NCBI GenBank assembly: GCA_963794235.1
Contig: CAWCCP010000011.1
Coordinates: 25,490-89,489 of the forward strand
Source: an uncultured bacterium
GTDB taxonomy: Bacteria > Patescibacteriota > Saccharimonadia > Saccharimonadales > UBA4665
Length of the DNA stretch: 64,000 nucleotides
Direction of reading: 5' to 3'
Shown: positions 1-64,000 of the stretch, one piece after another
How positions within the stretch are numbered: position 1 is the first letter of the stretch
Layout: the number at the start of each line of letters is the position of its first letter
Made by a program: the position numbers and the translations under genes
Notes under the pieces: model-generated
What the model was told of the DNA's origin: nothing
What the model saw: the letters and a program-made list of their open reading frames with translations, nothing else
Databases searched by the model: none

Positions 1-1284
1 GTTACCGTTACCATGGTCTTCTAATTCCTGTAGAATTGCTTTCTGTTTTACTTCAGTGTCTTTGACTAGCTCCTCGAACAGTTCGGGGCGTAAATTGAAC
101 TTACTACGTTCTTTGAATAGTCGCTTTACTTCATCGTCCTGAACTTTTAATTCATTCAGTAGTCGTGCTTTATTGTCCTTGTAGGATTCTTGCTCGTTAT
201 CAAAGCGTCGTTCAACTTCAGCTTGAAGCTGAGGTAGGAGCTTCTTCGGCACTTGGATTGATTTAAGTAATTCTATGACTTGGTTTATTAATACTCGCTC
301 ATCTACCCATGTAGCACCATGTTTCCCACCGTACTCGGTACACTTTCCGTAAACCTGTCCGTTGTGTTTAGGTCCGTCAAAGGATATTGAAAAACCACAC
401 TTACTACATTTCAGATTCCTGAATAGAAACGGCTTGTTGTTGTACTGAGTTCTGGCGGTGCTTCTCATTTTCTTTACCTGTTGGCATTTCTCCCATAACC
501 ATACTGGCACAATCGGCTCGTATTTGTGAGGATAGAGTTTGTTAACATAGCGCATTTCACCATAGTAGAACGGATTTTGTAGCATTTCTTCCCACTGACC
601 CTTCGTAATGGGCTTTTTGAGTTTAGTATTGCTTACAAGTCCTGCTTCTTTACGGTCTTTGGCGATTGCTCCGTAACTCATACCATTGGAGCGCATTTTG
701 AAACCTTCAAATATATGTTCTGAACGCTCAGGGTCGGGCATTATGTCTTTGATAGGTTCGCCTTTACTGTCTTCACCCTTAACGTAGTTCAAATACCCAA
801 TTGGACTTTTTCCAGGCCACTCTCGGTCATGTAGTTTTTGGTCAATCCTACGTTTTACATTGTCCCGAATAGCACTTGAATAGTAACCAGCTAAGGCTAC
901 ACCAATATCTAGCCTAAATAAGTCGGCTGCTGGTGAATCTTTATGGATAAACAGGTTATCACTTGGAAAATGCAGTTCTATTTTTCCAGCACGGAATAAT
1001 TTAGTCAGGGTAGCCTTTTCTTCAGACGAGGAATCTCTACTAAAGCGGTCAATCTTATCGAAAACTATTATTGATAAGTCTTTAGCAGCCAATAAGGGCT
1101 TCATGACGTTTTCGTTGAATTTCTTTCTAGTATTTTTAAAAGCAGTTTCATCGAACTCGGTATATAGGAAGTCTTTTTTCTCAATCCAGTTCCGTTTCTC
1201 GGCATAATCAAATAGCTTTTGCTTTTGAGCTGGAAGTGCGTCTAATTGTTTTGGGTCAGATACTCGTGCGATTAGGTAATTCAT
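1..1284 (-). CDS. large serine recombinase (integrase); C-terminus runs off window start
   Basis: Own translation from ATG at 1284: MNYLIARVSDPKQ...DKIDRFSRD (resolvase catalytic domain), recombinase domain, Cys-rich zinc ribbon (CSKCG...GKC), then coiled coil. No stop before position 1, so it is absent from the ORF track. Confidence 0.8.
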   Translation of the reverse strand, partial: MNYLIARVSDPKQLDALPAQKQKLFDYAEKRNWIEKKDFLYTEFDETAFKNTRKKFNENVMKPLLAAKDLSIIVFDKIDRFSRDSSSEEKATLTKLFRAGKIELHFPSDNLFIHKDSPAADLFRLDIGVALAGYYSSAIRDNVKRRIDQKLHDREWPGKSPIGYLNYVKGEDSKGEPIKDIMPDPERSEHIFEGFKMRSNGMSYGAIAKDRKEAGLVSNTKLKKPITKGQWEEMLQNPFYYGEMRYVNKLYPHKYEPIVPVWLWEKCQQVKKMRSTARTQYNNKPFLFRNLKCSKCGFSISFDGPKHNGQVYGKCTEYGGKHGATWVDERVLINQVIELLKSIQVPKKLLPQLQAEVERRFDNEQESYKDNKARLLNELKVQDDEVKRLFKERSKFNLRPELFEELVKDTEVKQKAILQELEDHGNGN

Positions 1285-1361
1285 ACCTATAATTCTCACG
1301 GTTTTTATCTAAAAACTCACGGCTATAACCATAAACTATATTGGATAAGAGGCTAGGCTTA

Positions 1362-1760
1362 CTATCGTGTGGTGCAAGTCATATCGAGGTTAGCATATGG
1401 ATAATATTGAGTTACTAAATCAGTATTTATGTTGCCTGAACAGGAGAGGTCGTTTGTACTACCATTAGAAGGCGTACAAAGTGCATTAATATCACCACCC
1501 AGACTCATATCTACAGAGTCAGTACATAACCATGATTGAGAAGCGGCTACGGTTGGTGCTGGAGTAGTAACTGTTGGTGCTTGAGTAGTTGACGAACTAT
1601 TACTTGATGATTGGTCGCTAGTCTGAGCAGAACTTAATTGACCATTCAGATACTTTATCTTATCCGACTTCTGATAGTTAGTAGTTACTGTTACAGCCAA
1701 TAAGAGTAGTAGTATAAAGAAACCTATTATCCAACCTTCACCATGTTTCTTTGCGCTCAT
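1362..1760 (-). CDS. hypothetical N-terminally membrane-anchored Ser/Thr-rich protein
   Basis: 132-aa ORF with an N-terminal hydrophobic helix, then a low-complexity S/T/P tract and Cys-containing C-terminus. Same strand as neighbours. Confidence 0.5.
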   Translation of the reverse strand: MSAKKHGEGWIIGFFILLLLLAVTVTTNYQKSDKIKYLNGQLSSAQTSDQSSSNSSSTTQAPTVTTPAPTVAASQSWLCTDSVDMSLGGDINALCTPSNGSTNDLSCSGNINTDLVTQYYPYANLDMTCTTR

Positions 1761-1772
1761 ATTGATACTGCC

Positions 1773-2354
1773 TTAGCTATACTCACTATATTTTTTATTT
1801 AATTCTTTCTGCTGTTTTTCTTCCGCCTCTATCTCATCTTGCATATTCTCAAAGTCAGCCTTTAACATTCTTTTTAACATCTTCTCGTATTTCTCGTCGT
1901 TAGCGTCCCAGGCTTCTTGACTCCATTCCTTACCATTAAGCGTGTTATGCTCTATCATTGCTAATTGGCTTGAGAATTGTTCAGGAAGGTTATGGTCTTT
2001 ATAGATTTTCTTCAAAAGTTCTGTCGTGTAACCTGTATTGTTAACATTTGCTATGTATATTGAAGCGGCTTGAGCAGTAACGCTAGTTTCGTTATAGGAT
2101 TTCTTGAAAGCGTCTAGTTCTTTTTTATTTTTAGCATTAGCCATTTTGTTTACTGTCTCATTCATGCCTCTAACCACATTGAGCAAGGTTCTCCTTAATA
2201 TGAAGACTTCAGTTTCGAGAGTGTTGATATTGTTATCTATTTCTTTTGCTGCCTCAGGCAATTTGCGCAAATGCGATTTAACCTGCTCAAGCTGATAGTA
2301 AAGGGAGACAATCCAGACTGCGGCGATAATAAGTGCTATTACAAGTAACGTCAT
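1773..2354 (-). CDS. hypothetical membrane-anchored coiled-coil protein
   Basis: 193-aa ORF with an N-terminal TM helix followed by charged heptad-like sequence. Tightly packed with 1362-1760. Confidence 0.5.
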   Translation of the reverse strand: MTLLVIALIIAAVWIVSLYYQLEQVKSHLRKLPEAAKEIDNNINTLETEVFILRRTLLNVVRGMNETVNKMANAKNKKELDAFKKSYNETSVTAQAASIYIANVNNTGYTTELLKKIYKDHNLPEQFSSQLAMIEHNTLNGKEWSQEAWDANDEKYEKMLKRMLKADFENMQDEIEAEEKQQKELNKKYSEYS

Positions 2355-2523
2355 ATCTTAATCATACCACCCAGAGAGCTAGCCCTCTTATTAATGAATC
2401 TACACTTCATATAGGCGATATACTGCGACTTCTCCCGTTTGACGCAGAAGTCTGTATCTTTCATGGTATTCAGCGATTCTACGCGCGTTATGTGCTTCAA
2501 TGTGTATTCCTATTTCTTTTAGT

Positions 2524-3177
2524 TTATAGCTGGGCTAAATCAGCCTTTGCTTTAGTTAAGTCTGTTTGGTAGGTTTGCATAGCTGTAGTTGCAGTCTGCT
2601 GGTCAGTAGATAATGAAGAACTACCAGTTACGTCATCATCTGCCACAACTTCTTCTGCATTAGCCCATTCCGTTATATCACCTGGTAAGTTACCAGCGTC
2701 AGTATCCCAATTATTTAGTGCGTCTGGTGCTGTTTGATGTGCGTTGTAATAGGCATTGTCTGCTTTATTGTAAGCGTCAACTTGCTCTGTGTTATTAGAG
2801 ACATTCTCTTTATCTTGTTCTGCTGTTTCCCATGTATGGAAATCACTACTAACATCACCAGCATTTGATTCAGCAGCATACGACTGACCCTGCGACATTT
2901 GCTGTTCAAAATCAGCTAATACAGGAGTTAGTGTGGTTACTGATTGTGCGTTAAGGGTGGCGAGCGGGACAGTGGATGCTTGAACTGCGGACTTAGTAGT
3001 AGATTTGATACTTACAGTTTTCGTTTTCTTAGAGCTGCCACTAAATAAGCTAACAATGACTACTATAACGACAATGATAATTCCAAAGACTACTAAGTAG
3101 CCAAAAGTCATAGCTACTTTGCCTGGTGGTTTTTTACCTGCTTTGATTGGGTGTTTAGCTGATATTGGTTCGTTCAC
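2524..3177 (-). CDS. hypothetical membrane-anchored protein
   Basis: 217-aa ORF with a GTG start, a single TM helix (VVFGIIIVVIVVIV) and an acidic, polar extracellular-like tail. Confidence 0.5.
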   Translation of the reverse strand: MNEPISAKHPIKAGKKPPGKVAMTFGYLVVFGIIIVVIVVIVSLFSGSSKKTKTVSIKSTTKSAVQASTVPLATLNAQSVTTLTPVLADFEQQMSQGQSYAAESNAGDVSSDFHTWETAEQDKENVSNNTEQVDAYNKADNAYYNAHQTAPDALNNWDTDAGNLPGDITEWANAEEVVADDDVTGSSSLSTDQQTATTAMQTYQTDLTKAKADLAQL

Positions 3178-3794
3178 GGGTTTTCTCCTATTAGAGTTAA
3201 TAAAACATAAAGCTCACCGCTAGGTGGAATCTTGCGACCCCTACACACCTTTCGATGTGTAACCCGTGAAGATACCTAAACGATGAGCTTAGTATTCTTC
3301 ACGGGATTTATAACCATGCCTTTCGCTAAATTAGCTACTCAGGTTAGGTCATACCAAATTGTTTTAAAACCTGTTGGTTTGATTGAATTATACATTATTA
3401 AGACTATCAGAGGTGAGGGGTTGGCCAACTATACGCCAACTCATAGCCGATTTTAACGATTTGGTGGTGTGCAACTACTCGGTAACTCATCGGCGATTTT
3501 ACAATAATATAGTGCTACAAGTGATACATGATTATAAAAATTACTCACCTCTGTTAAGGGTGGGGTAAAAGGTGGGCAACTCTTGGGTGAAATTACGCTT
3601 ATTCTGTTGTTCTAAATAATACAGCGAAAAATAGTTGCAAAGCGCTACGAACGTGAGGACAATAATAGATAGCGAAGTAACTCTTTCTTAATTACTGATT
3701 TTGCGGAAGCTATATCAGTATTAATAACAAATAAAAAAGTATACAAGTAAGCTGTCTGCGTTATAACAGACTGTTTGCTTGGGGAGATAATATT

Positions 3795-4640
3795 GTGGGA
3801 AATGATAGGTTAAACGCTACGTTCGCAGCCAAATGGACTGAAGAGGTAGCTCAACGAGGGTTCGTGCCAATACATAAGTGTTTAGTTACCTGTATGGGTG
3901 ATTTAGGTCTTAAACCGCAGGAAGTGGGTGTACTTGGGAACATCATCGAGAAGTGCTGGTTCGTAGGTGAAAAGTCATGGAAAAAGGTCGATACCATGGC
4001 AACCGATATAGGACGGTGCAATAGTACCATAAGAGCTATTACCAAAAGCTTAGAAGAAAAACGATTTATCGTCAAAGAACATCGGTTCAACACCAGTAAC
4101 TTATACGACCCAACTCCTACTGGTCAGCGCATACAAGAGCATTTACCAAGCTGTAGGTACTACTCCGCCGAAAAACTGAAGGCTGGTGGTCAGAATACTA
4201 GCGTTCAGGTTAGTCAGAATACTAGCGACTATATAGAACCAGAATTACTTAGAACCAATAATATACAACTTAATAAGGTACAAGATACTTTTTCTAATTT
4301 GCCTAATATAGGTAATGAATTAAGATTTTTAGAGCTCATTAATAAGTATACTAATAGTAATTATCGCTACTTACCAAAAGAGGCTAAAGAAACCCTAAAG
4401 TTATTTAGTCTAGAAGAAATTGACAAAGCTCTACAAGTTGCTACCGTCGACTCTTGGCATAAAGATAAACTTCAAGAACTCAGCGTTAATTATCTATGTC
4501 GTGCAAGTACCATTGATAATTTACTAAGTCGAAGCGACAGTAAGGAAATAAAAAGAACACTAAAACTTAAGCAACTACATGAAGCCAATTTGGACAATCA
4601 GGCAAAATTAGTCGAAAAGGAAGCAGTGGGAGTTTATTAA
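3795..4640 (+). CDS. hypothetical winged-helix/HTH-like protein (possible element replication or regulatory protein)
   Basis: 281-aa ORF with a GTG start after GGGGAG. The N-terminal ~110 aa resemble a wHTH DNA-binding module. The assignment is weak. Confidence 0.4.
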   Translation: MGNDRLNATFAAKWTEEVAQRGFVPIHKCLVTCMGDLGLKPQEVGVLGNIIEKCWFVGEKSWKKVDTMATDIGRCNSTIRAITKSLEEKRFIVKEHRFNTSNLYDPTPTGQRIQEHLPSCRYYSAEKLKAGGQNTSVQVSQNTSDYIEPELLRTNNIQLNKVQDTFSNLPNIGNELRFLELINKYTNSNYRYLPKEAKETLKLFSLEEIDKALQVATVDSWHKDKLQELSVNYLCRASTIDNLLSRSDSKEIKRTLKLKQLHEANLDNQAKLVEKEAVGVY

Positions 4641-4692
4641 GACTGGGTAAATAGAGCTTTGGTATACTAATAAAATAACTTAGGAGAACAAT

Positions 4693-4986
4693 ATGAATGA
4701 TAATGAAGCAAATGAATATCTTGAAACACAAGTAAGAAAAGAGTGGGAAAAAGAATCAGGCGTTGACGACCTAGGTGATTTAATGATGTTGGATACAACA
4801 GATGTAAATGGTCATAAGGCTTGGTCATTCTTTTTTGATAAATTACCAGACGAGTTAGCTAGAGTTGACTTGTGGTTACTCGATAACAAAGTACAAGCGC
4901 AAACAGATAAAGACATTAGTAAGGAAGAACTTCATAAGGAACTTGCCGATAGATTAAACTGGCCTCCTGGAAGCGGTGTGAAGTAA
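4693..4986 (+). CDS. hypothetical acidic protein
   Basis: 97-aa ORF with AGGAG 7 nt upstream of the ATG. Confidence 0.5.
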   Translation: MNDNEANEYLETQVRKEWEKESGVDDLGDLMMLDTTDVNGHKAWSFFFDKLPDELARVDLWLLDNKVQAQTDKDISKEELHKELADRLNWPPGSGVK

Positions 4987-5249
4987 CGAAACTAGAACAA
5001 AAACGCTATCTTCTAAACTTTATTGTTGCGACCACTACTTTTGACGGAGAAAAGCTAGTATTTAACCTAAAAGAGCCATTCAAGGCTCTATTAAACAGCA
5101 AAAATAAAAACACTTGGCTCGACGTACCAGCAATGTTGCGGACTAAGTACTACCGATACGTTGTTGAGCTATCTAGAGAGATTGAAATAGCTCGGAGTTA
5201 CTTACAGAGTCCGTTAGGGCTGTTTAATGGTGAGCTTGGGGTTGCTTAA
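4953..5249 (+). CDS. ORF without canonical start, possibly fused to 4693-4986 by an indel; its C-terminal 45 aa lie inside the inverted repeat
   Basis: Own translation: open frame ...VTKLEQKRYLLNFIVATTTFDGEKLVFNLKEPFKALLNSKNKNTWLDVPAMLRTKYYRYVVELSREIEIARSYLQSPLGLFNGELGVA*. It has no ATG/GTG/TTG near its 5' end and overlaps the end of the upstream ORF. Confidence 0.3.
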   Translation: MKLASWKRCEVTKLEQKRYLLNFIVATTTFDGEKLVFNLKEPFKALLNSKNKNTWLDVPAMLRTKYYRYVVELSREIEIARSYLQSPLGLFNGELGVA

Positions 5250-5340
5250 AAAGCGTATCCTAATTGCAACTTCTTCTTAACAATGTAGACTTGAAGCCTT
5301 ACTTACTAAATATAAGCGAATTTAAGGGTTCAGGCTGTAG
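5115..5340. repeat. left arm of perfect 226-bp inverted repeat
   Basis: The reverse complement of 5115-5340 is identical base for base to 6414-6639 (checked in 10-nt blocks). The outer end is TGGCTC, the reverse complement of GAGCCA. Confidence 0.95.
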
Positions 5341-5933
5341 TACTTTTCGCAAGAATGGTTTTGGGTTTTCTTGGGAACTTAATTAAGAAAACCAAAGTAG
5401 CGCAACATAAAGCAATATACAGAGGAAACCCATACTGAGCAAAAGACCATTGTTTAATAGTAAGTAGTGTTATAACAGCACTTATTGTGCCAAATAGGAA
5501 TACTCCGTAATGTTCAGTTTCGGGTTCCCTGTAAGCTTTAATCATTGTGGGAGTTGCAGCCAGTAAATCAGAGGCGATACTAAATGCAATAGCTATGTTA
5601 CCTTTACCCGTAACACCCCAAGCTATTAAAGCCAGTACTGACAAAACACCACAGATTATATCAAGTCTAGTAATCTTCCAAACAGATTTACGATTAATGA
5701 ACGAAGCAATCAATACCATAGCTGGTCCGAAACCAACCATGAATGTCATTATTGAGCGTAAACCAACGTGTTGACCGAGTTCAGCACTAAAAGCTATTAA
5801 CGGAGCTACCGCCCATAAAAACCATGTAACCCGATTTGGTCTAGTCTTACCTTTTAGCGTTTGAAAAACATAGCTGAGAACTACCAAATAAGTTTAAGGC
5901 CGCCCCAACTAAAACAAAGTTTTCGTTTATCAT
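5330..5933 (-). CDS. multi-pass membrane protein (apparent 1-nt frameshift near 5875-5880)
   Basis: The track ORF 5330-5887 starts at TTG. An ATG at 5933 overlaps the HIT stop as ATGA and encodes MINENFVLVGAALNLFGS in the adjacent frame, which would supply a missing first TM helix. The stop lies in the last 11 nt of the left IR arm. Confidence 0.6.
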
Positions 5934-6400
5934 ACCAAGCAGCTTTTGAGTTTAGCAGCTATTTCATCAATCACTTCATCATTAACAATTCTTTCGGCTT
6001 TATCGTCATAGAACTCGCCATAAAGCGGGTCTTCATACGTCGTATCGCCAATGACGGTAGCTTGTTTATATCGAGGAATGATATGCCAGTGAACGTGTGG
6101 ATTACCTGGCAAAGCTCTGAAAGCATTATTCATATTGCAACCCCAATTAAGTGGTTCTGCTCCAAAAGCAACTTTATATGCTTTCTCAAGTTTCCTAACG
6201 ATTTCTTTGAATTCCTGCCACTCTGATTGATTAAGCTCACTAAGACTTGATTTGTGGGTGCGTAATGTAGCATAGGCTCTACCTAAGTATGCTTGGTTGT
6301 TACCAAGACCAATATTCCAGCTATTCGTTACTAGAATCTGGTGTTTGGGGTCAGCGAGGAACTTGCAAGCGTCGCAGTCTTTATCCATACTGATTATCAT
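5930..6400 (-). CDS. HIT-family (histidine triad) hydrolase
   Basis: HVHWHIIPR matches the H-x-H-x-H-x-x HIT motif. The likely start is MIISMDKD at 6400. The longer track ORF extends into the IR arm. Confidence 0.75.
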   Translation of the reverse strand: MIISMDKDCDACKFLADPKHQILVTNSWNIGLGNNQAYLGRAYATLRTHKSSLSELNQSEWQEFKEIVRKLEKAYKVAFGAEPLNWGCNMNNAFRALPGNPHVHWHIIPRYKQATVIGDTTYEDPLYGEFYDDKAERIVNDEVIDEIAAKLKSCLV

Positions 6401-6413
6401 AACATCAGAGAGC

Positions 6414-6639
6414 CTACAGCCTGAACCCTTAAATTCGCTTATATTTAGTAAGTAAGGCTTCAAGTCTACATTGTTAAGAAGAAGTTGCAATTAGGATACG
6501 CTTTTTAAGCAACCCCAAGCTCACCATTAAACAGCCCTAACGGACTCTGTAAGTAACTCCGAGCTATTTCAATCTCTCTAGATAGCTCAACAACGTATCG
6601 GTAGTACTTAGTCCGCAACATTGCTGGTACGTCGAGCCA
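6414..6639. repeat. right arm of perfect 226-bp inverted repeat
   Basis: Identical to the reverse complement of 5115-5340. The outer end is GAGCCA (6634-6639). Confidence 0.95.
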
Positions 6640-6677
6640 GACCAAGCACCAACAGAGGTAGACCGGGTTCCAAGACC
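6634..6677 (+). repeat. cassette-boundary repeat, GAGCCA core plus GACCAAGCACCAA...GACCGGGTTCCAAGACC
   Basis: About 85% identical to 8256-8298 over ~44 nt, in the same orientation. Confidence 0.8.
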
Positions 6678-6842
6678 GGTCTTCCTTTATTTTTGACAGT
6701 AACTTCTTAATTTTCCACCTCTGTTAGAGGTTCGAATCCAGTTCCTGTTATTACCACAATGGGTTGGAACTGCTAAATATGCGAGTTTACAAGATTTACC
6801 TCTGTAAGTTGGTTCCAGAAGCGACCAGTCACCACTATGGCA

Positions 6843-6878
6843 ACCAAGCAGCATGAAAGCCGACCAGGTTCCATGACC
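6843..6878 (+). repeat. partial third copy of the ACCAAGCA...GACC.GGTTCCATGACC unit
   Basis: ACCAAGCAGCATGAAAGCCGACCAGGTTCCATGACC aligns with the right halves of the 6634 and 8256 copies but lacks the GAGCCA core. Confidence 0.5.
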
Positions 6879-6961
6879 AATTCCAGCCCCACTTGACTCC
6901 TCAGTAGGCCAAAATGTAACGTTAGCAATACTCAGACTTCAAACTGTAATGCGTACCAATA

Positions 6962-6984
6962 TAAAAAGCCCCTCTAAAGGAGCT
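6962..6984 (-). terminator. rho-independent terminator candidate
   Basis: On the minus strand, AGCTCC-TTTAGA-GGGGCT hairpin followed by TTTTT. It overlaps the stop of the small ORF 6974-7135. Confidence 0.5.
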
Positions 6985-7135
6985 CTCTGGTCTGCAAGTC
7001 ATTAGGCTGACGCTTTACGTGCTTGAGACGCTTGCGGCGACGGTTGGCTTCGGTGATAGCAGCCTGCTGGCCGTACTTCACCTTGCGTCTCGCTGCCTGT
7101 ATTGGACCGCAATGGCGGTGTTGATTATGCGCCAT
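6974..7135 (-). CDS. small Arg/Lys-rich protein (53 aa), hypothetical
   Basis: Own translation: MAHNQHRHCGPIQAARRKVKYGQQAAITEANRRRKRLKHVKRQPNDLQTRELL*. It is below the track length cutoff, locally GC-rich, and followed by a terminator hairpin. Confidence 0.35.
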   Translation of the reverse strand: MAHNQHRHCGPIQAARRKVKYGQQAAITEANRRRKRLKHVKRQPNDLQTRELL

Positions 7136-7305
7136 CAGGTCAACCTGCGTTGATTTCCACTACCTAGAATTAGCTCGGTCAGGCTAATACATAATGGGTA
7201 AGTTAAAGTGCCCTTAAATTATATCATGAATTTGTCATGGGGAGACCCGCATCCGCAATTCTTATTATGGCGCTAAGCAGCTTCTATAACGGTTAGATGT
7301 CTCAA

Positions 7306-7572
7306 TTATGCGCTCGTGCGCACCGAACCATGTTTATCAAATACTAAGACCTTAGAATTTCGTTTAGCGGCTCGGGTTCGGGCTGCGCTTATAGCTTCCG
7401 ACTCCGTAGGAAATAAAGTGCCAGGACTAGTACGAACACTCGCTTTTCGTACGTACCAACCTTTACCATTTTGAACCACAAAGTAACTATTGCGTCCTTT
7501 TTCGACAGCATTAACGTACTCTTGAATTTGCTTATTGGATTTAGCTGGTGGTTTCAGTGTCTTAAAAGTCAT
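7306..7572 (-). CDS. DUF2188-like small protein
   Basis: 88 aa. The GKGWYVRK...FPTESEAISAARTRA...VLVFDKHG pattern resembles the DUF2188 family. Confidence 0.55.
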   Translation of the reverse strand: MTFKTLKPPAKSNKQIQEYVNAVEKGRNSYFVVQNGKGWYVRKASVRTSPGTLFPTESEAISAARTRAAKRNSKVLVFDKHGSVRTSA

Positions 7573-7649
7573 ATAGTCCTTGCGCTCGTTTTATCTCATC
7601 TTCATTATACTGGTTTTTCTTTATGAATTCAACGAGATCATTCCTATTC

Positions 7650-8177
7650 TTATCTGTTAAAACTTGAAACTCCATTTTTTTGGCCCTGTCTTTTATGGTC
7701 GTAGTTACTCACGATAATAGTTATAGGAATATCGGGATATGCTTGAGAGATCTTCAAAAGAGTGGCTCGAGAATCACTATGCGTTCGATAGAAATGCTTT
7801 GGTGAAAATTGTCTATCCCGACTAAAGAAAGCTTCAAAGGCAGTTACAAAATCGGCTGGCCAGACTGCATGCACCTCTACATTCTTTTTAAATTGTAAGG
7901 CTTTTTCTATCTTGGTGGTTGCTCGTCTAAGACTTGAAGATGTTCCATCATAGACAATGACAGGCGCACGCTCTAAATATGCTGATACATATTCAGACTT
8001 ACCTGAAGCACTACCGCCAGACATGACAATGACCGTTTTCTCAGACCTGGTCTTTAGTGCATCTTCAAAAGCCTTATCAGCAAGCCGGGTGGATGCTTCA
8101 TGGAACTCTTCAGCTCTACTCGGATCATAACCCGGCAAGCTCTCTTTCATATCGTCGGCAGAAATAATGAAGGCCAT
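7650..8177 (-). CDS. P-loop kinase, zeta-toxin/AAA_33-like
   Basis: 175 aa with Walker A MSGGSASGKSE and the size and layout of small zeta-type nucleotide kinases. Confidence 0.5.
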   Translation of the reverse strand: MAFIISADDMKESLPGYDPSRAEEFHEASTRLADKAFEDALKTRSEKTVIVMSGGSASGKSEYVSAYLERAPVIVYDGTSSSLRRATTKIEKALQFKKNVEVHAVWPADFVTAFEAFFSRDRQFSPKHFYRTHSDSRATLLKISQAYPDIPITIIVSNYDHKRQGQKNGVSSFNR

Positions 8178-8255
8178 ATAGAAATTGTAACCTAATACAC
8201 CCTAGTCTAACAGCGTGATCGATCCATGGGCCATGTTTAACTCATGAGCGATGGT

Positions 8256-8298
8256 GAGCCAGACCAAGCACCAAATTAGGTGACCGGGTTCCATGACC
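8256..8298 (+). repeat. cassette-boundary repeat, GAGCCA core plus GACCAAGCACCAA...GACCGGGTTCCATGACC
   Basis: Direct repeat of 6634-6677. Confidence 0.8.
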
Positions 8299-8319
8299 AG
8301 CCCTCGATTGATGACTCAT

Positions 8320-10002
8320 CTACACGATCGCACCATGACACTTCTTATACTTCTTACCACTTCCACACGGACAAGGTTCATTACGCCCAATCTTCTCCCC
8401 GGTTTGCAGAGAAAAAGCTGTTAATTTATCATTAGTGGGTTCCCGCGTGCTAAAATCTAGTCCAAGCGACAATACGAAATTTTCATAAGCAAAAAGCTCG
8501 TGATATTTGTTCTCTTGTCTGAGTAAATCTTCGGTAGGCTTCTGACCGGCTTTCCGCCGCTCTTTTGCTTCACTCAGTCGTCTTGACTCAAGTGAACGAT
8601 CAATTTGTTCCGCCTCTTTCTGCGTCTGTTTATAACCATGTTTATCGCCGAGGTTCTCGTAAGCTGCTAGCAGGTAATCCTCTAGGCACTGCAGCGGCCA
8701 TTCATCTGGCTCAAGTTCGCCAGCAAGCACCCTGTCCCAGACTGTATGACTTACCCCGATTGTCTTGTGGTCTTCGCCAGTCTCCAGCAAGCCGCGGGCA
8801 ATTCCCATAGCCATCATTTGACTGTGCTCTGGATAACGCTTGAGTAACTGCTCTAATTGATACTGCCAATTCGTATCTGCAGCAATTCGCCTAATCACAT
8901 CAGCTACCGCAAAGTCTGGGAAAAAGCCGCTGGCCAGACCGGCTTCAGCAATAGTGAGCATGTGTTCCGCAACACCCGATTGCCGAAGCACCTCATACGC
9001 TAACAAATCATGAATAGTAGCCCGCAAATTTGCAACCTCATGAGGATATTTCTGATATGTTTCAAAGACCGCTTTGTCAGCTTGCTCAAAAGCCCAGGCT
9101 AAGCGCTCTATGGTAGAGAAATAGAGGCTGCTGTCGGGCTCAACATCTTCCAGATCTAAAACGATTGACATAAAAGTCTCTATGAGCGGCCGGGTAATCA
9201 AGCGATCCCACAGCACCTCGCAGGCGGCATAGAGATAATCATCATCAACTTCTTTAATGCCAGATGCTCGTGCTTTAACTTTGTCAACGACAGCTTCGAT
9301 AGTATCTTTAACCGGACGGCCGATGGTTTTGAACTCTATCTCACCAAGCTTAATACCCATTTTGGCCAACTTTTTTAGAATATGCTCGGTCGATGTGGTC
9401 TCTAGATCTTTAGACGATACAAAATCAAAACGCGGGTTGTCTGCAAGCTTGCGCAGGCTATATTGCAAAAAGTCACCCCGTAGAGCCTGTTCTTGTAGCT
9501 TTTGTCCGAAACTATATTGCGGATTTAAACGCAGCGCGATGTTTAGCGCTGCTTCGCCCAGTAGCAAATTACCATTAAGATATGCCGTTGATGCAACATT
9601 ACCAAACAAACGATAGGGTTCGGCGAGGATCATGCGTTCATCCAGAGCCATCTGCAACGTCTGCAGCCAGAGTGTCTCGCTTTCTTCCGCGTTACCGCGG
9701 CGTAGCGCAGCATCGGCTGCCATCGACATTTCAACGATGAATGTCGGATCTATGGTATGTAACATAGCTCCGCTCAAGGCCGATCTATCTGTTGCGACTG
9801 GCTTAGCGGCTTGAAGGATATTGTCAATCTCTGACGGTTTAATATTGAGACTGGCTGCCATGCTAATCAAAACCGATAACCAAAGAGGTGCCTTGTCGGC
9901 ACTGGCCGTATCCATTTGACGCCACCGCTCCAAATCCTCAGCCGTCAATATGCTTTCAAGCTGTGTACCACGAATTGCGTCGTTGATTGCTTTAGTATTC
10001 AT
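8320..10002 (-). CDS. SEC-C motif domain protein
   Basis: C-terminal [14 protein letters not shown] matches the SEC-C zinc-binding motif, and the body is helical-repeat-like. The preferred start is MNTK at 10002, preceded by GGAGGA. The track ORF extends further upstream, overlapping the next gene. Confidence 0.6.
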
Positions 10003-10018
10003 TAACGAATCCTCCATA

Positions 10019-10660
10019 TTATTCCAGATATAGCTTAAAGGATTTCTTGCCATCAATAACTTGTAGCACCGATCCATCGCCAAAAGGGCTGCCGTCAGGC
10101 ATGGTAGAGAACGTATCGATGCACCACACTCCATGTTTAACTTCATAACAGGTATCGGAAGGGGTGTGCCCGAATACTTGAGGTATATTTTTGTATGTAA
10201 TACTGCCGCCAGGTCGTGCCCAAAGAGGGCTTGTATCATTCCACAGGCCACTCACGTCTTCTGCACCAGACCACTCGTTAGCTATGCCAGCGTGAGAATA
10301 AGTAACGCCATCAATTTCGATAATAACAGGCAAGCTAGTAAGCCATTCTTTCAGGTTTTTATTTTCTGGGGCGTCAATTAAAACGTGTGTAATCGGGTTG
10401 TAGCCAGATTGCAATGAAGGTGTATCATTGACATATATGTAGTCGTGATTACCTGTAACGAGCTCAACTTTGCCTTGGTTTTTAGTCTGCAGATCTTTTA
10501 GAGTGTTCCAGGTGTTCAGGGTATCTTGCGGACTAGCGCTAAAGTCGTCTGCATAATCACCACAGAAAATAACTCTATCGTAGTCGCCGATGACTTTAGC
10601 GACTTTCTCAATAATCCAGATCTTCGTGTGAACGTCACCAATTGCTAGTACTTTTGCCAT
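10019..10660 (-). CDS. metallophosphoesterase (calcineurin-like, PP-lambda/ApaH type)
   Basis: Motifs GDVH, CGDYADD and GNHD occur in canonical order. 213 aa. Confidence 0.75.
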
Positions 10661-10675
10661 GCCAACAGTATATAG

Positions 10676-11026
10676 CTAGTCGTGCTGACTGTGCAGTTTT
10701 CGTATGCGCTGCCGTACTGACTCTTGATACTGCGCAGGGTTCTGCATCTGGTGATAGGCACGAACAGCAATCACCTCAAAATGATTGTCATCCACAAGAT
10801 ACACAATCGCTACTTTATGATTTTCCATCTGAACTTTGCGCACATCCGGATCGTCTTTGAATACGGCATTGGTTCGTGGCAAGTTTTCCAAGTTCGCTAC
10901 GGTTTCCATAGCTTCATCAAAAAACTTCACCGCTGATTCAGCATCCACCAGCTCTTCGTAAAATGCCATTAGCTCGGCAATATCGTTCTCGGCATCTTCT
11001 GTAAGATTGACGCTATACTTTTGCAC
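10676..11026 (-). CDS. type II toxin, ParE/RelE family
   Basis: 116 aa with a GTG start and ParE-like sequence (DAENDIAEL...FEVIAVRAYHQ). It overlaps a small upstream ORF. Confidence 0.65.
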   Translation of the reverse strand: MQKYSVNLTEDAENDIAELMAFYEELVDAESAVKFFDEAMETVANLENLPRTNAVFKDDPDVRKVQMENHKVAIVYLVDDNHFEVIAVRAYHQMQNPAQYQESVRQRIRKLHSQHD

Positions 11027-11180
11027 CAGTAAGTTCCTGATATTTCTTTAGAATATCTTTCTTGGCCTGGCTGAGCGGTATACGGTTTTTAGGATTTTTA
11101 GCAAGTTTAATGCGTCGTTCCAACTCAATTAAGAATTCTGGGCTGTTTTCATCTACATTAATAACTCTGCTATTTTTCAT
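11013..11180 (-). CDS. putative cognate antitoxin (55 aa)
   Basis: Own translation: MKNSRVINVDENSPEFLIELERRIKLAKNPKNRIPLSQAKKDILKKYQELTGAKV*. It overlaps the toxin start by 14 nt. Confidence 0.45.
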   Translation of the reverse strand: MKNSRVINVDENSPEFLIELERRIKLAKNPKNRIPLSQAKKDILKKYQELTGAKV

Positions 11181-11287
11181 ACTTTTATTTTACCACATAT
11201 CATGCATAAAATATACGCAAAAATTTGACAAATAACAGGTGTAAGCTAAGGTAAAGCGAGCCCAATATTTAGGCGGTAATTGAGTTT

Positions 11288-11318
11288 GGTGCGAATCCAG
11301 TTTGGGGAGCCATAAGCA
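11288..11318 (+). repeat. cassette-boundary repeat (GGTGCGAATCCAGTT...GAGCCATAAGCA)
   Basis: The core GAGCCATAAGCA at 11307-11318 is shared with 14873, 15637 and 16649. The left part GGTGCGAATCCAGTT matches 6729-6743 at 14 of 15 positions. Confidence 0.7.
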
Positions 11319-11338
11319 CTATACAAATATCACTTTTT

Positions 11339-11725
11339 GTGGTATTATTTAGTTTTATGCCTGATTTTGAAATTGTTGGAGTGCCAGACCATAGCTATGC
11401 TCATTGGTTTCTAGACGCTAGTGCTAAGCGCGGCATGACTGAAGTACGAGTAGTTACTGCCTGGGGTCCAAAACTTGCTCAAATTGACAACTACAGACTA
11501 GCCCAGGAAACTACTCCAGACGATGTTGAATATATTTTTGGGGGCACTCTAGGTAGATTCGCAGTAACTGGAATGGCACATAGTTTGGATCAGAGCGGCA
11601 GTTTGCATATTGAGGTTGATGAAACGGATGAGCCTGAACTACTCCTACTTCTCAAGAAAGATGCTCCTTTGACGCCTGATGAATGGTTTTTTGGATGGGA
11701 TGCTCAGCAGCCACATCAGGACTAA
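11339..11725 (+). CDS. hypothetical protein
   Basis: 128-aa ORF (GTG; alternative ATG at 11357). No recognisable motif. Confidence 0.4.
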   Translation: MVLFSFMPDFEIVGVPDHSYAHWFLDASAKRGMTEVRVVTAWGPKLAQIDNYRLAQETTPDDVEYIFGGTLGRFAVTGMAHSLDQSGSLHIEVDETDEPELLLLLKKDAPLTPDEWFFGWDAQQPHQD

Positions 11726-11760
11726 TTTTAAGGCTGCGAAGTACTTCCACTACGTAAGAC

Positions 11761-12024
11761 ATGAGTAGTGATATAATTAAGAACATGCAAAGTCTTAGTG
11801 ATGACGAACGAAAACAAGTGCTAGGGGAAGTTTTAGCTGATGAGCTAAAAGCAATTCATGAGCTAGTTAAAGATGTGCCTTCTATTAAGCAAGATGTTCA
11901 AGTTCTCAAAGAGGATGTAAGTGAGCTTAAATCAGATGTGAAAATCATAAAGGCTGCTGTCACTGATTTAAGCAAACAAGTAAACGATCATGAACAACGC
12001 ATAACTCACCTTGAAGCAGCATAA
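11761..12024 (+). CDS. hypothetical coiled-coil protein
   Basis: 87 aa, heptad-rich (VQVLKEDVSELKSDVKIIKAAV). Confidence 0.5.
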   Translation: MSSDIIKNMQSLSDDERKQVLGEVLADELKAIHELVKDVPSIKQDVQVLKEDVSELKSDVKIIKAAVTDLSKQVNDHEQRITHLEAA

Positions 12025-12091
12025 CCGCCTAAATATACTGTAACCCAATTAAATCCTGCTTTATTACGGTTATAACTTCCTCTATTGTGGG

Positions 12092-12103
12092 GAGCCAAGA
12101 TTA
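12092..12103 (+). repeat. cassette-boundary core variant GAGCCAAGATTA
   Basis: GGGGAGCCA, as at 11304-11312 and 15994-16002. It is followed by the terminator hairpin. Confidence 0.5.
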
Positions 12104-12114
12104 GAGCTGATATT

Positions 12115-12140
12115 AACAGAGGTAATTGCCTCTGTTTTTC
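12115..12140 (+). terminator. rho-independent terminator
   Basis: AACAGAGG-TAATTG-CCTCTGTT followed by TTTTC. Confidence 0.6.
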
Positions 12141-12192
12141 ATTTTGGGATACCAGGGTGGCACTTGTTAGAACTTTTGCTATGATTAGTCAC

Positions 12193-12312
12193 ATGAAACG
12201 GGTTGCTATTATCGGCTCACCTGGCACCGGCAAATCAACATTTGCGAAACGGCTTGCACAACAAGTTGGATTACCACTCATACATCTCGATTACTTGTAT
12301 ATTACCCAGTAG
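12193..12312 (+). pseudogene. N-terminal fragment of topology-modulation/adenylate-kinase-like P-loop protein (FlaR-like)
   Basis: [36 protein letters not shown] then a premature stop. The rest of the protein resumes at 14406. Confidence 0.7.
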
Positions 12313-13658
12313 CCTTAACAGATTGCTAAGGCTACAATGAGCGTGTACGGAGGACAACCAGTTTCGATTATTGAGGGACCTTTATATAGGTTATTTCCTG
12401 TCGTAGTTTGTTGCTTCCGAAACACTTGGTGGTAACCAGCAATAATGAGGTTATTGAGAAAAACCTTGGCATTTTATCCCTGTTCCGAACGTTGAGATCG
12501 ATCTAAGAACAAAGGGTACCAAGGCTTTTCTACAGTCAATAACGAACAAGTCTATGGTATCACCGAGGCACCTTCATTGGAAGCGATGCCACCGTACCCA
12601 ATACTAAGCTTTTGACCATGGTTCTGTTCAGTAGAGCCAGAGGGGGTGTTTGTTATGACCAAAAATACGTATGTGCTTGGCTGCGACGTATCCAAGCTAA
12701 GAATTGATGTCGCTCTGCTTGATGGGTACGGTAAAGTGCAGTGGCACGACATTGTGCCGAATGAAGTTACTGAGTTCACGGCTTATTTGTTGACGCTTCA
12801 AGGCAACTATCCCGAGACCGAGATAGAATGCGCCGTTGAAGCCACCGGACCCTATCACTATGCATTACTCGATGCTTGCCAGCATGCAGGCATACCCTGC
12901 CGGGCATTCAACCCCATTATGACCAAAGACCAGTCGAGCGTTCGAGGGAAGAAGACAGACAAGATTGACGCCATTAAGATCGCTCGCGTTGGTATGAATG
13001 GAGAGGTACCAATTTGGCGTCCTGAGCCGTATCTGACAGCAAAGACTCTGGCCCGTTCCATGCAAAAGTTGCGGAAGCTAAGCCTCTCATTAAACGCTCA
13101 CTGTAATTACCTTACGGAAACAGCCGCATTGGCTATACCGGACAGTGCCACGAAAGTAATTGAAGACATTAGGGTGTCAATTACTACTGCACATGAGCAG
13201 CTTTTTGCCGAACTTATACAAAGCACGCAAGGCAAGACCTACCAGCTATTACAGACTATTCCCGGTGTCGGTCCAATTACCGCGACCAGCGTTATTGCCG
13301 AGATTCAGGACATGAAACGCTTCACAAAAGCCTGTCGGTTGGTCGCCTATGCCGGTCTTGACTTTCCAGTTAAACAGAGTGGCGAAACATCGAGACGTGG
13401 CAAACATCTGACCAAGCGTGGCTCAAGTCACTTAAGGCGAAGCCTGTTCGTAGCCGCCAGCGTAGCTCGGCAACACGACCCATATTTCCGGTCGGTCTAC
13501 GAAAAGAAACTGAGGCGAGGGCAAGACATACAAGGCTGCGGTCATTGCCGTGGAGCGGAAACTGTTACTGGTAATACGGGCAGTGTGGCTGAGTGGTAAG
13601 GCGTATAACGGAGATTTGTTGCTCAAGGAAGCACCTTAATGAGCTTCAGATGGCTCGA
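12313..13658 (+). mobile_element. IS110-family insertion sequence (ends approximate)
   Basis: Higher-GC block inside the split kinase gene, comprising a 333-nt non-coding 5' region and a DEDD-type IS110 transposase. No terminal inverted repeats were seen, as is typical for this family. Confidence 0.7.
12646..13639 (+). CDS. IS110-family transposase (apparent frameshift near 13515-13520)
   Basis: LGCDVSK, EATGPYH, KTDKIDA, IPGVGPITA and KQSGE...G.HLTKRGSSHLR motifs. The expected C-terminus GKTYKAAVIAVERKLLLVIRAVW...* is read in the +1 frame and ends at 13639. Confidence 0.8.
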
Positions 13659-14130
13659 TTAGGAACTAGGAGTTGGCGATGGCTGACTAGACATAGCAAT
13701 TTGTGCCAGTGTGAGAATCTCGATCCCTGAAGCGGTAACTTCTGCGCCATTTTTAGTACGCTCCATCTGTATCTGTTGCCCACCAGGATTAGAGTCATCT
13801 GTATTGTACGTGTAGCCAATTTCGTAATACTTCTTGTCCATCGGCTGCTTTCGGGGCTTTTCCTGAACCCAGAAGCTCGATGCTAGACGGCGAATTGTAG
13901 GTGTTTGAGGAGCCCCTACAGTCAACATCTACCGTTCCCATGTCTCCTTCTGGAGATACGCCATTGATTAAATCTATATCTAGGCGCGTACCTGTTGGAC
14001 ATGTAACGCCGACATTCCATTCTCCGCTAACATTGTGTCCAACAACACTGCTACAGCCCGCAGCGCCAAGCGCCATCGCTGTCAAAGAAGCTACGGCTAC
14101 TGGCCCTCTCCATCCTTCAAGTTTATTCAT
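13659..14130 (-). CDS. putative lipoprotein, split into two overlapping frames (13795-14130 and 13659-13928)
   Basis: The N-terminus has a lipobox-like LGAAGCSS. The two track ORFs overlap in different frames around G/T runs at ~13850-13870. GC-rich like the IS. Confidence 0.4.
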
Positions 14131-14230
14131 CTCGCTACCTCAGTTATTTATGGACATTACATTAACATGTTGCCAGTCCTAGGTCAAGTTTGACTCTGGA
14201 CGACGTGCCAGTGACAGTAAATTCTAATAA

Positions 14231-14261
14231 CTATTTGACATTGATATATGAGGCTATGACC
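14231..14261 (+). repeat. 31-nt direct repeat, copy 1
   Basis: CTATTTGACATTGATATATGAGGCTATGACC versus 14386-14416 CTACTTGACATAGATATATGAGGCTACTACC, matching at 27 of 31 positions. Confidence 0.7.
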
Positions 14262-14385
14262 TTAACATCACACTGATCAAAGGCTTCACCACCTCTGTCT
14301 CTTTTAAACATACTAATACTATAGCATATTAGAGTTATTCTATCAACAATCCCGTATTTTCGACCCCATTTGGCGTGTGCTTGTC

Positions 14386-14416
14386 TACTTGACATAGATA
14401 TATGAGGCTACTACCA
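14386..14416 (+). repeat. 31-nt direct repeat, copy 2, at the resumption point of the split kinase gene
   Basis: See 14231-14261. It also contains ACTTG...TATAT...TACC, echoing the left junction GATTACTTGTATATTACCC at 12290-12308. Confidence 0.7.
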
Positions 14417-14816
14417 TGATAAGCAACAGGACTATTACACAAACAAAGAAGGCTGGCGTACTAAAGCGGATGGCTTCACAAATGCCGATAGCTGGATTAT
14501 AGACGGTAATTTTGGTGCAACTATGGCAAAACGTTTTGAACAGGCAGACACTACCTTCTATTTCAATATGCCAACATGCATTGCTCTTAAGGGTGTGGTG
14601 AGGCGTTGGCTGACAGCCAATCATTCTGACCGACCAGAAATGCCCGATGACTGGCAAGAGAAACCAAGCTTCTCATTCTTTTGGAGAGTACTTTGGTTCC
14701 GCCACCACTACGCTTCTGGCACACAACAATTACTTGCAGATAATAAAGATAAGACAATCATTATCTTTAGAAGTCGTAAACAAATTGCTACATATCTGAG
14801 TACGGGTACTAATTAA
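14406..14816 (+). pseudogene. C-terminal fragment of FlaR-like P-loop kinase
   Basis: The frame is open from 14406: ...YYHDKQQDYYTNKEGWRTKADGFTNADSWIIDGNFGATMAKRFEQADTTFYFNMP... This matches the core and lid region expected after the 12193-12312 fragment. Confidence 0.7.
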
Positions 14817-14872
14817 CGCGCTCATACAGTCATTATCTCGCAAATCGCAGTTCTAACATCCATCACTACAAC

Positions 14873-14884
14873 GAGCCATAAGCA
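14873..14884 (+). repeat. cassette-boundary core GAGCCATAAGCA
   Basis: Exact 12-mer shared with 11307, 15637 and 16649. Confidence 0.65.
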
Positions 14885-14923
14885 GTACTTGACTTACTAA
14901 CCAAAGTGTATACAATAGTTAGT

Positions 14924-15205
14924 ATGAGTACAGTACTAAATGTAAAGATTGATCCCGATCTAAAGAAGAGGGCTCAGAGCGTCGCAAAAGAGCTTGGCTT
15001 GCCTATGAGCATTGTTATAGCCGCCGGGCTACGGGAATTCGTCAATACCCGCAGTATCACCATTTCTGATTCGCCAAGACTAACTCCAGAAATTGAAACC
15101 GAACTTCTGGAGTTATCGAAGAAAGCGAGAGCGGGTAAGCTCGACGACTTCTCTCCAGCCTTCAAGAGTATAGAAGAAAGCTTTACTTGGCTTGATTCAA
15201 AATGA
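14924..15205 (+). CDS. RelB/DinJ-family antitoxin
   Basis: MSTVLNVKIDPDLKKRAQSVAKELGLPMSIVIAAGLREF is a typical ribbon-helix-helix DinJ N-terminus. It overlaps the downstream toxin by 4 nt. Confidence 0.75.
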   Translation: MSTVLNVKIDPDLKKRAQSVAKELGLPMSIVIAAGLREFVNTRSITISDSPRLTPEIETELLELSKKARAGKLDDFSPAFKSIEESFTWLDSK

Positions 15206-15462
15206 TCATCAGATACAGCAAAAAATTTAAGAAACAATACGAAAAGCTTTCTCCCAAATTACAGCAAAAAACGAAGAATGTTATCAGCCTATGGTCAACC
15301 AACCCCGCTGATGAATCGCTAAGATTACATCAGCTTAGTGGTAAGTTAAAGCGATTTTATAGCATAGACATTACTGGTGACGTTAGAGCACTATATGAGG
15401 TCATTGACGATGAAGTATACCTTTATCAGATGATCGGTACTCATTCTCAGCTTTACGGTTAG
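15202..15462 (+). CDS. YafQ/RelE-family mRNA interferase toxin
   Basis: 86 aa. The LHQLSGKLKRFYSIDITGDVRALY...IGTHSQLY pattern is characteristic of YafQ/RelE toxins. Confidence 0.8.
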   Translation: MIIRYSKKFKKQYEKLSPKLQQKTKNVISLWSTNPADESLRLHQLSGKLKRFYSIDITGDVRALYEVIDDEVYLYQMIGTHSQLYG

Positions 15463-15513
15463 CGACGTAAGGCATTAATTCTGCTAGCGCACTTCTCGTT
15501 AGTTAGCCTAGCG

Positions 15514-15648
15514 TTATTTCGAGCCACACTTGTCTTCGTCGCTAGATTCAAACAGCTGGCGGATTTGTTGAGCTTCCACCTCCTTATTCTTAACGCTATC
15601 CAACTCTTCGAAAGTTTGGAATAAAAACCATTTGCCGAGCCATAAGCA
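15514..15648 (+). repeat. gene 3'-end remnant (minus strand: ...WLGKWFLFQTFEELDSVKNKEVEAQQIRQLFESSDEDKCGSK*) plus core GAGCCATAAGCA
   Basis: One of three copies, the others at 18205-18315 and 19051-19167. A 31-nt block AAAGTTTGGAATAAAAACCATTTGCCGAGCCA is identical in all three. Confidence 0.85.
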
Positions 15649-15677
15649 TTTTGGCCTCTGTTAATCAGAGGTCTTTT
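15649..15677 (+). terminator. hairpin plus T-run
   Basis: GGCCTCTG-TTAAT-CAGAGGTC followed by TTTTT, immediately after the core. Confidence 0.5.
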
Positions 15678-15727
15678 TGATTCAATGACACAAATATGAA
15701 ATGACGTAAACATGTTAAAATAGATCT

Positions 15728-15973
15728 ATGAGTCAAGATGAATTTACCAAGCTATTCAATTACATGGAAAAACGATTTGATAGCATTGACCAAGCACTTG
15801 AAAATAAAGCAGACAAACAAGATGTTCAAAAACTGATTGACGCTATCGATGCGTTTGCGAAACGACAAGAAATTGACGATGAGGAAAGGCTCGTTATGGC
15901 TCACCAGCTCGAAAGGCTCGATAAGTGGGTGCATGAGCTTGCAGATAAAATCGGCGTTTCGCTTTCCGTGTAG
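15728..15973 (+). CDS. hypothetical coiled-coil protein
   Basis: 81-aa ORF filling one cassette. Confidence 0.5.
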   Translation: MSQDEFTKLFNYMEKRFDSIDQALENKADKQDVQKLIDAIDAFAKRQEIDDEERLVMAHQLERLDKWVHELADKIGVSLSV

Positions 15974-16002
15974 TTGCGGAGCTCGTCCACTAGGGGGAGC
16001 CA
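15973..16002 (+). repeat. cassette-boundary repeat GTTGCGGAGCTCGTCCACTAGGGGG + GAGCCA
   Basis: Its 25-nt left flank matches 19823-19847 with 2 mismatches. Confidence 0.75.
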
Positions 16003-16075
16003 GACTTGTTATGGTACAAACTTGAGTAAAGATCCAGTAGGCATTAATACTGCTGGATTTTGTTATGATAGCTAT

Positions 16076-16627
16076 ATGCGAAAAGTATTTCTGTTTATGA
16101 TGACCACTCTTGATGGCTACTTTGAAGGCAAAAACCATGATATCTCGTGGCACAACGTTGATGCCGAGTTTAACACATTTGCCAATGCTCAGCTCGATGA
16201 AGCAGATACACTTATTTTCGGCCATAGAACCTATGAGCTTATGGCGAATTTCTGGCCAACAACTCAAGGCATAGAAGCAGCGCCCGAGACCACTAGCCGG
16301 ATGAATTCACTGCCAAAGATTGTATTTTCTCATCAACCATTTACCCCAGTCTGGAAATCAACAGTGGCGTATACGGATATACGGAAGCTAGCTGATATTA
16401 AACAGCAGCCAGGTAAAGCTATAGCCGTTTTAGGCAGCTCTAATTTATGTGTCTCTTTGCTAGAAGCAGGTTTACTAGAAGAAGTTCGAATCATGGTTAA
16501 CCCGGTAGTCATAGGCAAGGGAACTCCTTTGTTGGCTGGCATTAATACTTCGCATAAGTTCAGCTTCATCGATTCTCGCACCTTTACGAATGGCAATACC
16601 TTACTACGATACAACGTCAACGACTGA
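16076..16627 (+). CDS. dihydrofolate reductase-like (RibD C-terminal domain) family protein
   Basis: MRKVFLFMMTTLDGYFEG...LIFGHRTYELMANFW...VLGSSNL...NPVVIGKG is typical of RibD_C. The start is taken at the internal Met. Confidence 0.7.
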   Translation: MRKVFLFMMTTLDGYFEGKNHDISWHNVDAEFNTFANAQLDEADTLIFGHRTYELMANFWPTTQGIEAAPETTSRMNSLPKIVFSHQPFTPVWKSTVAYTDIRKLADIKQQPGKAIAVLGSSNLCVSLLEAGLLEEVRIMVNPVVIGKGTPLLAGINTSHKFSFIDSRTFTNGNTLLRYNVND

Positions 16628-16648
16628 TTTGTTCAAGACCGTTAGGCT

Positions 16649-16660
16649 GAGCCATAAGCA
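16649..16660 (+). repeat. cassette-boundary core GAGCCATAAGCA
   Basis: GAGCCATAAGCATTTT is a 16-mer identical to 15637-15652. Confidence 0.7.
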
Positions 16661-16714
16661 TTTTAACCTCAGTAAGTAGAGGCCATTTTTATAGGTTTTG
16701 TTATCATTAAGTGA

Positions 16715-17440
16715 ATGAAGAAAATCCTCAACATAGCACATCGCGGAGCTTCTGCGTATGAGCTCGAAAATACGTTCGCAGCTTTCATCAAAGCCATAGA
16801 AATGGGCGCAGATATGATAGAGATGGATTTGCATCTAACAAAAGATGGCGAAATAGTAATCATGCATGATTTTCAGTTACGCCATACCACTGATGGCGCA
16901 GGTCGGATCGAAGACTTAACATATGAAGAAGTACGGCAATTTCACGAGCGAAATAACGAGCAAATACCTATGCTCAAAGAAGTTATCCGTAAAACTTATG
17001 GAGAAATTGGATTATATTGCGAGCTCAAAACTTTCGGCATAGAAGATGTATTTATCAAAACTATTCGTGATTTAAAATATGAGCAATATGTAATTGCTGG
17101 AGGCTTCCTACACCCTGTAGTGAAAGCTGTAAAAGAAAAAGCTCCTCATATTAAAACATCTATTATGGTTGCCGACGTACCTATAAATCCTATAGAAATG
17201 GCTAAAGAAGCCCAGGCTGATTACATTCATCTGTGTTGGGAAGGTCGAGCGGCTCATCCATATGAACTGGTAACGACTGAATACGTTAGCAAAATTCAAG
17301 AAGCAGGATTTGGTGTTATTATCTGGCACGAAGAACATCTAGTACCAATGCGTCATCTCTTTGCAATAGGAATAGATGGTATATGCTCTAACAAGCCTGA
17401 TGTTATAGCTCGTGAGTTAGCGAGGGAGCCTTTCCATTAA
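16715..17440 (+). CDS. glycerophosphodiester phosphodiesterase
   Basis: HRGASAYELENTFAAF...GADMIEMDLHLTKDGEIVIMHD is the GDPD signature. Confidence 0.85.
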   Translation: MKKILNIAHRGASAYELENTFAAFIKAIEMGADMIEMDLHLTKDGEIVIMHDFQLRHTTDGAGRIEDLTYEEVRQFHERNNEQIPMLKEVIRKTYGEIGLYCELKTFGIEDVFIKTIRDLKYEQYVIAGGFLHPVVKAVKEKAPHIKTSIMVADVPINPIEMAKEAQADYIHLCWEGRAAHPYELVTTEYVSKIQEAGFGVIIWHEEHLVPMRHLFAIGIDGICSNKPDVIARELAREPFH

Positions 17441-17526
17441 AATCTGCTTCAAAGTTGTGAAGTATACCCACCGGAGGAAGCCCTAAAAGGTTGACTTTTA
17501 TAATATAAAGTAATAACATTGAAGAT

Positions 17527-17799
17527 ATGAAAACCATAACAGCAAAAGACTTTCAACTTCACCATTCTTCTATCGTTAAAGACGTTGCAAATGGACATGA
17601 ATATGAAGTCACGTTTCACCGCAAGCCTCTTATTAAATTGGTTCCCGTTACGAAGATGCCCACAAAAAACCTTGAACCGGGCAGTCGCGATGCGTTGATT
17701 AAAGCTTTGCAATATACGGCTTCTTCGAAAGGCGATCTTTATGATCTGCCATACAAGCAATTAAGAAGCCGCATGCTAAAGCAAAGATATGGCAGCTAA
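17527..17799 (+). CDS. Phd/YefM-like antitoxin
   Basis: 90 aa. The N-terminus MKTITAKDFQLHHSSIVKDV...EVTFHRKPLIKLVP is typical, and it overlaps the downstream PIN gene. Confidence 0.6.
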   Translation: MKTITAKDFQLHHSSIVKDVANGHEYEVTFHRKPLIKLVPVTKMPTKNLEPGSRDALIKALQYTASSKGDLYDLPYKQLRSRMLKQRYGS

Positions 17800-18187
17800 G
17801 CTAGTTTTTGTAGACACAAACATATTGATGGAGCTCTTCTTTCGTCGCTCCAAATATGATTTGGCCATGACAGGATTAACGGCAATATCCGAAGTAGATA
17901 TAGTTTGCACATCAATATTATCTCTCGCTACGCTACTCTACTATGTAGAAGCCGAAAAATTTGACAAAAAAACAGCTCATAATTTTGTGAAGGGCTTTAA
18001 GGTTTTGGATATGAATGAAGCCGACTATAAGTGGGCGGAAGCTAACGACCAAGGAGATTTTGAAGATGCGCTACAAGTAGCCTGTGCTCGACGCCATGAT
18101 TGCTCATATTTATTCACTTTAGATAAAAAGCTCGGCACAATGTATGGAAAATATTTATCGGTTCACACAATTACAAAAAAGAGCTAA
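17789..18187 (+). CDS. vapC: PIN-domain toxin (VapC family)
   Basis: LVFVDTNILMELF N-terminal acidic motif, later conserved D/E residues, 132 aa. Confidence 0.75.
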   Translation: MAAKLVFVDTNILMELFFRRSKYDLAMTGLTAISEVDIVCTSILSLATLLYYVEAEKFDKKTAHNFVKGFKVLDMNEADYKWAEANDQGDFEDALQVACARRHDCSYLFTLDKKLGTMYGKYLSVHTITKKS

Positions 18188-18204
18188 CAAACATACTTTA
18201 CTAG

Positions 18205-18315
18205 CTAGGATGAATTATCTTCAAACAGTTGATAAATTTGCCGGAAATCAGACTCATTATCCTTAACACTATCCAGCTCTTCAAAAGTTTGGAATAAAAA
18301 CCATTTGCCGAGCCA
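18205..18315 (+). repeat. gene 3'-end remnant copy 2 (minus: ...WLGKWFLFQTFEELDSVKDNESDFRQIYQLFEDNSS*) plus GAGCCA core
   Basis: See 15514-15648. Here the core is followed by AGCCAGAC instead of TAAGCA. Confidence 0.85.
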
Positions 18316-18379
18316 AGCCAGACTAGAAAAACACACCTCTTTAACGAGGTATGTTTTGTTTGATCGGCAGGGCTACCGT

Positions 18380-18688
18380 TTACTTTATACTTAATCCTCT
18401 CTTGCCCTCGGCAAAATCGTGGAGTACCGCTCCAAGTAAAGTCTGATAGGGTATATTATTCTGCTTAGCCTTTGCTTTAATTTTTATAAGGTCTAGTTGA
18501 TTAATGCGCAGCGTAACAGGCTTAGATGCATGAAGCTGCTTATAGTTGTGTGCCGCTTCTTGCAACATCTTCGTGGTATCGCCAAGATCTGAAGACACCT
18601 CAAAATCACCTCTCTCAATAGCGTCCTCTATAGCCCGTTCTTCATCATCCAGCACTAGATCACTGAACGGATCTTTGGTGTTACTCAT
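18380..18688 (-). CDS. brnA: BrnA-type (CopG/RHH) antitoxin
   Basis: 102 aa with C-terminal RINQLDLIKIKAKAKQNNIPYQTLLGAVLH, typical of BrnA. It overlaps brnT by 8 nt. Confidence 0.7.
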   Translation of the reverse strand: MSNTKDPFSDLVLDDEERAIEDAIERGDFEVSSDLGDTTKMLQEAAHNYKQLHASKPVTLRINQLDLIKIKAKAKQNNIPYQTLLGAVLHDFAEGKRGLSIK

Positions 18689-18974
18689 CTCGTCGCTCCT
18701 TTCTTATATATAACTTTGTAAGCGCCCTGCTAGGATAAATCGTTTTTAAAAAGATCTCACTCAACTCTGTATTCATAACATAGGGGACGGCATAGGCATA
18801 TTCGTTGATACGGATGACATATATTCGCTGATGAGCGCGTTTTACGCTCGGATGAGCCAAGTCGGCCAGAACGTCATTCTTCTCTATTGCGTCTATGATT
18901 TCTTCAAAGCTAATATTCCGCGTGACTTTTAGCAGTTGGTTCTTCTCCTCGTTAAACCTAATGCTAAAATCCAT
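18681..18974 (-). CDS. brnT: BrnT-type ribonuclease toxin (DUF497)
   Basis: 97 aa. F..EKNQLL...RNISFEEI...RIYVIRINEYAYAVPYV matches the BrnT/DUF497 pattern. Confidence 0.7.
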   Translation of the reverse strand: MDFSIRFNEEKNQLLKVTRNISFEEIIDAIEKNDVLADLAHPSVKRAHQRIYVIRINEYAYAVPYVMNTELSEIFLKTIYPSRALTKLYIRKERRDE

Positions 18975-19050
18975 ATGTCTATATTACTTAAATGTACATC
19001 AATTGTCAATACATAACCATGCTGGCAACTTGGTAGATACATAGACGACC

Positions 19051-19167
19051 TTACAACTTGTCGAGGGTCTCATCGACAAGCAAGCGTATCTGCCGAATTT
19101 CCAAATCCTTGTCTTTAACACTATCCAGTTCTTGGAAAGTTTGGAATAAAAACCATTTGCCGAGCCA
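19051..19167 (+). repeat. gene 3'-end remnant copy 3 (minus: ...WLGKWFLFQTFQELDSVKDKDLEIRQIRLLVDETLDKL*) plus GAGCCA core
   Basis: See 15514-15648. Here the core is followed by AGCCCAAG. Confidence 0.85.
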
Positions 19168-19287
19168 AGCCCAAGCTAAGATTTACAGATGTAATGTTTT
19201 ATGTTATTGCTTGTTTTACAAGAAATTCTTTATGCTCATTGAGGTATACTAACTGCATGAATCTCAACGATAAAACAGCCGTAGTCG

Positions 19288-19599
19288 TTGGCGGAAGTCA
19301 AGGAATTGGCCGAAGCAGAGCGCATAGAGAAGCTAGCAGCTGGACAGGCTGAAATTCTTCAGACAATGGAGACTTTGGCGAGCGGTGGTTACACCTGGGT
19401 AGGTATCATGGAAGTCAGGCTAAATAGCCCTATGGATTCTGTAGAAAAAATTAAGGGTTTCTACTCTGAGAAGTATGGGGTAGATCCCGAGGATATACAT
19501 ATTGTGGAAGATGCAGCGATATATGGAGGCACAACGCCTACTACAGCTCCAGGCAATGTGACCGTATATATTCGTAGAAATATGGATTCCGACTCTTAA
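19288..19599 (+). CDS. hypothetical protein
   Basis: 103-aa ORF (TTG; alternative internal ATG). No motif recognised. Confidence 0.4.
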   Translation: MAEVKELAEAERIEKLAAGQAEILQTMETLASGGYTWVGIMEVRLNSPMDSVEKIKGFYSEKYGVDPEDIHIVEDAAIYGGTTPTTAPGNVTVYIRRNMDSDS

Positions 19600-19822
19600 G
19601 AGGATGGGCAATACTCTATTTTTTTCTGATAAACAGGGTATGCTAGAGGTGATATGTCAGATGCAAGATCAACTAAGTTAAATATTCGCGAAGACCAGCC
19701 AACTGCAATAAGCAGCAGCATACACGGAGCAAACATTAACGTTACGTCATTCAATCGGCTGGAGCCCCTGAACGCATAGAGCTACGCTCGAGAGAAGCAT
19801 AATTTTCATCCAGAGTAGCATG

Positions 19823-19855
19823 GTTGCGAAGCTCGGCCACTAGGGGGCATAAGCA
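19823..19855 (+). repeat. last cassette-boundary repeat GTTGCGAAGCTCGGCCACTAGGGGG + degenerate core (GCATAAGCA)
   Basis: The left flank matches 15973-15997. The right flank TAAGCATT matches the 15643 and 16655 type. Confidence 0.7.
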
Positions 19856-19862
19856 TTACGAA

Positions 19863-19886
19863 AGAGGCTTCACTGCCTCTTTTTTA
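19863..19886 (+). terminator. rho-independent terminator
   Basis: AGAGGC-TTCACT-GCCTCT followed by TTTTTT. Confidence 0.65.
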
Positions 19887-19912
19887 TTTCAGAACATTTA
19901 GATCTGATTATT

Positions 19913-20393
19913 TTACTGCGACAAGCCGTCGAAAAGTTTTACAAGCAAAGCCATCAACTGAGTGTGCTCATCGCTACTTAATACTTGATTACCTTTTTCA
20001 ATTACATCGGCCAAAACAGCATCAGCGTTTTTAAGCATGCCCACTCCTTGATTAGTAATTGATGCATCCAAGGATTTGTTATTGCCTTTCACGGCACTTC
20101 GTTTAATAAGGTTACGATCCGCCATGCTTATAAGTAGGGTATGCATAGTTTGTGGTGTCACAAATGATTCCTTCGCTAATTTTGCGCCCGTTATAGGCCC
20201 ATGATCTTCAAGAACTTTTAATACGGAATACTGCGGTAACGTCAGAGATATAGTAAGCAGTAATGCCAGCAACATTTTTGCGGCAAGTATATTGTTGTTT
20301 ACTGTACTCTAGACCCAAATAGTTTTTACTACTCACTACATTGCAGATCGCCTTCAGAAAACCAAACTCCAAATTAGCACTATTCCTCGCCAT
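19913..20393 (-). CDS. MarR-family regulator (split by 1-nt indel in the T5/A5 run at 20275-20279)
   Basis: The track ORF 19913-20275 holds the wHTH and C-terminus. The N-terminus MARNSANLEFGFLKAICNVV... is in the adjacent frame (part of ORF 20208-20435). Removing one A joins them. Confidence 0.65.
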
Positions 20394-22068
20394 GTACATA
20401 TTTTTTCCCACGAAACCAGGATGCCGCAGCCGCAATTAAGCACGCAATTACAGCAAACGCAAAGGCTTCGTGTAGACCCGATGAGAATGGTTGGCTGATA
20501 AGACCTGGGAAAAATTCGTGGCCAGTGAGTATAGCTTTATTATGAGCTGATAGCTTATTTAATACTTGTGGTCTGATTAAGGTTTGTACGGGGTTATACC
20601 CAAGAAAAGCAGCAAATAGTACCGATACAGGTGGTAGATGGGCGACACTTGCTGCGGTTGCGGAAGGCACTCCAAACTTAGTTAAACCTGCAAAAAGTTT
20701 TGTTGATAAAGCCGACGATAAGCCAGCTATCATAAGCGTAAAGAAAATGCCGATTGAGAGTACTTGGGCCGAGTTTTGAAATGTTGAGTTCATGCCGCCA
20801 CCCGCTCCTCGATCTTCAGCCGGCAGGCTATTCATAACTCCAACACGGTTAGGTGCTGCGAAAGCACCCATTGAAAGGCCCATAAGCAATAGGATGAGAG
20901 CAAATATTACATAACTAAAATTAATTGGCAGGAAGTCCAGTAGTATAAATGTTAACGCTGAACCTATCATACCTGCAGTAGCAAATGGGCGAGAGCCAAT
21001 TCTATCCGTTAAAATACCTGAGATAGGTCCTGCAATGAGGAAACCCGCAGTTAGAGGAAGCATAAAAATTCCAGCCCATAAAGGGGTCCTCGCGAAGCTA
21101 TATCCATGTAAAGGTAGCCATATCCCTTGGAGCCATATTATTAACATGAACATGAGACCACCTCTCGCTATGGCTGAGAGAAAGCTTGAAAGTACACCAG
21201 CCGTAAAAGCCCTGATCTTAAATAGGTGTAGCTGAAACATCGGATTTTTAACAGTTTTTTCTATGAAGATAAAAGCCGCTAAGAAAACTAGCCCGGAAAT
21301 TAGTTCCGCCATAACAGCCGGGCTAGTCCAACCCATAACGTTTGATTTATAAGGCTCAATACCATAAGTTATTCCGACCATTATTAAAATCAGACCGAGT
21401 GCGAAAGTAATGTTGCCAAGCCAATCTATTTTGCCACCCGACTTAGTATCTTTACTATCATGCAGCATAAAATAGGCCCAAAGCGTGCCGGCTATACCGA
21501 ACGGGACAGACACCAGAAAGATTAAACGCCAATCGATTGGCCCAAGCAGCCCGCCCAATATCAAACCTAGAAACGTCCCGCTAATAGCAGCAACATTGTT
21601 AATACCAAGTGCCAGGCCCCTTTGGTTTGAAGGGAAGGCATCAGTTAAAATAGCGGCCGAGTTAGCGATAATAAAGGCTGCTCCTACCCCTTGAAAAACG
21701 CGCATACCAACCAAGTAGAGTGCCGCTGATGTGCCACTCATCCACGTAATAGTCAGTAGTATTGAGGATATCGTGTATATCAAAAAACCGAGATTATACA
21801 TCTTAACCCTGCCATACATGTCTCCAAGCCTACCAAAACTAACAACTAGAACACTGCTGACTATCAAAAAACTTAATATCATCCAAAGTAAATAAAAGCT
21901 GTTTCCTGGAAGTAAAGGATTTAACTTGATAGCGCGGAAAATATCAGGCAAAGCAATAAGCATAATTGAGGAATCGATAGTTGCCATGACAACCCCGAGT
22001 GTTGTATTGGCCAGGGCTACCCATTTATAGTTCTGTGATTTTCTAATGGTACTGCTTAGAATTGGCAT
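20380..22068 (-). CDS. MFS transporter, DHA2 (EmrB/QacA, 14-TMS) type
   Basis: 562 aa, highly hydrophobic, with the GRLGDMYGR motif after TM2. Confidence 0.85.
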   Translation of the reverse strand: MPILSSTIRKSQNYKWVALANTTLGVVMATIDSSIMLIALPDIFRAIKLNPLLPGNSFYLLWMILSFLIVSSVLVVSFGRLGDMYGRVKMYNLGFLIYTISSILLTITWMSGTSAALYLVGMRVFQGVGAAFIIANSAAILTDAFPSNQRGLALGINNVAAISGTFLGLILGGLLGPIDWRLIFLVSVPFGIAGTLWAYFMLHDSKDTKSGGKIDWLGNITFALGLILIMVGITYGIEPYKSNVMGWTSPAVMAELISGLVFLAAFIFIEKTVKNPMFQLHLFKIRAFTAGVLSSFLSAIARGGLMFMLIIWLQGIWLPLHGYSFARTPLWAGIFMLPLTAGFLIAGPISGILTDRIGSRPFATAGMIGSALTFILLDFLPINFSYVIFALILLLMGLSMGAFAAPNRVGVMNSLPAEDRGAGGGMNSTFQNSAQVLSIGIFFTLMIAGLSSALSTKLFAGLTKFGVPSATAASVAHLPPVSVLFAAFLGYNPVQTLIRPQVLNKLSAHNKAILTGHEFFPGLISQPFSSGLHEAFAFAVIACLIAAAASWFRGKKYVHGEE

Positions 22069-22071
22069 GTT

Positions 22072-22641
22072 TTAACTTTTCTCCTTTTCCACTTCACTTA
22101 TCCATTGTTTGCTTGTCATAACCTCCGCTTGCTTGGGGAATACTTTTTCTAGAAGTATCGAGTGTACCTCTGCGTCGAAATCGGCACACAGATCGGATAA
22201 TACAGTCAACCTAAAATCCCTGTCAGCTGCTTCGCGAAGGGTAGATAGCACCACCCCACTTGTCGCAATACCCGTAAGCACAAGTTGCTCAATGCCGCGA
22301 GCGCGCAAAAGTACCTCCAGATCACTCCCGCTAAAGGCACTGACCCGCCGCTTAATCACCACAACATCTTCTTTTGTAGGCACGAAGGTTGGCTCAGGCA
22401 CTACTAGGCTAGCTGATGAAGTTTTTTTTATCGAGCTGAATGATTTATTACGGGAGCTAATCTCGGGGAAACCAGAGCGAAATCCCACCACAACGTATAT
22501 GACAGGTATAAGCTTTTGATGTGCCGAATCTACAATAGACTTCAACCGCGCTAGGTATGTATCCTTATCATCTAACATATCAACAATCCCTGGCTGCACA
22601 TCCATAACCAAAAGAGCTTTTTTTTCGACTTCTTGTGCCAT
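22072..22641 (-). CDS. isochorismatase-family cysteine hydrolase
   Basis: ALLVMDVQ...KRRVSAFSGSDLEVLLRARGIEQLVLTGIATSGVVLST is the family signature. Confidence 0.8.
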   Translation of the reverse strand: MAQEVEKKALLVMDVQPGIVDMLDDKDTYLARLKSIVDSAHQKLIPVIYVVVGFRSGFPEISSRNKSFSSIKKTSSASLVVPEPTFVPTKEDVVVIKRRVSAFSGSDLEVLLRARGIEQLVLTGIATSGVVLSTLREAADRDFRLTVLSDLCADFDAEVHSILLEKVFPKQAEVMTSKQWISEVEKEKS

Positions 22642-22679
22642 ATAAACCCCCTAAATTTGCATCTTAGATATAATAAAGG

Positions 22680-22958
22680 TCAATCAGCTTTTTCTATGTT
22701 GTGAAGTTTTTCCTGCAATTTTTTAGACTTTTCATTAATATGATCAGCTTTCTCACTCATATGTAGTGCGAGCTGTCTTATATTCTCTTCTTTCATTAGT
22801 AAGACTCCATTGCCATGCCTACTTGGCAGCACTATTAGTTTATCACCGGCAGATAAGCCCAATGCTTTTCTAGCCTCCTTCGGTATAACCACTTGGCCTC
22901 GTTCACCTATTGTAGTAATGCTAAAAAAATCCGGTCTATTTTCATCATAATGCTTCAT
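22680..22958 (-). CDS. AbrB/MazE/SpoVT-family DNA-binding protein
   Basis: TIGERGQVVIPKEARKALGLSAGDKLIVL is a SpoVT-AbrB fold motif. Confidence 0.75.
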   Translation of the reverse strand: MKHYDENRPDFFSITTIGERGQVVIPKEARKALGLSAGDKLIVLPSRHGNGVLLMKEENIRQLALHMSEKADHINEKSKKLQEKLHNIEKAD

Positions 22959-23253
22959 AGTTAATCCTCCATCGAATTAGTGTCCTTACTAATCATACTA
23001 TTCCTACTAATATGATGTAAACATGTGTAGGTGTTAACTAAAATCTGAGGTCATATGGGTCATAAATTAGCGCTAAACTTCAACTACAATACATATTTTA
23101 GTCATGCCTGCGATAACGTTAAGCCTAATCTACTCAACCTATAGGTAACCTAGTTAAACATGCTCATTATAGTTGTAACTGCCTCTACCATGGAGACTGA
23201 CATATACGGCACAAGCCTGTACATTCACTGAGGATGCACATAGTAACTAAAAA

Positions 23254-23412
23254 TTATTTCTCAGTTATTTGCTTTTTATCTTTTATGTAGCAAAAGTGAA
23301 TACCGTCTTTTGGTGATCGATACGAGCCGATAAAAACAACCCAGAGAACAACTGTTGCTGCTAATAACGCCAAGGCAATGATAATAAGTATCGTACTCGG
23401 CTCATTATTCAT
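23254..23412 (-). CDS. small membrane protein (52 aa), hypothetical
   Basis: Own translation: MNNEPSTILIIIALALLAATVVLWVVFIGSYRSPKDGIHFCYIKDKKQITEK*. Below the track cutoff. Confidence 0.3.
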   Translation of the reverse strand: MNNEPSTILIIIALALLAATVVLWVVFIGSYRSPKDGIHFCYIKDKKQITEK

Positions 23413-23435
23413 AGCTTAATACTAGCACCCCGTCT

Positions 23436-24296
23436 TTAGCTAAGGCCAATTACGAGTTGTTGAGCGGGAGCTTGCTCAAAAGAAACGTCTAAACCTGCTT
23501 GATACTCTACTAATAATCTACCGATTTCCCCGGCATCAGCCTCAAATCGATGTGTTGGATCGGCAGATATTTCATTGAGTGACGTTGTTTTTACGGCTTC
23601 AGCCAATGTGTTATCTGTTTCGACAAGAGATACAAGTATACGACGGGATGCGACTTCTGCCTGATTATATAGTGCTTCATGTTCAGTGCCTAGGTCGGTC
23701 ACTTCTTCTAAGTTGGTAGTCAGCTGATCAGCTTGAGCCAGCTCCTCTTCTACAAACGCATCAAACGATACACTGGGTTGAGCTGCTTCTGAGAATGGTT
23801 GCAGGACAACTTCATCTCCAAGTATCGGTGAAAACCGCGTAGGTTCGCTCTTTTCAACTTCAGCACCATTTGGAAAGGTCTCGCTGTTTGCATCGGCAGA
23901 CTCTTCCAGAGAGCCATCCCTTACCCCATCCATCCAGCTCTCAGGGATATAGTCATTATCCTGTAAGTCAGCAACGACATCGGGCGCAAATTCATCAATT
24001 GGATCTGGTCGATCATCATCGTATACTGCACGACCGATTTCATTAATTGTACGGACTAAATCGCCATCAACTATCGGATTGCCGATGTTTCCTCGACGGA
24101 TAAAAGTTTCCTCTATTTCGGAAACGACTTTCGGACCTGAAAATGCATTTGGGATACGAAACCGCTGGGCAAATGCATCAACTATCTCTCCTGAACCCAG
24201 TGTGACCACCATAGCAATCTCCGGAGTTTCTTGTGGACGCTCAGCCTCTATTGCAAGTGGATTAGTATTATATCTAGGTAATTGCTCCCTGGCCAT
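23436..24296 (-). CDS. hypothetical acidic protein
   Basis: 286-aa ORF, D/E-rich, no recognised domain. Confidence 0.5.
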   Translation of the reverse strand: MAREQLPRYNTNPLAIEAERPQETPEIAMVVTLGSGEIVDAFAQRFRIPNAFSGPKVVSEIEETFIRRGNIGNPIVDGDLVRTINEIGRAVYDDDRPDPIDEFAPDVVADLQDNDYIPESWMDGVRDGSLEESADANSETFPNGAEVEKSEPTRFSPILGDEVVLQPFSEAAQPSVSFDAFVEEELAQADQLTTNLEEVTDLGTEHEALYNQAEVASRRILVSLVETDNTLAEAVKTTSLNEISADPTHRFEADAGEIGRLLVEYQAGLDVSFEQAPAQQLVIGLS

Positions 24297-24562
24297 GATA
24301 GTTTATATTATACAATTTACTGTCAACCTATTCAAATATTATCTCTGTTAGCATAACAATAAACGCTGGCTACAATGGCTCTAACAATGCCCCGTGAATC
24401 CTGTCGAGATTAAGTTGTTAAGCTGTTTTAACAAGGCAGAACATAAGCAACTCTATTTAACACTAATGAGCCGAAGCCAGTACTCATTTAAAGTAATAAT
24501 TTAATAATACCCACCTAACTGTGAGCCGAATCACAGTATCTAATATGATCTATAGATACTAT

Positions 24563-25156
24563 ATGTACTATCAATTAATTCAGGAAAAATAACTATATAA
24601 AAAACGCAAAATCAGACAGAAAGACAATTGATAAAGTATTCGTACTGCTCGGGCTAGCAATAATGGGAGTACTGCTAGTTGTAGGTGCATTAGCATACTA
24701 TGCAGATGGCTTTGCTAAAAACACCGTTACGAGTGAGTTGAGCTCTCAAAAGATATACTTCCCATCAAAAGGGAGCTCAGCAATAGCCGCGCTACCGAAG
24801 GCCGATCAAACCGAAATGAATAAATACGCCGGGGAACAGCTGGTGAACGGTGCACAGGCAAAGGTATGGGCAGATAATTTCATAGCGTATCATTTGTCCG
24901 AGATAGCAGGCGGTGAAACATATGCCCAAGTCAGCGCTGCTTCATTAGCGAACCCAACCAATACACAGTTAAAGGAAGAAGCACAGACGTTATTCCAGGG
25001 TGAGACACTGCGTGGCTTACTCTTAGGCGATGGATACGCTTACTGGACGTTTGGCCAAATTGCTCAATACGCCGCTATCACCGCTTTTTTATTGGTGCTG
25101 TACTTATGGGGATGCTAGTATTGCTTGGATTAAGACATCTATATAGCCTTAAATGA
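24563..25156 (+). CDS. membrane protein with two TM anchors (probable indels at the A5 run 24585-24589 and the T6 run 25085-25090)
   Basis: The track ORF 24663-25118 starts inside a TM helix and ends inside another. One base fewer in the A5 run links ATG 24563 (MYYQLIQENNY...). One more T yields ...ITAFFIGAVLMGMLVLLGLRHLYSLK*. Confidence 0.45.
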
Positions 25157-25224
25157 GCTAGATAGGGTAGAGCTAAAAAGTGATTGATAGCGAAGACTTG
25201 CTTAACCAATCATAGGAGCTAACA

Positions 25225-25736
25225 ATGCTAAAACTAAAATACATGGTCTATCTGAGCGTCAACAGCGAGTATTTGATTTTATCGATGCAAACCCTACGAG
25301 AGTTTTAGCAAGTGTTGATCCTAATGGTGAACCTCATGCCACTGTCATATATCATTCAATTAGCAACAAAGATTTTAGCGTATGCTTTATAACTAAGAAG
25401 GAAACGAAGAAATACGATGACCTCATTCGTAATAACTTCGTCATGCTAGTCACCTACGAGCCACTAAGTCAAACCGTGGCACAGATTATTGGAAAAGCAA
25501 AAGAAATAACTGAAGCAAACTCTATTAATGCCGTAGCCAATACAGTTTTTAGAACAAGCATGAAAATGAGCAGGGGTGGCATCGTTCCTATTCCCAAACT
25601 AGAAGACGGCGATTACGTAGCATTCAAAATTATACCAGTTCAGATTCGTCTGGCATCTTATGAGCGACCAGATTCAGGTGAGTATTCAGACATATTTGAA
25701 TCTCTCGAGTCATTCGAATTGAAGCCAAATAGTTAA
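25225..25736 (+). CDS. pyridoxamine 5'-phosphate oxidase-family protein (indel in A4 run 25230-25233)
   Basis: ATG 25225 sits 6 nt after AGGAG. One additional A gives MLKTKIHGLSERQQRVFDFIDANPTRVLASVDPNGEPHATVIY..., continuous with track ORF 25443-25736. Confidence 0.6.
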
Positions 25737-26383
25737 TAGTCTAGGGCTGCTTCATGCTCTAAAGTAGCCAGATCTTTAATTAAAATACCCTTGGCTACAA
25801 GCTCCAAAAGTCCACTCTCCTTGAAGTGTTTCATTTCTCGACTGACTGTCTCACGAGTCATTCCCGCACGAGCGGCTAAGTCTATTTCAGTAATGTTTAG
25901 CTTGTATGTACCGTCGGCGTCCTGATGTCCAAAACGGCGGCACTCTATAAGTAATTCATAGAGCAGGCGAGACCTAGCTGATCCAGACATTAAATGAACT
26001 AATCGTCCAAGTAAGCCATCGACACCACGATAGATTCGACTCAGTAAATCGAGCATCACGTCAGGATTATCTTTTAGAAATTGAACAGCAACATCCATTG
26101 GTACAATATGTAACTCTGTAAACACTTCTGTTTTATAGAAATATGCATTCTGAGAATGATTAATCGCTTCAGACATAGGGAAGAAAGCTGGTGGCTTAAA
26201 TATATTGACAATGATCTCGTCACCACGGGAAGAGAGATCATATTTTCGTACCCGCCCTTTAGTGATATAGAAGATATATTCCGGCGTCTCATCTGCAAAT
26301 ATTAATATCTGGCCTTTTTGATACGACCTCTGAGGATATTTTGAAAATGCATTATCAATCTTTTCAGCTATTAAGTCATTCAT
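25733..26383 (-). CDS. Crp/Fnr-family transcriptional regulator
   Basis: cNMP-binding-like N-terminal domain and C-terminal HTH (RAGMTRETVSREMKHFKESGLL). Confidence 0.8.
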   Translation of the reverse strand: MNDLIAEKIDNAFSKYPQRSYQKGQILIFADETPEYIFYITKGRVRKYDLSSRGDEIIVNIFKPPAFFPMSEAINHSQNAYFYKTEVFTELHIVPMDVAVQFLKDNPDVMLDLLSRIYRGVDGLLGRLVHLMSGSARSRLLYELLIECRRFGHQDADGTYKLNITEIDLAARAGMTRETVSREMKHFKESGLLELVAKGILIKDLATLEHEAALDY

Positions 26384-26413
26384 GATTTTTTCCTATCCTT
26401 AACTATAGTCTAG

Positions 26414-26445
26414 AAACAGCACCGCCTAAAATGACGGTGCTGTTT
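26414..26445 (-). terminator. strong hairpin terminator after small ORF 26459-26647
   Basis: AAACAGCACCG-N10-CGGTGCTGTTT, with a T-run on the minus-strand side. Confidence 0.65.
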
Positions 26446-26458
26446 GCTGGCGGAAGTA

Positions 26459-26647
26459 TTACTTCCAGCCAAAGGCCTGGCTCAGAATCCAGAGCGTTAC
26501 CGCAATGGAAATGAAGAACAGACCGAGACCAACTGGGCTACCCCAGCTGAACCACGAACCCCACGAGCGCCAGTGTTTCAGGTATTCTCGTGGCTGTAGC
26601 CGTAGTCCTTTTCGTAGGTCTTGGAGACTTTTGCCTTGGTGTTGCAT
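26459..26647 (-). CDS. small Trp-rich membrane protein, hypothetical
   Basis: 62 aa with C-terminal TM helix LGLFFISIAVTLWILSQAF. Locally GC-rich, with a terminator downstream. Confidence 0.4.
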   Translation of the reverse strand: MQHQGKSLQDLRKGLRLQPREYLKHWRSWGSWFSWGSPVGLGLFFISIAVTLWILSQAFGWK

Positions 26648-26945
26648 AAGTGTCCCTTTATTAATTGATGAGAGCCTGTCGCCACGTGGGTTCGACGATG
26701 CCCTTGAGCGGCGCAGGCCTACTCATTCATCTTCAGTGGTCCTGGTGTCCGTCCATGTCGTTCGCCGAATGAGCAGCGCATGGTTGCAGTGGGACGACCA
26801 CGTTATCGGTATTTAAGCACAAAATAACAGATACAGCAATTAGATTAAAGTTATCAAGAGCAGTTAATTAGTAGAAAGCATAATTAGATTGAAACGTAAC
26901 TCTAATTTTGTCCAATAAGAAAAGCTTAAAAATAGTGTACTTACA

Positions 26946-27800
26946 TTACGCGTGAAACATAAGAACATCTTCAAGCTGTAAGTCTAATTTTTTGCATGCA
27001 TTTCCTCGCACCAAAGCAAGATCAACCATATCAGGTAAGGAAGTACTCGGATAAATAACGAATGAATTGGTTGTATGGCTCATCATTCTGTCATCAATAT
27101 ATTCTGCTTCGGCAATTTTTTGATCATCTCTGAAGATATTTAGCTTTGTGCCAGGAGAAAATGGTAATGATCCATAAATTTTTGCATTCCCGTAATTATC
27201 AATGTGGACGACCTCGCCGTTACTAATTTCCAACGGTATTATAAAATCCATATCTCGATCTTCGCCAAATTTTCTATAGTCGATATCATAAGCTAGTGCT
27301 ACGGCAATGGATCCATAAATAACATGTGCGCTAAAAGTAAGGTAATCACTCTTCTTCGCAAATGTCGCATCATATTTTTCAGGAGGATTAGAGCCAGGTG
27401 TATATATTAATTTACCGTCAACAACATATGGCCGCCTGACAGTTATTTCGGCCAGATATTCAAAACCAAAATCTTTAGCGAGCCAGTCAAAAGTCCCGTT
27501 ATTTGATCCGATAACAAGAATGTCTCTACCTTTTAACTTGCCTATAACATCCGATGTATAAGTGGGGTGCGGAGCAACATTAGTAAAGAGTACTGCAGGC
27601 GATATATACGATTTAGCAAGCAATCTTGTTAGGAAGGCTCCATGTATTATAGAAAGTTCCTTAACAGCTGCTAGGGGGGCAAAGATAGGCGGCTCTTCGG
27701 ATATTGCTTTTGCAACGCCGCTCATAATACCGAACATCTCGTTATAACTTACATCAGATATGTCGGAAATTACTTGGATTGTTCTGGTGGCTGTTGACAT
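26946..27800 (-). CDS. hypothetical; weak resemblance to SAM hydroxide adenosyltransferase (DUF62, chlorinase/fluorinase fold)
   Basis: 284 aa. The two-domain length and segments such as FSAHVIYGSIAVALA and VHIDNYGNAKIY recall FHGRDIFAPVAA and IDRFGNLITN of DUF62. Judged by eye only. Confidence 0.35.
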   Translation of the reverse strand: MSTATRTIQVISDISDVSYNEMFGIMSGVAKAISEEPPIFAPLAAVKELSIIHGAFLTRLLAKSYISPAVLFTNVAPHPTYTSDVIGKLKGRDILVIGSNNGTFDWLAKDFGFEYLAEITVRRPYVVDGKLIYTPGSNPPEKYDATFAKKSDYLTFSAHVIYGSIAVALAYDIDYRKFGEDRDMDFIIPLEISNGEVVHIDNYGNAKIYGSLPFSPGTKLNIFRDDQKIAEAEYIDDRMMSHTTNSFVIYPSTSLPDMVDLALVRGNACKKLDLQLEDVLMFHA

Positions 27801-27964
27801 GTTTATAAAGTTAGCAAAGCAAGGGCAGAATGTCAGTGAAATTAGTCATAGTTATCAAACTCACCATCAGAAATAGTCAAACATACCCTCTATAAAGAAG
27901 TGCTTGTTTTTAGAGAAACCAAGCCTCAATATATATACGGCTTAAAAAGTATCTGAGAGTTATG

Positions 27965-28210
27965 TCAGTCAATTATTGGCAGGGCCTCAACCGGCACCGC
28001 AAGCACTCTGGCTAAACGTTCAATCTGCTGAAATTTACAGTACTTAATTGGCTCACCACTGCTGCTATAAATACGATAGTAGTATGCGTAATTAATCACA
28101 TCGCCTTTAAAATTTTTCGCATGTGTTGGTTCATTGATTCGCTTAATTACCCATCCATCAGATTGCTGTTCTAAGATACGTTTTATTTTTGCGTAATGAT
28201 TAAACGACAT
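27965..28210 (-). CDS. hypothetical small protein
   Basis: The internal Met MSFNHYAKIK is preferred. The C-terminal IERLARVLAVPVEAL is HTH-like. Confidence 0.35.
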   Translation of the reverse strand: MSFNHYAKIKRILEQQSDGWVIKRINEPTHAKNFKGDVINYAYYYRIYSSSGEPIKYCKFQQIERLARVLAVPVEALPIID

Positions 28211-28304
28211 ATGATAAGCATAGCAAAACTCTACTCTCAACTATCAAATTCAAAATTGGCATACTGAATCATCTTTGACGGTATATGATTAGAGTAGTAT
28301 TTTT

Positions 28305-29168
28305 ATGTCAAAGCTACTTCATAGAGCATACCTTCTTCATCTACCGGTTATGGGTAAACGTTTTGCTGATCTGCTGACTTTGAGAACGCAAGAAGTCGCT
28401 TTAGCCACAAAAGATCTACCGGATCCAAACATTAGCGTCGTTATCCGCTCCCAGAACAAAGCTCATGAATTAGAAATGCTATTTAAAGATATCCTTGAAC
28501 AAAAATATAACGGAAAAGTGGAACTAATATTAGTAGATACGGAATCATATGACCGGACAGTTGAAATAGCAAAAAAATACGGCGCAAAAATTGTTTACAT
28601 TAAGCAATCAGAATTTAGCTACCCTAAAGCGCTCAATTTAGGTTTTAAATCTGCAAGTCATAAATGGGTTTTTACATTCACGGACCATGGACTGCTGTCA
28701 AACAATCAAATTTTTCGCATAGCTACTCGTTCAGAAAACGAGAAATTAATTGGCGGAGTGTCTGGTTTAACATTTCCGAATGCCAATGCTTCTTGGACTG
28801 AGCGTATTGGCACGGTGCTTGTTTTTTCGGGAAGACTGCGAAAAAGTGCCAAACCTGCAACTAAAATGTTTATTGGCATACTTCCAGCTAATGCTTCGCT
28901 AATCAACCGGCTGGCTTGGCTTAAGATAGGTGGATTTGACGAAAGCTTTGGCGCGGGAGGTGAAGATAGTGCTTTAGCGGCAATTTTAATTAAATCTGGT
29001 TATACGATAGTAATTGACCCGGCTATGTCAGTCCATCACTCACATGGCTTAAGTTTTATCGACTCTCTACGTCAGTTTCACTACTGGTTGAGATTAGATA
29101 AGCCTCGCGCTTTTGACTTGGCTAAGTTGAGACAATTTCGCAAAGAATATCGGCGCGCAAAAGATTAA
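28305..29168 (+). CDS. family 2 glycosyltransferase
   Basis: ISVVIRSQN...ELILVDTESYDRTVEIAKKYGAKIV (GT-A N-terminus) and a later GGEDSALA motif. Confidence 0.75.
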   Translation: MSKLLHRAYLLHLPVMGKRFADLLTLRTQEVALATKDLPDPNISVVIRSQNKAHELEMLFKDILEQKYNGKVELILVDTESYDRTVEIAKKYGAKIVYIKQSEFSYPKALNLGFKSASHKWVFTFTDHGLLSNNQIFRIATRSENEKLIGGVSGLTFPNANASWTERIGTVLVFSGRLRKSAKPATKMFIGILPANASLINRLAWLKIGGFDESFGAGGEDSALAAILIKSGYTIVIDPAMSVHHSHGLSFIDSLRQFHYWLRLDKPRAFDLAKLRQFRKEYRRAKD

Positions 29169-29276
29169 TAAAGACCTCATGAAGACATGTTTTGCGAGGC
29201 ATACATCTTGTGAGAATTTTCGCCTCACATTTCCACGAGCCATGGTAGAGTTCACTATATAATTAAGGAGTACGAC

Positions 29277-29696
29277 ATGAGTGATATCCAGCAGACAGTT
29301 ACGCGCAAAGATGTTACGGCTACAGACGATTCAGGACAATTAGCTCAGCAAACAGTTCGAAAGGTCCATACTGAATCTTCAGTCAATACGAGATCAACGC
29401 TAATAAATCTAACTTGGTTCGTGTATGGAGTAATCGCAGTACTCTTAGGATTACGTTTTGTTCTCCTTGCTCTGGGCGCAAATTCCTCCAATGGCTTCGT
29501 TTCGTTTATATACAGCGTAAGTAGGGTATTCAGTATGCCCTTTGACACGATATTTAACACTAAGACTGTTCAGACCACCAATACGCAATCTGTTATAGAA
29601 CCATCCATCCTTGTAGCCATAGTAATTTACACCTTGATTGCCTGGGGGATAGTAAAACTATTGACCATTCGAACGCCCCATCAGGTAAATGAGTAA
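29277..29696 (+). CDS. YggT-family membrane protein
   Basis: LLGLRFVLLALGANSSNGFVSFIYSVSRVFSMPFDTIF resembles the YGGT repeat. There are two TM segments. Confidence 0.6.
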   Translation: MSDIQQTVTRKDVTATDDSGQLAQQTVRKVHTESSVNTRSTLINLTWFVYGVIAVLLGLRFVLLALGANSSNGFVSFIYSVSRVFSMPFDTIFNTKTVQTTNTQSVIEPSILVAIVIYTLIAWGIVKLLTIRTPHQVNE

Positions 29697-29697
29697 T

Positions 29698-29952
29698 TCA
29701 ATACTTCCGCGAACTAGTCATATCTTTTAAATTTGCAACGTATTTTTTTATTAATTCTTCATCGTCCGTTAAAAGTGCTACAGCTAGACTAATCCATCTT
29801 ATAAGAGTTGCAAGGTCTTGTTTACATAACTGCTCCGGGCTTTTGTGCAAATGATTGTGTATTTGACGAGTTACAAATCGTTCTGCTGCAATACCAAAAT
29901 ATTCATTAGTAACGTCTACGACTGCTTCAAACAGCTGAGGTTGCTCCGCCAC
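29698..29952 (-). CDS. hypothetical protein
   Basis: 84-aa ORF immediately downstream of 29962-30900. Confidence 0.45.
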   Translation of the reverse strand: MAEQPQLFEAVVDVTNEYFGIAAERFVTRQIHNHLHKSPEQLCKQDLATLIRWISLAVALLTDDEELIKKYVANLKDMTSSRKY

Positions 29953-29961
29953 AATCTTGTT

Positions 29962-30900
29962 TTAAACTTCTTCCATTCGTTGCAACTTCCGGCAGCCGGC
30001 TGCAATCAGTACGAATCCGACTGACAGTATCAATAATAAGGAATAAATAATACCCAATATCCAATAAATTGAAAGCTGATCCAGACGACTGGCTACCGTC
30101 GTCAGATATTGAAAACCGATTGACACAATTATAAGCCACCACAGGCCAAGGGCGAGAAAACGCCAACAATCACGATAGACTATGCCTGGAGCCTTTAAGC
30201 GATAACTAAAGATTTCATAAGCAGCCAGCAAGCCAATGAACCACATACAGATATATGGAGCGACAAGGGTAGTCGTAATCAGCCAGAACGACATATGATA
30301 AATGTCTGCTCGACCAGGAGTTGAGGCCACGAGATGATAGTCAGCGAGACCAATATATATTAAAAAGATCGCAAGCAAGTTAGCAGCACGCTGGGAAGGA
30401 CGTTGCTTAACTAATTCACTTAGACCTCTTGCCCCGTTACTTATATAAGCAAATCCGATGAGCGGGAAAAGAAGGTTAACGTAATTATTAACAATTACTA
30501 CCCCGTCACGTACCCCTGGATGCTTAACGACAAAGTAGTTTAAAATAGCAGAGCTAACTGATGTCACAGGTAACCAGAGCACTAAGAATAACAGGCCTGT
30601 TACAAGTTTAGCGATCTGTTTGCCGTCTTTAGTTTTCCGAATTAACTCGCTATACGCCCGAAGCTTGGCGTAGCCATAGAAACCAACGAACCAAATAGCT
30701 GCCAAAATCAAAATAATCGTAATGTCGAGGATGCGCAATCTGTCGGCGCTGATGTGGTATCGTATTAACGTAGCTGGTAAGGGAGGTGGTAAAAGCGTAA
30801 CAGCACTGTAAATAAGCACGAAGGCGACATAACAATAAAAAAGTTTAGACTGTAATTTCACGCCCAACGCTTCCTCACTTTTAATACCCTCACTATACAT
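29962..30900 (-). CDS. multi-pass membrane protein, hypothetical
   Basis: 312 aa with about 8 hydrophobic segments. Confidence 0.6.
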   Translation of the reverse strand: MYSEGIKSEEALGVKLQSKLFYCYVAFVLIYSAVTLLPPPLPATLIRYHISADRLRILDITIILILAAIWFVGFYGYAKLRAYSELIRKTKDGKQIAKLVTGLLFLVLWLPVTSVSSAILNYFVVKHPGVRDGVVIVNNYVNLLFPLIGFAYISNGARGLSELVKQRPSQRAANLLAIFLIYIGLADYHLVASTPGRADIYHMSFWLITTTLVAPYICMWFIGLLAAYEIFSYRLKAPGIVYRDCWRFLALGLWWLIIVSIGFQYLTTVASRLDQLSIYWILGIIYSLLLILSVGFVLIAAGCRKLQRMEEV

Positions 30901-31010
30901 GAATTAGCAACGTTTTACAGTAAAACATAATCCGTATAAGTTACTCAGTACGTTCACTAAGAGAAACTATAAGCATTTTTACGCTTATAGTTGAAGGCTA
31001 TACTAATTAT

Positions 31011-31522
31011 ATGGCAACATTAAAATTTACTGCTTTAATAAAAAACGTGGAGTCAATCCATATGTTGACGTCACCAAAAATCAAGCAGCACTTCTAAAGT
31101 TGGCTTGGCGTAAACCAATGCCAGTTCTTATCAGAATTAACGGTCAACCAAAATCATCCTGGCATATTAATATGATGCCAACAGGGAAGGGCGATTTCTT
31201 TCTTTACCTTCATGGTGATGTACGAAAGGCTTCGGGGACAAAAGTTGGCGATACAGTGCTCGTAGAAATAGATTTTGATCAAGACTACAGAAATGGTCCA
31301 ATGCATGCCATGCCGGAACAATTCGCTACGGCGCTTAAACAAAACCCTATCACCCTAAAAAATTGGGATGAGCTTCCACCAAGTCGACAAAAAGAATTAC
31401 TTCGATATTTTGCCAACTTGAAATCATTAGAAGCCAGAGCAATAAACATAAAACGAGCACTGGATGTTCTATCCGGAAAACCAGAACAATTTATGGGCCG
31501 TTCTTGGCATCATGGCTCATGA
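31011..31522 (+). CDS. DUF1905/YdeI-family protein (indel in A6 run 31040-31045)
   Basis: ATG 31011 gives MATLKFTALIK. One extra A continues as KRGVNPYVDVTKNQAALLKLAWRKPMPVLIRINGQ..., joining track ORF 31100-31522 with the YdeI-like tail ELPPSRQKELLRYF. Confidence 0.6.
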
Positions 31523-31650
31523 CAACATACCAGTTTGGTGACATATTGCAGGAAATGAAGGAACTTAATTGATATTTTTATTCGTTGAAGTTTTGGGCAA
31601 GCTGGGGCCTGTATGAGAATGTAGGAATGTCCAAGTCGTAATTATTCTTT

Positions 31651-32576
31651 ACCTGAATCTCGAAACCTACCACCCCAGCTGTAACAACTGGTAGCCAAGC
31701 AGTACCCGCAGGTAATGCAGGGCGTAGCCCTGCAGACTCCTCGGGAAACTGGTCTGGAGGTGCAGGTGTTCTTTCAGGTAGTCGAAGACGGTTTCAATCT
31801 TTGGTCTACGCTTCAGGAGCTTCCACTGGCTTTTGGTGATGACCTGTTTCTGCTGTTTGTAGTGTAGTGGTGTCAGAATGTAGGTACCAAAAGCTTTACG
31901 GACCTTACGGTGTAGTGGTGCACTACGGTAGCCACTGTCACCAACAGCTAGCTTGGTGTACTCATTCACGAGCTTTGGTATAGCTCGGCTGTCATGGACT
32001 GTCGCTGTGGTAAAGACGTAGGCACAGAGCTTACCATCGTTGTCCACGGATGCATGCAACTTAAAGCCATAGTGCTCACCTTGCCAATTGTGCCCGGTGT
32101 GAGCATAGCCACGAGCGGTTTTGTGGAACTTTCTCCGTACCAGTCGACAAACTTCCAGCATGGTACTGTCTATGAAGCGAAGCTGCGCTTCGCTCATGAG
32201 TAAGTCGTCTAGGATAGTAGTAATCTGCGGAATGACCCGGTGACAATGCTTCAGGAAGTTCTGGTAGTTGGGTAGGGCTGGAAAGTCTGTTTGGTGATAC
32301 TGGATAACCCAGTCGTAGATCTGGCGAATAGTGTGCTGTTGAGCAGTAAACAGACTGAAGACAAGTATGGTAATGACCTCACTGTCACGCAGGACACTTG
32401 GTCGTCCGCCTTTGCTCTTTACTAGAGTAGGTGTCGCTAAGGCGTCGTCTATCCAGACGAATAACGGTAGTATATGATGTTGGTGCAGCACTGCCATCTT
32501 TGTTTTCTCCTTTTTGTTTAGACACTAAAAGAGTAACAGACTATGGAGTGCTGCTATTTAGTTTCGAGATTCAGGT
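31651..32576 (-). mobile_element. IS982-like insertion sequence, complete, with 8-bp target-site duplication
   Basis: Terminal inverted repeats ACCTGAATCTCGAAAC (31651-31666) and GTTTCGAGATTCAGGT (32561-32576). It is flanked by direct TATTCTTT at 31643-31650 and 32577-32584. Higher GC than its surroundings. Confidence 0.8.
31667..32497 (-). CDS. DDE transposase (IS982/IS5-like)
   Basis: 276 aa: GGRPSVLRDSEVITILVF...FIDSTMLEVC...GFKLHASV...VGDSGY...RPKIETVFDYLK pattern. Confidence 0.8.
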   Translation of the reverse strand: MAVLHQHHILPLFVWIDDALATPTLVKSKGGRPSVLRDSEVITILVFSLFTAQQHTIRQIYDWVIQYHQTDFPALPNYQNFLKHCHRVIPQITTILDDLLMSEAQLRFIDSTMLEVCRLVRRKFHKTARGYAHTGHNWQGEHYGFKLHASVDNDGKLCAYVFTTATVHDSRAIPKLVNEYTKLAVGDSGYRSAPLHRKVRKAFGTYILTPLHYKQQKQVITKSQWKLLKRRPKIETVFDYLKEHLHLQTSFPRSLQGYALHYLRVLLGYQLLQLGW

Positions 32577-32624
32577 TATTCTTTCACTTGACAACAAAAT
32601 CAGTCTACTGTATCGTTCAACCAT

Positions 32625-32951
32625 ATGGTTGAACAATCTTTCAGTTTAGACGCTATCTTCGGATCGTTAAGCGATCCTACCAGGAGAGATATTATAAAAC
32701 GTATTAGCGAACGTAGTATGAGTGTCAGTGCTATCGCAAAACATTATAAATTTTCTTTTGCTGGAGTAGCGAAGCACCTTGAGGTACTAGAGCGTGCAGG
32801 TCTAATACGTAAAGCCAGAAAAGGGAAAGAACAAATAGTTACAATTGATCCAGCGGCATTAGCCGCTGCGAATGGTTATTTAGAAGACTACAAACAACTC
32901 TGGGAGCAACGACTCGATTCATTGGATCAATTTTTAAAAACAATAAAGTAG
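32625..32951 (+). CDS. ArsR/SmtB-family transcriptional regulator
   Basis: FGSLSDPTRRDIIKRIS...MSVSAIAKHYKFSFAGVAKHLEVLERAGLI. Confidence 0.85.
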   Translation: MVEQSFSLDAIFGSLSDPTRRDIIKRISERSMSVSAIAKHYKFSFAGVAKHLEVLERAGLIRKARKGKEQIVTIDPAALAAANGYLEDYKQLWEQRLDSLDQFLKTIK

Positions 32952-32964
32952 AGAGGAACGAGTT

Positions 32965-33336
32965 ATGACTGAAGATAAACTAGCAAAGAAAAACGCAAAG
33001 AAAGCTGAAGATGAAAAAGCAGTTCGCGAGGCGATCACTGCAATGCCCGACAAAGATCGTGCCGTGGGTGAAAAACTCGATGCTATTATCAAAGCTAGCG
33101 CACCTGATCTTTTACCGAGAACCTGGTACGGAATGCCCGCATACAGTGACGGTAACAAGATAGTCTGCTTTTTTCGAAGTCGGCAAAAATTTGGTGAGAG
33201 ATTCATGACACTAGGCTTTAACGATGTAGCAAAACTTGATGACGGTTCTATGTGGCCCATCTACTATGCCCTAACAGAGTTAACCGCTAGCGACGAGGCA
33301 AAGATCGCAGCACTCGTTAAAAAAGCAGTGAGTTGA
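32965..33336 (+). CDS. DUF1801 (YdhG-like) domain protein
   Basis: 123 aa. The WYGMPAYSDGNKIVCFF pattern and position in an ArsR-SRPBCC operon are typical. Confidence 0.6.
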   Translation: MTEDKLAKKNAKKAEDEKAVREAITAMPDKDRAVGEKLDAIIKASAPDLLPRTWYGMPAYSDGNKIVCFFRSRQKFGERFMTLGFNDVAKLDDGSMWPIYYALTELTASDEAKIAALVKKAVS

Positions 33337-33379
33337 ACATAAAACTTTAATTTTTAACAGAACTAAAAAGGAGAAAACG

Positions 33380-33859
33380 ATGGCACCAATTAAAGAAATC
33401 GAGTTTGAACGAATAGTTAATTCCTCGCCTGAGACAGTTTGGCAGGCATGGACCGATCCAGAGATGCTAAAGCAATGGTGGGGACCAGAAAACGTTAGCA
33501 TTCCAGAATGCGAAGTAGACCTACGAATAGGCGGAAAATTTTATCTCGTCATGGAAGCTGGCGAAGGAATGGGACCATACAAAGGGACAAGATGGCCAAT
33601 GGAAGCCAAATATACAATTATTGAACAGAATCTAAGGCTATCCTACGCAGCAAAAGCGTGGACTGAAGGCCAAGAAGATACGACTGAAATTGATCAAGTA
33701 ACTGATCTCATCCTGTCTAATGAAAATGGAAAGACAAAAATGAAAGTGAAAGCCGCGATTAACAAGACTGGATCGAATGCCGGTATGGCAGTCCAGGGGA
33801 TGGAACATGGTTTTAATCAACAGTTCGATAAACTCAATATATTTTTGGAAAAAAATTAG
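33380..33859 (+). CDS. SRPBCC/AHSA1-family protein
   Basis: SPETVWQAWTDPEMLKQWWGP is the typical N-terminus of AHSA1-like START-fold proteins. Confidence 0.75.
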   Translation: MAPIKEIEFERIVNSSPETVWQAWTDPEMLKQWWGPENVSIPECEVDLRIGGKFYLVMEAGEGMGPYKGTRWPMEAKYTIIEQNLRLSYAAKAWTEGQEDTTEIDQVTDLILSNENGKTKMKVKAAINKTGSNAGMAVQGMEHGFNQQFDKLNIFLEKN

Positions 33860-33905
33860 AATTAAGCCTAAATTTGCCAAATACATGCTAAAGTACTAGT
33901 GAATT

Positions 33906-34901
33906 ATGAAAAACATACTTACTAACGACGACTTATTTAATCCTAAAGCACTCTTGCTTGAAAAAATTAAAGTACGAGGCGGCTGGGTTAACACGCATGC
34001 GCATATCGATCGAGCCTACATTTTAAACGAAGAGAACTTCAAATTAACCTACGCGCCATTGCAGGAAAAATGGAATTTTCCAGACGAATATAAAAGGAAA
34101 GCAACGGTTGATGATATTTATACCAATATGGCCCGTGCTATTGAGAGAATGTGCGAACAGGGAGTCCAAGCAATCGGGACATTTATAGACGTTGATCCAG
34201 TTATTGAAGACAAAGCAATTAAAGCAGCCCAAAAATTACGTGACACATTTAAGACCGATATTAAGATTAAATATATCAATCAGGTAGTAAAAGGCGTACT
34301 GGAGCCCGATGCCCGCCGTTGGTTCGATATTGGTGCTGAATTTGTCGACATAATTGGTGGTCTTCCAGAAAAAGATGCCGGTCATGAAGCCGAACATTTG
34401 GATGTGCTGTTTGAGGCAGCCAAAAAAAATGGCAACAAAATGCTACACGTTCATGTTGATCAATTTGATTTGCCAAGTCAGCGTGATACCGAACTTTTAG
34501 TTGATAAAACAATAGAGCACGGCTACCAGGAGAAGGTTGTCGCGATACACTGTATATCAGTTGCCGCGCACCCTAAAGCGTATCGAGAGAAATTATATGT
34601 AAAAATGAAAGATGCCGGTGTAATGGTTGTCACGTGCCCTGACGGATGGATCGACTGGCGACGCAGGGAAGAGCTTGCTCCCTTGCACAATTCCATTGCC
34701 CCCGTTGACGAAATGGTGCCTGCTGGTTTAACCGTCTCCCTTGGTACTGATAATATTCAAGATATCTATAAACCTTTCGTTGATGGAGATATGTGGACCG
34801 AGTTGCGCTTTCTACTTGAAACATGTCACTTTTATGATCTTGACGCACTTGCAGATATCGCGTCGGTTAACGGATTGAAAACACTTGGTATAGAAAATTA
34901 A
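33906..34901 (+). CDS. amidohydrolase, cytosine deaminase (CodA)-like
   Basis: Metal-ligand pattern NTHAHIDRAY, HVHVDQ, AIHCIS, LGTDN in the order expected for CodA-type deaminases. 331 aa. Confidence 0.6.
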   Translation: MKNILTNDDLFNPKALLLEKIKVRGGWVNTHAHIDRAYILNEENFKLTYAPLQEKWNFPDEYKRKATVDDIYTNMARAIERMCEQGVQAIGTFIDVDPVIEDKAIKAAQKLRDTFKTDIKIKYINQVVKGVLEPDARRWFDIGAEFVDIIGGLPEKDAGHEAEHLDVLFEAAKKNGNKMLHVHVDQFDLPSQRDTELLVDKTIEHGYQEKVVAIHCISVAAHPKAYREKLYVKMKDAGVMVVTCPDGWIDWRRREELAPLHNSIAPVDEMVPAGLTVSLGTDNIQDIYKPFVDGDMWTELRFLLETCHFYDLDALADIASVNGLKTLGIEN

Positions 34902-34989
34902 AGAAGTTGTTACATCTATAGTAAAGTGGATATCTCCTAAGACTATATTTTGTATTTTTTAAATAATATGCTATAAATATACTTATATT

Positions 34990-37239
34990 ATGCCTCACGG
35001 ACCAATATCCCCAGATGGAGTGTTGTCGCACTATCCAGATGCGACTCCACACAGTACTAACTTATCAATATCATTTCGCGCAGCTGATTTAGGTGAAGAA
35101 TTTGTACAGAGAGTTTTAACAAGAGATGAAAAATTAAGGCTTTACGGCAGAAGCGTGCTTGCACAGGCCGGAATCGATATTGCGCAGCCTACAGACGTAA
35201 TGCCGATCGTCGATGATAGTATTCTGTATGTACCGATTTCAATACAATCACATTCAACACTTGGTCATCAAATTGCAAATGACATCGGTGCAATACAGTG
35301 TGAAACTGGGCAAGGTAAGCAACTCAAGCGTCGAGATGAAGGCATTCGTTTTGGGAGATTTGTCGATTATAGCCAACTAGTACGAGTAGAAGCTGCCGAG
35401 GCAATGGACGCAACAAGAGGTTTATTGGTAGGTTTTAATGATACGATTAATGGCAACGCAAGTTCGGCCGAAAAAAGGAGGATTAATCCTGACGGATCCG
35501 TAAGTATAGGGATAAGTCCAGTCGAATTTGTTATCAACACGACAATTATGGGCTCCGATAATCGTTTTGATGCTTTACGACATGGTCGTGCAGGCCTGAT
35601 ACCCTTTATGGACAGCATTAATCATGAACCGGGCGATCCAATACCCGAATATTTAATAGGAGGAGTAATTCTGTCCTCTGGCCCTTATCATATGAACATC
35701 CGATCCGAGGGGGGTAAGGGTCGGCAAGTACCGAGTGGCAGTTTTATTGACGGAGGACGCCTGATGGGCATTGGCGAACAATTGGGAAGCTATGAAGGAC
35801 ACCGTCAGGTTGAGCTGGTTAGCCCGCAAGATGACAAACCTCCACTAACTTTTGACGAAACATCCGTTACGTTAGATTTATATCGTAACCGTGAACCGCA
35901 AGTCGGCCCACATCGCACATTCATTGATTGGCGAAGCAGCCCTGAGACCCGACGCAGGTTACATAAAACCGGTATTAGTGCTCTTGAGGTAGTGCAGGCC
36001 GCAGACCCCTCAACTCAGGAGGCATTGCTTTCATTCGTGGCAAACGATGAAGTAGCCGGTATCGTACTATCTCGTCATGGTGCAACAATTGCACCAGCAG
36101 GTGTTACATCCAAATTTAATGCCCAGAATATACGTAAGGCCGCACAAAGCGTTGGAGCAAACAGATCAATTCCACCAGAATTGAGCAGCCTGACTGGTTT
36201 CGTGACTGCTCTCGAAAATGCCGGCGATCGATCACGTATCCTTGTAGCGGATCAACTTGAAGTTAAGTATTTCCGGGGGATTGTGGATTCCGGTGACATT
36301 AGGGCAATCCTGGTACGAAACTTCGGTAATACGGCTCTGAGCAAAGAAGATCACAGTGCTTTAGTGGGTATAGTAGAGAATGGGGTATCCGTTGGTTGGT
36401 CACCTGAAGGAGACGCATACCGCGAGATGCATCGTAGCGGCTTATGGATTAAGCCCGAATTTGAAGATAGGATGGAAGATCTCGATTTAGTGGTAGCCAT
36501 GTACGGTGGAAATAAAGACTTGGTGGGAGATGCGCTCCAACCCCAAATCGACAAATTCTTTGATGGCTTAACCGCTATTGTTCCCGCTCAAAATCTGGCT
36601 GTTGCTCACGGTAGCGGCCCAGGTGTCATGAGGGTAGCCGATGAAACAGCACGCAGTAAAAATATTATGAGTCTAGGCGTGGGTATATCTGTAGAAAAGA
36701 TTGGTCAGGAAGAGAATACCCGCCCAGACGGTGTCGTTAGATTTGCTACAAGCGATCGGCTTTACCGTCAACAAATGCTTGATACCTTCAATACTATTTC
36801 AATTTTTAATGCAGGAGGCTATGGAACTTTAGAAGAAATGGCTATTTCCGTTTGCACACATAAATTACTTTCATGCCTGCCTACACCAAAAATAGCAATT
36901 GATCCCGATGGTTATTACAGGAATGCTGATCGAATGATTAGCGAAGTGGCACAACGAACAAATATACAAGCCGGTGGCGGCACCATTGATATTGCTGAGC
37001 ATCCATTTGGAGATGCTTGGGTACCGAATACATTTCATCGTGTTAAAGATTATGACCAAGCCCTCGAAATTATAAAAAAATTCACTAATGATCCTGCCGC
37101 ATATTGGCGTGAAGCTGGTATACCAGCAGAAAAAATACAAATCGCTTATGCAAGCCACCAACGTCGCTTAGCAGAAGTAGGCATGAATATTCCCACATAT
37201 ATGAGACGCGCAGCAGAGAGTTATATACAAGCAGCGTAA
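34990..37239 (+). CDS. 749-aa protein with an unknown ~480-aa N-terminal region and a C-terminal LOG/TIGR00730 (PpnN-like nucleotide nucleosidase) domain
   Basis: The C-terminal third has GSGPGVMRVADE... and NAGGYGTLEEM (PGGxGTxxE-type LOG motif) followed by DPDGYYRN. No motif was recognised in the N-terminal part. Confidence 0.6.
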   Translation: MPHGPISPDGVLSHYPDATPHSTNLSISFRAADLGEEFVQRVLTRDEKLRLYGRSVLAQAGIDIAQPTDVMPIVDDSILYVPISIQSHSTLGHQIANDIGAIQCETGQGKQLKRRDEGIRFGRFVDYSQLVRVEAAEAMDATRGLLVGFNDTINGNASSAEKRRINPDGSVSIGISPVEFVINTTIMGSDNRFDALRHGRAGLIPFMDSINHEPGDPIPEYLIGGVILSSGPYHMNIRSEGGKGRQVPSGSFIDGGRLMGIGEQLGSYEGHRQVELVSPQDDKPPLTFDETSVTLDLYRNREPQVGPHRTFIDWRSSPETRRRLHKTGISALEVVQAADPSTQEALLSFVANDEVAGIVLSRHGATIAPAGVTSKFNAQNIRKAAQSVGANRSIPPELSSLTGFVTALENAGDRSRILVADQLEVKYFRGIVDSGDIRAILVRNFGNTALSKEDHSALVGIVENGVSVGWSPEGDAYREMHRSGLWIKPEFEDRMEDLDLVVAMYGGNKDLVGDALQPQIDKFFDGLTAIVPAQNLAVAHGSGPGVMRVADETARSKNIMSLGVGISVEKIGQEENTRPDGVVRFATSDRLYRQQMLDTFNTISIFNAGGYGTLEEMAISVCTHKLLSCLPTPKIAIDPDGYYRNADRMISEVAQRTNIQAGGGTIDIAEHPFGDAWVPNTFHRVKDYDQALEIIKKFTNDPAAYWREAGIPAEKIQIAYASHQRRLAEVGMNIPTYMRRAAESYIQAA

Positions 37240-37369
37240 AATATTTATTACTATTTTATAAAATGCACAGTGGGTTTAGTAGATAAAATATTCGGACACT
37301 ATAGTTAATTATGTTAACTATTACCTAAAGAACGGGTATACTTATAAATAGTAATGGGTATACATAATC

Positions 37370-38443
37370 ATGCACGTGCATTCAATCTCTAAGCTAAAGA
37401 TAACAAAACGAGGCATCCAGATTGCATTAGGCTTATTATGGCTCTTAGATGGAGCGCTACAACTTCAACATCAAATGTTTAGCAGTGCGTTCGCAACACA
37501 AGTGATCGCGCCGGCTGGTCAGGGTCAACCGATTCCAGTGTATGGACCAATCAATTTCGAAATTCATATGCTGCTTTTACACCCCGCTCTCTATGACATG
37601 TTATTCGCGCTTGTTCAGCTCGCACTCGGAGTACTTATCTTACATAAAAAGACATCACAACTTGGGTTACGGACATCAGTTATTTGGGGATTTGCAGTCT
37701 GGTACTTAGGAGAGGGTATGGGAGGCTTGCTAAGTGGCCAGACTTCTGTTCTCATGGGCGCGCCGGGCGCGGCATTGATATATGCACTACTTGCTCTTGC
37801 TGTATTGCCAAGTAAAGAAAGAAAAGAATCAGATAGCAAAGATAAACCAGCTAGTTGGCTCCCAATAGTTTGGGCTGTTTTATGGTTCGTTGGGGCAATC
37901 TACCAGTTATTACCAGGCCAAAATTCGATTTCAGACCTATCCTCATCGATCGCAGCCAATGCTGGCAATGGCGCTCCTGGATGGCTAAGTTCAGTAGATA
38001 TTCACGTGTCAAATATCATAGCAGGCTTCGGGAAAAACGCTGCGATGAATACCAAGATGAAAGGCATGACTATGTCAAATGGCCAAATGGGACAATTTGC
38101 ACTTCAGACTCATCACAGTTCCGGGCTCTGGTTTATTATCTTGCTCGCTGCGATACAAGCCGCTATCGGTTTAATGGTGTTCTTACCACGCATATACAAA
38201 ATAACCGTAATATATATAGGTATAGCGCTATCACTCTTGTTCTGGTTGATTGGCCAAAGTCTTGGTGCGTACTTTTCCGGACTTGCGACCGATCCGAATA
38301 CGGCACCACTTATTATATTGCTCGGGGTGGCAGTTTTAGGGACAGATCGACTAAACTTCAAACGACTAAAAAACGGAATTAAAAATGCGGTGCAGTGGAT
38401 TGATAACGAGCTCGGTAATCGTCCAGTTATAAAAGCTCAGTAA
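37370..38443 (+). CDS. multi-pass membrane protein, hypothetical
   Basis: 357 aa with about 8 TM segments. The alternative-frame track ORF 37855-38382 was rejected. Confidence 0.6.
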   Translation: MHVHSISKLKITKRGIQIALGLLWLLDGALQLQHQMFSSAFATQVIAPAGQGQPIPVYGPINFEIHMLLLHPALYDMLFALVQLALGVLILHKKTSQLGLRTSVIWGFAVWYLGEGMGGLLSGQTSVLMGAPGAALIYALLALAVLPSKERKESDSKDKPASWLPIVWAVLWFVGAIYQLLPGQNSISDLSSSIAANAGNGAPGWLSSVDIHVSNIIAGFGKNAAMNTKMKGMTMSNGQMGQFALQTHHSSGLWFIILLAAIQAAIGLMVFLPRIYKITVIYIGIALSLLFWLIGQSLGAYFSGLATDPNTAPLIILLGVAVLGTDRLNFKRLKNGIKNAVQWIDNELGNRPVIKAQ

Positions 38444-38610
38444 ATGCATGCACTTTCATTAAAGCTAGCGTAAGAATGTATGCTCTTAATTATTATGCTG
38501 TAAGCATGATTTTTTACGCTCAATCAGATGGGTTATATTTCATTGTAAGCAGCTCGATTATGTAGTAGCTTTAATTCATAAACACTTAACGTAATACGAC
38601 GGGGAGAAGA

Positions 38611-40311
38611 ATGGTTCACCAAAAACAACAACTCAAACCGCTCGCTAAAGCACCTACCGGCATTGCTGGGTTGGATGAGATTACTATCGGTGGTTTTCCC
38701 AAAGGCAGGCCAACGTTAGTTGCAGGTAATGCAGGATGTGGCAAGACTTTGCTCGCGATGGAGTTTCTTGTTAATGGAGTGACAGAATATAATGAACCGG
38801 GCGTATTTATGTCTTTTGAAGAGTCAAAGTTCGACTTATCACAAAATGTCGCCTCACTCGGCTATGATCTTGAAAAGCTTATTAAACAAAAGAAACTTGC
38901 AATTGATCATGTTGAAATCGAGCGCCACGAAATCGAGGAAACAGGAGCCTATGATCTTGAAGGTTTATTTATACGAATGGGCCATGCCATCGATTCAATC
39001 AAAGCAAACCGCCTGGTACTTGACACCATCGAGTCGCTTTTTGGTGGTTTTCAAGATGATACTATTTTACGCGCCGAGCTACGTCGACTCTTTCGGTGGT
39101 TAAAGACCAAAGGCATAACAACGCTAATTACAGGAGAACGAGGGGAAAAGACGCTTACGAGGCAAGGGCTCGAGGAATATGTTTCGGATTGCGTAATCCT
39201 GCTTGATCATCGTGTTGAAGACCAAAATTCTACAAGAAGACTACGAGTCGTAAAGTATCGCGGCTCAAGCCACGGTACAAATGAATACCCATTCTTAATA
39301 GATGAAGATGGCATTACAATTATGCCAATCACCTCGCTTAAGCTCGACAAAGTCGTTTCCACAAAACGAATCTCCTCAGGTATCCCCGAACTCGATAGTA
39401 TGACAGGTGGTGGTTTCTATAAAGGCTCGAATATTTTACTATCCGGTACGGCCGGTACAGGTAAAACAAGTGTTGCCGTATATCTTGCCGATTCAGCCTG
39501 TAAACGAGGAGAGCGAGTGTTATTTATTGCATTTGAAGAATCCCCGGCTCAAATAGTACGAAACGCTCGATCGATCGGTATCGAATTACAGAAACACATT
39601 GATAGAGGCCTATTAAGATTTGAAGCATCTCGTTCAACTTCTCTGGGGCTAGAGATGCAACTCGCTACAATTTATAAGCATGTAGAGCAATTCGACCCAC
39701 AAGTAGTTATTGTTGATCCCATTACAAATCTAATAACAACTGGCAACGTGATTGAAGTTCGATCAATGCTCGGCCGATTAATGGACATGCTTAAGGAGAA
39801 AAAAGCCACCGCACTTTTTACTTCACTTACGCAAGGCGGTGCTAACCTTGAGCAAACAGAGTATGGTGTTTCTTCATTTGTAGATACATGGTTATTGCTA
39901 CGTGATATCGAATCCAATGGCGAGCGCAACAGGGTAATACATGTCTTAAAGTCGAGGGGGACAAACCATTCGAATCAAGTCCGAGAATTTATTATTAGTG
40001 ATAACGGCATACAACTAGTTGATGTATACATCGGAGCTGCTGGCACGCTAACTGGATCTGCTCGAGTCGTGCAAATTGCCCGGGATGAATCCGATGCAGC
40101 CCTGCAGCGCGACAATTTAGCAAGTAAACGACACAAAATTGAAAATAGACAACGCATATTAAAGGCAAAGATCGCTAATCTAACTGAGGAATTAACCAGC
40201 GAGGCTGAGGAGCTTGAAGAACTAGAATACCTTGAGAACGAACGAAACGTCGCAATTGAAAATGAGCGTTCAGTCCTAAAAACATCACGCAGTAGGGGAA
40301 CGAATGAATAA
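38611..40311 (+). CDS. kaiC: KaiC-family double RecA-like ATPase with extended coiled-coil C-terminus
   Basis: Two Walker A motifs ([16 protein letters not shown]) and catalytic EE pairs (SFEES, AFEES). [12 protein letters not shown] aligns with HISTITDTIILL, the phosphosite region of cyanobacterial KaiC. 566 aa. Confidence 0.9.
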
Positions 40312-40591
40312 AGCAGACTACCAATTACGTCTATATGTCGCAGGTCAAACACCTAAATCAATGCTCGCGCTCAGAAACCTAAAGCGCTACTGTGAAGAAC
40401 ACCTTAAAGATCAGTACACCATTGAAGTTATAGATCTCCTTAAAAATCCTCAATTAGCTGCTGGGGATCAAATTATTGCTGTTCCAACACTCGTGAGAAA
40501 AGTACCCCAACCAATTCGAAAAATCATTGGTGATTTATCAAATGAGCAAAAAGTTCTCGTTGGATTAGATTTAAGAGAGTTAAAGCCTTGA
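40304..40591 (+). CDS. kaiB: KaiB (copy 1)
   Basis: [12 protein letters not shown]...[51 protein letters not shown] is near-canonical KaiB. Confidence 0.9.
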
Positions 40592-40878
40592 AAAACACTA
40601 AGAAATTTATACTAAAACTCTACGTGTCGGGAGCAACGCCTCATTCGACGAGAGCCGTAAAAAGCGTTACATCAATTTGTGAAGAACATATTAAAGATGA
40701 TTACTCTTTGGAAATTATCGATATCTATCAAAGGCCCGAATTTGCCAAGCAAGATGATATTATTGCCGTTCCAACGCTCCTAAAATGCAAGCCAGAACCT
40801 ATGCGTCGTTTGATTGGTGATATGTCACGAGAAGAAAAAGTTTTAACAGGACTCGACCTTAAAGGTTTTACAGATTAA
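40588..40878 (+). CDS. kaiB: KaiB (copy 2)
   Basis: [12 protein letters not shown]...[49 protein letters not shown]. It overlaps copy 1 by 4 nt. Confidence 0.9.
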
Positions 40879-40881
40879 GCG

Positions 40882-42066
40882 ATGGTTCATAAATCTCACA
40901 CCATGACCGAGGAAGATATAGCTGAACTTCAGGCTCGACTTCGAGAAGCCGAAGACACACTCGAAGCAATTCGTTCAGGCGCTATTGATGCCATCGTGGT
41001 AGAGGGAAAAAATCAGCAGCAAATCTTTACACTTAAATCGGCGGATTATACCTATCGAATGCTTATTGAGTCAATGAATCAAGGGGCGATAACAATCAGC
41101 GAAGACGGTACTATACTTTACAGTAATCGGCAATTTGGTAACATGATAGGCGTTCCGCTCGAACAGATTATTGGGACACAAATCCAAGATTACATAATTG
41201 CAAGTAATCGCCCGCAACTTATGAATCTCATTAATAAACCAAGCCTGCGTGATCAAGAGTTAACGCTGCAAATTGATCGATCGCCATTTATGGCCGTTAT
41301 GATCTCAGCCACTAAATTACCACATGAGGACTCAACTGCTTACATGTACATGGTCATTACAGACGTCACAGAACGAAAGAAAGCTGAAGATGCAAAGGAT
41401 GAGTTTATTTCGCTCGCTTCTCACCAGTTACGCACCCCAGCAACCGGTGTTAAGCAATATCTTGGAATGCTGCTTGAAGGCTATGCAGGAGAACTTTCCG
41501 AAAAGAATAGGCTTTTCATCAAGACCGCCTATGATAGTAATGAAAGACAACTCACAATAATTAACGACATACTGAAAACTGCGCAAATAGACTCAGGTAT
41601 GTATGAGTTGAGCAAAGCACCAGAAAATATCGCAAGTATTATCGACAAAGTCATTGAGGAATATTCCCCGATTTTTAATAGTCGCGAACAAAAAATTCAT
41701 TTTGATTCCGATAGGGATTTAATTAGCAATGTCGATAGAGATGAACTAAGTTTAGCAATCTCTAATATCGTAGAAAACGCAAGCAAATACTCTCCGAAAG
41801 GTAGCATAATTTCTGTTATGGTATATCGAAAAGATGGGCTTGTGTGCATAGACATTAAAGATCAGGGAGTAGGTATAGCCGAAGCTGATAAGGGACATAT
41901 TTTTGATAAATTTACACGGATAGACAATGCATTATCTGATACCGTAAGTGGAAGTGGACTTGGGTTATACTGGGTGAAGCGAATAATTAAAATGCATGAC
42001 GGTGAGATAATTATAAAATCTTCACCAAATCACGGATCAATCTTTACGATTTGTTTACCAGCATGA
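40882..42066 (+). CDS. PAS-domain sensor histidine kinase
   Basis: N-terminal coiled coil, a PAS-like region, H-box FISLASHQLRTPAT, and HATPase_c motifs (NASKYSP, DQGVGI, GSGLGL). Confidence 0.85.
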   Translation: MVHKSHTMTEEDIAELQARLREAEDTLEAIRSGAIDAIVVEGKNQQQIFTLKSADYTYRMLIESMNQGAITISEDGTILYSNRQFGNMIGVPLEQIIGTQIQDYIIASNRPQLMNLINKPSLRDQELTLQIDRSPFMAVMISATKLPHEDSTAYMYMVITDVTERKKAEDAKDEFISLASHQLRTPATGVKQYLGMLLEGYAGELSEKNRLFIKTAYDSNERQLTIINDILKTAQIDSGMYELSKAPENIASIIDKVIEEYSPIFNSREQKIHFDSDRDLISNVDRDELSLAISNIVENASKYSPKGSIISVMVYRKDGLVCIDIKDQGVGIAEADKGHIFDKFTRIDNALSDTVSGSGLGLYWVKRIIKMHDGEIIIKSSPNHGSIFTICLPA

Positions 42067-42443
42067 ATACGTTAAAAACAATATTTGTAGTCGAAGATGA
42101 AACGATCCTAAGAGATGCCTATAAAATTATTCTTACAAGCAAAGGTTATCGGGTTGAGACTGCAGCAAATGGGCTGAGCGCTCTCCAACTTTTAAATCAT
42201 ATCGAGCCTGATTTAATTCTCTTAGATTTACTGATGCCAGTCATGGGCGGCAAGGATTTTTTAATTGAAGCTAACATGGCAGTCCGCCATCCAAAAGTAA
42301 AAGTTATAGTCTATAGTAATTTGTCCGACTCAGACACGATCAACCAGGTGATTGAGCTTGGAGTTGACCAGCATGTGCTTAAATCGAGTATGTCTCCTAA
42401 TAACCTTGTCGAGTATGTTGATAGCTTATTATCGCGAAAATAA
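42063..42443 (+). CDS. single-domain response regulator (CheY-like receiver)
   Basis: IFVVEDE...PDLILLDLLMPVMGG...VIVYSNL. Its ATG overlaps the kinase stop (ATGA). Confidence 0.85.
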   Translation: MNTLKTIFVVEDETILRDAYKIILTSKGYRVETAANGLSALQLLNHIEPDLILLDLLMPVMGGKDFLIEANMAVRHPKVKVIVYSNLSDSDTINQVIELGVDQHVLKSSMSPNNLVEYVDSLLSRK

Positions 42444-42482
42444 ACTTCTTAAAATTAACCAATTAGATTTCTGCGGATGAGC

Positions 42483-42947
42483 TTAGATCTTATCCTGGAG
42501 GGTCTTCAAATCTTTTATAATATCACTAGCATGCGTTTGCGGATCGGCATGTATATATTTTTTCACGATATGACTTTCAGGATCAATTATAAACGTATTT
42601 CGTTCAACACCCATAAACTCCTTACCGTTATAATTCTTCGATTTCCACGAATCATATGCCTCAATTACAGCATGTTCGGGGTCGCTCAGGAGCGTGAAGT
42701 TAAGCTGGTATTTATCAACGAAAGACTTGTGCGAATCAACTGAATCCTGACTTACGCCCACTACTTCCGCCCCACCTAGTTCAGTAATAACTTCTCGAGC
42801 ATCTCTAAAATTACACGCCTCCGTTGTGCATCCAGCTGTATCATCTTTAGGATAAAAATAAAGTACTAGCCATTTTCCCTTATACTCATTAAGTGTATGA
42901 AAAATGCCATTCTGGTCGGCTAGATTAAAATCATAAGCTTGTTCCAT
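42483..42947 (-). CDS. bcp: thiol peroxidase Bcp (peroxiredoxin Q type)
   Basis: WLVLYFYPKDDTAGCTTEAC active-site motif. Confidence 0.85.
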   Translation of the reverse strand: MEQAYDFNLADQNGIFHTLNEYKGKWLVLYFYPKDDTAGCTTEACNFRDAREVITELGGAEVVGVSQDSVDSHKSFVDKYQLNFTLLSDPEHAVIEAYDSWKSKNYNGKEFMGVERNTFIIDPESHIVKKYIHADPQTHASDIIKDLKTLQDKI

Positions 42948-42994
42948 GTATGTTCTCCTTAAAAATATTTGTTAAATATTAACAATTCGTTTCG

Positions 42995-45193
42995 CTAATT
43001 AATCGGTTGTCTAATCTTAGGCGGAGCGCTTACATGATGAGCGTGAATAGGTTGCCGGGGAGGCAAGGGATTATCGGGATGATGAGGCGGTTCAATATGG
43101 TTCCGTTTCGGGCGATGCCCGGGCCACCATATTGCGTATCCAATGAGAGCTGACAAACTTGGAATAAGGAACGGAGCAATTACAAACGCTGCAAGGATAA
43201 CCCCGATTGCTATTGCGCTCCCCATTTGTGAAAGAAAGCTTATGCCTGCAAGAAGCAATGAACCAAACGTCGCTGCAAGAATAAGTCCCGCGGATGCAAC
43301 CGTAGCACTGCTATGTTCTACTGCAAGGTCAGCTGCTTTGCGCGGCGAATGTCCCTCTTGAATCTCTTCTCTTAAACGAGTAATAGTTAGAATATTATAG
43401 TCAGTTCCGATCGCGACAACGAAAATATACATAAATAATGGAATGAAAAATATCAGTCCTGGAGCATTTCCGATGCGTAAAAAGATTAAGGTAGTTGCTC
43501 CAAGTGTTGCAATATATCCAAGGCCTACACAAAGTAACAAGAAGACAGGTGCTACTAAACTTCTAAGAAGGAGTGCCAAAATTATAAAGATAAATACCCC
43601 TGCAATAGGGAATATAACCTTAAGATCACGATTTGTGACAGCCTTTATATCCGCCAAGACTGCCGTACTACCACCAACATAGACCCGTGCATTTGGAATT
43701 GGAACCGAATGTGCTGCCTCATGTATCGGCCCTGCGACATTACTTATTGCTAAAGCACTCGATGGGTCACTAGCCAGAATTACTGATACGATAGCAATCT
43801 TGCCACCTGGAGCAATAACGACCGGTTGCACACTAGCGATTCCGGTCGTATGTACAAGTCGTTGTCGCAAAGGTGTAATTTCCTTCCGGTTAAGCTTGCT
43901 TGTACTTGTTATATAAATTTGCGTGGGTTCAAGAACACCTGCTGGAAATGCACTAACAAGTTCGTTGTAGCCTGTTGCTGATTCGGTATTCTTTGGAGGT
44001 TGAGAAAATGAGCTAAAATCAGGTTTATATCCAAGAGCAGAAACCCCTAAAGCTATCAACAATACTAAAACAGCACCGACCATCCTGGCAGGATGACGAG
44101 CAATCATGCCACCAATTTTTTTCGAAAATGTAGGATTAAGAGACTTACTCTTCCATGCTTTACTGGGCCAGAATACTTTTTCTTGTACGACGGCAACTAG
44201 TGCCGGAATAAGCGTTAAGGCAGCCAACATCATTACAAAAACACAAATGACCAAACTTGGCGCCATAGACGAAAAAATACCGAACTTAGCAAAGAACAGT
44301 GCAGAGAATGAAGTCAGGACAACAAGGGCAGCAGATAAAATTGCAAGTCCTGCGCGACTTAGTGCAAACGTCACAGCTTCACGGCTGTGATCACCGCTTC
44401 GCAAACGCTCGCGGTACCGAAAGAGTAGGAAAAGTATATAATCAGTACCGATACCGAATAAGACAACGGTAAATATAACACTTAACTGCTGACTGACGAC
44501 AAAATTAAAGGTTTTAGCAGCGTCTGCAATTAATGCGTTAGCTATTAAGCTAACGACTCCAACGGATACAATTGGCAAGAGCCCTGCAAAAGGACTTCGA
44601 AAAATTAGGGCCGGCAATATTAATACTAGGAGTAATGTTCCGATACCGACGATTTTTAGCGCCTTTTCTGATTCCCCTTGAGTATCATAACTAATTGCTT
44701 CTTCTCCCGTGACTGCAACTTTAAGGTTGGTTCCATCTGTCTGTTCACTGAAGCTATCGCGTACAGTCTTAACGGCATCAATAGTAGCCGTGTCCTGAGC
44801 ATTGCCAGAATATGTTATTTGTGCAAGCTGTACTTTTCGATTTGGAGCAAGTTGTCGGCTACTCGTTGTAACTGAAAGTATGTGGGATAGGTGTTCAGCT
44901 GATATGGTATCAACAACTTTGCTTATAAGTTGAGAATCGGCTTTTGTAAGTACCGTGCCAGATGTATTCGTAAATACAGCTGAATCGATGGCATCTTGGC
45001 TATTTGGTGATACCTTTTTCGCAATATTAATTGCTTCGACCGATTCGTAGCCTTTAGGAAGAAAACTACTCTGATTATTACTTTCGACACTGCTTAAACT
45101 CGGCGAGAGAGAAACAATGACGATTGCAGCAACTATCCATATTGCAATAACCCGCTTTCTTCTTTTAACGATTAATCGGCTAAATTTCTCCAT
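42995..45193 (-). CDS. MMPL-family (RND superfamily) transporter
   Basis: 732 aa with two 6-TM bundles, GTDYILFLLFRYRE and GTDYNILTITRLREE motifs, and a Pro-rich tail. Confidence 0.85.
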   Translation of the reverse strand: MEKFSRLIVKRRKRVIAIWIVAAIVIVSLSPSLSSVESNNQSSFLPKGYESVEAINIAKKVSPNSQDAIDSAVFTNTSGTVLTKADSQLISKVVDTISAEHLSHILSVTTSSRQLAPNRKVQLAQITYSGNAQDTATIDAVKTVRDSFSEQTDGTNLKVAVTGEEAISYDTQGESEKALKIVGIGTLLLVLILPALIFRSPFAGLLPIVSVGVVSLIANALIADAAKTFNFVVSQQLSVIFTVVLFGIGTDYILFLLFRYRERLRSGDHSREAVTFALSRAGLAILSAALVVLTSFSALFFAKFGIFSSMAPSLVICVFVMMLAALTLIPALVAVVQEKVFWPSKAWKSKSLNPTFSKKIGGMIARHPARMVGAVLVLLIALGVSALGYKPDFSSFSQPPKNTESATGYNELVSAFPAGVLEPTQIYITSTSKLNRKEITPLRQRLVHTTGIASVQPVVIAPGGKIAIVSVILASDPSSALAISNVAGPIHEAAHSVPIPNARVYVGGSTAVLADIKAVTNRDLKVIFPIAGVFIFIILALLLRSLVAPVFLLLCVGLGYIATLGATTLIFLRIGNAPGLIFFIPLFMYIFVVAIGTDYNILTITRLREEIQEGHSPRKAADLAVEHSSATVASAGLILAATFGSLLLAGISFLSQMGSAIAIGVILAAFVIAPFLIPSLSALIGYAIWWPGHRPKRNHIEPPHHPDNPLPPRQPIHAHHVSAPPKIRQPIN

Positions 45194-45632
45194 ATTTTTC
45201 CTTTCGAACTGTTACGTATTTTTGGCTTACTTTTTCGACAAGTTGAACAAGAGTGTCCAATTCCAGATCACTTAGCTCAGTAAATATCTCGTTAAGAATC
45301 TTTGTTTTTGCATGTCTTAATTCTCTATAAATATCCCACCCTTTTTCGGTCATTTTTAATATAACCTCACGACGATTCTGAAGATTCATTTCTCGAATCA
45401 GTAAACCTGCTTTTTCCAACGCATCTACGTGCTGCGTGGCGGCACCGGACGTGACACAGAGAATCCTTGCAAGTTGCTTGATTCCCACGTCACCAGTCTG
45501 CATGCCAACAACAATCAACGCATGATTTTGAGCAGGCGAGCAGCCAGAATAGTGTAAGGTATCGTCGTGCATGCCTTTACTAATCGCAAACATACTATCT
45601 TCAAGCCGGTTGAGTAAAGCTTCTCGATTCAT
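45180..45632 (-). CDS. MarR-family regulator
   Basis: wHTH core (GIKQLARILCVTSGAATQHVDALEKAGLIRE). It overlaps the MMPL start. Confidence 0.8.
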   Translation of the reverse strand: MNREALLNRLEDSMFAISKGMHDDTLHYSGCSPAQNHALIVVGMQTGDVGIKQLARILCVTSGAATQHVDALEKAGLLIREMNLQNRREVILKMTEKGWDIYRELRHAKTKILNEIFTELSDLELDTLVQLVEKVSQKYVTVRKEKYGEI

Positions 45633-45701
45633 ATTAGATACTAAATAGTTTAGCTGCTAATAAATTAAAGTCAAACATAGGTTCTTATTTGTTATGATTT
45701 A

Positions 45702-46384
45702 ATGCCTAGGAAAGTACTCGTATATTTTGTTAAAATATCTATATCAAACAAGATCCTAAATTACCGATATCCAATACAAGCGACTCTCGAAAACTAACGC
45801 GAAAAGAATTAGCAATTTTAATCCTCGCGATTCTTATTCTGCTCGGTTTAGGCTTCGTAAACCACTGGTCTATACTCCAGCACACCGCATTAAAAGCACT
45901 ATCTACTGAACGGCTGACCACAACGAAAACTAATCCAAACAAAGTATACACAATACCAAAATCTAAAGTTACCAATAACCAGATCTACGTTATAATACCG
46001 CAGCTTTCCATATCATTTTATCTGCCAAGCACTTTTCAAAATCTGGTATATATAACCAAAGACCTCCCTGGAGAGAATAGCAAACCAAATCCTGCTGCCT
46101 ATTTCTCGACCAGCTCACTTGCTCAAATTGATAGTGGATGTAATGCTCAATCAGCACCGCTCGGAGCGCTAGTAAAGATGAATGGTACCTATCCTGTTAA
46201 TAATCCGAATGCGGTTCAAAATTATGGCATTCTCATAAAACAATTTAATTCATTTTATATATCGGCTGCGTATCAACAAAAAGGTTGCGCTCACAACAGT
46301 CTTGATAGTGCGGACTCACTTGCTGAAACTGAGGCTCCTATTTTCTTGAATGCCGTTCACACGACTATACGTACCACCGACTAA
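45702..46384 (+). CDS. membrane-anchored secreted protein, hypothetical (probable indel in A4 run 45732-45735)
   Basis: The frame is open from 45734 to 46384 (...RKELAILILAILILLGLGFVNHW...) with no start codon. ATG 45702 (MPRKVLVYFVK) joins it if the A-run has one more A. The track shows only 46178-46384. Confidence 0.45.
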
Positions 46385-46404
46385 ATCTCGTATGTTTACA
46401 TGCA

Positions 46405-47871
46405 TTATTGAATGGTAGATTTGATCATACGTTCCGCATTTCTACGTGCTGTATTTTTTGCCCAGGTTCCTGTCGTCAAGACTCCGAGAACTAAAATAAT
46501 AAACCCCGATGCTGCAACAAGATCCCAGCTCACTCGATATGCCGCATTAAATCCGCTACCAGCCCTTAAGCTGGTTACGTGTGATGCGATTACCGTTCCG
46601 ATAATAGCCACCCCAAGCGTTTGACCTAATTGTCTCATTGTCGATGTGATACCAGCAGCTACGCCAGCTTGATCACGCGGCATACCCGATAGAGCTGTAT
46701 TACTTATGGCCGTGTTAATAAAACCGATGCCGATGCCAATTAATGCATATATACAATAGAGCAATATGCCTGTGGCATTTTTATGCAGTAAGGCCGCGAC
46801 CAAACCGGCACAGATAATACTCGTTCCACCAAGTAATAACGAGGGCCTTGGACCAAATTTACCAACAATTCTTCCCGAAAGAGGACCTATAATCGCCATC
46901 ATTGCTGGCATAGGTAAAATTGCAAGTCCGGCCTGAAGAGGTGAAAAATGTCGAATATCTTGGAGGTAAAATGTGTTAAGCAATAAGAAGCCGCCTTGAG
47001 CAATAAATGTACAGACCGCAATAGCAGTAGCACCGCTAAATGGTGCTGATCGGAAAAATCGCATATCAAGCAACGGTTGTCTATGCTGTAATTCGTACAA
47101 AATCAAACCAAAAAGACTTATTGCTGAGCCAACCAAACAGGACAATATATGAAAAGATAACCACCCATGGGTCGGGGCTTCAATTATGCCATAAATGAGC
47201 AAGCCTAAAGTACTGATTATAAGCACCTGACCTATAGGATCAATATGTCGAGGTTTGGCAGCTTTTGATTCAGGCACAAATTTACGAGCAAGTAAAAATG
47301 CAACGAGGCCAATCGGAACATTTATCCAAAAGATAGCCCGCCATCCGATCGACTCTACCAGAGCTCCTCCGAGCAAAGGCCCTACCGCAATGCTAATTCC
47401 AATCACACCGCCCCAAATACCGATTGCCCGAGCTCTCATTTTGGGATCAATAAAAGTGTTGGTTATAATTGAAAGTGCAACTGGGTTCAACATGCTACCT
47501 CCAACTGCTTGAAACATCCGAAAAAATATTAAAAACGACAGATTCGGAGCTAGGCTGCAGAGTAGGGAGCCTAGAGAAAATACACTAAGTCCAATTTGAA
47601 ATACTTTCCGACGTCCAATACGATCAGCAGTCGATGCTGAAACCATCAATAAACAAGAGAGAACCAGTGTATATGCATCAAGTGTCCATTGAGCTCCGGA
47701 GATTGAAGCCTTGAGCTCGTGCTGTATTGAAGGAAGTGCGACATTGAGTACGCTCGCATCCATACCCACAATAAAAATGCTCGTGCAGCAAATTGCAAGT
47801 ATTAAGCCACGTCTAACAGGTTGAACTGAAACGTTTTGAGACATTTCGGCATGATTTAATGTAGAAGCCAA
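46405..47871 (-). CDS. MFS transporter, DHA2 family
   Basis: 488 aa with 14 predicted TMs and the DRIGRRKVF motif. Confidence 0.85.
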   Translation of the reverse strand: MASTLNHAEMSQNVSVQPVRRGLILAICCTSIFIVGMDASVLNVALPSIQHELKASISGAQWTLDAYTLVLSCLLMVSASTADRIGRRKVFQIGLSVFSLGSLLCSLAPNLSFLIFFRMFQAVGGSMLNPVALSIITNTFIDPKMRARAIGIWGGVIGISIAVGPLLGGALVESIGWRAIFWINVPIGLVAFLLARKFVPESKAAKPRHIDPIGQVLIISTLGLLIYGIIEAPTHGWLSFHILSCLVGSAISLFGLILYELQHRQPLLDMRFFRSAPFSGATAIAVCTFIAQGGFLLLNTFYLQDIRHFSPLQAGLAILPMPAMMAIIGPLSGRIVGKFGPRPSLLLGGTSIICAGLVAALLHKNATGILLYCIYALIGIGIGFINTAISNTALSGMPRDQAGVAAGITSTMRQLGQTLGVAIIGTVIASHVTSLRAGSGFNAAYRVSWDLVAASGFIILVLGVLTTGTWAKNTARRNAERMIKSTIQ

Positions 47872-48030
47872 AAATCTACCTCCGGAATATACTTACTTTT
47901 TGTGTATTAAGCTCCGTATCATTATAAATACAATTTCATTTTTATACAGCGCTGACGAATCGTAATGTTGCTTGCGCATACTTACTGAAATGCTACCATG
48001 TAATTATCCTAATGAACGTAATACTCATAT

Positions 48031-48669
48031 ATGCATAAACACACTTGGCGTCACGCAAATGCCCGCCTAATACCTTGTGGCATACTTTTGGTAGGCGGGG
48101 CTGCGCTAAGTGGGGTATACGGTAATGTACGCCAAGGTGATTTTGACCATAAACTTATCGCATTATCAGGCGTTTTAATTTTCGTAATCTTCGCAGTCGC
48201 ATTTCTTAATGTTCTTTGTAATGCAGTACGCGAAATTATCACATTTTACGATCTATCTTCAGGACGCGCGGCTTCAATCCCATTTATTCTTCGGCTAGTT
48301 GGATATATTACCATTCTTTTAAGCAGCCTCGAATTACTCGGCATTTCAGTTGAAAGACTGCTGCTAGGCGGAGCCGTACTCGGGATTATTCTCGGTGTTG
48401 CAGCTCAGCAGGCTCTAGCAAATTTCTTTGCAAGTATCGTTCTTGTCATTTCACATCCTTTTTCCGTTGGTGAAAATATAACATTAACGTCTGGCTCTCT
48501 CGGAGGCCAGTATACCGGCAAAGTAATGTACATTGGCCTTACCCATACTCGACTCAAAGACGAAGAGGGCAATATAGTGTACCTCCCGAATGCAACTATC
48601 TTGTCTAGTGCGACAATCATGGCTCAACATCGTAAAAAAGTGACCACTACTGACGAACACCGTACTTAA
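48031..48669 (+). CDS. small-conductance mechanosensitive channel (MscS family)
   Basis: GVAAQQALANFFASIVLVISHPFSVGENITL plus a beta-domain. Confidence 0.75.
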   Translation: MHKHTWRHANARLIPCGILLVGGAALSGVYGNVRQGDFDHKLIALSGVLIFVIFAVAFLNVLCNAVREIITFYDLSSGRAASIPFILRLVGYITILLSSLELLGISVERLLLGGAVLGIILGVAAQQALANFFASIVLVISHPFSVGENITLTSGSLGGQYTGKVMYIGLTHTRLKDEEGNIVYLPNATILSSATIMAQHRKKVTTTDEHRT

Positions 48670-48674
48670 GAGCC

Positions 48675-49244
48675 ATGCAAAAGCTATTTATTCCTGTACT
48701 TATTGGTACCACGCGAACACAACGCAAAAGCATTTATGCAGCCAAGTTCATTAAAAATATAGGCGATTCATTTGATGAAATTGAATCTGTGCTTATTGAC
48801 CCCTTAGATTTTAATTTTCCAGGTGATGGAAACGATAGCGAGGCAAAAGATCCTAGATATAGCGCACTTACCAAAAAGGCAGATGGATTTTTTATTGTTT
48901 CCCCGGAATATAACCATAGTTTTCCAGGTAGTCTAAAGCGCATGCTAGATAGTGAGCTCGAAAACTATATACATAAGGCTGTCTCATTTGCAGGAGCTTC
49001 AAGTGGCCCCTGGGGCGGTGTCCGCGCAATAGAGGCACTCGTACTTACTACGCGAGAAATGGGTATGGTCTCAACTTTTACAGATGTACATTTTCCTCGG
49101 TTACAAGACTTGTTCGATGATCAAGGAAATATATTAGACCAAAAATACGTAGAGCGCGTTAAATCGTCTTGGACAGAGCTTATATGGATGGCTCAGGTCT
49201 TAAAACAGGGGACAGAATCGGTACCAAACAAATACGACAATTAA
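48675..49244 (+). CDS. NADPH-dependent FMN reductase family protein
   Basis: GTTRTQRKS...FIVSPEYNHSFPGSLKRMLD is the family signature. Confidence 0.75.
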   Translation: MQKLFIPVLIGTTRTQRKSIYAAKFIKNIGDSFDEIESVLIDPLDFNFPGDGNDSEAKDPRYSALTKKADGFFIVSPEYNHSFPGSLKRMLDSELENYIHKAVSFAGASSGPWGGVRAIEALVLTTREMGMVSTFTDVHFPRLQDLFDDQGNILDQKYVERVKSSWTELIWMAQVLKQGTESVPNKYDN

Positions 49245-49247
49245 AAA

Positions 49248-49739
49248 TTACGGTATAGGCGCGAACACCGCTGTCACTACTACGATAGTTCCTAAAATGA
49301 GAAAGGCTACACCCAGTTTAACTTGATCCACAAGTATACAGCCGATGCTTAGGATTACCAAAACAGTACCGATAGCAACAAGAAGGATAACTTTTCGATC
49401 AGATGTTTCACTAATATCTTCTGTAGCAACAGGCTTCGGGGGCTTAAACGGAGCTTCGAGTATATCAGATAACTTATAACCACCTATAAACGGTAAACTT
49501 TGACCTGAGCTATATGTAACATCCGTTGCATTATTGCTCGCTGGAGCGGAGCCGGAATCTGTTGTTGTTTCTTGCTCACTAGAATCGGAATCTGTAGTCC
49601 CATCAACTTTTGATGAGCTCGCTATCGTTTGATTTTCCGGTGTAGCTCTTGGCTTGTCAAGTGGTATCGACTTCACGCCTGAGCGTAATGTATCTTTGAT
49701 CTCTTTAGCTTTTGCCTGCAGAAGTACGTCGTTTTCCAT
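49248..49739 (-). CDS. hypothetical protein with C-terminal TM helices
   Basis: 163-aa ORF with an S/T/D-rich centre. Confidence 0.5.
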   Translation of the reverse strand: MENDVLLQAKAKEIKDTLRSGVKSIPLDKPRATPENQTIASSSKVDGTTDSDSSEQETTTDSGSAPASNNATDVTYSSGQSLPFIGGYKLSDILEAPFKPPKPVATEDISETSDRKVILLVAIGTVLVILSIGCILVDQVKLGVAFLILGTIVVVTAVFAPIP

Positions 49740-49889
49740 AATTATTAAACATAGTTAAATGTTCCCCTGTAAGCCGTAGAGGTCGAGCTTAGAAAAAGCC
49801 GTTCGAAGACAAATAGTAAACAGACTAATTTCTAATGCCCGACTCATACGGTCCTAAAACATGCCTTAATTCCGCGAATTTATATATTT

Positions 49890-50159
49890 TTACAAAGCAC
49901 TATGGTGCGAACGGTGTTGAAATGCATTTAAGAGCGCAGAGAATATGACTGCGCCAATTAACGACCATACCACACCAGACCAGGAGAACATGAAGTAGCT
50001 CTGGCTACCACTTCCGACTAACCTTGCTAACGCACTACCAATAATCGCTCCTACGATTCCTATTAATACACTAGGAATAATCCCTTCGTCCCTTCCCATT
50101 ATATGGGCACCTAACCAACCTATAATTGCCCCTAGGACTAACACTACGATCAAATTCAT
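49890..50159 (-). CDS. GlsB/YeaQ/YmgE-family stress membrane protein
   Basis: LGAIIGWLGAHIMG...IGIVGAIIGSAL. The start is taken at MNLIVVL after GGAGAA. Confidence 0.75.
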   Translation of the reverse strand: MNLIVVLVLGAIIGWLGAHIMGRDEGIIPSVLIGIVGAIIGSALARLVGSGSQSYFMFSWSGVVWSLIGAVIFSALLNAFQHRSHHSAL

Positions 50160-50451
50160 ATATTCTCCTTTCAGATTTACATCGGTTTTCAAATACTATT
50201 AATTGTTCAGTACAGTACGGAAAATTTATCATTTTCTAACTTCTTTCGTAAAATTCAACCAATTCAGCCATACAAACTCTTTGGAGTAACAATTTGTCTC
50301 TGTGCTACGTGCTTACCTTTCATGCGCTCTCCTTTCATGAACTTACATTCCTGTAACATATGCAATTCTATAGATTATGCCGTAACGAGGCAGTAACAAT
50401 AATCGCACAGTAGCTAAGATAACGTTCACATTTTATGTGTCAGATATTTTA

Positions 50452-51207
50452 CTAACGGTTAGAGCCAACTCGTTCCTCTGGTTCGATATTACTCAGACGT
50501 AATTCATCAGGATCCGTTTCGTCATCACCAGATAAAATTTCTATCTCGTCTTCGTCATTTATTTGATCTCGTATTTTATCGTATCCCATCGATCGTAGTC
50601 TCGAATCTTCCTCAGTTTGAAATTCAGTCCTTCCAGCAATTGTGTCGTTTCCCGTCTGTAATTCACCTGGTTCGCGTTGACTAAGCATTTTAATGATAGC
50701 CTTATTAAAAGCAGGCAAGTCATCTGGGTCACGGCTTGTGATGAGGTTTCCATCGACCACCACTTCTTTATCGACCCAGTCACCGCCCGCATTGACTACG
50801 TCATCCTTAATTGTATAATAGCTAGTTAATCTTTTACCCTCTACTAGGTCTGCCGATACGAGTAACCACGGAGCATGACAAATGGCAGCCATAGGTTTAT
50901 TATCTTCGAAAAACTCTAAAACAAGACGTTGTGCAGCTTCATTGACACGTAAGCTGTCAGCATTGAGCGCACCTCCAGGCAACACGATCGCATCATAATC
51001 CTCGCTTGAAACTTGATCTAGTAAAAGATCAGCCTTAAATGAGTCAGCTAACTTAACATGATTCATGCCTTGTAGTTCAAGTTGTTTAGATGCAATGATA
51101 GTTACTTCAGCGCCGGCATCTTTAAGGGCGCTTATAGGCTCTTCAAACTCTGCTTGTTCAAAATAATTATCCACTAATATTGCCACGTACTTCCCTGAAA
51201 TATCCAT
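50452..51207 (-). CDS. DJ-1/PfpI-family protein with ~70-aa acidic C-terminal extension
   Basis: Nucleophile-elbow AAICHAPWLL. The core is ~180 aa, followed by a D/E-rich tail. Confidence 0.8.
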   Translation of the reverse strand: MDISGKYVAILVDNYFEQAEFEEPISALKDAGAEVTIIASKQLELQGMNHVKLADSFKADLLLDQVSSEDYDAIVLPGGALNADSLRVNEAAQRLVLEFFEDNKPMAAICHAPWLLVSADLVEGKRLTSYYTIKDDVVNAGGDWVDKEVVVDGNLITSRDPDDLPAFNKAIIKMLSQREPGELQTGNDTIAGRTEFQTEEDSRLRSMGYDKIRDQINDEDEIEILSGDDETDPDELRLSNIEPEERVGSNR

Positions 51208-51336
51208 AAATAATCTCCTTTCTACGTTAGATCTCTATAGTAACGCTGGCCCGTCATAAGCGCAGTGACGTTTTTTATACATATACTGTGAATTATCTGG
51301 CATTGATGAAGTACAAAAAATTATACAATAGAAGTA

Positions 51337-51996
51337 ATGCACTCCTTACCCGATCACCTCGATACTGTCTTTGGAAGTGAAATTACCAGACGCTACCCTA
51401 AAGGACAGGCCATACTATTTCAAAATGATCCAGTACTCGACGTCGTATATCTCAGAAGGGGATTGATAAAAATCTTTGACACAGACAATAACGGCATAGA
51501 TAAAATTCTTCACTTATTGAAACCGCCCGCAATTTTACCATTCGTATTTTTCTCGGGTGATGCTACGATTACGCAGTGGAACTATTCTGCACTCACGGAT
51601 TGTGATGTGTCAGTCATGCCATCGGAAAGACTTATGGCTCTTATGGGCACTAACGCCCCACTAACTTTAACCTTACTAAAATGGTTTTCAGTTGAGGCGA
51701 ATGAACTCATGGTGCGTCTTAGTAGTATGAGTAAGACGAATACACGCGATAAGTTTATCGCAGCGTTAAAGTTTCTAGTTATGCATCACGCTGTTGAACG
51801 CAGAAACGGATGGTGGAGAGTGACATTTTCTGTCAACCAGCAACTACTCGCAGATATGACAGGGATGACAAGAGAAAGTGGCGCAATGATTATGAAGCTT
51901 TTCAAAAATGAAAAAATTATCCGTCAACCCCGTCTGACAATTCTTGAGATCAATCGAGTAAATCTCTTGCACGAAGATCATATCCTAAAAATATAA
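51337..51996 (+). CDS. Crp/Fnr-family transcriptional regulator
   Basis: cNMP-binding-like domain plus HTH (LADMTGMTRESGAMIMKLFKNEKII). Confidence 0.75.
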   Translation: MHSLPDHLDTVFGSEITRRYPKGQAILFQNDPVLDVVYLRRGLIKIFDTDNNGIDKILHLLKPPAILPFVFFSGDATITQWNYSALTDCDVSVMPSERLMALMGTNAPLTLTLLKWFSVEANELMVRLSSMSKTNTRDKFIAALKFLVMHHAVERRNGWWRVTFSVNQQLLADMTGMTRESGAMIMKLFKNEKIIRQPRLTILEINRVNLLHEDHILKI

Positions 51997-52119
51997 TCTT
52001 TATACTATTCCTGCTCAGCTAACACGCCTGAAAGTCCTGTAAAATTATTAAGGAGATTAATACATAAAGGAGATCCTATTAAATTTAAAGATTTTATCAC
52101 TCGGCAACGAGTAGGTATT

Positions 52120-52821
52120 TTGGTTATTGGGACACTGAGCTTTATTGTTTCATTAATGATAGCGCGAAAGACAGGCTATTCAAGCATTTCAGGAGATTTA
52201 TTTATCGACCTAGCTGCGTCTGCTACGACAGTCGTTTTTACTGCTCTAATTATTGATTACTTAGGCTTGAAAGAACAGGTAAATAAAACTAAAAATGCCG
52301 CTGGCCTTGCAGAAGATGAAATTCGAGCAACTTGTTTTCGTGTTAAGTGGCGCATGGCAAGGCTATTCGGCCTACAACGAAATCGTATTATAGAAAGAGA
52401 AAATATTAGTAATCGACAAGAGGCAAGAGAGTATCTCGATAAAGCAGAGCAAGAAGTTAACAGCTATTTGAACTCATATCAACTTACAAATCCTAAGACC
52501 CCCTTAGAATCCTCAAGATTTTCTAAATATTTAGAGCGCCTGGTAGCTGCACGTGCCGAACTAGAGCAAACCCTTGTTCTCTATGAATATGCTATGAACT
52601 ATAGTTTACGTGAACGAGTTTTAAGTTTAAGAACGGAACTACAAATTGCAGATAACATACTCGGTTTTATTGACAACTCTGATGACTTGAACGACGCGAA
52701 CATATCTTTAATACGTGTGCTCTCGCAATCTATATATGAAGCCATAGAAAAAGTACTCGAACATGATTCGCAAATTACATCGGGAACACCACTTCATGCA
52801 AAAGACAGTAGTCTTGTATGA
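52120..52821 (+). CDS. hypothetical membrane protein with helical C-terminal domain
   Basis: 233-aa ORF (TTG) with two N-terminal TM helices. Confidence 0.5.
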   Translation: MVIGTLSFIVSLMIARKTGYSSISGDLFIDLAASATTVVFTALIIDYLGLKEQVNKTKNAAGLAEDEIRATCFRVKWRMARLFGLQRNRIIERENISNRQEAREYLDKAEQEVNSYLNSYQLTNPKTPLESSRFSKYLERLVAARAELEQTLVLYEYAMNYSLRERVLSLRTELQIADNILGFIDNSDDLNDANISLIRVLSQSIYEAIEKVLEHDSQITSGTPLHAKDSSLV

Positions 52822-52943
52822 TAATTCAATCACTGATAATGTTGATCACTAAAGATTAATCTTTTAGATCATATAATTTCGCAAAAGCTTGAGCTTTAAT
52901 GGTACAATATTGACGTTGCATATAAAAAACTAACAGGGCAAAA

Positions 52944-53357
52944 ATGATAAAAAAACACTCTGACGACCCAAACGTAGAGCTTGCCGCTACCCAAGCGTTG
53001 TCTATCATAAAAACAGTTCTTGAAAGTCTACCACCAGCTAGTTCATTCGACTATGGAGGTCATACGCTCAGTATTGGCGAGTACGACGTTTGCGCCACAT
53101 GTACAAAGCCAATAGCCGAGGCTCAACAAGCCAGTAATGCTTTATTGAAACGAGCAAAAGAAATTGATGATGAGATTATTGAAGAACATCTCGAAGTAGC
53201 CGCACAGCTTTTCCACACAGAAGCGGAAGCTGCAGTCATACGCGCTGAATTACACAATGGGTTCGGAACGGAAAAAATACTGAATTTTATACTCGGTTTT
53301 CAATACGAACATGATATTCATGATGATTATCACCACAGTCATAAGAATGGAAATTAA
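52944..53357 (+). CDS. hypothetical protein
   Basis: 137-aa ORF, 3 nt upstream of the GH15 gene. Confidence 0.5.
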   Translation: MIKKHSDDPNVELAATQALSIIKTVLESLPPASSFDYGGHTLSIGEYDVCATCTKPIAEAQQASNALLKRAKEIDDEIIEEHLEVAAQLFHTEAEAAVIRAELHNGFGTEKILNFILGFQYEHDIHDDYHHSHKNGN

Positions 53358-53360
53358 TCT

Positions 53361-54407
53361 ATGAACCAAGAAGAAACAGTTAAACGACACCTCGATAATC
53401 TAAGAAAATTAATAACTCCACGCGGTCTTTTTCTCGCATCTTCCAAAAATGTAGAAACAGGTTATGACAAAGCCTGGTTACGAGACAATGTCTACGAGGC
53501 ATTGGCCTTTGAATATGCAGATGATTGGAAAGTAGTCGAAAAAGATTATCACACACTCCTAGATATATTTGACAAACATATCGATAAAATAAATTGGGCC
53601 ACCACAAACAAGCCCTTCGAAACATGGCAATTTATCCACGCACGTTATAATCCTGATACACTTGAAGAATTTTGGGAATCTTGGGGCAATAAGCAACATG
53701 ATGCCGTTGGGGCCGTTTTATTTAAGCTAGCCGATTTCGAAGCTAAGGGTAAAAGTGTCTTACGAAATCAAAAAGACCGACGAACTGTCCAGACACTTAT
53801 ATATTACATCTGTAATGTTGAGTACTGGCATGACACGGATTCAGGCATGTGGGAAGAAAATGAAGAAGTTCATGCAAGCTCGATTGGTGCAGTCGTAGCA
53901 GGCTTGAAAAAATGGCAAGACGTGGGTGGTATGGATGTTGATCCAGATGCAATTGCTCGTGGCGAAGCAGCCCTACACGCACTATTGCCCAGGGAGTCCG
54001 AGTCAAAGTTTACTGACCTAGCATTATTGTCTTTAATTTATCCATACAACATTGTCGACCACGAGATGGCACAATTAATTGTCGATAATCTTGTCTATCA
54101 TCTTACAAAAGACAAGGGGGTGATGCGCTACAAATTTGATCATTACTACAATAAAAATAGTGACGGCTACTCAGAAGAAGCCGAGTGGTGTTTCGGCTTA
54201 TCTTGGCTTGCTATAGCATATGAAAAATTGGGCGATCATATAAAAGCAAAAGAATACCTGAATAAAGCTACCGCAACAGTGACTATAGACGGCAAAATTC
54301 CTGAGTTATATTTTTCGCATTCAAACCGAGCTAATGAAAACACACCATTGGGCTGGTCAGAAAGTATGTATGTCGCGGCGATCTATGAAGTCACACTGCA
54401 AAAATAA
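53361..54407 (+). CDS. glycoside hydrolase family 15 (glucoamylase-like catalytic domain)
   Basis: AWLRDNVY, NKQHDAVGAV, MWEENEEVHASSIGAVVAGL and GWSESMY are typical (alpha/alpha)6 GH15 motifs. Confidence 0.7.
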   Translation: MNQEETVKRHLDNLRKLITPRGLFLASSKNVETGYDKAWLRDNVYEALAFEYADDWKVVEKDYHTLLDIFDKHIDKINWATTNKPFETWQFIHARYNPDTLEEFWESWGNKQHDAVGAVLFKLADFEAKGKSVLRNQKDRRTVQTLIYYICNVEYWHDTDSGMWEENEEVHASSIGAVVAGLKKWQDVGGMDVDPDAIARGEAALHALLPRESESKFTDLALLSLIYPYNIVDHEMAQLIVDNLVYHLTKDKGVMRYKFDHYYNKNSDGYSEEAEWCFGLSWLAIAYEKLGDHIKAKEYLNKATATVTIDGKIPELYFSHSNRANENTPLGWSESMYVAAIYEVTLQK

Positions 54408-54451
54408 TTTATTTCTCATCTCTAAAATAATGACTTTTGCAATCTATTACT

Positions 54452-56950
54452 ATGCATAAAGATGACGTTCTTAAACTTGACGAAAATCAAGTCGTAGATG
54501 CATTACAAACCTCCGTTGACGGTCTTGCTAGTAACGAAGCTCAGCACAGACTTGACCGATTCGGCCCAAATATATTACGTAATGAAAGTAAAACAAAGAC
54601 TGTCGATCTACTTATAAAACAGTTCAAAAGTCCTTTAATCTATCTTTTAATATTAGCCGGTGTCTTATCATTTATTTTGAAAGATATTAGTGACGGTGCA
54701 GTGATAACTTTCATTTTACTTATTAATACGGGCCTCGGTTTTTATCAAGAACTTAAATCAAAAAATGCAATTGAAAGTCTTCAGAAATTAGTTAGTAAAG
54801 AGATACTAGTAAAAAGAGATGGCAAACAAAATTTAATTAATGAGAACCAGCTCGTAGTCGGGGATTTAGTGATACTCAGAGAAGGTGATATTGTCCCCGC
54901 AGATATTAAGCTGTACCGTGTTAATAATCTTTCTGTGAATGAGTCACAACTGACTGGGGAATCACTTCCCGTAAGCAAAACGACGTCTGGTAATGAATCG
55001 TTAGTTTTTGCTGGTAGTACAATCGAAAAGGGAGAAGCAGAGGGCTTTATATATGCAACTGCTGCCGATACAGAACTTGGCAAAATTGCACACCTTTCAA
55101 CCGCAACAAAAAGAGTTACACAGTATGAACAATCACTTTCCTCATTTAGTACCTTTCTCGTAAAACTAACTTTAGTAACGCTTTTGATACTTTTCATCTT
55201 TAAATTAGTCCTAACCCACGATGTCTCACACATATCCGCATTACTGCTGTTTATTATTGCACTTTCAATCGCAGTCGTTCCCGAAGCTATGCCGGTTATT
55301 GCAACCGTAACGCTATCGAATGGAGCGCTTAAACTCGCGAAGCGTCACGTGATCGCTAAAACCCTATCTGCCGTAGAAGACTTGGGCAACATATCGATTC
55401 TTTGTAGTGACAAAACAGGTACCCTTACTATGAACGATCAGACAGTGAAGAAGTTAATCGCTGACGATCCTGAGCTCTTTCAGAAACTAGCGATAGCAAG
55501 CCTTGAACTTGTTGATGAAAAACGTAAAAAGTCACAAAGCTCATTCGATCGAGCTTTTTTAAAATTTGTACCCGAAGCAATACAAGCCCAAACCCATAAT
55601 TATGTCAGGCTCGCAGACGCGCCATTTGATCCTGCAGCGCGACGACGAAGAGTCGTCTATAAAGATGGCCAAAAAACATACCTTGTGGAAGTAGGCTCCG
55701 TAGAGACACTGCTAAAACTCACACGGGACCCTAAAGCCGAAGAGTATTTGGCTGTTATAAAAGAAGACGGACGCATAGGTTTGCGGCACCTTGGAATCGC
55801 TTACCGAGAAGTGACATATACGACCAATGAAGACTTCGACATACTGAAGCATGAGGAAAACTTGCAGTTTGTCGGTTTTGTGGCGCTCGAAGATCCTCTT
55901 CGTCCATCCGCCAACCGCACTGTCCGACTTGCTAAAAGTCTCGGTGTTACGATTAAAATACTATCTGGTGATAGTCGGGAAGTTACCCAATATGTGGCAA
56001 GTGAAGTCGGACTAATGACCGATAAACAATTTGTATATACCGGTGATGAGATTGATAAAATGTCGGATACAAAGTTAAGCGAGGTTTTAAAAACAAACAA
56101 TGCTTTTGCGCGCTTAAATCCTGAGCAAAAATATCGAATTATTAAACTTCTTAAGCTTCACGATAATGTCGTCGGCTACCAAGGAGATGGAATAAATGAT
56201 GCTCCAGCACTCAAGCTTGCTGATGTCGCAATAGCAGTAAATAATGCCACTGATGTAGCCCAAGATAGTGCCGATATTTTACTTTTGCGAAATGATATTG
56301 CCGTAATCATACAAGGCATAGAATATGGACGAGGAATATTTTCAAATATCAACAAATATATTCGCTATACAATGATTGGTAATTTCGGTAACTTTTTTGC
56401 CCTAGGAGCGTTATATCTATTATCGGCAAGCTTACCTCTATTGACTATCCAACTGCTACTCACTAACCTACTTGGTGACGTGCCGCTCGTAGCTATATCT
56501 ACCGATAATGTAGAACTTTTGGAACTTAAACACCCTAGTCATTACGATATTAAGTCACTGATGTATGTATCGATGATACTCGGATCTTTTACGGCACTTT
56601 TTGAGCTTATCTTTTTTGCCCTGATCAAAGATCAGCCGCTCGCAGTATCACGTACTAGCTTATATCTCTATCTAACACTGCTCGGATTTGCAGTTATTTT
56701 CTGCGTGCGGAATAAGGACCATTTTTGGAGAGCACCTAAACTATCAGTACCTCTCTGTTTATCATTTGCGATCGTAGTTGTTATATCGACCGTCATAATC
56801 TATATCAAACCGACGCAAGAGCTTTTCTCATTCAGAGCGCTATCTCCCGGTCTAATTTGCTTGATTTTGGGCATGACTGTGTTTTATCTATTGTTTTTAG
56901 ACACGATCAAGATATGGTTTTACAAAACGCGAGTATCGTCGACTAACTAA
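54452..56950 (+). CDS. cation-transporting P-type ATPase (P2/P3-like)
   Basis: TGES, PEAMP, CSDKTGTLT and GDGINDAPALK motifs with 10 TM segments. ATG 54452 is preferred to the TTG at 54437. Confidence 0.9.
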   Translation: MHKDDVLKLDENQVVDALQTSVDGLASNEAQHRLDRFGPNILRNESKTKTVDLLIKQFKSPLIYLLILAGVLSFILKDISDGAVITFILLINTGLGFYQELKSKNAIESLQKLVSKEILVKRDGKQNLINENQLVVGDLVILREGDIVPADIKLYRVNNLSVNESQLTGESLPVSKTTSGNESLVFAGSTIEKGEAEGFIYATAADTELGKIAHLSTATKRVTQYEQSLSSFSTFLVKLTLVTLLILFIFKLVLTHDVSHISALLLFIIALSIAVVPEAMPVIATVTLSNGALKLAKRHVIAKTLSAVEDLGNISILCSDKTGTLTMNDQTVKKLIADDPELFQKLAIASLELVDEKRKKSQSSFDRAFLKFVPEAIQAQTHNYVRLADAPFDPAARRRRVVYKDGQKTYLVEVGSVETLLKLTRDPKAEEYLAVIKEDGRIGLRHLGIAYREVTYTTNEDFDILKHEENLQFVGFVALEDPLRPSANRTVRLAKSLGVTIKILSGDSREVTQYVASEVGLMTDKQFVYTGDEIDKMSDTKLSEVLKTNNAFARLNPEQKYRIIKLLKLHDNVVGYQGDGINDAPALKLADVAIAVNNATDVAQDSADILLLRNDIAVIIQGIEYGRGIFSNINKYIRYTMIGNFGNFFALGALYLLSASLPLLTIQLLLTNLLGDVPLVAISTDNVELLELKHPSHYDIKSLMYVSMILGSFTALFELIFFALIKDQPLAVSRTSLYLYLTLLGFAVIFCVRNKDHFWRAPKLSVPLCLSFAIVVVISTVIIYIKPTQELFSFRALSPGLICLILGMTVFYLLFLDTIKIWFYKTRVSSTN

Positions 56951-56957
56951 CAGAATA

Positions 56958-58352
56958 CTAGGCAATAGCTATCTGATTATTTGAGAGTACTTCTTCGGCG
57001 TCTTCCTGAGCTTTTTTTATGATTAGAGGAAGCTCTGGGTCACCATGCTTATCGGCTTCCTGAGTAACAGGGCCATTCAGGAAGTCACCTAATTGCTTTA
57101 CAAAATCTAAGGTGCTTCGTGCAAATATGGTTTGCTGAGCACTGTAAGCGGCAAGTGCGCTCTCGAGATCATCTGGATGCTGCAGTAAATGATAAACCAG
57201 CGTTGCCGAGCTAAACATAGCTGAGTTAGCACCGAAACCTGCCCAAGGAGGAACTACACAGCCAGCATCCCCACTAAGTACCGCTCGTTCACCAACTCTA
57301 TAGGATGATGCTGCCTTGTAGTGAAACTTGTAACGACGTCTCTCGGGAAGAAAATGAATCATCTGTGGATTGTATTTTAAGATTTCAGGAAAATCACGTG
57401 CAAGTCTCACAGCCGCAAGCTCTGGAGTTGCAAACGGATGTTCTTCCTGACCAATGTCGTCATAGCTAGAAATAAGAAGAACCGCAATGCTCCCATCGCT
57501 ATTTGGTATGCCAATAGCACATGCCTCAGCTTCTAGAACATGCCAGAAGTGTATATGGTTAAGTGACAAACCATGCTTGTTTTCCGGATATATCATGCCC
57601 GAGACGCAACTACGAGATTCAGGTTTTAAATAATAATCAGCAAGGCGATTTTTGATTGGAAGTTTATCGCTCATACTGTGCAATCCATCACCCATGACCA
57701 CAAGATCTGCCGTAATTTTATGGGCCGTTAGGGAAGGGTCCGTATACCATACAATGGCGTTGTCAGGGTCAACCTCAGTAACCTTTGCGTGAAAAAGAAT
57801 TTCTGCACCTTCAGCAACTGCTAAGTCGACCATTTTTTGTCTCAAAATAGGGCGAGGAATACTAACAAGCGCAGCTTCAGGCACCGTACCGTACGTCGAA
57901 TGATACGGTTTCCCTGTACCTTTATAATTATGTACCGCACGGCCAATTATGTCCGTACCAGCTTCCCAAATACTACTATCGCCCAAAATGTATCTTCCTA
58001 CATTATCAAGAGTAATATTAAACGACCGATCGGTATAACCTGGATCTTCGGTTCTCGGATCTCCTGCTTGTTCAAGTACGATCACATGAGCCCCTTGCGC
58101 ACATGCAGCGCGCGCGAATGTCAGCCCAGCAGGGCCAGCGCCAACAACAATTACATCAAGATCTTGTAATTTTGTACTTCGAGTTTCTTTTTTAATGGGG
58201 ATAACGTTAAGGAAAGAAAGGTCGCCTGTATTAAGCGGATCATCCTTTGACTTTGACCTAGACACGATCTTGGCCGAACTATCTGTCAAATCTGTTGTAA
58301 TATCCCTAATTAACATGGTTTCTACAATAACACATTTTGAATTATATAACAA
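56958..58352 (-). CDS. FAD-dependent monooxygenase (UbiH/kynurenine-monooxygenase-like)
   Basis: VIVVGAGPAGLTFARAACAQGAHVIVLEQ (GxGxxG) and a later GDAG...G.GAN motif. The start is uncertain. Confidence 0.7.
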   Translation of the reverse strand: MLYNSKCVIVETMLIRDITTDLTDSSAKIVSRSKSKDDPLNTGDLSFLNVIPIKKETRSTKLQDLDVIVVGAGPAGLTFARAACAQGAHVIVLEQAGDPRTEDPGYTDRSFNITLDNVGRYILGDSSIWEAGTDIIGRAVHNYKGTGKPYHSTYGTVPEAALVSIPRPILRQKMVDLAVAEGAEILFHAKVTEVDPDNAIVWYTDPSLTAHKITADLVVMGDGLHSMSDKLPIKNRLADYYLKPESRSCVSGMIYPENKHGLSLNHIHFWHVLEAEACAIGIPNSDGSIAVLLISSYDDIGQEEHPFATPELAAVRLARDFPEILKYNPQMIHFLPERRRYKFHYKAASSYRVGERAVLSGDAGCVVPPWAGFGANSAMFSSATLVYHLLQHPDDLESALAAYSAQQTIFARSTLDFVKQLGDFLNGPVTQEADKHGDPELPLIIKKAQEDAEEVLSNNQIAIA

Positions 58353-58457
58353 TACCTTTTATGCTATAATCCAAAAAAATATACCATTTTTTTGAATACA
58401 TCCCTATTTGGCAGTTCTATAGTACTAGCGGCAGTAGAATTTACACCTTCTGAGCGC

Positions 58458-59582
58458 TTAATTACTAAGCAAAGATTGTATTACCGACTGAATTTGGCTG
58501 TAATTGGCATATCCTGCAGCCGGAATCAAAGCATCTTCACCATCGGGAGTATAGTATGATGTCAGTAAATCCTGCCCATTGATGTTATTAAGTGTTACAG
58601 ACTTAATGTTTTGGCTTTGTATAGACTTACTATCTCGATAGAGAGTTGCCATAACGCCAAGAGACATATCTGTTTTTAGATTGTCGCCTATTGAATCTGA
58701 AAGCTCTGCTACCTTGAGCGGATTGCTAATCACGCTGGCACTTGAAGCTTTATTTTTAAGTGCCACAAGTAATTGCTGCTGGTGCTGTGTCCGATTAAAA
58801 TCACCTTGGGGAAATCCATATGATCCAATGCCATCACCCCTCGCTCGTGCCAAATTTAATGCCTCCTGACCATTTAAAGCAACGATGCCATTAGGCAAAT
58901 TAAGATCCGTGTTAGGATCATACAAACCTCGAGGATCGGGACTTTGTATATCAACAGTCACTCCTCCGACAGCATTCACTGCATCTTTAAATGCAGTGTA
59001 GTCAAGTAATCCGTAATAGCTTGTTTGAATACCAAAATATTGGCTAATGACTTCCTCGAGCAAGCCCATACCGCCATTGTCGTACCCAGCTTGGCTAAAA
59101 CCTTCTTGTTGCCCATCTTCGTAAGCAGCATTAATCTTCTGGTAGCCAAATCCAGGAATGTTAACCCACATATCTCGGGGTATACTAATAAGATCAGCCG
59201 ATTTGGTTTGCGGATTAATACTTACCACCATAATTGAATCCGTCAGCGAGGCTCCCTGATGGTTTGGATCATCCACTGAATACCCGGCAAGAAGAATATT
59301 GACTCGGCCATTCGTTTCATTGAGAGGAACGTTACGAAAGAGGCTAAGAAGCTGCAGTGGGTTAGTATCGCCAGTAACCTTCGCTGTATTTTCATAGAAT
59401 TTCCAACCGAGCCACCCACCCCCAATAACCGCCAGTAATATGATTAACAACAACGTCCGCTTAATGAATTTTCCAATTGAAAAGCGTCGTCGTTTGACCT
59501 CTTGATTATAAGTTTGATTTTGAGGATAGGTTGCATTAAGTGGAATCGATTGAATTGTCTGCACGTGCTTTCGAGCGCTCAT
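58458..59582 (-). CDS. LCP (LytR-CpsA-Psr) family protein
   Basis: N-terminal TM anchor and NILLAGYSVDD...LTDSIMVVSINP...ISIPRDMWV. Confidence 0.85.
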   Translation of the reverse strand: MSARKHVQTIQSIPLNATYPQNQTYNQEVKRRRFSIGKFIKRTLLLIILLAVIGGGWLGWKFYENTAKVTGDTNPLQLLSLFRNVPLNETNGRVNILLAGYSVDDPNHQGASLTDSIMVVSINPQTKSADLISIPRDMWVNIPGFGYQKINAAYEDGQQEGFSQAGYDNGGMGLLEEVISQYFGIQTSYYGLLDYTAFKDAVNAVGGVTVDIQSPDPRGLYDPNTDLNLPNGIVALNGQEALNLARARGDGIGSYGFPQGDFNRTQHQQQLLVALKNKASSASVISNPLKVAELSDSIGDNLKTDMSLGVMATLYRDSKSIQSQNIKSVTLNNINGQDLLTSYYTPDGEDALIPAAGYANYSQIQSVIQSLLSN

Positions 59583-59720
59583 AAGTTTGCACCTTATAAT
59601 TATTTTATCCGGCCCCTAGCATGCCATAGAAAGATGAAAGTATCTTGAAAGAATTCAAATTTCTTATAAAAATGCTTTGGCGGGCGCCGAACCTAAATTC
59701 GATGGTATACTCGAGTCATA

Positions 59721-60071
59721 ATGCTCAAAAAAATTATGAGAAGTCTACTCTTAGGGCTGATTATACTATCAGCACTTACGGTCTATACCCATATACAATC
59801 CATCCAAATTAATGCGCCCCAAAGCGCAAGCATCTTTAGCATTACCGAAACATCAAAAGGAATACCACTTCGTTACATGAAAACGTACAGCAATACTTCC
59901 GGTATGTACGCCCCCGACATACCACAGAACAAAGGAATTCAATGGAGTGCTTTTATCTTTGATTATTTTTTCTGGACCATATTAGTATTTATCGTACTGA
60001 TCTTGCCGGGCGTTCTTCTACGTAAACACAAAAAGCCAGAAAACGATTCGCTCAGTAGACATCGTCACTGA
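59721..60071 (+). CDS. hypothetical membrane protein
   Basis: 116 aa with two TM helices. Confidence 0.45.
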   Translation: MLKKIMRSLLLGLIILSALTVYTHIQSIQINAPQSASIFSITETSKGIPLRYMKTYSNTSGMYAPDIPQNKGIQWSAFIFDYFFWTILVFIVLILPGVLLRKHKKPENDSLSRHRH

Positions 60072-60544
60072 GTTATTTCAATATTGCTATTGTCGACATT
60101 ATTACTTGTCGCTGAACCAGTTGAATTTGAGCCAGTAGTACTTGATCCAGTGGACTGCGACTGAGTGCTATTGTTATTAACGTTTACGCTACTGGAACCA
60201 TTTTGGTTCTGGTTATTGCCGGAACAATTGACTGACGTACTTGATTCATAGGTGGTGCCGCTGGCACTTTTTACTGTTTTGGTTGTCGTTGATTTCGTAC
60301 AATTACCAGCCGTTGAAACAGTTGTATGCGATGAAGGAGATGAGGTTTTTGTTTGTGTTTTTTCTGGAGCGACGGTCTTTGCATTCATGCTCATAGTTTC
60401 ATGCGATTTCTTGCCGACGGCGGTCGTTTTAAGCGCACTTTCACTATCAAGTTGATTATGATGATACTCGTTCACGGCACTCACCACGCCAATAATTATC
60501 CCGATAGAGAGAAATAATAGTAATGTTCGCTTTATACGTGACAT
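60065..60544 (-). CDS. hypothetical secreted Ser/Thr/Asn-rich protein
   Basis: Signal/anchor helix followed by low-complexity sequence. Confidence 0.5.
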   Translation of the reverse strand: MSRIKRTLLLFLSIGIIIGVVSAVNEYHHNQLDSESALKTTAVGKKSHETMSMNAKTVAPEKTQTKTSSPSSHTTVSTAGNCTKSTTTKTVKSASGTTYESSTSVNCSGNNQNQNGSSSVNVNNNSTQSQSTGSSTTGSNSTGSATSNNVDNSNIEITQ

Positions 60545-60625
60545 AAAATTACTCCTTTTAAAATTAATTTTTGCATATTCTAATGTATTATTTTACATGT
60601 AAACAAAAGCCTTTTATATCGAAAA

Positions 60626-61486
60626 TTATACAATACTTTGATACTGAAAAGCTTGCGGTAAAGCTTCAATTACATCCGATGCGATTAATGATGGCTGCGA
60701 CTTAGCTGCCGCGGCAAGATCGCCTGCAAAACCATGAAGATATACACCGGCTTTTGCTGCCATGAAAGGATCCGATACCTGTGCTAACATCGCCGCAATT
60801 ATTCCAGTTAGCACATCACCCGTACCAGCAGTGGCAAGACCAGGGTTACCGGTAGTATTCTTGTGAGTCCATCCATCTGGTCCCGTAATAAGCGTCTTTG
60901 AACTTTTAAGTACCACTATCAGATGGTGCTCCTGCGCAAACTGAGACGCAATCACCTCGACTTCGGGTGTATCTTTTATGGTCAACGTATGATCAGTCAT
61001 TTTTTTAAATTCTCCGAAGTGAGGCGTTAAGATTATGCTTCGCGTATTATCGGAGGACAAGTCATTGAGTAGCTTTTTAGCGATACTCAAACCACCACCA
61101 TCGATAATGAGCGGGGTAGTGCACCCAGAGATAAGCCAGTTGACAAGTTGAGTCGAATCTTCGTTTTGCGCTAAGCCGGGGCCGACAACTATAACATTTA
61201 CTCTTCTATTTATAATAAATTCTTTAAGATTCTCTATGCTTTGAGACATATCGTTTACAAAAGAAAAAGTCATAATTTCTTCAACGCGTGTTTCAAGTTT
61301 ATCTATAACTGCCGGAAACGAAGCTATACTGACTAATCCTGCCCCTGAACGTAAAGCGGCTCGCGCAGATAGATATGGCGCGCCCACCATACCGGGAGAT
61401 CCTCCCACTACTAATACATGACCATAATTATATTTATTGGTTTCGACATCTCTATTGAGAAACTTTGTAAAGAAATTCCTATCCAT
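60626..61486 (-). CDS. nnrD: ADP-dependent NAD(P)H-hydrate dehydratase (YjeF C-terminal type)
   Basis: KYNYGHVLVVGGSPGMVGAPYLSARAALRSGAGLV...TPHFGEF...GNPGLATAGTGDVLTG. Confidence 0.85.
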   Translation of the reverse strand: MDRNFFTKFLNRDVETNKYNYGHVLVVGGSPGMVGAPYLSARAALRSGAGLVSIASFPAVIDKLETRVEEIMTFSFVNDMSQSIENLKEFIINRRVNVIVVGPGLAQNEDSTQLVNWLISGCTTPLIIDGGGLSIAKKLLNDLSSDNTRSIILTPHFGEFKKMTDHTLTIKDTPEVEVIASQFAQEHHLIVVLKSSKTLITGPDGWTHKNTTGNPGLATAGTGDVLTGIIAAMLAQVSDPFMAAKAGVYLHGFAGDLAAAAKSQPSLIASDVIEALPQAFQYQSIV

Positions 61487-61492
61487 CGTAGT

Positions 61493-62167
61493 TCAAGCGA
61501 ATGATGACGTTATCTTAATTCTGCGCTGCTCTTTGCTTGCAGCATGCCCTTCAGCTGTAATTGTGTATATCAAAATATTGTCAAAGGGCATTTCTATGCC
61601 ATCAATATCATCATCATTAATTGTTTCGAGATACTTAATAAGTGAGCGAAGCGTATTGCCATGCGAAATAACAAGAACATTTTTGCCTAATATGAGTTCG
61701 GGTACAAGATAATCTCTGTAAAACGGAACCAAGCGAGCAAAAACCATTTTCAAAGTTTCTCCTCCTGGAATCGGATAGTCCCAGCTACGCCGTATTTTTT
61801 TAAAAGCCGCATCGCCAACTTGGTCCAACACTTCCCATTTATTGAGACCGGTATAGTCCCCGTAATCTCTTTCATTCAAATTTTTATTTCTCTTTATATC
61901 AATAGACTCCTTCTGAGCGGCCTTGAGGAGCACCTGCAAAGTTTCAAACGTTCGCATTTGTTCTGAGCAATACGCGACGTCAATTGGAATATTCCGCAAT
62001 GCCTCTCCAATGAGGACCGCATCGTTTTGACCCTTAGCGGTTAGATGAACATCGGCTACACCTGTCCACTTTCCAAGCCGATTCCATTCCGATTCAGCAT
62101 GACGAACAAGGATCAATTTTCCATAACCCACATCACCGGGCGTATAATGTGTTTCATTAGTCATCAT
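61493..62167 (-). CDS. gpmA: 2,3-bisphosphoglycerate-dependent phosphoglycerate mutase
   Basis: LVRHAESEWN catalytic His motif and the later SHGNTLR. Confidence 0.85.
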   Translation of the reverse strand: MMTNETHYTPGDVGYGKLILVRHAESEWNRLGKWTGVADVHLTAKGQNDAVLIGEALRNIPIDVAYCSEQMRTFETLQVLLKAAQKESIDIKRNKNLNERDYGDYTGLNKWEVLDQVGDAAFKKIRRSWDYPIPGGETLKMVFARLVPFYRDYLVPELILGKNVLVISHGNTLRSLIKYLETINDDDIDGIEMPFDNILIYTITAEGHAASKEQRRIKITSSFA

Positions 62168-62197
62168 TAATCTATTATAGACGAAAGAGGAGGAGCA

Positions 62198-63463
62198 ATG
62201 CTTATTGAAACGATTGTAGCGCGTCAGGTATTTGATTCACGAGGTAACCCAACTGTAGAATGCGACGTTATACTGCAAGACGGTAGCCTTGGAAGAGCAA
62301 TTGTTCCTTCCGGCGCTTCAACAGGAGTTGGTGAAGCACTCGAACTCCGAGATGGCGGGGACGTCTACGGAGGAAAAGGCGTCAGTAAAGCTATCAGTAA
62401 CATCACGGACCGTATTGCGCCAATTGTCAAGGGCCAGAATGCATCTGACCAACGCGCAATCGATACGCTTATGCTCAATTTAGATGGAACTGAAAATAAA
62501 AGCCAGCTTGGTGCCAATGCCATGCTTGCGGTTTCGCTTGCAACTGCACGTGCTGCTGCTGTCAGCAAAAAACAGCCACTTTATGTACATCTTGGTGGAC
62601 TCGTTAACAATGAAACATATACTCTCCCCATGCCAATGTTTAACATTTTAAATGGCGGAGCACACGCTGACGGCTCGACAGATATTCAGGAATTTATGAT
62701 AGTACCGGTTGGCGCCAAAGATATCGCTCAAGCCCTGCGTATGGCAAGCGAAATCTATCACACACTCGGGAAACTTCTCAAAGCACTTGGTTATGCGACT
62801 ACTGTCGGTGATGAAGGCGGCTTTGCGCCAAGCGTAAAGGGCGGATCGGAAGAAGCATTGGGCCTTGTTGTCCAAGCGATAACGCAAGCAGGCTACGTTG
62901 CAGGAGAGGACGTCTCTCTCGCACTCGACGTCGCAGCAAGTGAACTTACGAATGGTGCAGAATATAATTTCGCGCGCGAAGGTTCCGAATACACAGTCGA
63001 CCAACTGATTGATAGATATGCTGAAATTGCAAAAAAATATCCTCTCATATCACTTGAAGACGGCCTTTCAGAAAACGACTGGCTTGGATGGCAAAAGCTA
63101 AATACTCGACTAGGTTCAAGCTTACAACTTGTCGCTGATGATCTTCTAGTCACGAATTCAATTCTTCTTAAAAAGGCAATTGAAGAAAAATCAGCAAATG
63201 CAATCCTCATCAAGCCGAATCAAATTGGTACACTTAGCGAGACGATTGATGCAATCAAACTGGCTCAAGACGCTGGATGGCGAACAGTTATATCTCATCG
63301 ATCAGGCGAAACCGAAGATACATTCATAGCACACCTTGCCGTAGGCTTGAACGCAGGGCAAATTAAAACTGGTTCATTTGCTCGATCTGAAAGAATTGCA
63401 AAATACAACGAATTATTGCGTATCGCTGAGACTATGGATCATCCCAATTTGTTTCATTTCTAA
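62198..63463 (+). CDS. eno: enolase
   Basis: ARQVFDSRGNPTVE, SGASTG, LLKPNQIGTLSET and SHRSGETED are canonical enolase motifs. Confidence 0.95.
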   Translation: MLIETIVARQVFDSRGNPTVECDVILQDGSLGRAIVPSGASTGVGEALELRDGGDVYGGKGVSKAISNITDRIAPIVKGQNASDQRAIDTLMLNLDGTENKSQLGANAMLAVSLATARAAAVSKKQPLYVHLGGLVNNETYTLPMPMFNILNGGAHADGSTDIQEFMIVPVGAKDIAQALRMASEIYHTLGKLLKALGYATTVGDEGGFAPSVKGGSEEALGLVVQAITQAGYVAGEDVSLALDVAASELTNGAEYNFAREGSEYTVDQLIDRYAEIAKKYPLISLEDGLSENDWLGWQKLNTRLGSSLQLVADDLLVTNSILLKKAIEEKSANAILIKPNQIGTLSETIDAIKLAQDAGWRTVISHRSGETEDTFIAHLAVGLNAGQIKTGSFARSERIAKYNELLRIAETMDHPNLFHF

Positions 63464-63485
63464 TATTTGAAAGTTAATATAGCAA

Positions 63486-64000
63486 ATGTCTATAGTCAAA
63501 GCTGTAATTGCAGATGTTGACGGCGTGATGGTCGGTAAACATGCTGGAATAAACTTTCCATTGCCACACGAGCAAGAAATCACCGCGTTAATGAAGGTAT
63601 CTGCGTCGGGAATACCAGTTATTCTATGTACCGCCAAGTTTAATTTTGCAATTAAAGGAATCGCTCAGCTTGCCCATCTAGATAATCCACATATTACGGA
63701 TGGCGGAGGAGTGATTATAAGTTTCACGGATAACAAAGTTATAAAAAAGTTCCCAATTGAGAAAAAAATTGTCGGACAGTATGTTAAGGCCTGTCTCGAG
63801 CAATCCATCTATACTGAAATTTATGCAACAGATGCCTACTATATTGATGGTTCGCAAACGAACACATTCACTACTAAAAGGTCCCGTTTACTCCAGCAGA
63901 AACCTCAAGTTTCAAACTCGCTCTACGCGACATCTCAAGCCATTGAAACAATCAAAATAATAACATTCATCGAGACCGATGAACAACAAGCACTTCTTGA
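63486..64000 (+). CDS. HAD-superfamily hydrolase (Cof/IIB-like), runs off window end
   Basis: Own translation: MSIVKAVIADVDGVMVGKH... (DxDG motif I). The frame is open to the window end and is not in the track. Confidence 0.55.
   Translation, partial: MSIVKAVIADVDGVMVGKHAGINFPLPHEQEITALMKVSASGIPVILCTAKFNFAIKGIAQLAHLDNPHITDGGGVIISFTDNKVIKKFPIEKKIVGQYVKACLEQSIYTEIYATDAYYIDGSQTNTFTTKRSRLLQQKPQVSNSLYATSQAIETIKIITFIETDEQQALL

What the first reader, a model, noticed from the sequence alone, without database searches (positions are those of the whole stretch)
33906..37239. Cytosine-deaminase-like amidohydrolase next to a 749-aa protein with an unknown 480-aa region fused to a LOG/PpnN-type domain
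Seen in sequence: 33906-34901 has the CodA-type metal-ligand pattern (HAHID, HVHVDQ, HCIS, GTDN). The next gene, 88 nt downstream on the same strand, ends in a LOG-family domain (GSGPGVM..., NAGGYGTLEEM, DPDGYYRN). That domain is preceded by ~480 aa with no motif I recognise. Established knowledge: LOG-family PpnN (E. coli YgdH) cleaves nucleotide 5'-monophosphates to base plus ribose-5-phosphate. SLOG/LOG domains also serve as nucleotide-sensing or processing modules in conflict systems, for example ThsA of Thoeris. Inference: either a two-step pyrimidine salvage route (CMP to cytosine to uracil), useful to a genome with limited de novo synthesis, or a nucleotide-targeting effector with a novel N-terminal sensor domain.
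Basis: partly seen in the sequence, partly recalled or inferred. Interest (0 to 1): 0.6.

Follow-up and report, generated by a model that had tools for sequence, protein, structure and literature searches.

The report
Rare LOG nucleotide enzyme with deaminase-like domains
A small Saccharibacteria-type genome carries a rare 749-residue protein that joins a nucleotide-cleaving LOG domain to two domains shaped like dCTP and dCMP deaminases. The "cytosine deaminase" gene beside it is an unrelated neighbour that normally sits in an arginine-type operon.

Summary
Both genes are real and sit at the stated coordinates, and every quoted motif is present.

**The 749-aa protein**
- The C-terminal domain is a type-II-LOG-like phosphoribohydrolase. 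Its catalytic Arg593 and Glu616 are invariant in 52 relatives.
- The "unknown" first 490 residues match no Pfam, NCBIfam or PDB sequence. A confident model (pLDDT 93) resolves them into two parts.
- Residues 1-310 form a tandem dCTP-deaminase/dUTPase-like barrel module. The best match is the uncharacterised Agrobacterium protein 2r9q (Z 12.5).
- Residues 328-485 form a cytidine-deaminase-like fold with no zinc ligands.
- The fusion is rare: 74 clusters among 1.84 billion representative proteins, and 4 of 401 Saccharimonadia genomes.

**The pairing with the amidohydrolase is not conserved**
- None of four other loci has the amidohydrolase beside the fusion gene.
- The amidohydrolase belongs to family PRK06886. 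It has Gln where CodA has its catalytic Glu.
- In 7 of 9 relatives it follows an argininosuccinate-synthase and DDAH-like gene pair.

**Reading**
- Most likely this is a stand-alone pyrimidine-nucleotide N-glycosidase whose N-terminal modules bind, or possibly convert, (d)CTP/(d)UTP-type nucleotides.
- No defence signature was found.
- It is a new domain architecture of a known enzyme kind. The biochemistry is untested.

The parts
33906..34901 (+). PRK06886-family metal-dependent amidohydrolase (331 aa). It is a TIM barrel related to CodA and AtzC but lacks their beta-sandwich domain. It is not a demonstrated cytosine deaminase.
   Evidence: NCBIfam NF005365 scores 471 bits (cut-off 340), while cytosine-deaminase models score 66-88 bits against cut-offs of 403-483. 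The PDB alignment to 4r7w/CodA puts Gln186 at the catalytic-Glu position. The HxHxDQ element is invariant in 10 orthologues.
34902..34989 (+). AT-rich 88-nt spacer. It holds an extended -10-like element (TGnTATAAA at 34969-34977) 12 nt before the start codon. No terminator was detected.
   Evidence: Sequence read. The consensus scan found no terminator and no scored promoter here. The promoter reading is inference only.
34990..37239 (+). Whole 749-aa multidomain gene: Dcd-like tandem barrels, a CDA-like fold, a LOG domain and a helical tail.
   Evidence: Translation. Full-length homologues at 28-69% pairwise identity. AlphaFold model with pLDDT 84 and pTM 0.78.
34990..35379 (+). Domain 1a (aa 1-130): first dUTPase/dCTP-deaminase-like barrel. 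It carries the conserved Gly-Arg54-Ser55 element.
   Evidence: VIA-align to 2r9q_A gives Z 12.5 with 230 residues aligned over model 1-305. hhalign puts residues 50-69 on the Dcd Arg-Ser-Ser motif at low probability, 16%. Arg/Lys54 and Ser55 are conserved in 61-66 of 66 sequences.
35380..35919 (+). Domain 1b (aa 131-310): second dCTP-deaminase/dUTPase-like barrel. Conserved residues are Arg200, Ser229, Asp254, Arg257, Arg272, Gln273 and Glu275.
   Evidence: Foldseek hits 2qlp at E 3.7e-4. VIA-align gives Z 8-9.4 to Dcd and Dcd-dUTPase structures. hhalign of residues 132-302 against Dcd 3-156 is collinear, with Asp254 and Glu275 on the Dcd Asp/Glu pair.
35971..36444 (+). Domain 2 (aa 328-485): cytidine-deaminase-like fold without zinc ligands and with poor sequence conservation. 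The last ~35 residues may instead belong to the type-II LOG N-terminal extension.
   Evidence: VIA-align gives FdhD Z 8.2, dCMP deaminases Z 7.5-7.9 and the PurH C-terminal domain Z 7.3-7.4. There is no Cys in this stretch. Apart from Gly328 (69/69), Gly465 (56/61) and Gly484 (55/60), no position sampled there is conserved at 90% or more. Type-II LOG alignments start at residue 451.
36472..37089 (+). LOG (type-II-like) nucleoside-5'-monophosphate phosphoribohydrolase domain (aa 495-700). It carries Arg593 and the GGxGTxEE motif (Glu615, Glu616).
   Evidence: Pfam PF03641 E 1.3e-6. PDB profile hits 5wq3, 9us2 and 1wek, with alignment of the Arg and the motif. Foldseek 5wq3 E 6e-7. VIA-align 1wek Z 13.7, 5wq3 Z 13.5. 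Arg593, Gly612 and Glu616 are invariant in 52 sequences.
37090..37239 (+). C-terminal helical tail (aa 701-749) plus the stop codon.
   Evidence: Helices at 702-709, 713-729 and 736-748 have pLDDT 86-96. Pro702 is nearly invariant. There is no Pfam match.

Best explanation
Gene 34990-37239 encodes a stand-alone, rare multidomain nucleotide enzyme. Its C-terminal domain is a type-II-LOG-like phosphoribohydrolase. That domain most likely hydrolyses the N-glycosidic bond of a nucleoside 5'-monophosphate, releasing the free base and (deoxy)ribose 5-phosphate. This step is inferred from conserved catalytic residues. In front of it sit a tandem dCTP-deaminase/dUTPase-like barrel module and a zinc-less cytidine-deaminase-like domain. 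The barrel module has a conserved Arg/Ser/Asp/Glu cluster. Both are folds that handle (deoxy)cytidine and uridine nucleotides elsewhere. I therefore infer that they bind a pyrimidine (d)NTP or (d)NMP and gate or feed the LOG site. This would be analogous to the way the PAG domains of PpnN gate its LOG core. The likely physiological role is turnover of scavenged pyrimidine nucleotides into bases and pentose phosphate in a bacterium that depends on external nucleotides. The upstream gene 33906-34901 is a PRK06886-family amidohydrolase of unknown substrate. It normally belongs to an ArgG-MGS / DDAH-like operon, and its position next to the fusion gene is a rearrangement specific to this genome, not a pathway pairing.
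For: LOG domain: Pfam hit. Profile alignment to solved type-II LOGs places Arg593 and the GGxGTxEE motif on their catalytic Arg and motif. Arg593 and Glu616 are invariant in 52 sequences at a mean column identity of 24%. Structural matches reach Z 13.4-13.7 to type-II LOGs, above PpnN-like 3bq9 (11.1) and defence SLOGs (6.7-7.9). The papers PMC6717881 and bioRxiv 10.1101/2025.04.13.648610 name the motif Glu and an Arg as catalytic in LOG and PpnN. N-terminal folds: the model has pLDDT 93.4 and pTM 0.91. 2r9q matches at Z 12.5, Dcd and dUTPase at Z 8-9.4, and CDA-fold proteins at Z 7-8. Foldseek agrees independently, as do the weak BFVD hits. Polar residues are strongly conserved in domain 1. 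hhalign mapping onto Dcd motifs is collinear. Fusion constancy: most of the 74 relatives are 700-830 aa, and 38 of 52 long ones score on LOG. Nucleotide-related neighbours appear in three of five loci: UPRTase and TGT in L001, NUDIX in L023, and the amidohydrolase here. Non-pairing. Saccharibacteria depend on external nucleotides and have a complete pentose-phosphate pathway (PMC7786006).
Against: No biochemical data exist for any member. The N-terminal fold assignments rest on predicted structure. Sequence-level support is weak: hhalign probability is 16-33%, and there were no PDB sequence hits at E<=10. The closest structure, 2r9q, is itself uncharacterised. The LOG Pfam score only just passes (29.0 against 27), and TIGR00730 is far below its cut-off (34 against 96). 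Substrate identity (pyrimidine or purine, ribo or deoxy) is inferred from fold analogy only. Some LOG-fold proteins, such as the Moco carrier protein and DprA, are binders rather than enzymes.
Confidence: 0.55

Rival explanations
1. The N-terminal Dcd-like module is itself catalytic. The protein would then be a channelled multi-step enzyme. For example, (d)CTP would be converted to (d)UMP in the way bifunctional Dcd-dUTPases work. The LOG domain would then split the product into uracil and (deoxy)ribose 5-phosphate, and uracil could be recycled by UPRTase.
For: The Dcd-like Asp254/Glu275 pair and the Arg54-Ser55 element are conserved in about 90% of 66-69 sequences. By hhalign they fall on the Dcd catalytic motifs. 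Stand-alone forms of domain 1 of about 335 aa exist, the size of 2r9q. UPRTase lies 38 nt downstream of the homologue in L001.
Against: The motifs are split between two barrels. The Dcd second Arg is Gln59. The aromatic residue of the ID..aromatic..G motif is Arg257. hhalign probabilities are low. Fusion-bearing genomes G062, G331 and G007 keep an ordinary dcd-like gene, so there is no displacement.
Confidence: 0.22
2. One reading: the LOG protein cleaves CMP to cytosine, and the adjacent CodA-like amidohydrolase deaminates cytosine to uracil, forming a two-gene salvage operon.
For: The genes are on the same strand 88 nt apart with no terminator detected. The amidohydrolase is distantly related to CodA, at E 1e-14 to 2e-20 against solved cytosine deaminases.
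Against: The pairing is unique to this genome. Gln replaces the CodA catalytic Glu in all 10 orthologues. Cytosine-deaminase models score far below their cut-offs. The conserved context of the amidohydrolase is ArgG-MGS plus a DDAH-like gene. No clear UPRTase was found in this 66%-complete assembly. The genome has PyrF and CTP synthase.
Confidence: 0.08
3. A nucleotide-targeting conflict or defence effector, with the N-terminal region acting as a sensor for a phage or signal nucleotide and the LOG/SLOG domain as effector or sensor.
For: SLOG-superfamily domains occur in Thoeris ThsA and other defence proteins. Pfam LDcluster4 gives a sub-threshold hit. The gene is rare and patchily distributed. 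An IS transposase lies 2.5 kb upstream.
Against: There are no PADLOC matches for the protein or its neighbours. Neighbours in other genomes are housekeeping genes such as MgsA, MreB, a tRNA synthetase and a DEAD helicase. No partner gene is conserved. The domain is structurally closest to metabolic type-II LOGs at Z 13.7, against ThsA SLOG at Z 7.7. It was not found in viral contigs.
Confidence: 0.08
4. The LOG-fold domain is a non-catalytic ligand carrier or binder, like the Moco carrier protein or DprA, and the whole protein is a nucleotide-binding regulator.
For: MCP (Z 10.6) and DprA (Z 10.1) share the fold. The LOG HMM scores are marginal.
Against: The catalytic Arg and the Glu of the GGxGTxEE motif are invariant across 52 divergent sequences, which is the hallmark of active LOGs.
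Confidence: 0.07

Closest known systems
Type-II LOG phosphoribohydrolases (C. glutamicum 5wq3, T. thermophilus TT1465 1wek, S. coelicolor 5zi9, N. meningitidis YgdH 9us2)
   Same: The C-terminal domain (about 451/495-700) has the same fold, with Z 13.4-13.7 and 190-194 residues aligned. It has the same catalytic Arg and the GGxGTxEE motif.
   Different: Those proteins are single-domain, 200-260 aa. This one carries about 450-490 extra N-terminal residues and a 50-aa helical tail. The motif Pro is Ala here. TIGR00730 scores below its cut-off.
E. coli PpnN (YgdH): PAG1-LOG-PAG2 nucleotide 5'-monophosphate nucleosidase gated by (p)ppGpp
   Same: The concept is the same: a LOG catalytic core flanked by extra domains that could gate the site in response to a nucleotide (PMC6717881). 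The counterparts of Arg241, Glu263 and Glu264 are present.
   Different: There is no DUF4478 or DUF3412 match. The structural match is weaker than to plain LOGs (3bq9 Z 11.1; Foldseek 9hs1/6gfl E 3e-4 to 7e-4 with rmsd of about 14). The flanking domains here are Dcd-like and CDA-like.
Agrobacterium tumefaciens 'dCTP deaminase' 2r9q (long, tandem-barrel DCD-type protein)
   Same: It is the best structural match for residues 1-305 (Z 12.5, 230 residues aligned, covering chain 17-346). Its size matches the stand-alone domain-1 proteins of about 335 aa.
   Different: Identity is only 14%. There is no sequence-level match. 2r9q has no functional paper in the library searched and is not fused to a LOG domain.
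Homotrimeric dCTP deaminase / bifunctional Dcd-dUTPase (E. coli 1xs1, M. tuberculosis 2qlp/2qxx, M. jannaschii 1ogh)
   Same: Residues 131-310 share the fold (Z 8.7-9.4; Foldseek E 4e-4). Asp254 and Glu275 align with the Dcd Asp/Glu pair, and residues 53-55 align with the Arg-Ser-Ser motif.
   Different: The motifs are spread over two barrels. Arg replaces the sugar-stacking aromatic residue. No Dcd or dUTPase HMM reaches threshold. The genomes keep a separate dcd-like gene.
E. coli CodA and Klebsiella 4r7w cytosine / 5-methylcytosine deaminases, and AtzC (for the neighbouring amidohydrolase)
   Same: It has the same amidohydrolase TIM barrel, and the HxH, His, His and Asp metal ligands are conserved.
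   Different: It has Gln instead of the catalytic Glu and no beta-sandwich domain (331 aa against about 426). It belongs to a separate NCBIfam equivalog, PRK06886, named 'hypothetical protein'. Its conserved operon partners are ArgG-MGS and a DDAH-like gene.

Membership tests
LOG family (Pfam PF03641 / TIGR00730) | HMM score over the curated cut-off | tested here: inconclusive
   PF03641 scores 29.0 bits against a cut-off of 27, a marginal pass. TIGR00730 scores 34.3 against 96.35, a fail. 38 of 52 relatives score on PF03641 at E<=0.01.
LOG family (Pfam PF03641 / TIGR00730) | PGGxGTxxE motif with the catalytic Glu, plus the conserved upstream Arg | tested here: met
   The motif reads A-G-G-Y-G-T-L-E-E, with Pro replaced by Ala. 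Gly612, Glu616 and Arg593 are invariant in 52 sequences. The profile alignment puts them on the 5wq3 motif and Arg.
LOG family (Pfam PF03641 / TIGR00730) | LOG Rossmann-like fold | tested here: met
   1wek Z 13.7 (190 aligned, rmsd 3.3). 5wq3 Z 13.5. Foldseek E 6e-7.
LOG family (Pfam PF03641 / TIGR00730) | Nucleoside 5'-monophosphate phosphoribohydrolase activity | not testable with these tools
   This needs an enzyme assay.
PpnN (PAG1-MND-PAG2) | Flanking DUF4478 (PAG1) and DUF3412 (PAG2) domains | tested here: not met
   Neither Pfam family matches at E<=1. The N-terminal region has Dcd-like and CDA-like folds instead.
PpnN (PAG1-MND-PAG2) | (p)ppGpp-dependent activation | not testable with these tools
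   This needs biochemistry.
dCTP deaminase / dUTPase superfamily (domain 1) | Jelly-roll beta-barrel fold of Dcd and dUTPase | tested here: met
   2r9q Z 12.5. Dcd and Dcd-dUTPase Z 8-9.4. Foldseek 2qlp E 3.7e-4. The model has pLDDT 93.
dCTP deaminase / dUTPase superfamily (domain 1) | Match to the sequence models (TIGR02274, PF00692, Pfam DCD) | tested here: not met
   No Pfam or NCBIfam hit on residues 1-490. TIGR02274 and PF00692 find nothing in the genome. No PDB sequence hit at E<=10.
dCTP deaminase / dUTPase superfamily (domain 1) | Dcd catalytic set (Arg-Ser-Ser...Arg motif, Asp, catalytic Glu) in one site | tested here: inconclusive
   hhalign at probability 16-33% places Arg54/Ser55, Asp254 and Glu275 on these motifs. 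They lie in different barrels, and the second Arg is Gln59. No coordinates were available to check whether they form one pocket.
Zinc-dependent cytidine/dCMP deaminases (domain 2) | CDA alpha/beta fold | tested here: inconclusive
   Z is 7-8.2 to FdhD, dCMP deaminases and the PurH C-terminal domain, over 105-121 residues. This lies in the middling range by the tool's own note.
Zinc-dependent cytidine/dCMP deaminases (domain 2) | H/C-x-E and PCxxC zinc-binding motifs | tested here: not met
   There is no cysteine in residues 328-490. His363 is not conserved (13 of 64).
CodA-type cytosine deaminase (neighbouring gene) | Score over the cut-off of the cytosine-deaminase models | tested here: not met
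   It scores 66-88 bits against cut-offs of 403-483. It passes PRK06886 instead.
CodA-type cytosine deaminase (neighbouring gene) | Catalytic Glu of the HxxE motif (E. coli Glu217) | tested here: not met
   Gln186 aligns with it, and Gln is invariant in 10 orthologues.
CodA-type cytosine deaminase (neighbouring gene) | Metal ligands HxH, His, His and Asp | tested here: met
   They are conserved in all 10 orthologues.
Thoeris ThsA-type or other defence SLOG proteins | Match to defence-system models and a defence-gene context | tested here: not met
   PADLOC gives 0 families. Neighbours are housekeeping genes. ThsA SLOG matches at Z 7.7, against Z 13.7 for metabolic LOGs.

The most novel reading that the evidence does not exclude
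The protein is a self-contained three-module catabolic enzyme for deoxycytidine nucleotides. The Dcd-like module would convert dCTP or dCMP-type substrates. The CDA-like domain would hold or position them. The LOG domain would release uracil or cytosine plus deoxyribose 5-phosphate. DNA-scavenging Saccharibacteria could then turn deoxynucleotides into recyclable bases and pentose phosphate. Domain 1 would define a new, active branch of the dUTPase/Dcd superfamily whose active site is shared between two fused barrels.
Probability: 0.2. Interest if true: 0.65.

Novelty: new variant of a known kind. Interest (0 to 1): 0.45.

Why it matters
LOG enzymes are known as single-domain cytokinin activators or nucleotide nucleosidases, and as the (p)ppGpp-gated PpnN. 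Here a LOG core is permanently fused to two folds otherwise used for dCTP and dCMP chemistry. The family has only about 74 known clusters and is absent from Pfam. If the N-terminal modules sense or convert pyrimidine nucleotides, this would be a second, independent way of gating or feeding a LOG nucleosidase. It would also point to how ultra-small, nucleotide-dependent bacteria recycle scavenged nucleotides. The work also corrects a likely mis-annotation: the abundant PRK06886 proteins, auto-named "cytosine deaminase", lack the catalytic Glu and belong to an arginine-type operon.

Tried and rejected
- **Sequence annotation of residues 1-490.** Pfam, NCBIfam and PADLOC gave nothing. A PDB profile search gave 0 hits at E<=10. 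Pfam on ten stand-alone or short relatives gave nothing. The ESM Atlas best score was 0.79, "putative AMP nucleosidase", which is below the level the tool calls meaningful, so I disregarded it.
- **More gene neighbourhoods.** Two metagenome scans and one viral scan found no relative. A4 was too diverse to serve as a scan query. The genome-contig scan gave a single short contig.
- **Foldseek with the whole model.** It returned only LOG hits, so the N-terminus was folded separately.
- **Non-orthologous displacement of dcd or dut.** Rejected, because G062, G331 and G007 keep a dcd-like gene. The absence of dcd, dut and upp in G000 is uninformative at 66% completeness.
- **Defence reading.** Rejected for lack of any signal.
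- **Literature on 2r9q.** Only docking benchmarks were found.
- **Internal duplication within domain 1.** hhalign of domain 1a against 1b found no significant similarity.
- **TM7x metabolism paper.** A search for nucleoside or ribose use found nothing.

Full report
**Observation**

The window is part of contig C11 of a 1.17-Mb, 12-contig Saccharimonadia (Patescibacteria/CPR) assembly rated 66% complete. The nearest public record carrying a homologue is titled Candidatus Saccharimonadales. ORFs 33906-34901 (331 aa, P0001) and 34990-37239 (749 aa, P0002) are on the + strand, 88 nt apart.

**The 749-aa protein: sequence level**

- Pfam finds only a LOG domain (PF03641, residues 563-659, 29 bits against a cut-off of 27) and a sub-threshold SLOG cluster-4 hit.
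- NCBIfam finds only TIGR00730, below its cut-off.
- A word-indexed search of 5.8 billion proteins found four full-length relatives at 39-44% identity.
- An exhaustive HMMER search used a profile of the N-terminal 490 residues alone. It found 74 cluster representatives among 1.84 billion proteins, and most are 700-830 aa.
- Of 52 long members, 38 score on the LOG family, and no other Pfam family recurs.
- A few proteins of about 335 aa consist of residues 1-326 only. One 445-aa protein corresponds to residue 326 onwards. Residue 326 is therefore a natural domain border.
- Full-length copies occur in 4 of 401 sampled Saccharimonadia genomes. Among about 370 other Patescibacteria, one distant 927-aa form was found.
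- No copy was found in viral contigs or in two metagenome scans.

**LOG domain**

- A profile of nine family members hits solved type-II LOGs (5wq3, 9us2, 1wek, 5zi9).
- The alignment places Arg593 on the LOG catalytic Arg and places the GGxGTxEE stretch on the LOG motif.
- Arg593, Gly612 and Glu616 are invariant in 52 sequences whose mean column identity is 24%.
- In PpnN the equivalent residues (Arg241, Glu263, Glu264) are proposed as catalytic.
- Structurally the domain is closest to type-II LOGs (Z 13.4-13.7). PpnN-like 3bq9 follows at Z 11.1, and the defence SLOGs ThsA, YpsA and ShosA at Z 6.7-7.9 (Foldseek).
- It is the only LOG domain detected in the genome.
- I conclude that this is a catalytically competent LOG-type phosphoribohydrolase. 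It is not a PpnN orthologue, because PAG1 and PAG2 are absent.

**The "unknown" 490 residues**

The full-length AlphaFold model is good (pLDDT 84, pTM 0.78). The N-terminal part, folded with a 71-sequence alignment, is excellent (pLDDT 93.4, pTM 0.91).

*Residues 1-310 (domain 1)*
- An exhaustive structural comparison shows that residues 1-305 match the Agrobacterium protein 2r9q. This is a long, tandem-barrel protein deposited as "dCTP deaminase". The match has Z 12.5, with 230 residues aligned and almost the whole chain covered.
- Residues 131-310 match homotrimeric dCTP deaminases, Dcd-dUTPases and dUTPases at Z 8-9.4.
- Foldseek agrees independently (2qlp E 3.7e-4, 2r9q E 9e-4).
- The weak viral-library hits are again dCTP deaminase/dUTPase and dCMP deaminases.

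*Residues 328-485 (domain 2)*
- They match the cytidine-deaminase fold: FdhD Z 8.2, human and phage dCMP deaminases Z 7.5-7.9, and the PurH C-terminal domain Z 7.3-7.4.
- The stretch has no cysteine, and the would-be His is not conserved. It therefore cannot be a zinc deaminase.

*Sequence-level support is weak*
- The N-terminal profile hits no PDB sequence at E<=10.
- hhalign against a Dcd profile built from Saccharimonadia dcd genes gives only 16-33% probability. The alignments are nevertheless collinear with the structural ones.
- Residues 132-302 align with Dcd 3-156. Asp254 falls on the Dcd motif Asp and Glu275 on the Dcd catalytic Glu. Residues 50-69 fall on the Dcd Arg-Ser-Ser motif.
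- Conserved polar residues cluster in domain 1, each present in about 85-95% of 66-69 sequences: Arg/Lys54, Ser55, Arg123, Arg/Lys200, Ser229, Asp254, Arg257, Arg272, Gln273 and Glu275.
- Domain 2 is poorly conserved: apart from three glycines (Gly328, Gly465, Gly484), none of the positions I sampled there reaches 90%.
- Domain 1 therefore has a functional, arginine-rich site and probably binds a phosphorylated ligand. Whether it catalyses a reaction cannot be decided here.

**The neighbouring amidohydrolase and the proposed pairing**

*P0001 is not a CodA orthologue*
- P0001 passes the NCBIfam equivalog PRK06886, named "hypothetical protein", at 471 bits. It scores 66-88 bits on cytosine-deaminase models whose cut-offs are 403-483.
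- Alignment to solved cytosine deaminases shows the metal ligands. It also shows Gln186 where CodA-type enzymes have the catalytic Glu, and there is no room for the N-terminal beta-sandwich.
- The Gln is invariant in ten Saccharimonadia orthologues.
- The family is large, with 1755 proteins at E<=1e-30. These are auto-named "cytosine deaminase" or "amidohydrolase family protein".

*The pairing is not conserved*
- None of the four other loci with a fusion homologue has this amidohydrolase, or any other shared neighbour, within about 9 kb.
- In the class sample, 10 of 401 genomes have the amidohydrolase and 4 have the fusion. Only G000 and G331 have both, and in G331 they are 250 kb apart.
- In 7 of 9 other genomes the amidohydrolase directly follows a DDAH/arginine-deiminase-fold gene. 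That gene in turn follows one ending in an argininosuccinate-synthase C-terminal domain plus an MGS-like domain.
- In G000 that pair lies on contig C1, as a full 544-aa ArgG-MGS fusion and a 265-aa DDAH-like gene. There it is followed by a PKD-domain gene instead of the amidohydrolase.
- The adjacency in the window is therefore a lineage-specific rearrangement. An IS-type DDE transposase lies 1.4 kb upstream of the amidohydrolase.
- The spacer between the two genes has no terminator. It does have an extended -10-like element 12 nt before the start codon, so separate transcription is possible. This last point is inference.

**Context clues to function**

- Three of five loci place a nucleotide- or base-related gene next to the fusion gene. 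These are UPRTase followed by tRNA-guanine transglycosylase 38 nt downstream in L001, an overlapping NUDIX gene upstream in L023, and the amidohydrolase here.
- The remaining neighbours are housekeeping genes: MgsA, MreB, a class II tRNA synthetase, a DEAD helicase and a peroxiredoxin.
- There is no PADLOC hit.
- G000 has PyrF, CTP synthase and one CDA-family gene. No dcd, dut or clear upp was found in the 66%-complete assembly.
- Other fusion-bearing genomes keep a dcd-like gene, so the fusion does not replace Dcd.
- Published genome analyses describe Saccharibacteria as unable to make nucleotides de novo. They are reported to be rich in nucleases and to possess a complete pentose-phosphate pathway (PMC7786006).

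**Mechanism proposed**

- *Shown:* a conserved LOG catalytic core, two N-terminal domains with deoxycytidine-nucleotide-enzyme folds, a conserved polar site in domain 1, constancy of the fusion, and absence of a conserved partner.
- *Inferred:* the LOG domain hydrolyses a (deoxy)pyrimidine nucleoside monophosphate to base plus pentose phosphate. Domain 1, with domain 2 as scaffold, binds a pyrimidine (d)NTP or (d)NMP and gates or feeds the LOG site. This is conceptually like PAG-domain gating in PpnN.
- The main rival is that domain 1 is itself an enzyme, so that the protein channels (d)CTP-type substrates to base plus sugar phosphate.

**Novelty and verdict**

The enzyme kind (LOG) is known. 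The architecture and the N-terminal family are not described in Pfam, NCBIfam or PADLOC, nor in the papers I could search. The closest structural relative of domain 1 is uncharacterised. I class this as a new variant of a known kind and of moderate interest. Simple enzyme assays would decide the biochemistry.

**Caveats**

- Fold assignments rest on predicted structures.
- Neighbourhood evidence comes from five genomes only.
- The tallies include the unpublished genomes G245 and G341, but no specific claim rests on them.

Noticed in passing
L026-L033 (for example L026:68-2481); G000 contig C1, seen as L063:2637-5073: A conserved three-gene operon occurs in Saccharimonadia. It comprises an argininosuccinate synthase fused to a C-terminal MGS-like domain (544 aa in G000), a DDAH/arginine-deiminase-fold protein of about 267 aa, and the PRK06886 amidohydrolase, with gaps of 3-10 nt. 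In G000 the amidohydrolase has left the operon. This suggests an undescribed arginine/citrulline-related pathway, and it suggests that the automatic name 'cytosine deaminase' for this large family is wrong.
   Followed up: partly
window 31667-32497 (-) and 32625-33859 (+): An IS-type DDE transposase (PF13612) lies just upstream of an ArsR / DUF1801 / AHSA1(SRPBCC) trio that precedes the amidohydrolase. This is a possible cause of the local rearrangement.
   Followed up: no
window 34969-34989: An extended -10-like element (TGnTATAAA) sits 12 nt before the start codon of the 749-aa gene, with no Shine-Dalgarno sequence between. This suggests an own promoter and a nearly leaderless mRNA.
   Followed up: no
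P0030, P0033, P0034, P0038, P0045 (about 335 aa); P0029 (445 aa); P0053 (894 aa); L066 (G672, 927-aa frame): Natural split and expanded forms of the family exist. Some proteins consist of domain 1 alone and end exactly at the residue-326 border. One protein has domain 2 plus LOG only. Longer forms have a repeated segment between domain 1 and the LOG domain.
   Followed up: partly
G000 whole genome: No dcd (TIGR02274), dUTPase (PF00692) or clear UPRTase was detected, although 34 of 38 genomes of the same family have a dcd-like gene. The assembly is only 66% complete, so this may reflect missing sequence.
   Followed up: partly
window 34990-37239: The window's own 749-aa protein was not listed in the 5.8-billion-protein search, whereas the neighbouring amidohydrolase was. 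The gene may not have been called, or may have been called differently, in the source annotation.
   Followed up: no
window 37370-38443 (+): A 357-aa multi-pass membrane protein lies directly downstream, with no Pfam or PADLOC match. It is not conserved next to the fusion gene in other genomes.
   Followed up: no

Follow-up and report, generated by a model that had tools for sequence, protein, structure and literature searches.

What kind of Kai system is encoded by an operon that carries kaiC, two tandem copies of kaiB, a histidine kinase and a response regulator, with no kaiA at its side, and would such a system measure time? The question is raised by a gene cluster in a 64-kb stretch of DNA (the window), whose host is placed by sequence among the Saccharimonadales (CPR) bacteria: the closest relatives of its enolase and of its KaiC are named Candidatus Saccharimonadales or Patescibacteria, and it is from these names that the taxonomy was taken. 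The same relatives support the suggestion of an earlier, sequence-only reading that the genome is a reduced one. In the literature that could be searched, Kai proteins are not reported from any CPR bacterium.

The cluster (positions 38611-42443) consists of five plus-strand genes, in the order kaiC, kaiB, kaiB, kinase, receiver. Their ORF coordinates and overlaps bear out the tight packing first noticed in the sequence: kaiC and the first kaiB overlap by 8 nt, the two kaiB genes by 4 nt, and the kinase and receiver genes again by 4 nt, with 3 nt separating the second kaiB from the kinase gene; all five genes are translationally coupled and form one operon. A Shine-Dalgarno-like GGGGAG (38601-38606, plus strand), read directly from the sequence, stands 4 nt before the kaiC ATG. 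Upstream, nothing like a sigma-70 promoter rose above background; the scan for promoters and terminators counted 8 promoter-like sites, where 11.3 were expected, and 0 terminators. A literature look-up on LOOT RNA had no useful yield. The domain calls of all the genes were confirmed by Pfam and NCBIfam. The GC content of the cluster is that of its surroundings, and purifying selection acts on each of the five genes (pN/pS = 0.11-0.19 with respect to a 78%-identical sister, a comparison in which synonymous sites are saturated). Sister contigs share the cluster, the flanking synteny and an orthologous enolase, and the kaiC-kaiB-kaiB-kinase order recurs in the sister genomes as well as in a Saccharimonadales MAG that bears a name. 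Convergent to the operon lies a Bcp/AhpC peroxiredoxin-MMPL-MarR block, which is syntenic in a sister genome and is not kept in the more distant Saccharimonadales MAG; an IS110 transposase is found ~25 kb from the cluster.

The first gene (38611-40311, plus strand) encodes a double P-loop ATPase/autokinase of 566 residues, in which PF06745 is found twice (E = 1e-116), as two tandem domains of the RecA/DnaB type. Its best solved relative is the KaiC dodecamer of Rhodobacter sphaeroides (RsKaiC, PDB 8DBA; E = 4e-184 over residues 11-545, tail included), with bit scores of 616 for 8DBA, 397 for 8ZN5 and ~335 for the cyanobacterial KaiC1 structures. In the same direction, the protein passes the NCBIfam model NF006799 (728 bits vs a cutoff of 408) and fails the cyanobacterial equivalog TIGR02655 (353 vs 546), and RadA (TIGR00416) reaches 82 bits vs a cutoff of 403. 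The protein is thus a clock-type KaiC2 rather than a RadA-like ATPase, and by its sequence features it is classed as a KaiC of the KaiC2 type (long-tailed, KaiA-independent). Both Walker A motifs (GNAGCGKT at 39-46 in CI, GTAGTGKT at 279-286 in CII), both catalytic EE pairs (70-71 and 309-310) and the Ser-Ser dipeptide of the GVSS motif (S421/S422), which had been singled out from the sequence at the outset, are invariant in 30 homologs. The dipeptide had also been proposed to occupy the position of the cyanobacterial phosphosites S431/T432, and the alignment is exact: S421/S422, the predicted phosphorylation sites (codons at 39871-39876, plus strand), coincide with S413/S414 of RsKaiC, the pair that is mutated to Glu-Glu in the RsKaiC-S413E/S414E phosphomimetic (8FWI). 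In a KaiC tree (neighbor joining, NJ, without bootstrap and indicative only) the Saccharimonadales clade stands beside Bacteroidota, its nearest non-CPR relatives.

Beyond a conserved 12-residue motif (458-469) KaiC continues for 97 residues. Because alignments to PDB sequences stop at residue 488 of 566 here, vs 498 of 519 in Synechococcus KaiC, the tail is ~57 aa longer than that of the cyanobacterial protein, in agreement with the ~50 aa published for the extension. Residues 486-556 (40066-40278, plus strand) are predicted to form a coiled-coil stalk that pairs hexamers, on the basis of the homolog alignment, the a/d register and the RsKaiC coiled coil. The tail alignment is ungapped in 30 homologs, the sequence in the window is devoid of proline, and the match to the crystallographic coiled coil of 8DBA is gap-free. 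A 3.5-residue hydrophobic periodicity was not significant in the tail by Fourier analysis (p = 0.13 for the single sequence, p = 0.37 for the family profile). Since core positions in the tail are sparse, often one per heptad, we used a register test on the conserved columns, in which a single a/d register holds 8 of the 9 conserved LIVMF columns (permutation p = 4.4e-4, 30 homologs). The long heptad-type tail of the initial proposal is therefore upheld by the gapless match and the conserved a/d core, the Fourier tests being not significant.

The absence of KaiA from the window, also noted from the sequence, is borne out by a search: with a single Synechococcus KaiA sequence as query (checked against PDB 5N8Y), phmmer --max and tblastn gave no match better than E ~0.6 in the 64-kb window or in ~85 related loci, and thus none beside the cluster in these relatives. 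We also considered whether the receiver might be a KaiA3-like protein, and rejected the idea, as its 126 residues contain the Response_reg domain alone. A KaiA3 would combine a receiver-like N-terminus with a KaiA-like C-terminal domain. Its occurrence goes together with that of KaiB3/KaiC3 and not of KaiC2 (PMC11372060).

The two KaiBs are of different classes. The first (KaiB-I, class I, 40304-40591, plus strand, 95 aa) is of the same orthologous type as Rhodobacter KaiB (RsKaiB), as judged from PF07689 (94.7 bits, E = 3e-27, cutoff 27), from its top PDB match (RsKaiB, 8FWJ_M; 6e-30, 107 bits) and from its placement in the tree, with the class-I KaiBs. The second (KaiB-II, class II, 40588-40878, plus strand, 96 aa) is a more divergent paralogue, 48-51% identical to KaiB-I, which is recognized by PF07689 (85.0 bits, E = 3e-24), by its grouping with the second-position KaiBs of other phyla and by its pN/pS of 0.19; its TTG start is supported by an N-terminus conserved in orthologs. 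Both fall slightly under the cyanobacterial equivalog cutoffs of NCBIfam. As the KaiB tree was an NJ tree, HMM cross-validation was used in place of bootstrap support, and with position as the predictor the class came out right for 98% of the first copies and 93% of the second. The duplicated KaiB mentioned in the earlier reading is not a particular trait of this genome: kaiC-kaiB-kaiB occurs in 53 of 72 informative relatives across many phyla, with a fixed order of the two classes, and 18 of the 72 have a single kaiB. The resulting 74% is a figure for the 80 species representatives that match best and not for all KaiC2 systems, and Alphaproteobacteria, to which Rhodobacter belongs, are outside this sample. 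Judging from the distribution of the two classes, the tandem is an ancient, majority arrangement in this KaiC clade and not a local duplication.

Class-specific residues cluster in a 16-residue motif and just past strand beta2 (VIDLLxN in class I, IIDIYQx in class II), the strand whose edge serves, in cyanobacteria, to recruit KaiA and CikA once KaiB has switched its fold. The G-L-D fold-switch positions and the same core KaiB motifs are kept in both proteins. AF2 models were calculated at a matched depth of 3 sequences per KaiB, as class II made up 3 of the 120 among the matches listed: the model of KaiB-I (pLDDT 73) resembles ground-state KaiB (TM = 0.68-0.73) more than the fold-switched form (0.38-0.45), and that of KaiB-II (pLDDT 46) is too low in confidence to interpret. 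KaiB-I retains G89/D91-type residues that RsKaiB does not have, and its resting state may differ from that of RsKaiB. For KaiB-II, the most likely roles would be to modulate the binding of KaiB-I to KaiC or to couple the complex to the helix-PAS partner described below. An obligatory adaptor function for that module was considered separately and is disfavoured, as loci with a single kaiB keep the module.

The fourth gene (40882-42066, plus strand) encodes a soluble histidine kinase of 394 residues with an N-terminal helix followed by PAS, HisKA and HATPase domains, as assigned by Pfam and motifs (H181, N299, D327xGxG, G357xGxG); no TM segment was found in it. Alignments and a profile define its residues 1-170 (40882-41391, plus strand), which contain AIRSGAIDAIVV, as a Kai-associated helix-PAS module. 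The N-terminus of this module aligns in the gene after kaiB at 71 of 73 loci, and a profile of residues 1-57 matched 74 proteins, 72 of them encoded directly downstream of kaiB. The outputs attached to it vary (kinases, GGDEF-EAL, HD-GYP-type HD_5, or none), and 58 of 63 loci encode an effector, kinase or other, in the 2.5 kb that follow. The last gene (42063-42443, plus strand) encodes the stand-alone receiver (PF00072, E = 1e-21; pN/pS 0.11), with E11/D12, D55, S85 and K107 in place; its start is most likely the ATG at 42063, which overlaps the kinase stop as ATGA, and not the TTG at 42051. Between them, the two proteins have the complete two-component residue set, comprising the H, N, G1 and G2 boxes of the kinase and the acidic pocket, phospho-Asp, Ser/Thr and Lys of the receiver.

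Among characterized systems the closest is the KaiBC of R. sphaeroides (8DBA, 8FWI, 8FWJ; Pitsawong et al. 2023, PMC10076222), which shares KaiC residues 11-545 with the ~50-aa extension, the Ser-Ser phosphosites and catalytic residues, a first KaiB of the same type (6e-30), the lack of KaiA and a PAS histidine kinase linked to the operon. It differs in that only our locus has a stand-alone receiver and, ahead of the kinase gene, a second kaiB of class II; in the cyanobacterial fold-switch positions, which are Asn/Lys in Rhodobacter KaiB and Gly/Asp in KaiB-I; and in its host, which is a phototroph and not a CPR bacterium. The KaiABC of Synechococcus elongatus, with SasA/CikA, has in common with our locus a double-domain KaiC, a KaiB of the same Pfam family and a histidine kinase/response regulator output; unlike it, the locus has no KaiA, fails TIGR02655, has Ser-Ser rather than Ser-Thr and a longer coiled-coil tail, and its kinase has a helix-PAS input in place of the KaiB-like domain of SasA. 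By similarity the proteins belong to the same KaiC2/KaiB2 subgroup as Synechocystis KaiC2-KaiB2 and the KaiB2/KaiC2-only systems of Bacteroidetes (Schmelling et al. 2017, PMC5520375), although KaiB2 is treated there as one type, whereas second-position KaiBs form a separate class here. The KaiBC of Legionella pneumophila (KaiB Lpp1115, 4KUN), compared by KaiB alone, is likewise encoded by an operon without kaiA, in a host-associated bacterium that does not photosynthesize, but its KaiB is distant from both KaiBs of the window (62 and 56 bits, vs 107 for RsKaiB). Finally, the 'kaiCBB' of Thiodictyon syntrophicum Cad16T (PMC5944118) has the same gene order, and the diguanylate cyclase beside it is in keeping with the GGDEF-EAL variants found here; the genome paper mentions the locus but analyses neither its two KaiBs nor the partner module.

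Taken together, these observations make it probable that this Saccharimonadales operon encodes a KaiBC module of the KaiC2 type, independent of KaiA and equipped with a two-component output of its own, a module that would work as a Rhodobacter-like hourglass or energy-state switch. Its timing behaviour is something that we infer, and the mechanism is transferred from a single studied homolog at ~60% identity. After the Rhodobacter example (PMC10076222), the C-terminal coiled coil would pair two KaiC hexamers and keep the A-loop exposed, so that S421/S422 could be autophosphorylated without KaiA; class-I KaiB, in its fold-switched form, would bind the CI ring and stimulate the ATPase. As the ATP:ADP ratio falls, the KaiB-stimulated ATPase would drive KaiC dephosphorylation, which would make the system an hourglass, or a delayed energy-state switch, that has to be reset from outside. 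Comparative genomics suggests that the helix-PAS module may read the state of the KaiC/KaiB complex and gate phosphotransfer from H181 of the kinase to D55 of the receiver, a single-domain protein that could then act via protein-protein contacts; class-II KaiB would be an ancient, conserved extra component. Some points count against this scheme. Rhodobacter has a class-I-type KaiB only, and a second KaiB might alter the dynamics of an hourglass; moreover, a non-photosynthetic episymbiont has no obvious need of daily timing.

It is possible, if not probable, that the same proteins are not a timer at all but a stress or energy-state switch, in which KaiC phosphorylation reports ATP:ADP or redox through the PAS kinase; a switch of this sort has been proposed for the KaiBC of L. 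pneumophila. Loza-Correa and colleagues reportedly found in 2014 that the kai operon of L. pneumophila affects oxidative and salt stress resistance, with no circadian behaviour. The non-photosynthetic CPR host, the PAS domain of the partner (typically a redox or ligand sensor), the convergent peroxiredoxin block with its synteny in the sister genome, and the behaviour of the Rhodobacter system, which follows the ATP:ADP ratio as its driver and shows no free-running (PMC10076222), all point in this direction. Yet the peroxiredoxin neighbourhood is not kept in the distant MAG, Legionella KaiB is remote from both KaiBs, and the switch largely overlaps the hourglass model rather than excluding it.

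We think it unlikely that KaiB-II changes the behaviour of the module qualitatively, by taking the role of the KaiB-like domain of SasA or substituting for KaiA in a four-part system that sustains or sharpens oscillation. The fixed order of the two classes in so many phyla, the prediction of class from position, the purifying selection on class II and its class-specific residues would all fit such a role, but lineages with a single KaiB keep the partner module, which makes the second KaiB dispensable for the basic circuit; both KaiBs have the same core motifs, and the KaiB-II model is uninformative. Finally, a recently transferred and decaying passenger without function, as might be imagined from the patchy distribution of KaiBC, the IS110 transposase and the position of the KaiC clade beside Bacteroidota (which fits an old transfer), is highly improbable in view of five intact ORFs with their catalytic residues, the low pN/pS, the synteny shared with sister contigs and the unremarkable GC content.

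Returning to the KaiBC module with its own two-component output, this locus agrees with a KaiBC system of the KaiC2 type in all the sequence-level tests; as an unexceptional representative of a family that is widespread, it adds little alone. What it does is to place a complete, selected module of this kind in Saccharimonadales, whose genomes are very small and which are thought to be host-dependent. In the family, the studied arrangement with one KaiB is a minority among sampled relatives, and the second class had been mentioned only in passing ('kaiCBB', PMC5944118). The helix-PAS module, found almost only beside kaiB and with kinases, c-di-GMP enzymes or nothing at all as its fusion partner, is a likely output interface of KaiC2 systems, and gives defined constructs for probing their output route. 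A bolder view, which we hold to be rather unlikely, is that the common long-tailed KaiC system has four parts (KaiC, KaiB-I, KaiB-II and a helix-PAS effector) with a mechanistically distinct KaiB-II, the single-KaiB Rhodobacter hourglass being a reduced version of it. If this were true, KaiB-II would load cooperatively or compete on the CI ring, or would form a bridge to the effector, giving sharper switching or a sustained KaiA-free rhythm, and the retention of all the parts in a ~1-Mb episymbiont genome would mean that the module times or gates host-dependent physiology.

The kai operon occupies window positions 38611-42443 as five + strand genes, and the ORF coordinates bear out the layout proposed in the sequence-only reading: kaiC (38611-40311; 566 aa, two KaiC ATPase domains), a first kaiB (40304-40591; 95 aa) and a second (40588-40878; 96 aa, TTG start), each encoding a KaiB domain, a histidine kinase (40882-42066; 394 aa, with PAS, HisKA and HATPase_c) and a receiver (42063-42443; 126 aa, Response_reg), all domains being assigned with Pfam and NCBIfam. 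kaiC and the first kaiB overlap by 8 nt (ATGA type), the two kaiB genes by 4 nt (TTGA), and the kinase and receiver genes by 4 nt (ATGA), with 3 nt between the second kaiB and the kinase gene; we therefore read all five as a single operon with translational coupling. For the second kaiB, N-terminal conservation among its orthologs backs the TTG start over an alternative 84-aa call that would drop strand beta1. The receiver is started at ATG 42063 because this codon forms the 4-nt ATGA overlap with the kinase stop; two independent gene callers agree, and TTG 42051 is the less likely start. The motif GGGGAG lies 4 nt 5' of the kaiC ATG, and consensus scans for promoter and terminator signals gave none above background.

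The residues that had been picked out by eye in KaiC are all in place: Walker A at 39-46 and 279-286, Glu-Glu pairs at 70-71 and 309-310, the GVSS motif with S421/S422, and 97 residues (the earlier estimate was ~100) beyond [12 protein letters not shown]. The Walker A, Glu-Glu and GVSS residues and [12 protein letters not shown] do not vary among 30 aligned homologs. The best solved relative is the dodecamer of Rhodobacter sphaeroides KaiC (8DBA; E=4e-184, 616 bits), in an alignment that spans residues 11-545, tail included; structures of cyanobacterial KaiC1 reach about 335 bits, with alignments that end at residue 488. The phosphosite pair also aligns, as the engineered glutamates S413E/S414E of 8FWI fall directly opposite S421/S422. 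With NCBIfam the protein passes NF006799 (728 bits vs 408) and fails the cyanobacterial equivalog TIGR02655 (353 vs 546). From these comparisons we classify the protein as a clock-type KaiC of the KaiC2 type: a RadA-like ATPase is at odds with the 8DBA match and the NF006799 pass, and assignment to KaiC1 with the failure of TIGR02655 and the lower scores of the KaiC1 structures.

The tail is predicted to be a coiled coil, as had been proposed, a prediction that we accept from its homology to the Rhodobacter tail and from a conserved a/d register, with the caveat that a 3.5-residue periodicity is not significant in simple Fourier tests (p=0.13 and 0.37). Residues 486-556, proline-free and 40% charged in the window protein, align without gaps over 30 homologs, although overall identity is only 59-78%. 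If a conserved hydrophobic column is defined as one in which Leu/Ile/Val/Met/Phe make up at least 70% of the residues across the family, there are nine (503, 510, 516, 521, 524, 528, 535, 538, 556), and a single heptad register takes 8/9 of them at a/d positions (permutation p=4.4e-4). The Rhodobacter tail, which in the crystal is a 12-helix coiled-coil bundle (PMC10076222), has Leu or Ile at most of the same columns.

The claim that the window holds no KaiA-like gene withstood searches within the 64 kb of genome covered. With a single query, the Synechococcus KaiA sequence recovered from a PDB alignment (5N8Y), phmmer --max and tblastn searches of the window in six-frame translation and of every fetched locus found no KaiA, the best E being about 0.6, and Pfam recognized no KaiA domain in the two genes upstream of kaiC or in the receiver. 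KaiA3, a receiver-KaiA chimera of about 300 aa, co-occurs with KaiB3/KaiC3 and not with KaiC2 (PMC11372060).

The two KaiBs had been described as a duplication. They do stand in tandem, but relatives show that they are not a local duplication. GTDB species representatives were scanned with a KaiC alignment, the best 80 of 594 were taken, and the six-frame ORFs of their loci were searched with the window proteins. In the 72 of these best 80 loci with enough downstream sequence, kaiC is followed by two kaiB copies in 53, by one in 18 and by none in 1; loci with two occur, within the same best 80 of 594, in Bacteroidota, Planctomycetota, Pseudomonadota, Acidobacteriota, Nitrospira and Verrucomicrobiota, as well as in Candidatus Nealsonbacteria and the archaeon Methanoperedens. 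In a neighbor-joining tree of 142 KaiBs (without support values) the two sides correspond almost without exception to gene position: 58/59 first copies fall on one side with 17/21 single copies, the Rhodobacter KaiB and the first KaiB of the window (class I), and 57/58 second copies on the other with the second KaiB of the window (class II). As the tree carries no support values, the classes were cross-validated with first- and second-copy HMMs built from half of the loci and applied to the other half, by which 98.3% of first and 93.3% of second copies were assigned correctly; the median margin was 33 bits. Class I has a mean within-class identity of about 66% (YVAGQTPKS...VIDLLxNPQLA...PTLVRK...RKIIGDLS); class II has about 50%, and 46% to class I (YVtGATxxS...IIDIYQxPElA...PTLIK...RRLIGDMS). 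Together, the locus counts, the position-split tree and the cross-validation indicate that the tandem arrangement is old and common. Rhodobacter, with its single KaiB, is of the minority type among the best 80 of 594, whereas the window has two. The only mention of the arrangement that we found in the literature is 'kaiCBB' in the genome report of Thiodictyon syntrophicum (PMC5944118); the surveys and mechanistic papers found on Kai systems handle KaiB2 as a single type.

An ENA contig encodes a 163-aa protein (P0248) that begins as a class-I KaiB and goes on in the same frame into the first part of a class-II KaiB; it is a natural fusion or else an artefact of frameshift or assembly. One locus (L033, 7527-8200) is alone in having an apparently inverted order, class II first, and the cross-validation is consistent with this; it may be an artefact of ORF calling, the first ORF being an over-long stop-to-stop frame. 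A deltaproteobacterial MAG (L019, 5935-10600) carries two kaiC-kaiB clusters back to back.

AlphaFold2 was run at matched depth, each window KaiB being joined by its orthologs from two sister genomes, the same pair for both. The KaiB-I model is moderately confident (pLDDT 73), ends in a C-terminal beta-strand and resembles ground-state KaiB crystals (TM 0.68-0.73) much more closely than fold-switched KaiB (0.38-0.45); the KaiB-II model is unusable, with pLDDT 46 overall and 33-37 over the C-terminal half. Cyanobacterial KaiB becomes locked in its fold-switched form when certain Gly/Asp positions are mutated (PMC5520375). By alignment both window KaiBs keep Gly and Asp at these fold-switch positions, whereas the Rhodobacter KaiB has Asn and Lys. 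Such locking was reportedly the finding of Chang et al. in 2015.

The kinase is soluble, with no TM-like segment, and has H181 and the N, G1 and G2 boxes; the phospho-acceptor pocket of the receiver is complete. In 71/73 loci (best 80 of 594) the gene directly 3' of kaiB aligns from the N-terminus of the window kinase, the shared part being a PAS domain preceded by a helix of some 30 residues, with the family consensus L..E...L...L.EAE.T..AIR.G.VDA.VV....G.Q.YTL..AD..YR.LIE.M.EGA.TL. What lies behind this helix-PAS module differs: the window has HisKA-HATPase, Methanoperedens has HisKA_2, an Opitutaceae MAG HisKA_3, Rhodoferax PAS-GGDEF-EAL and a Chloroflexia MAG PAS-GAF-HD_5, and in Bacteroidales only a short coiled coil follows. 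Run over all fetched DNA, a profile restricted to the pre-PAS helix matches 74 proteins, 72 of them directly 3' of kaiB and the other two likewise Kai-adjacent; generic profiles for PAS or the kinase core pick up 14-15 unrelated proteins in the same loci as well. The natural reading of this gene neighborhood is that the module would be a reader of the KaiC/KaiB state, with outputs swapped between lineages. A stand-alone receiver directly 3' of the kinase is uncommon in the loci compared, being found in the window, its sister contigs and a few others. In Candidatus Methanoperedens nitroreducens (L056, 8440-9894) a 485-aa receiver-containing protein takes the place of the kinase after two kaiB.

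The relatives of the window enolase are almost all Candidatus Saccharimonadales, Saccharibacteria or Patescibacteria by name, and its top two matches (83%, 81%) share contigs of 186 kb and 59 kb with the top two KaiC matches (78%, 75%). A neighbor-joining tree without bootstrap places the window KaiC in one clade with all those that bear a Saccharimonadales or Patescibacteria label, adjoined by Bacteroidota. Given this taxonomy of both proteins, the earlier suggestion of a reduced genome is a fair one. The cluster appears to have been retained across considerable Saccharimonadales divergence, with KaiC identity as low as about 62%. When the window is compared with its sister contig, each of the five kai genes is saturated at synonymous sites (pS about 0.8) and pN/pS is 0.11-0.19; selection maintains them. 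A second CPR lineage, a Candidatus Nealsonbacteria MAG (L050), has kaiC-kaiB-kaiB with a helix-PAS gene; its KaiC groups with Bacteroidales, outside the Saccharimonadales clade (tree without support values), which suggests a separate acquisition.

Around the operon, two genes at 34990-38443 (+), between an amidohydrolase (33906-34901) and kaiC, are extra with respect to the sister contig: the product of one has 749 aa and a C-terminal match to LOG/SLOG 'Lysine_decarbox', that of the other is a multi-pass membrane protein of 357 aa for which Pfam gives no match. Directly 3' of the operon and convergent with it, a block at 42483-47871 (-) encodes a Bcp/AhpC peroxiredoxin, an MMPL transporter, a MarR regulator and an MFS transporter; it is syntenic in the sister contig and not in a more distant Saccharimonadales MAG. 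Farther away lie an IS110-family transposase (12646-13599, +; DEDD_Tnp_IS110 and Transposase_20) and a full-length match to the LOOT RNA (RF03000; 3226-3350, -; 72 bits vs a gathering score of 46.4), the sole Rfam match in the window. No tRNAs were found in the 64 kb, and long ORFs are noticeably fewer in the first 20 kb or so than elsewhere.

The observation of the sequence-only reading is confirmed, its interpretation supported, and its 'duplication' corrected. By analogy with Rhodobacter, the tail would mediate a dodecamer, KaiC would autophosphorylate constitutively, and KaiB-I would bind CI, with ATPase-driven dephosphorylation of KaiC at low ATP:ADP; together these steps would amount to an hourglass or a delayed energy-state switch. 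The helix-PAS kinase may read the KaiC/KaiB state out to the receiver, and class-II KaiB may be modulatory. Measurement of time and report of an energy or stress state are overlapping readings, between which sequence does not decide. The interest of the locus, which is moderate, lies in its CPR host and, to a greater extent, in a general lead, namely that most long-tailed KaiC systems, as sampled in the best 80 of 594, have an unstudied second class of KaiB and a dedicated helix-PAS partner.
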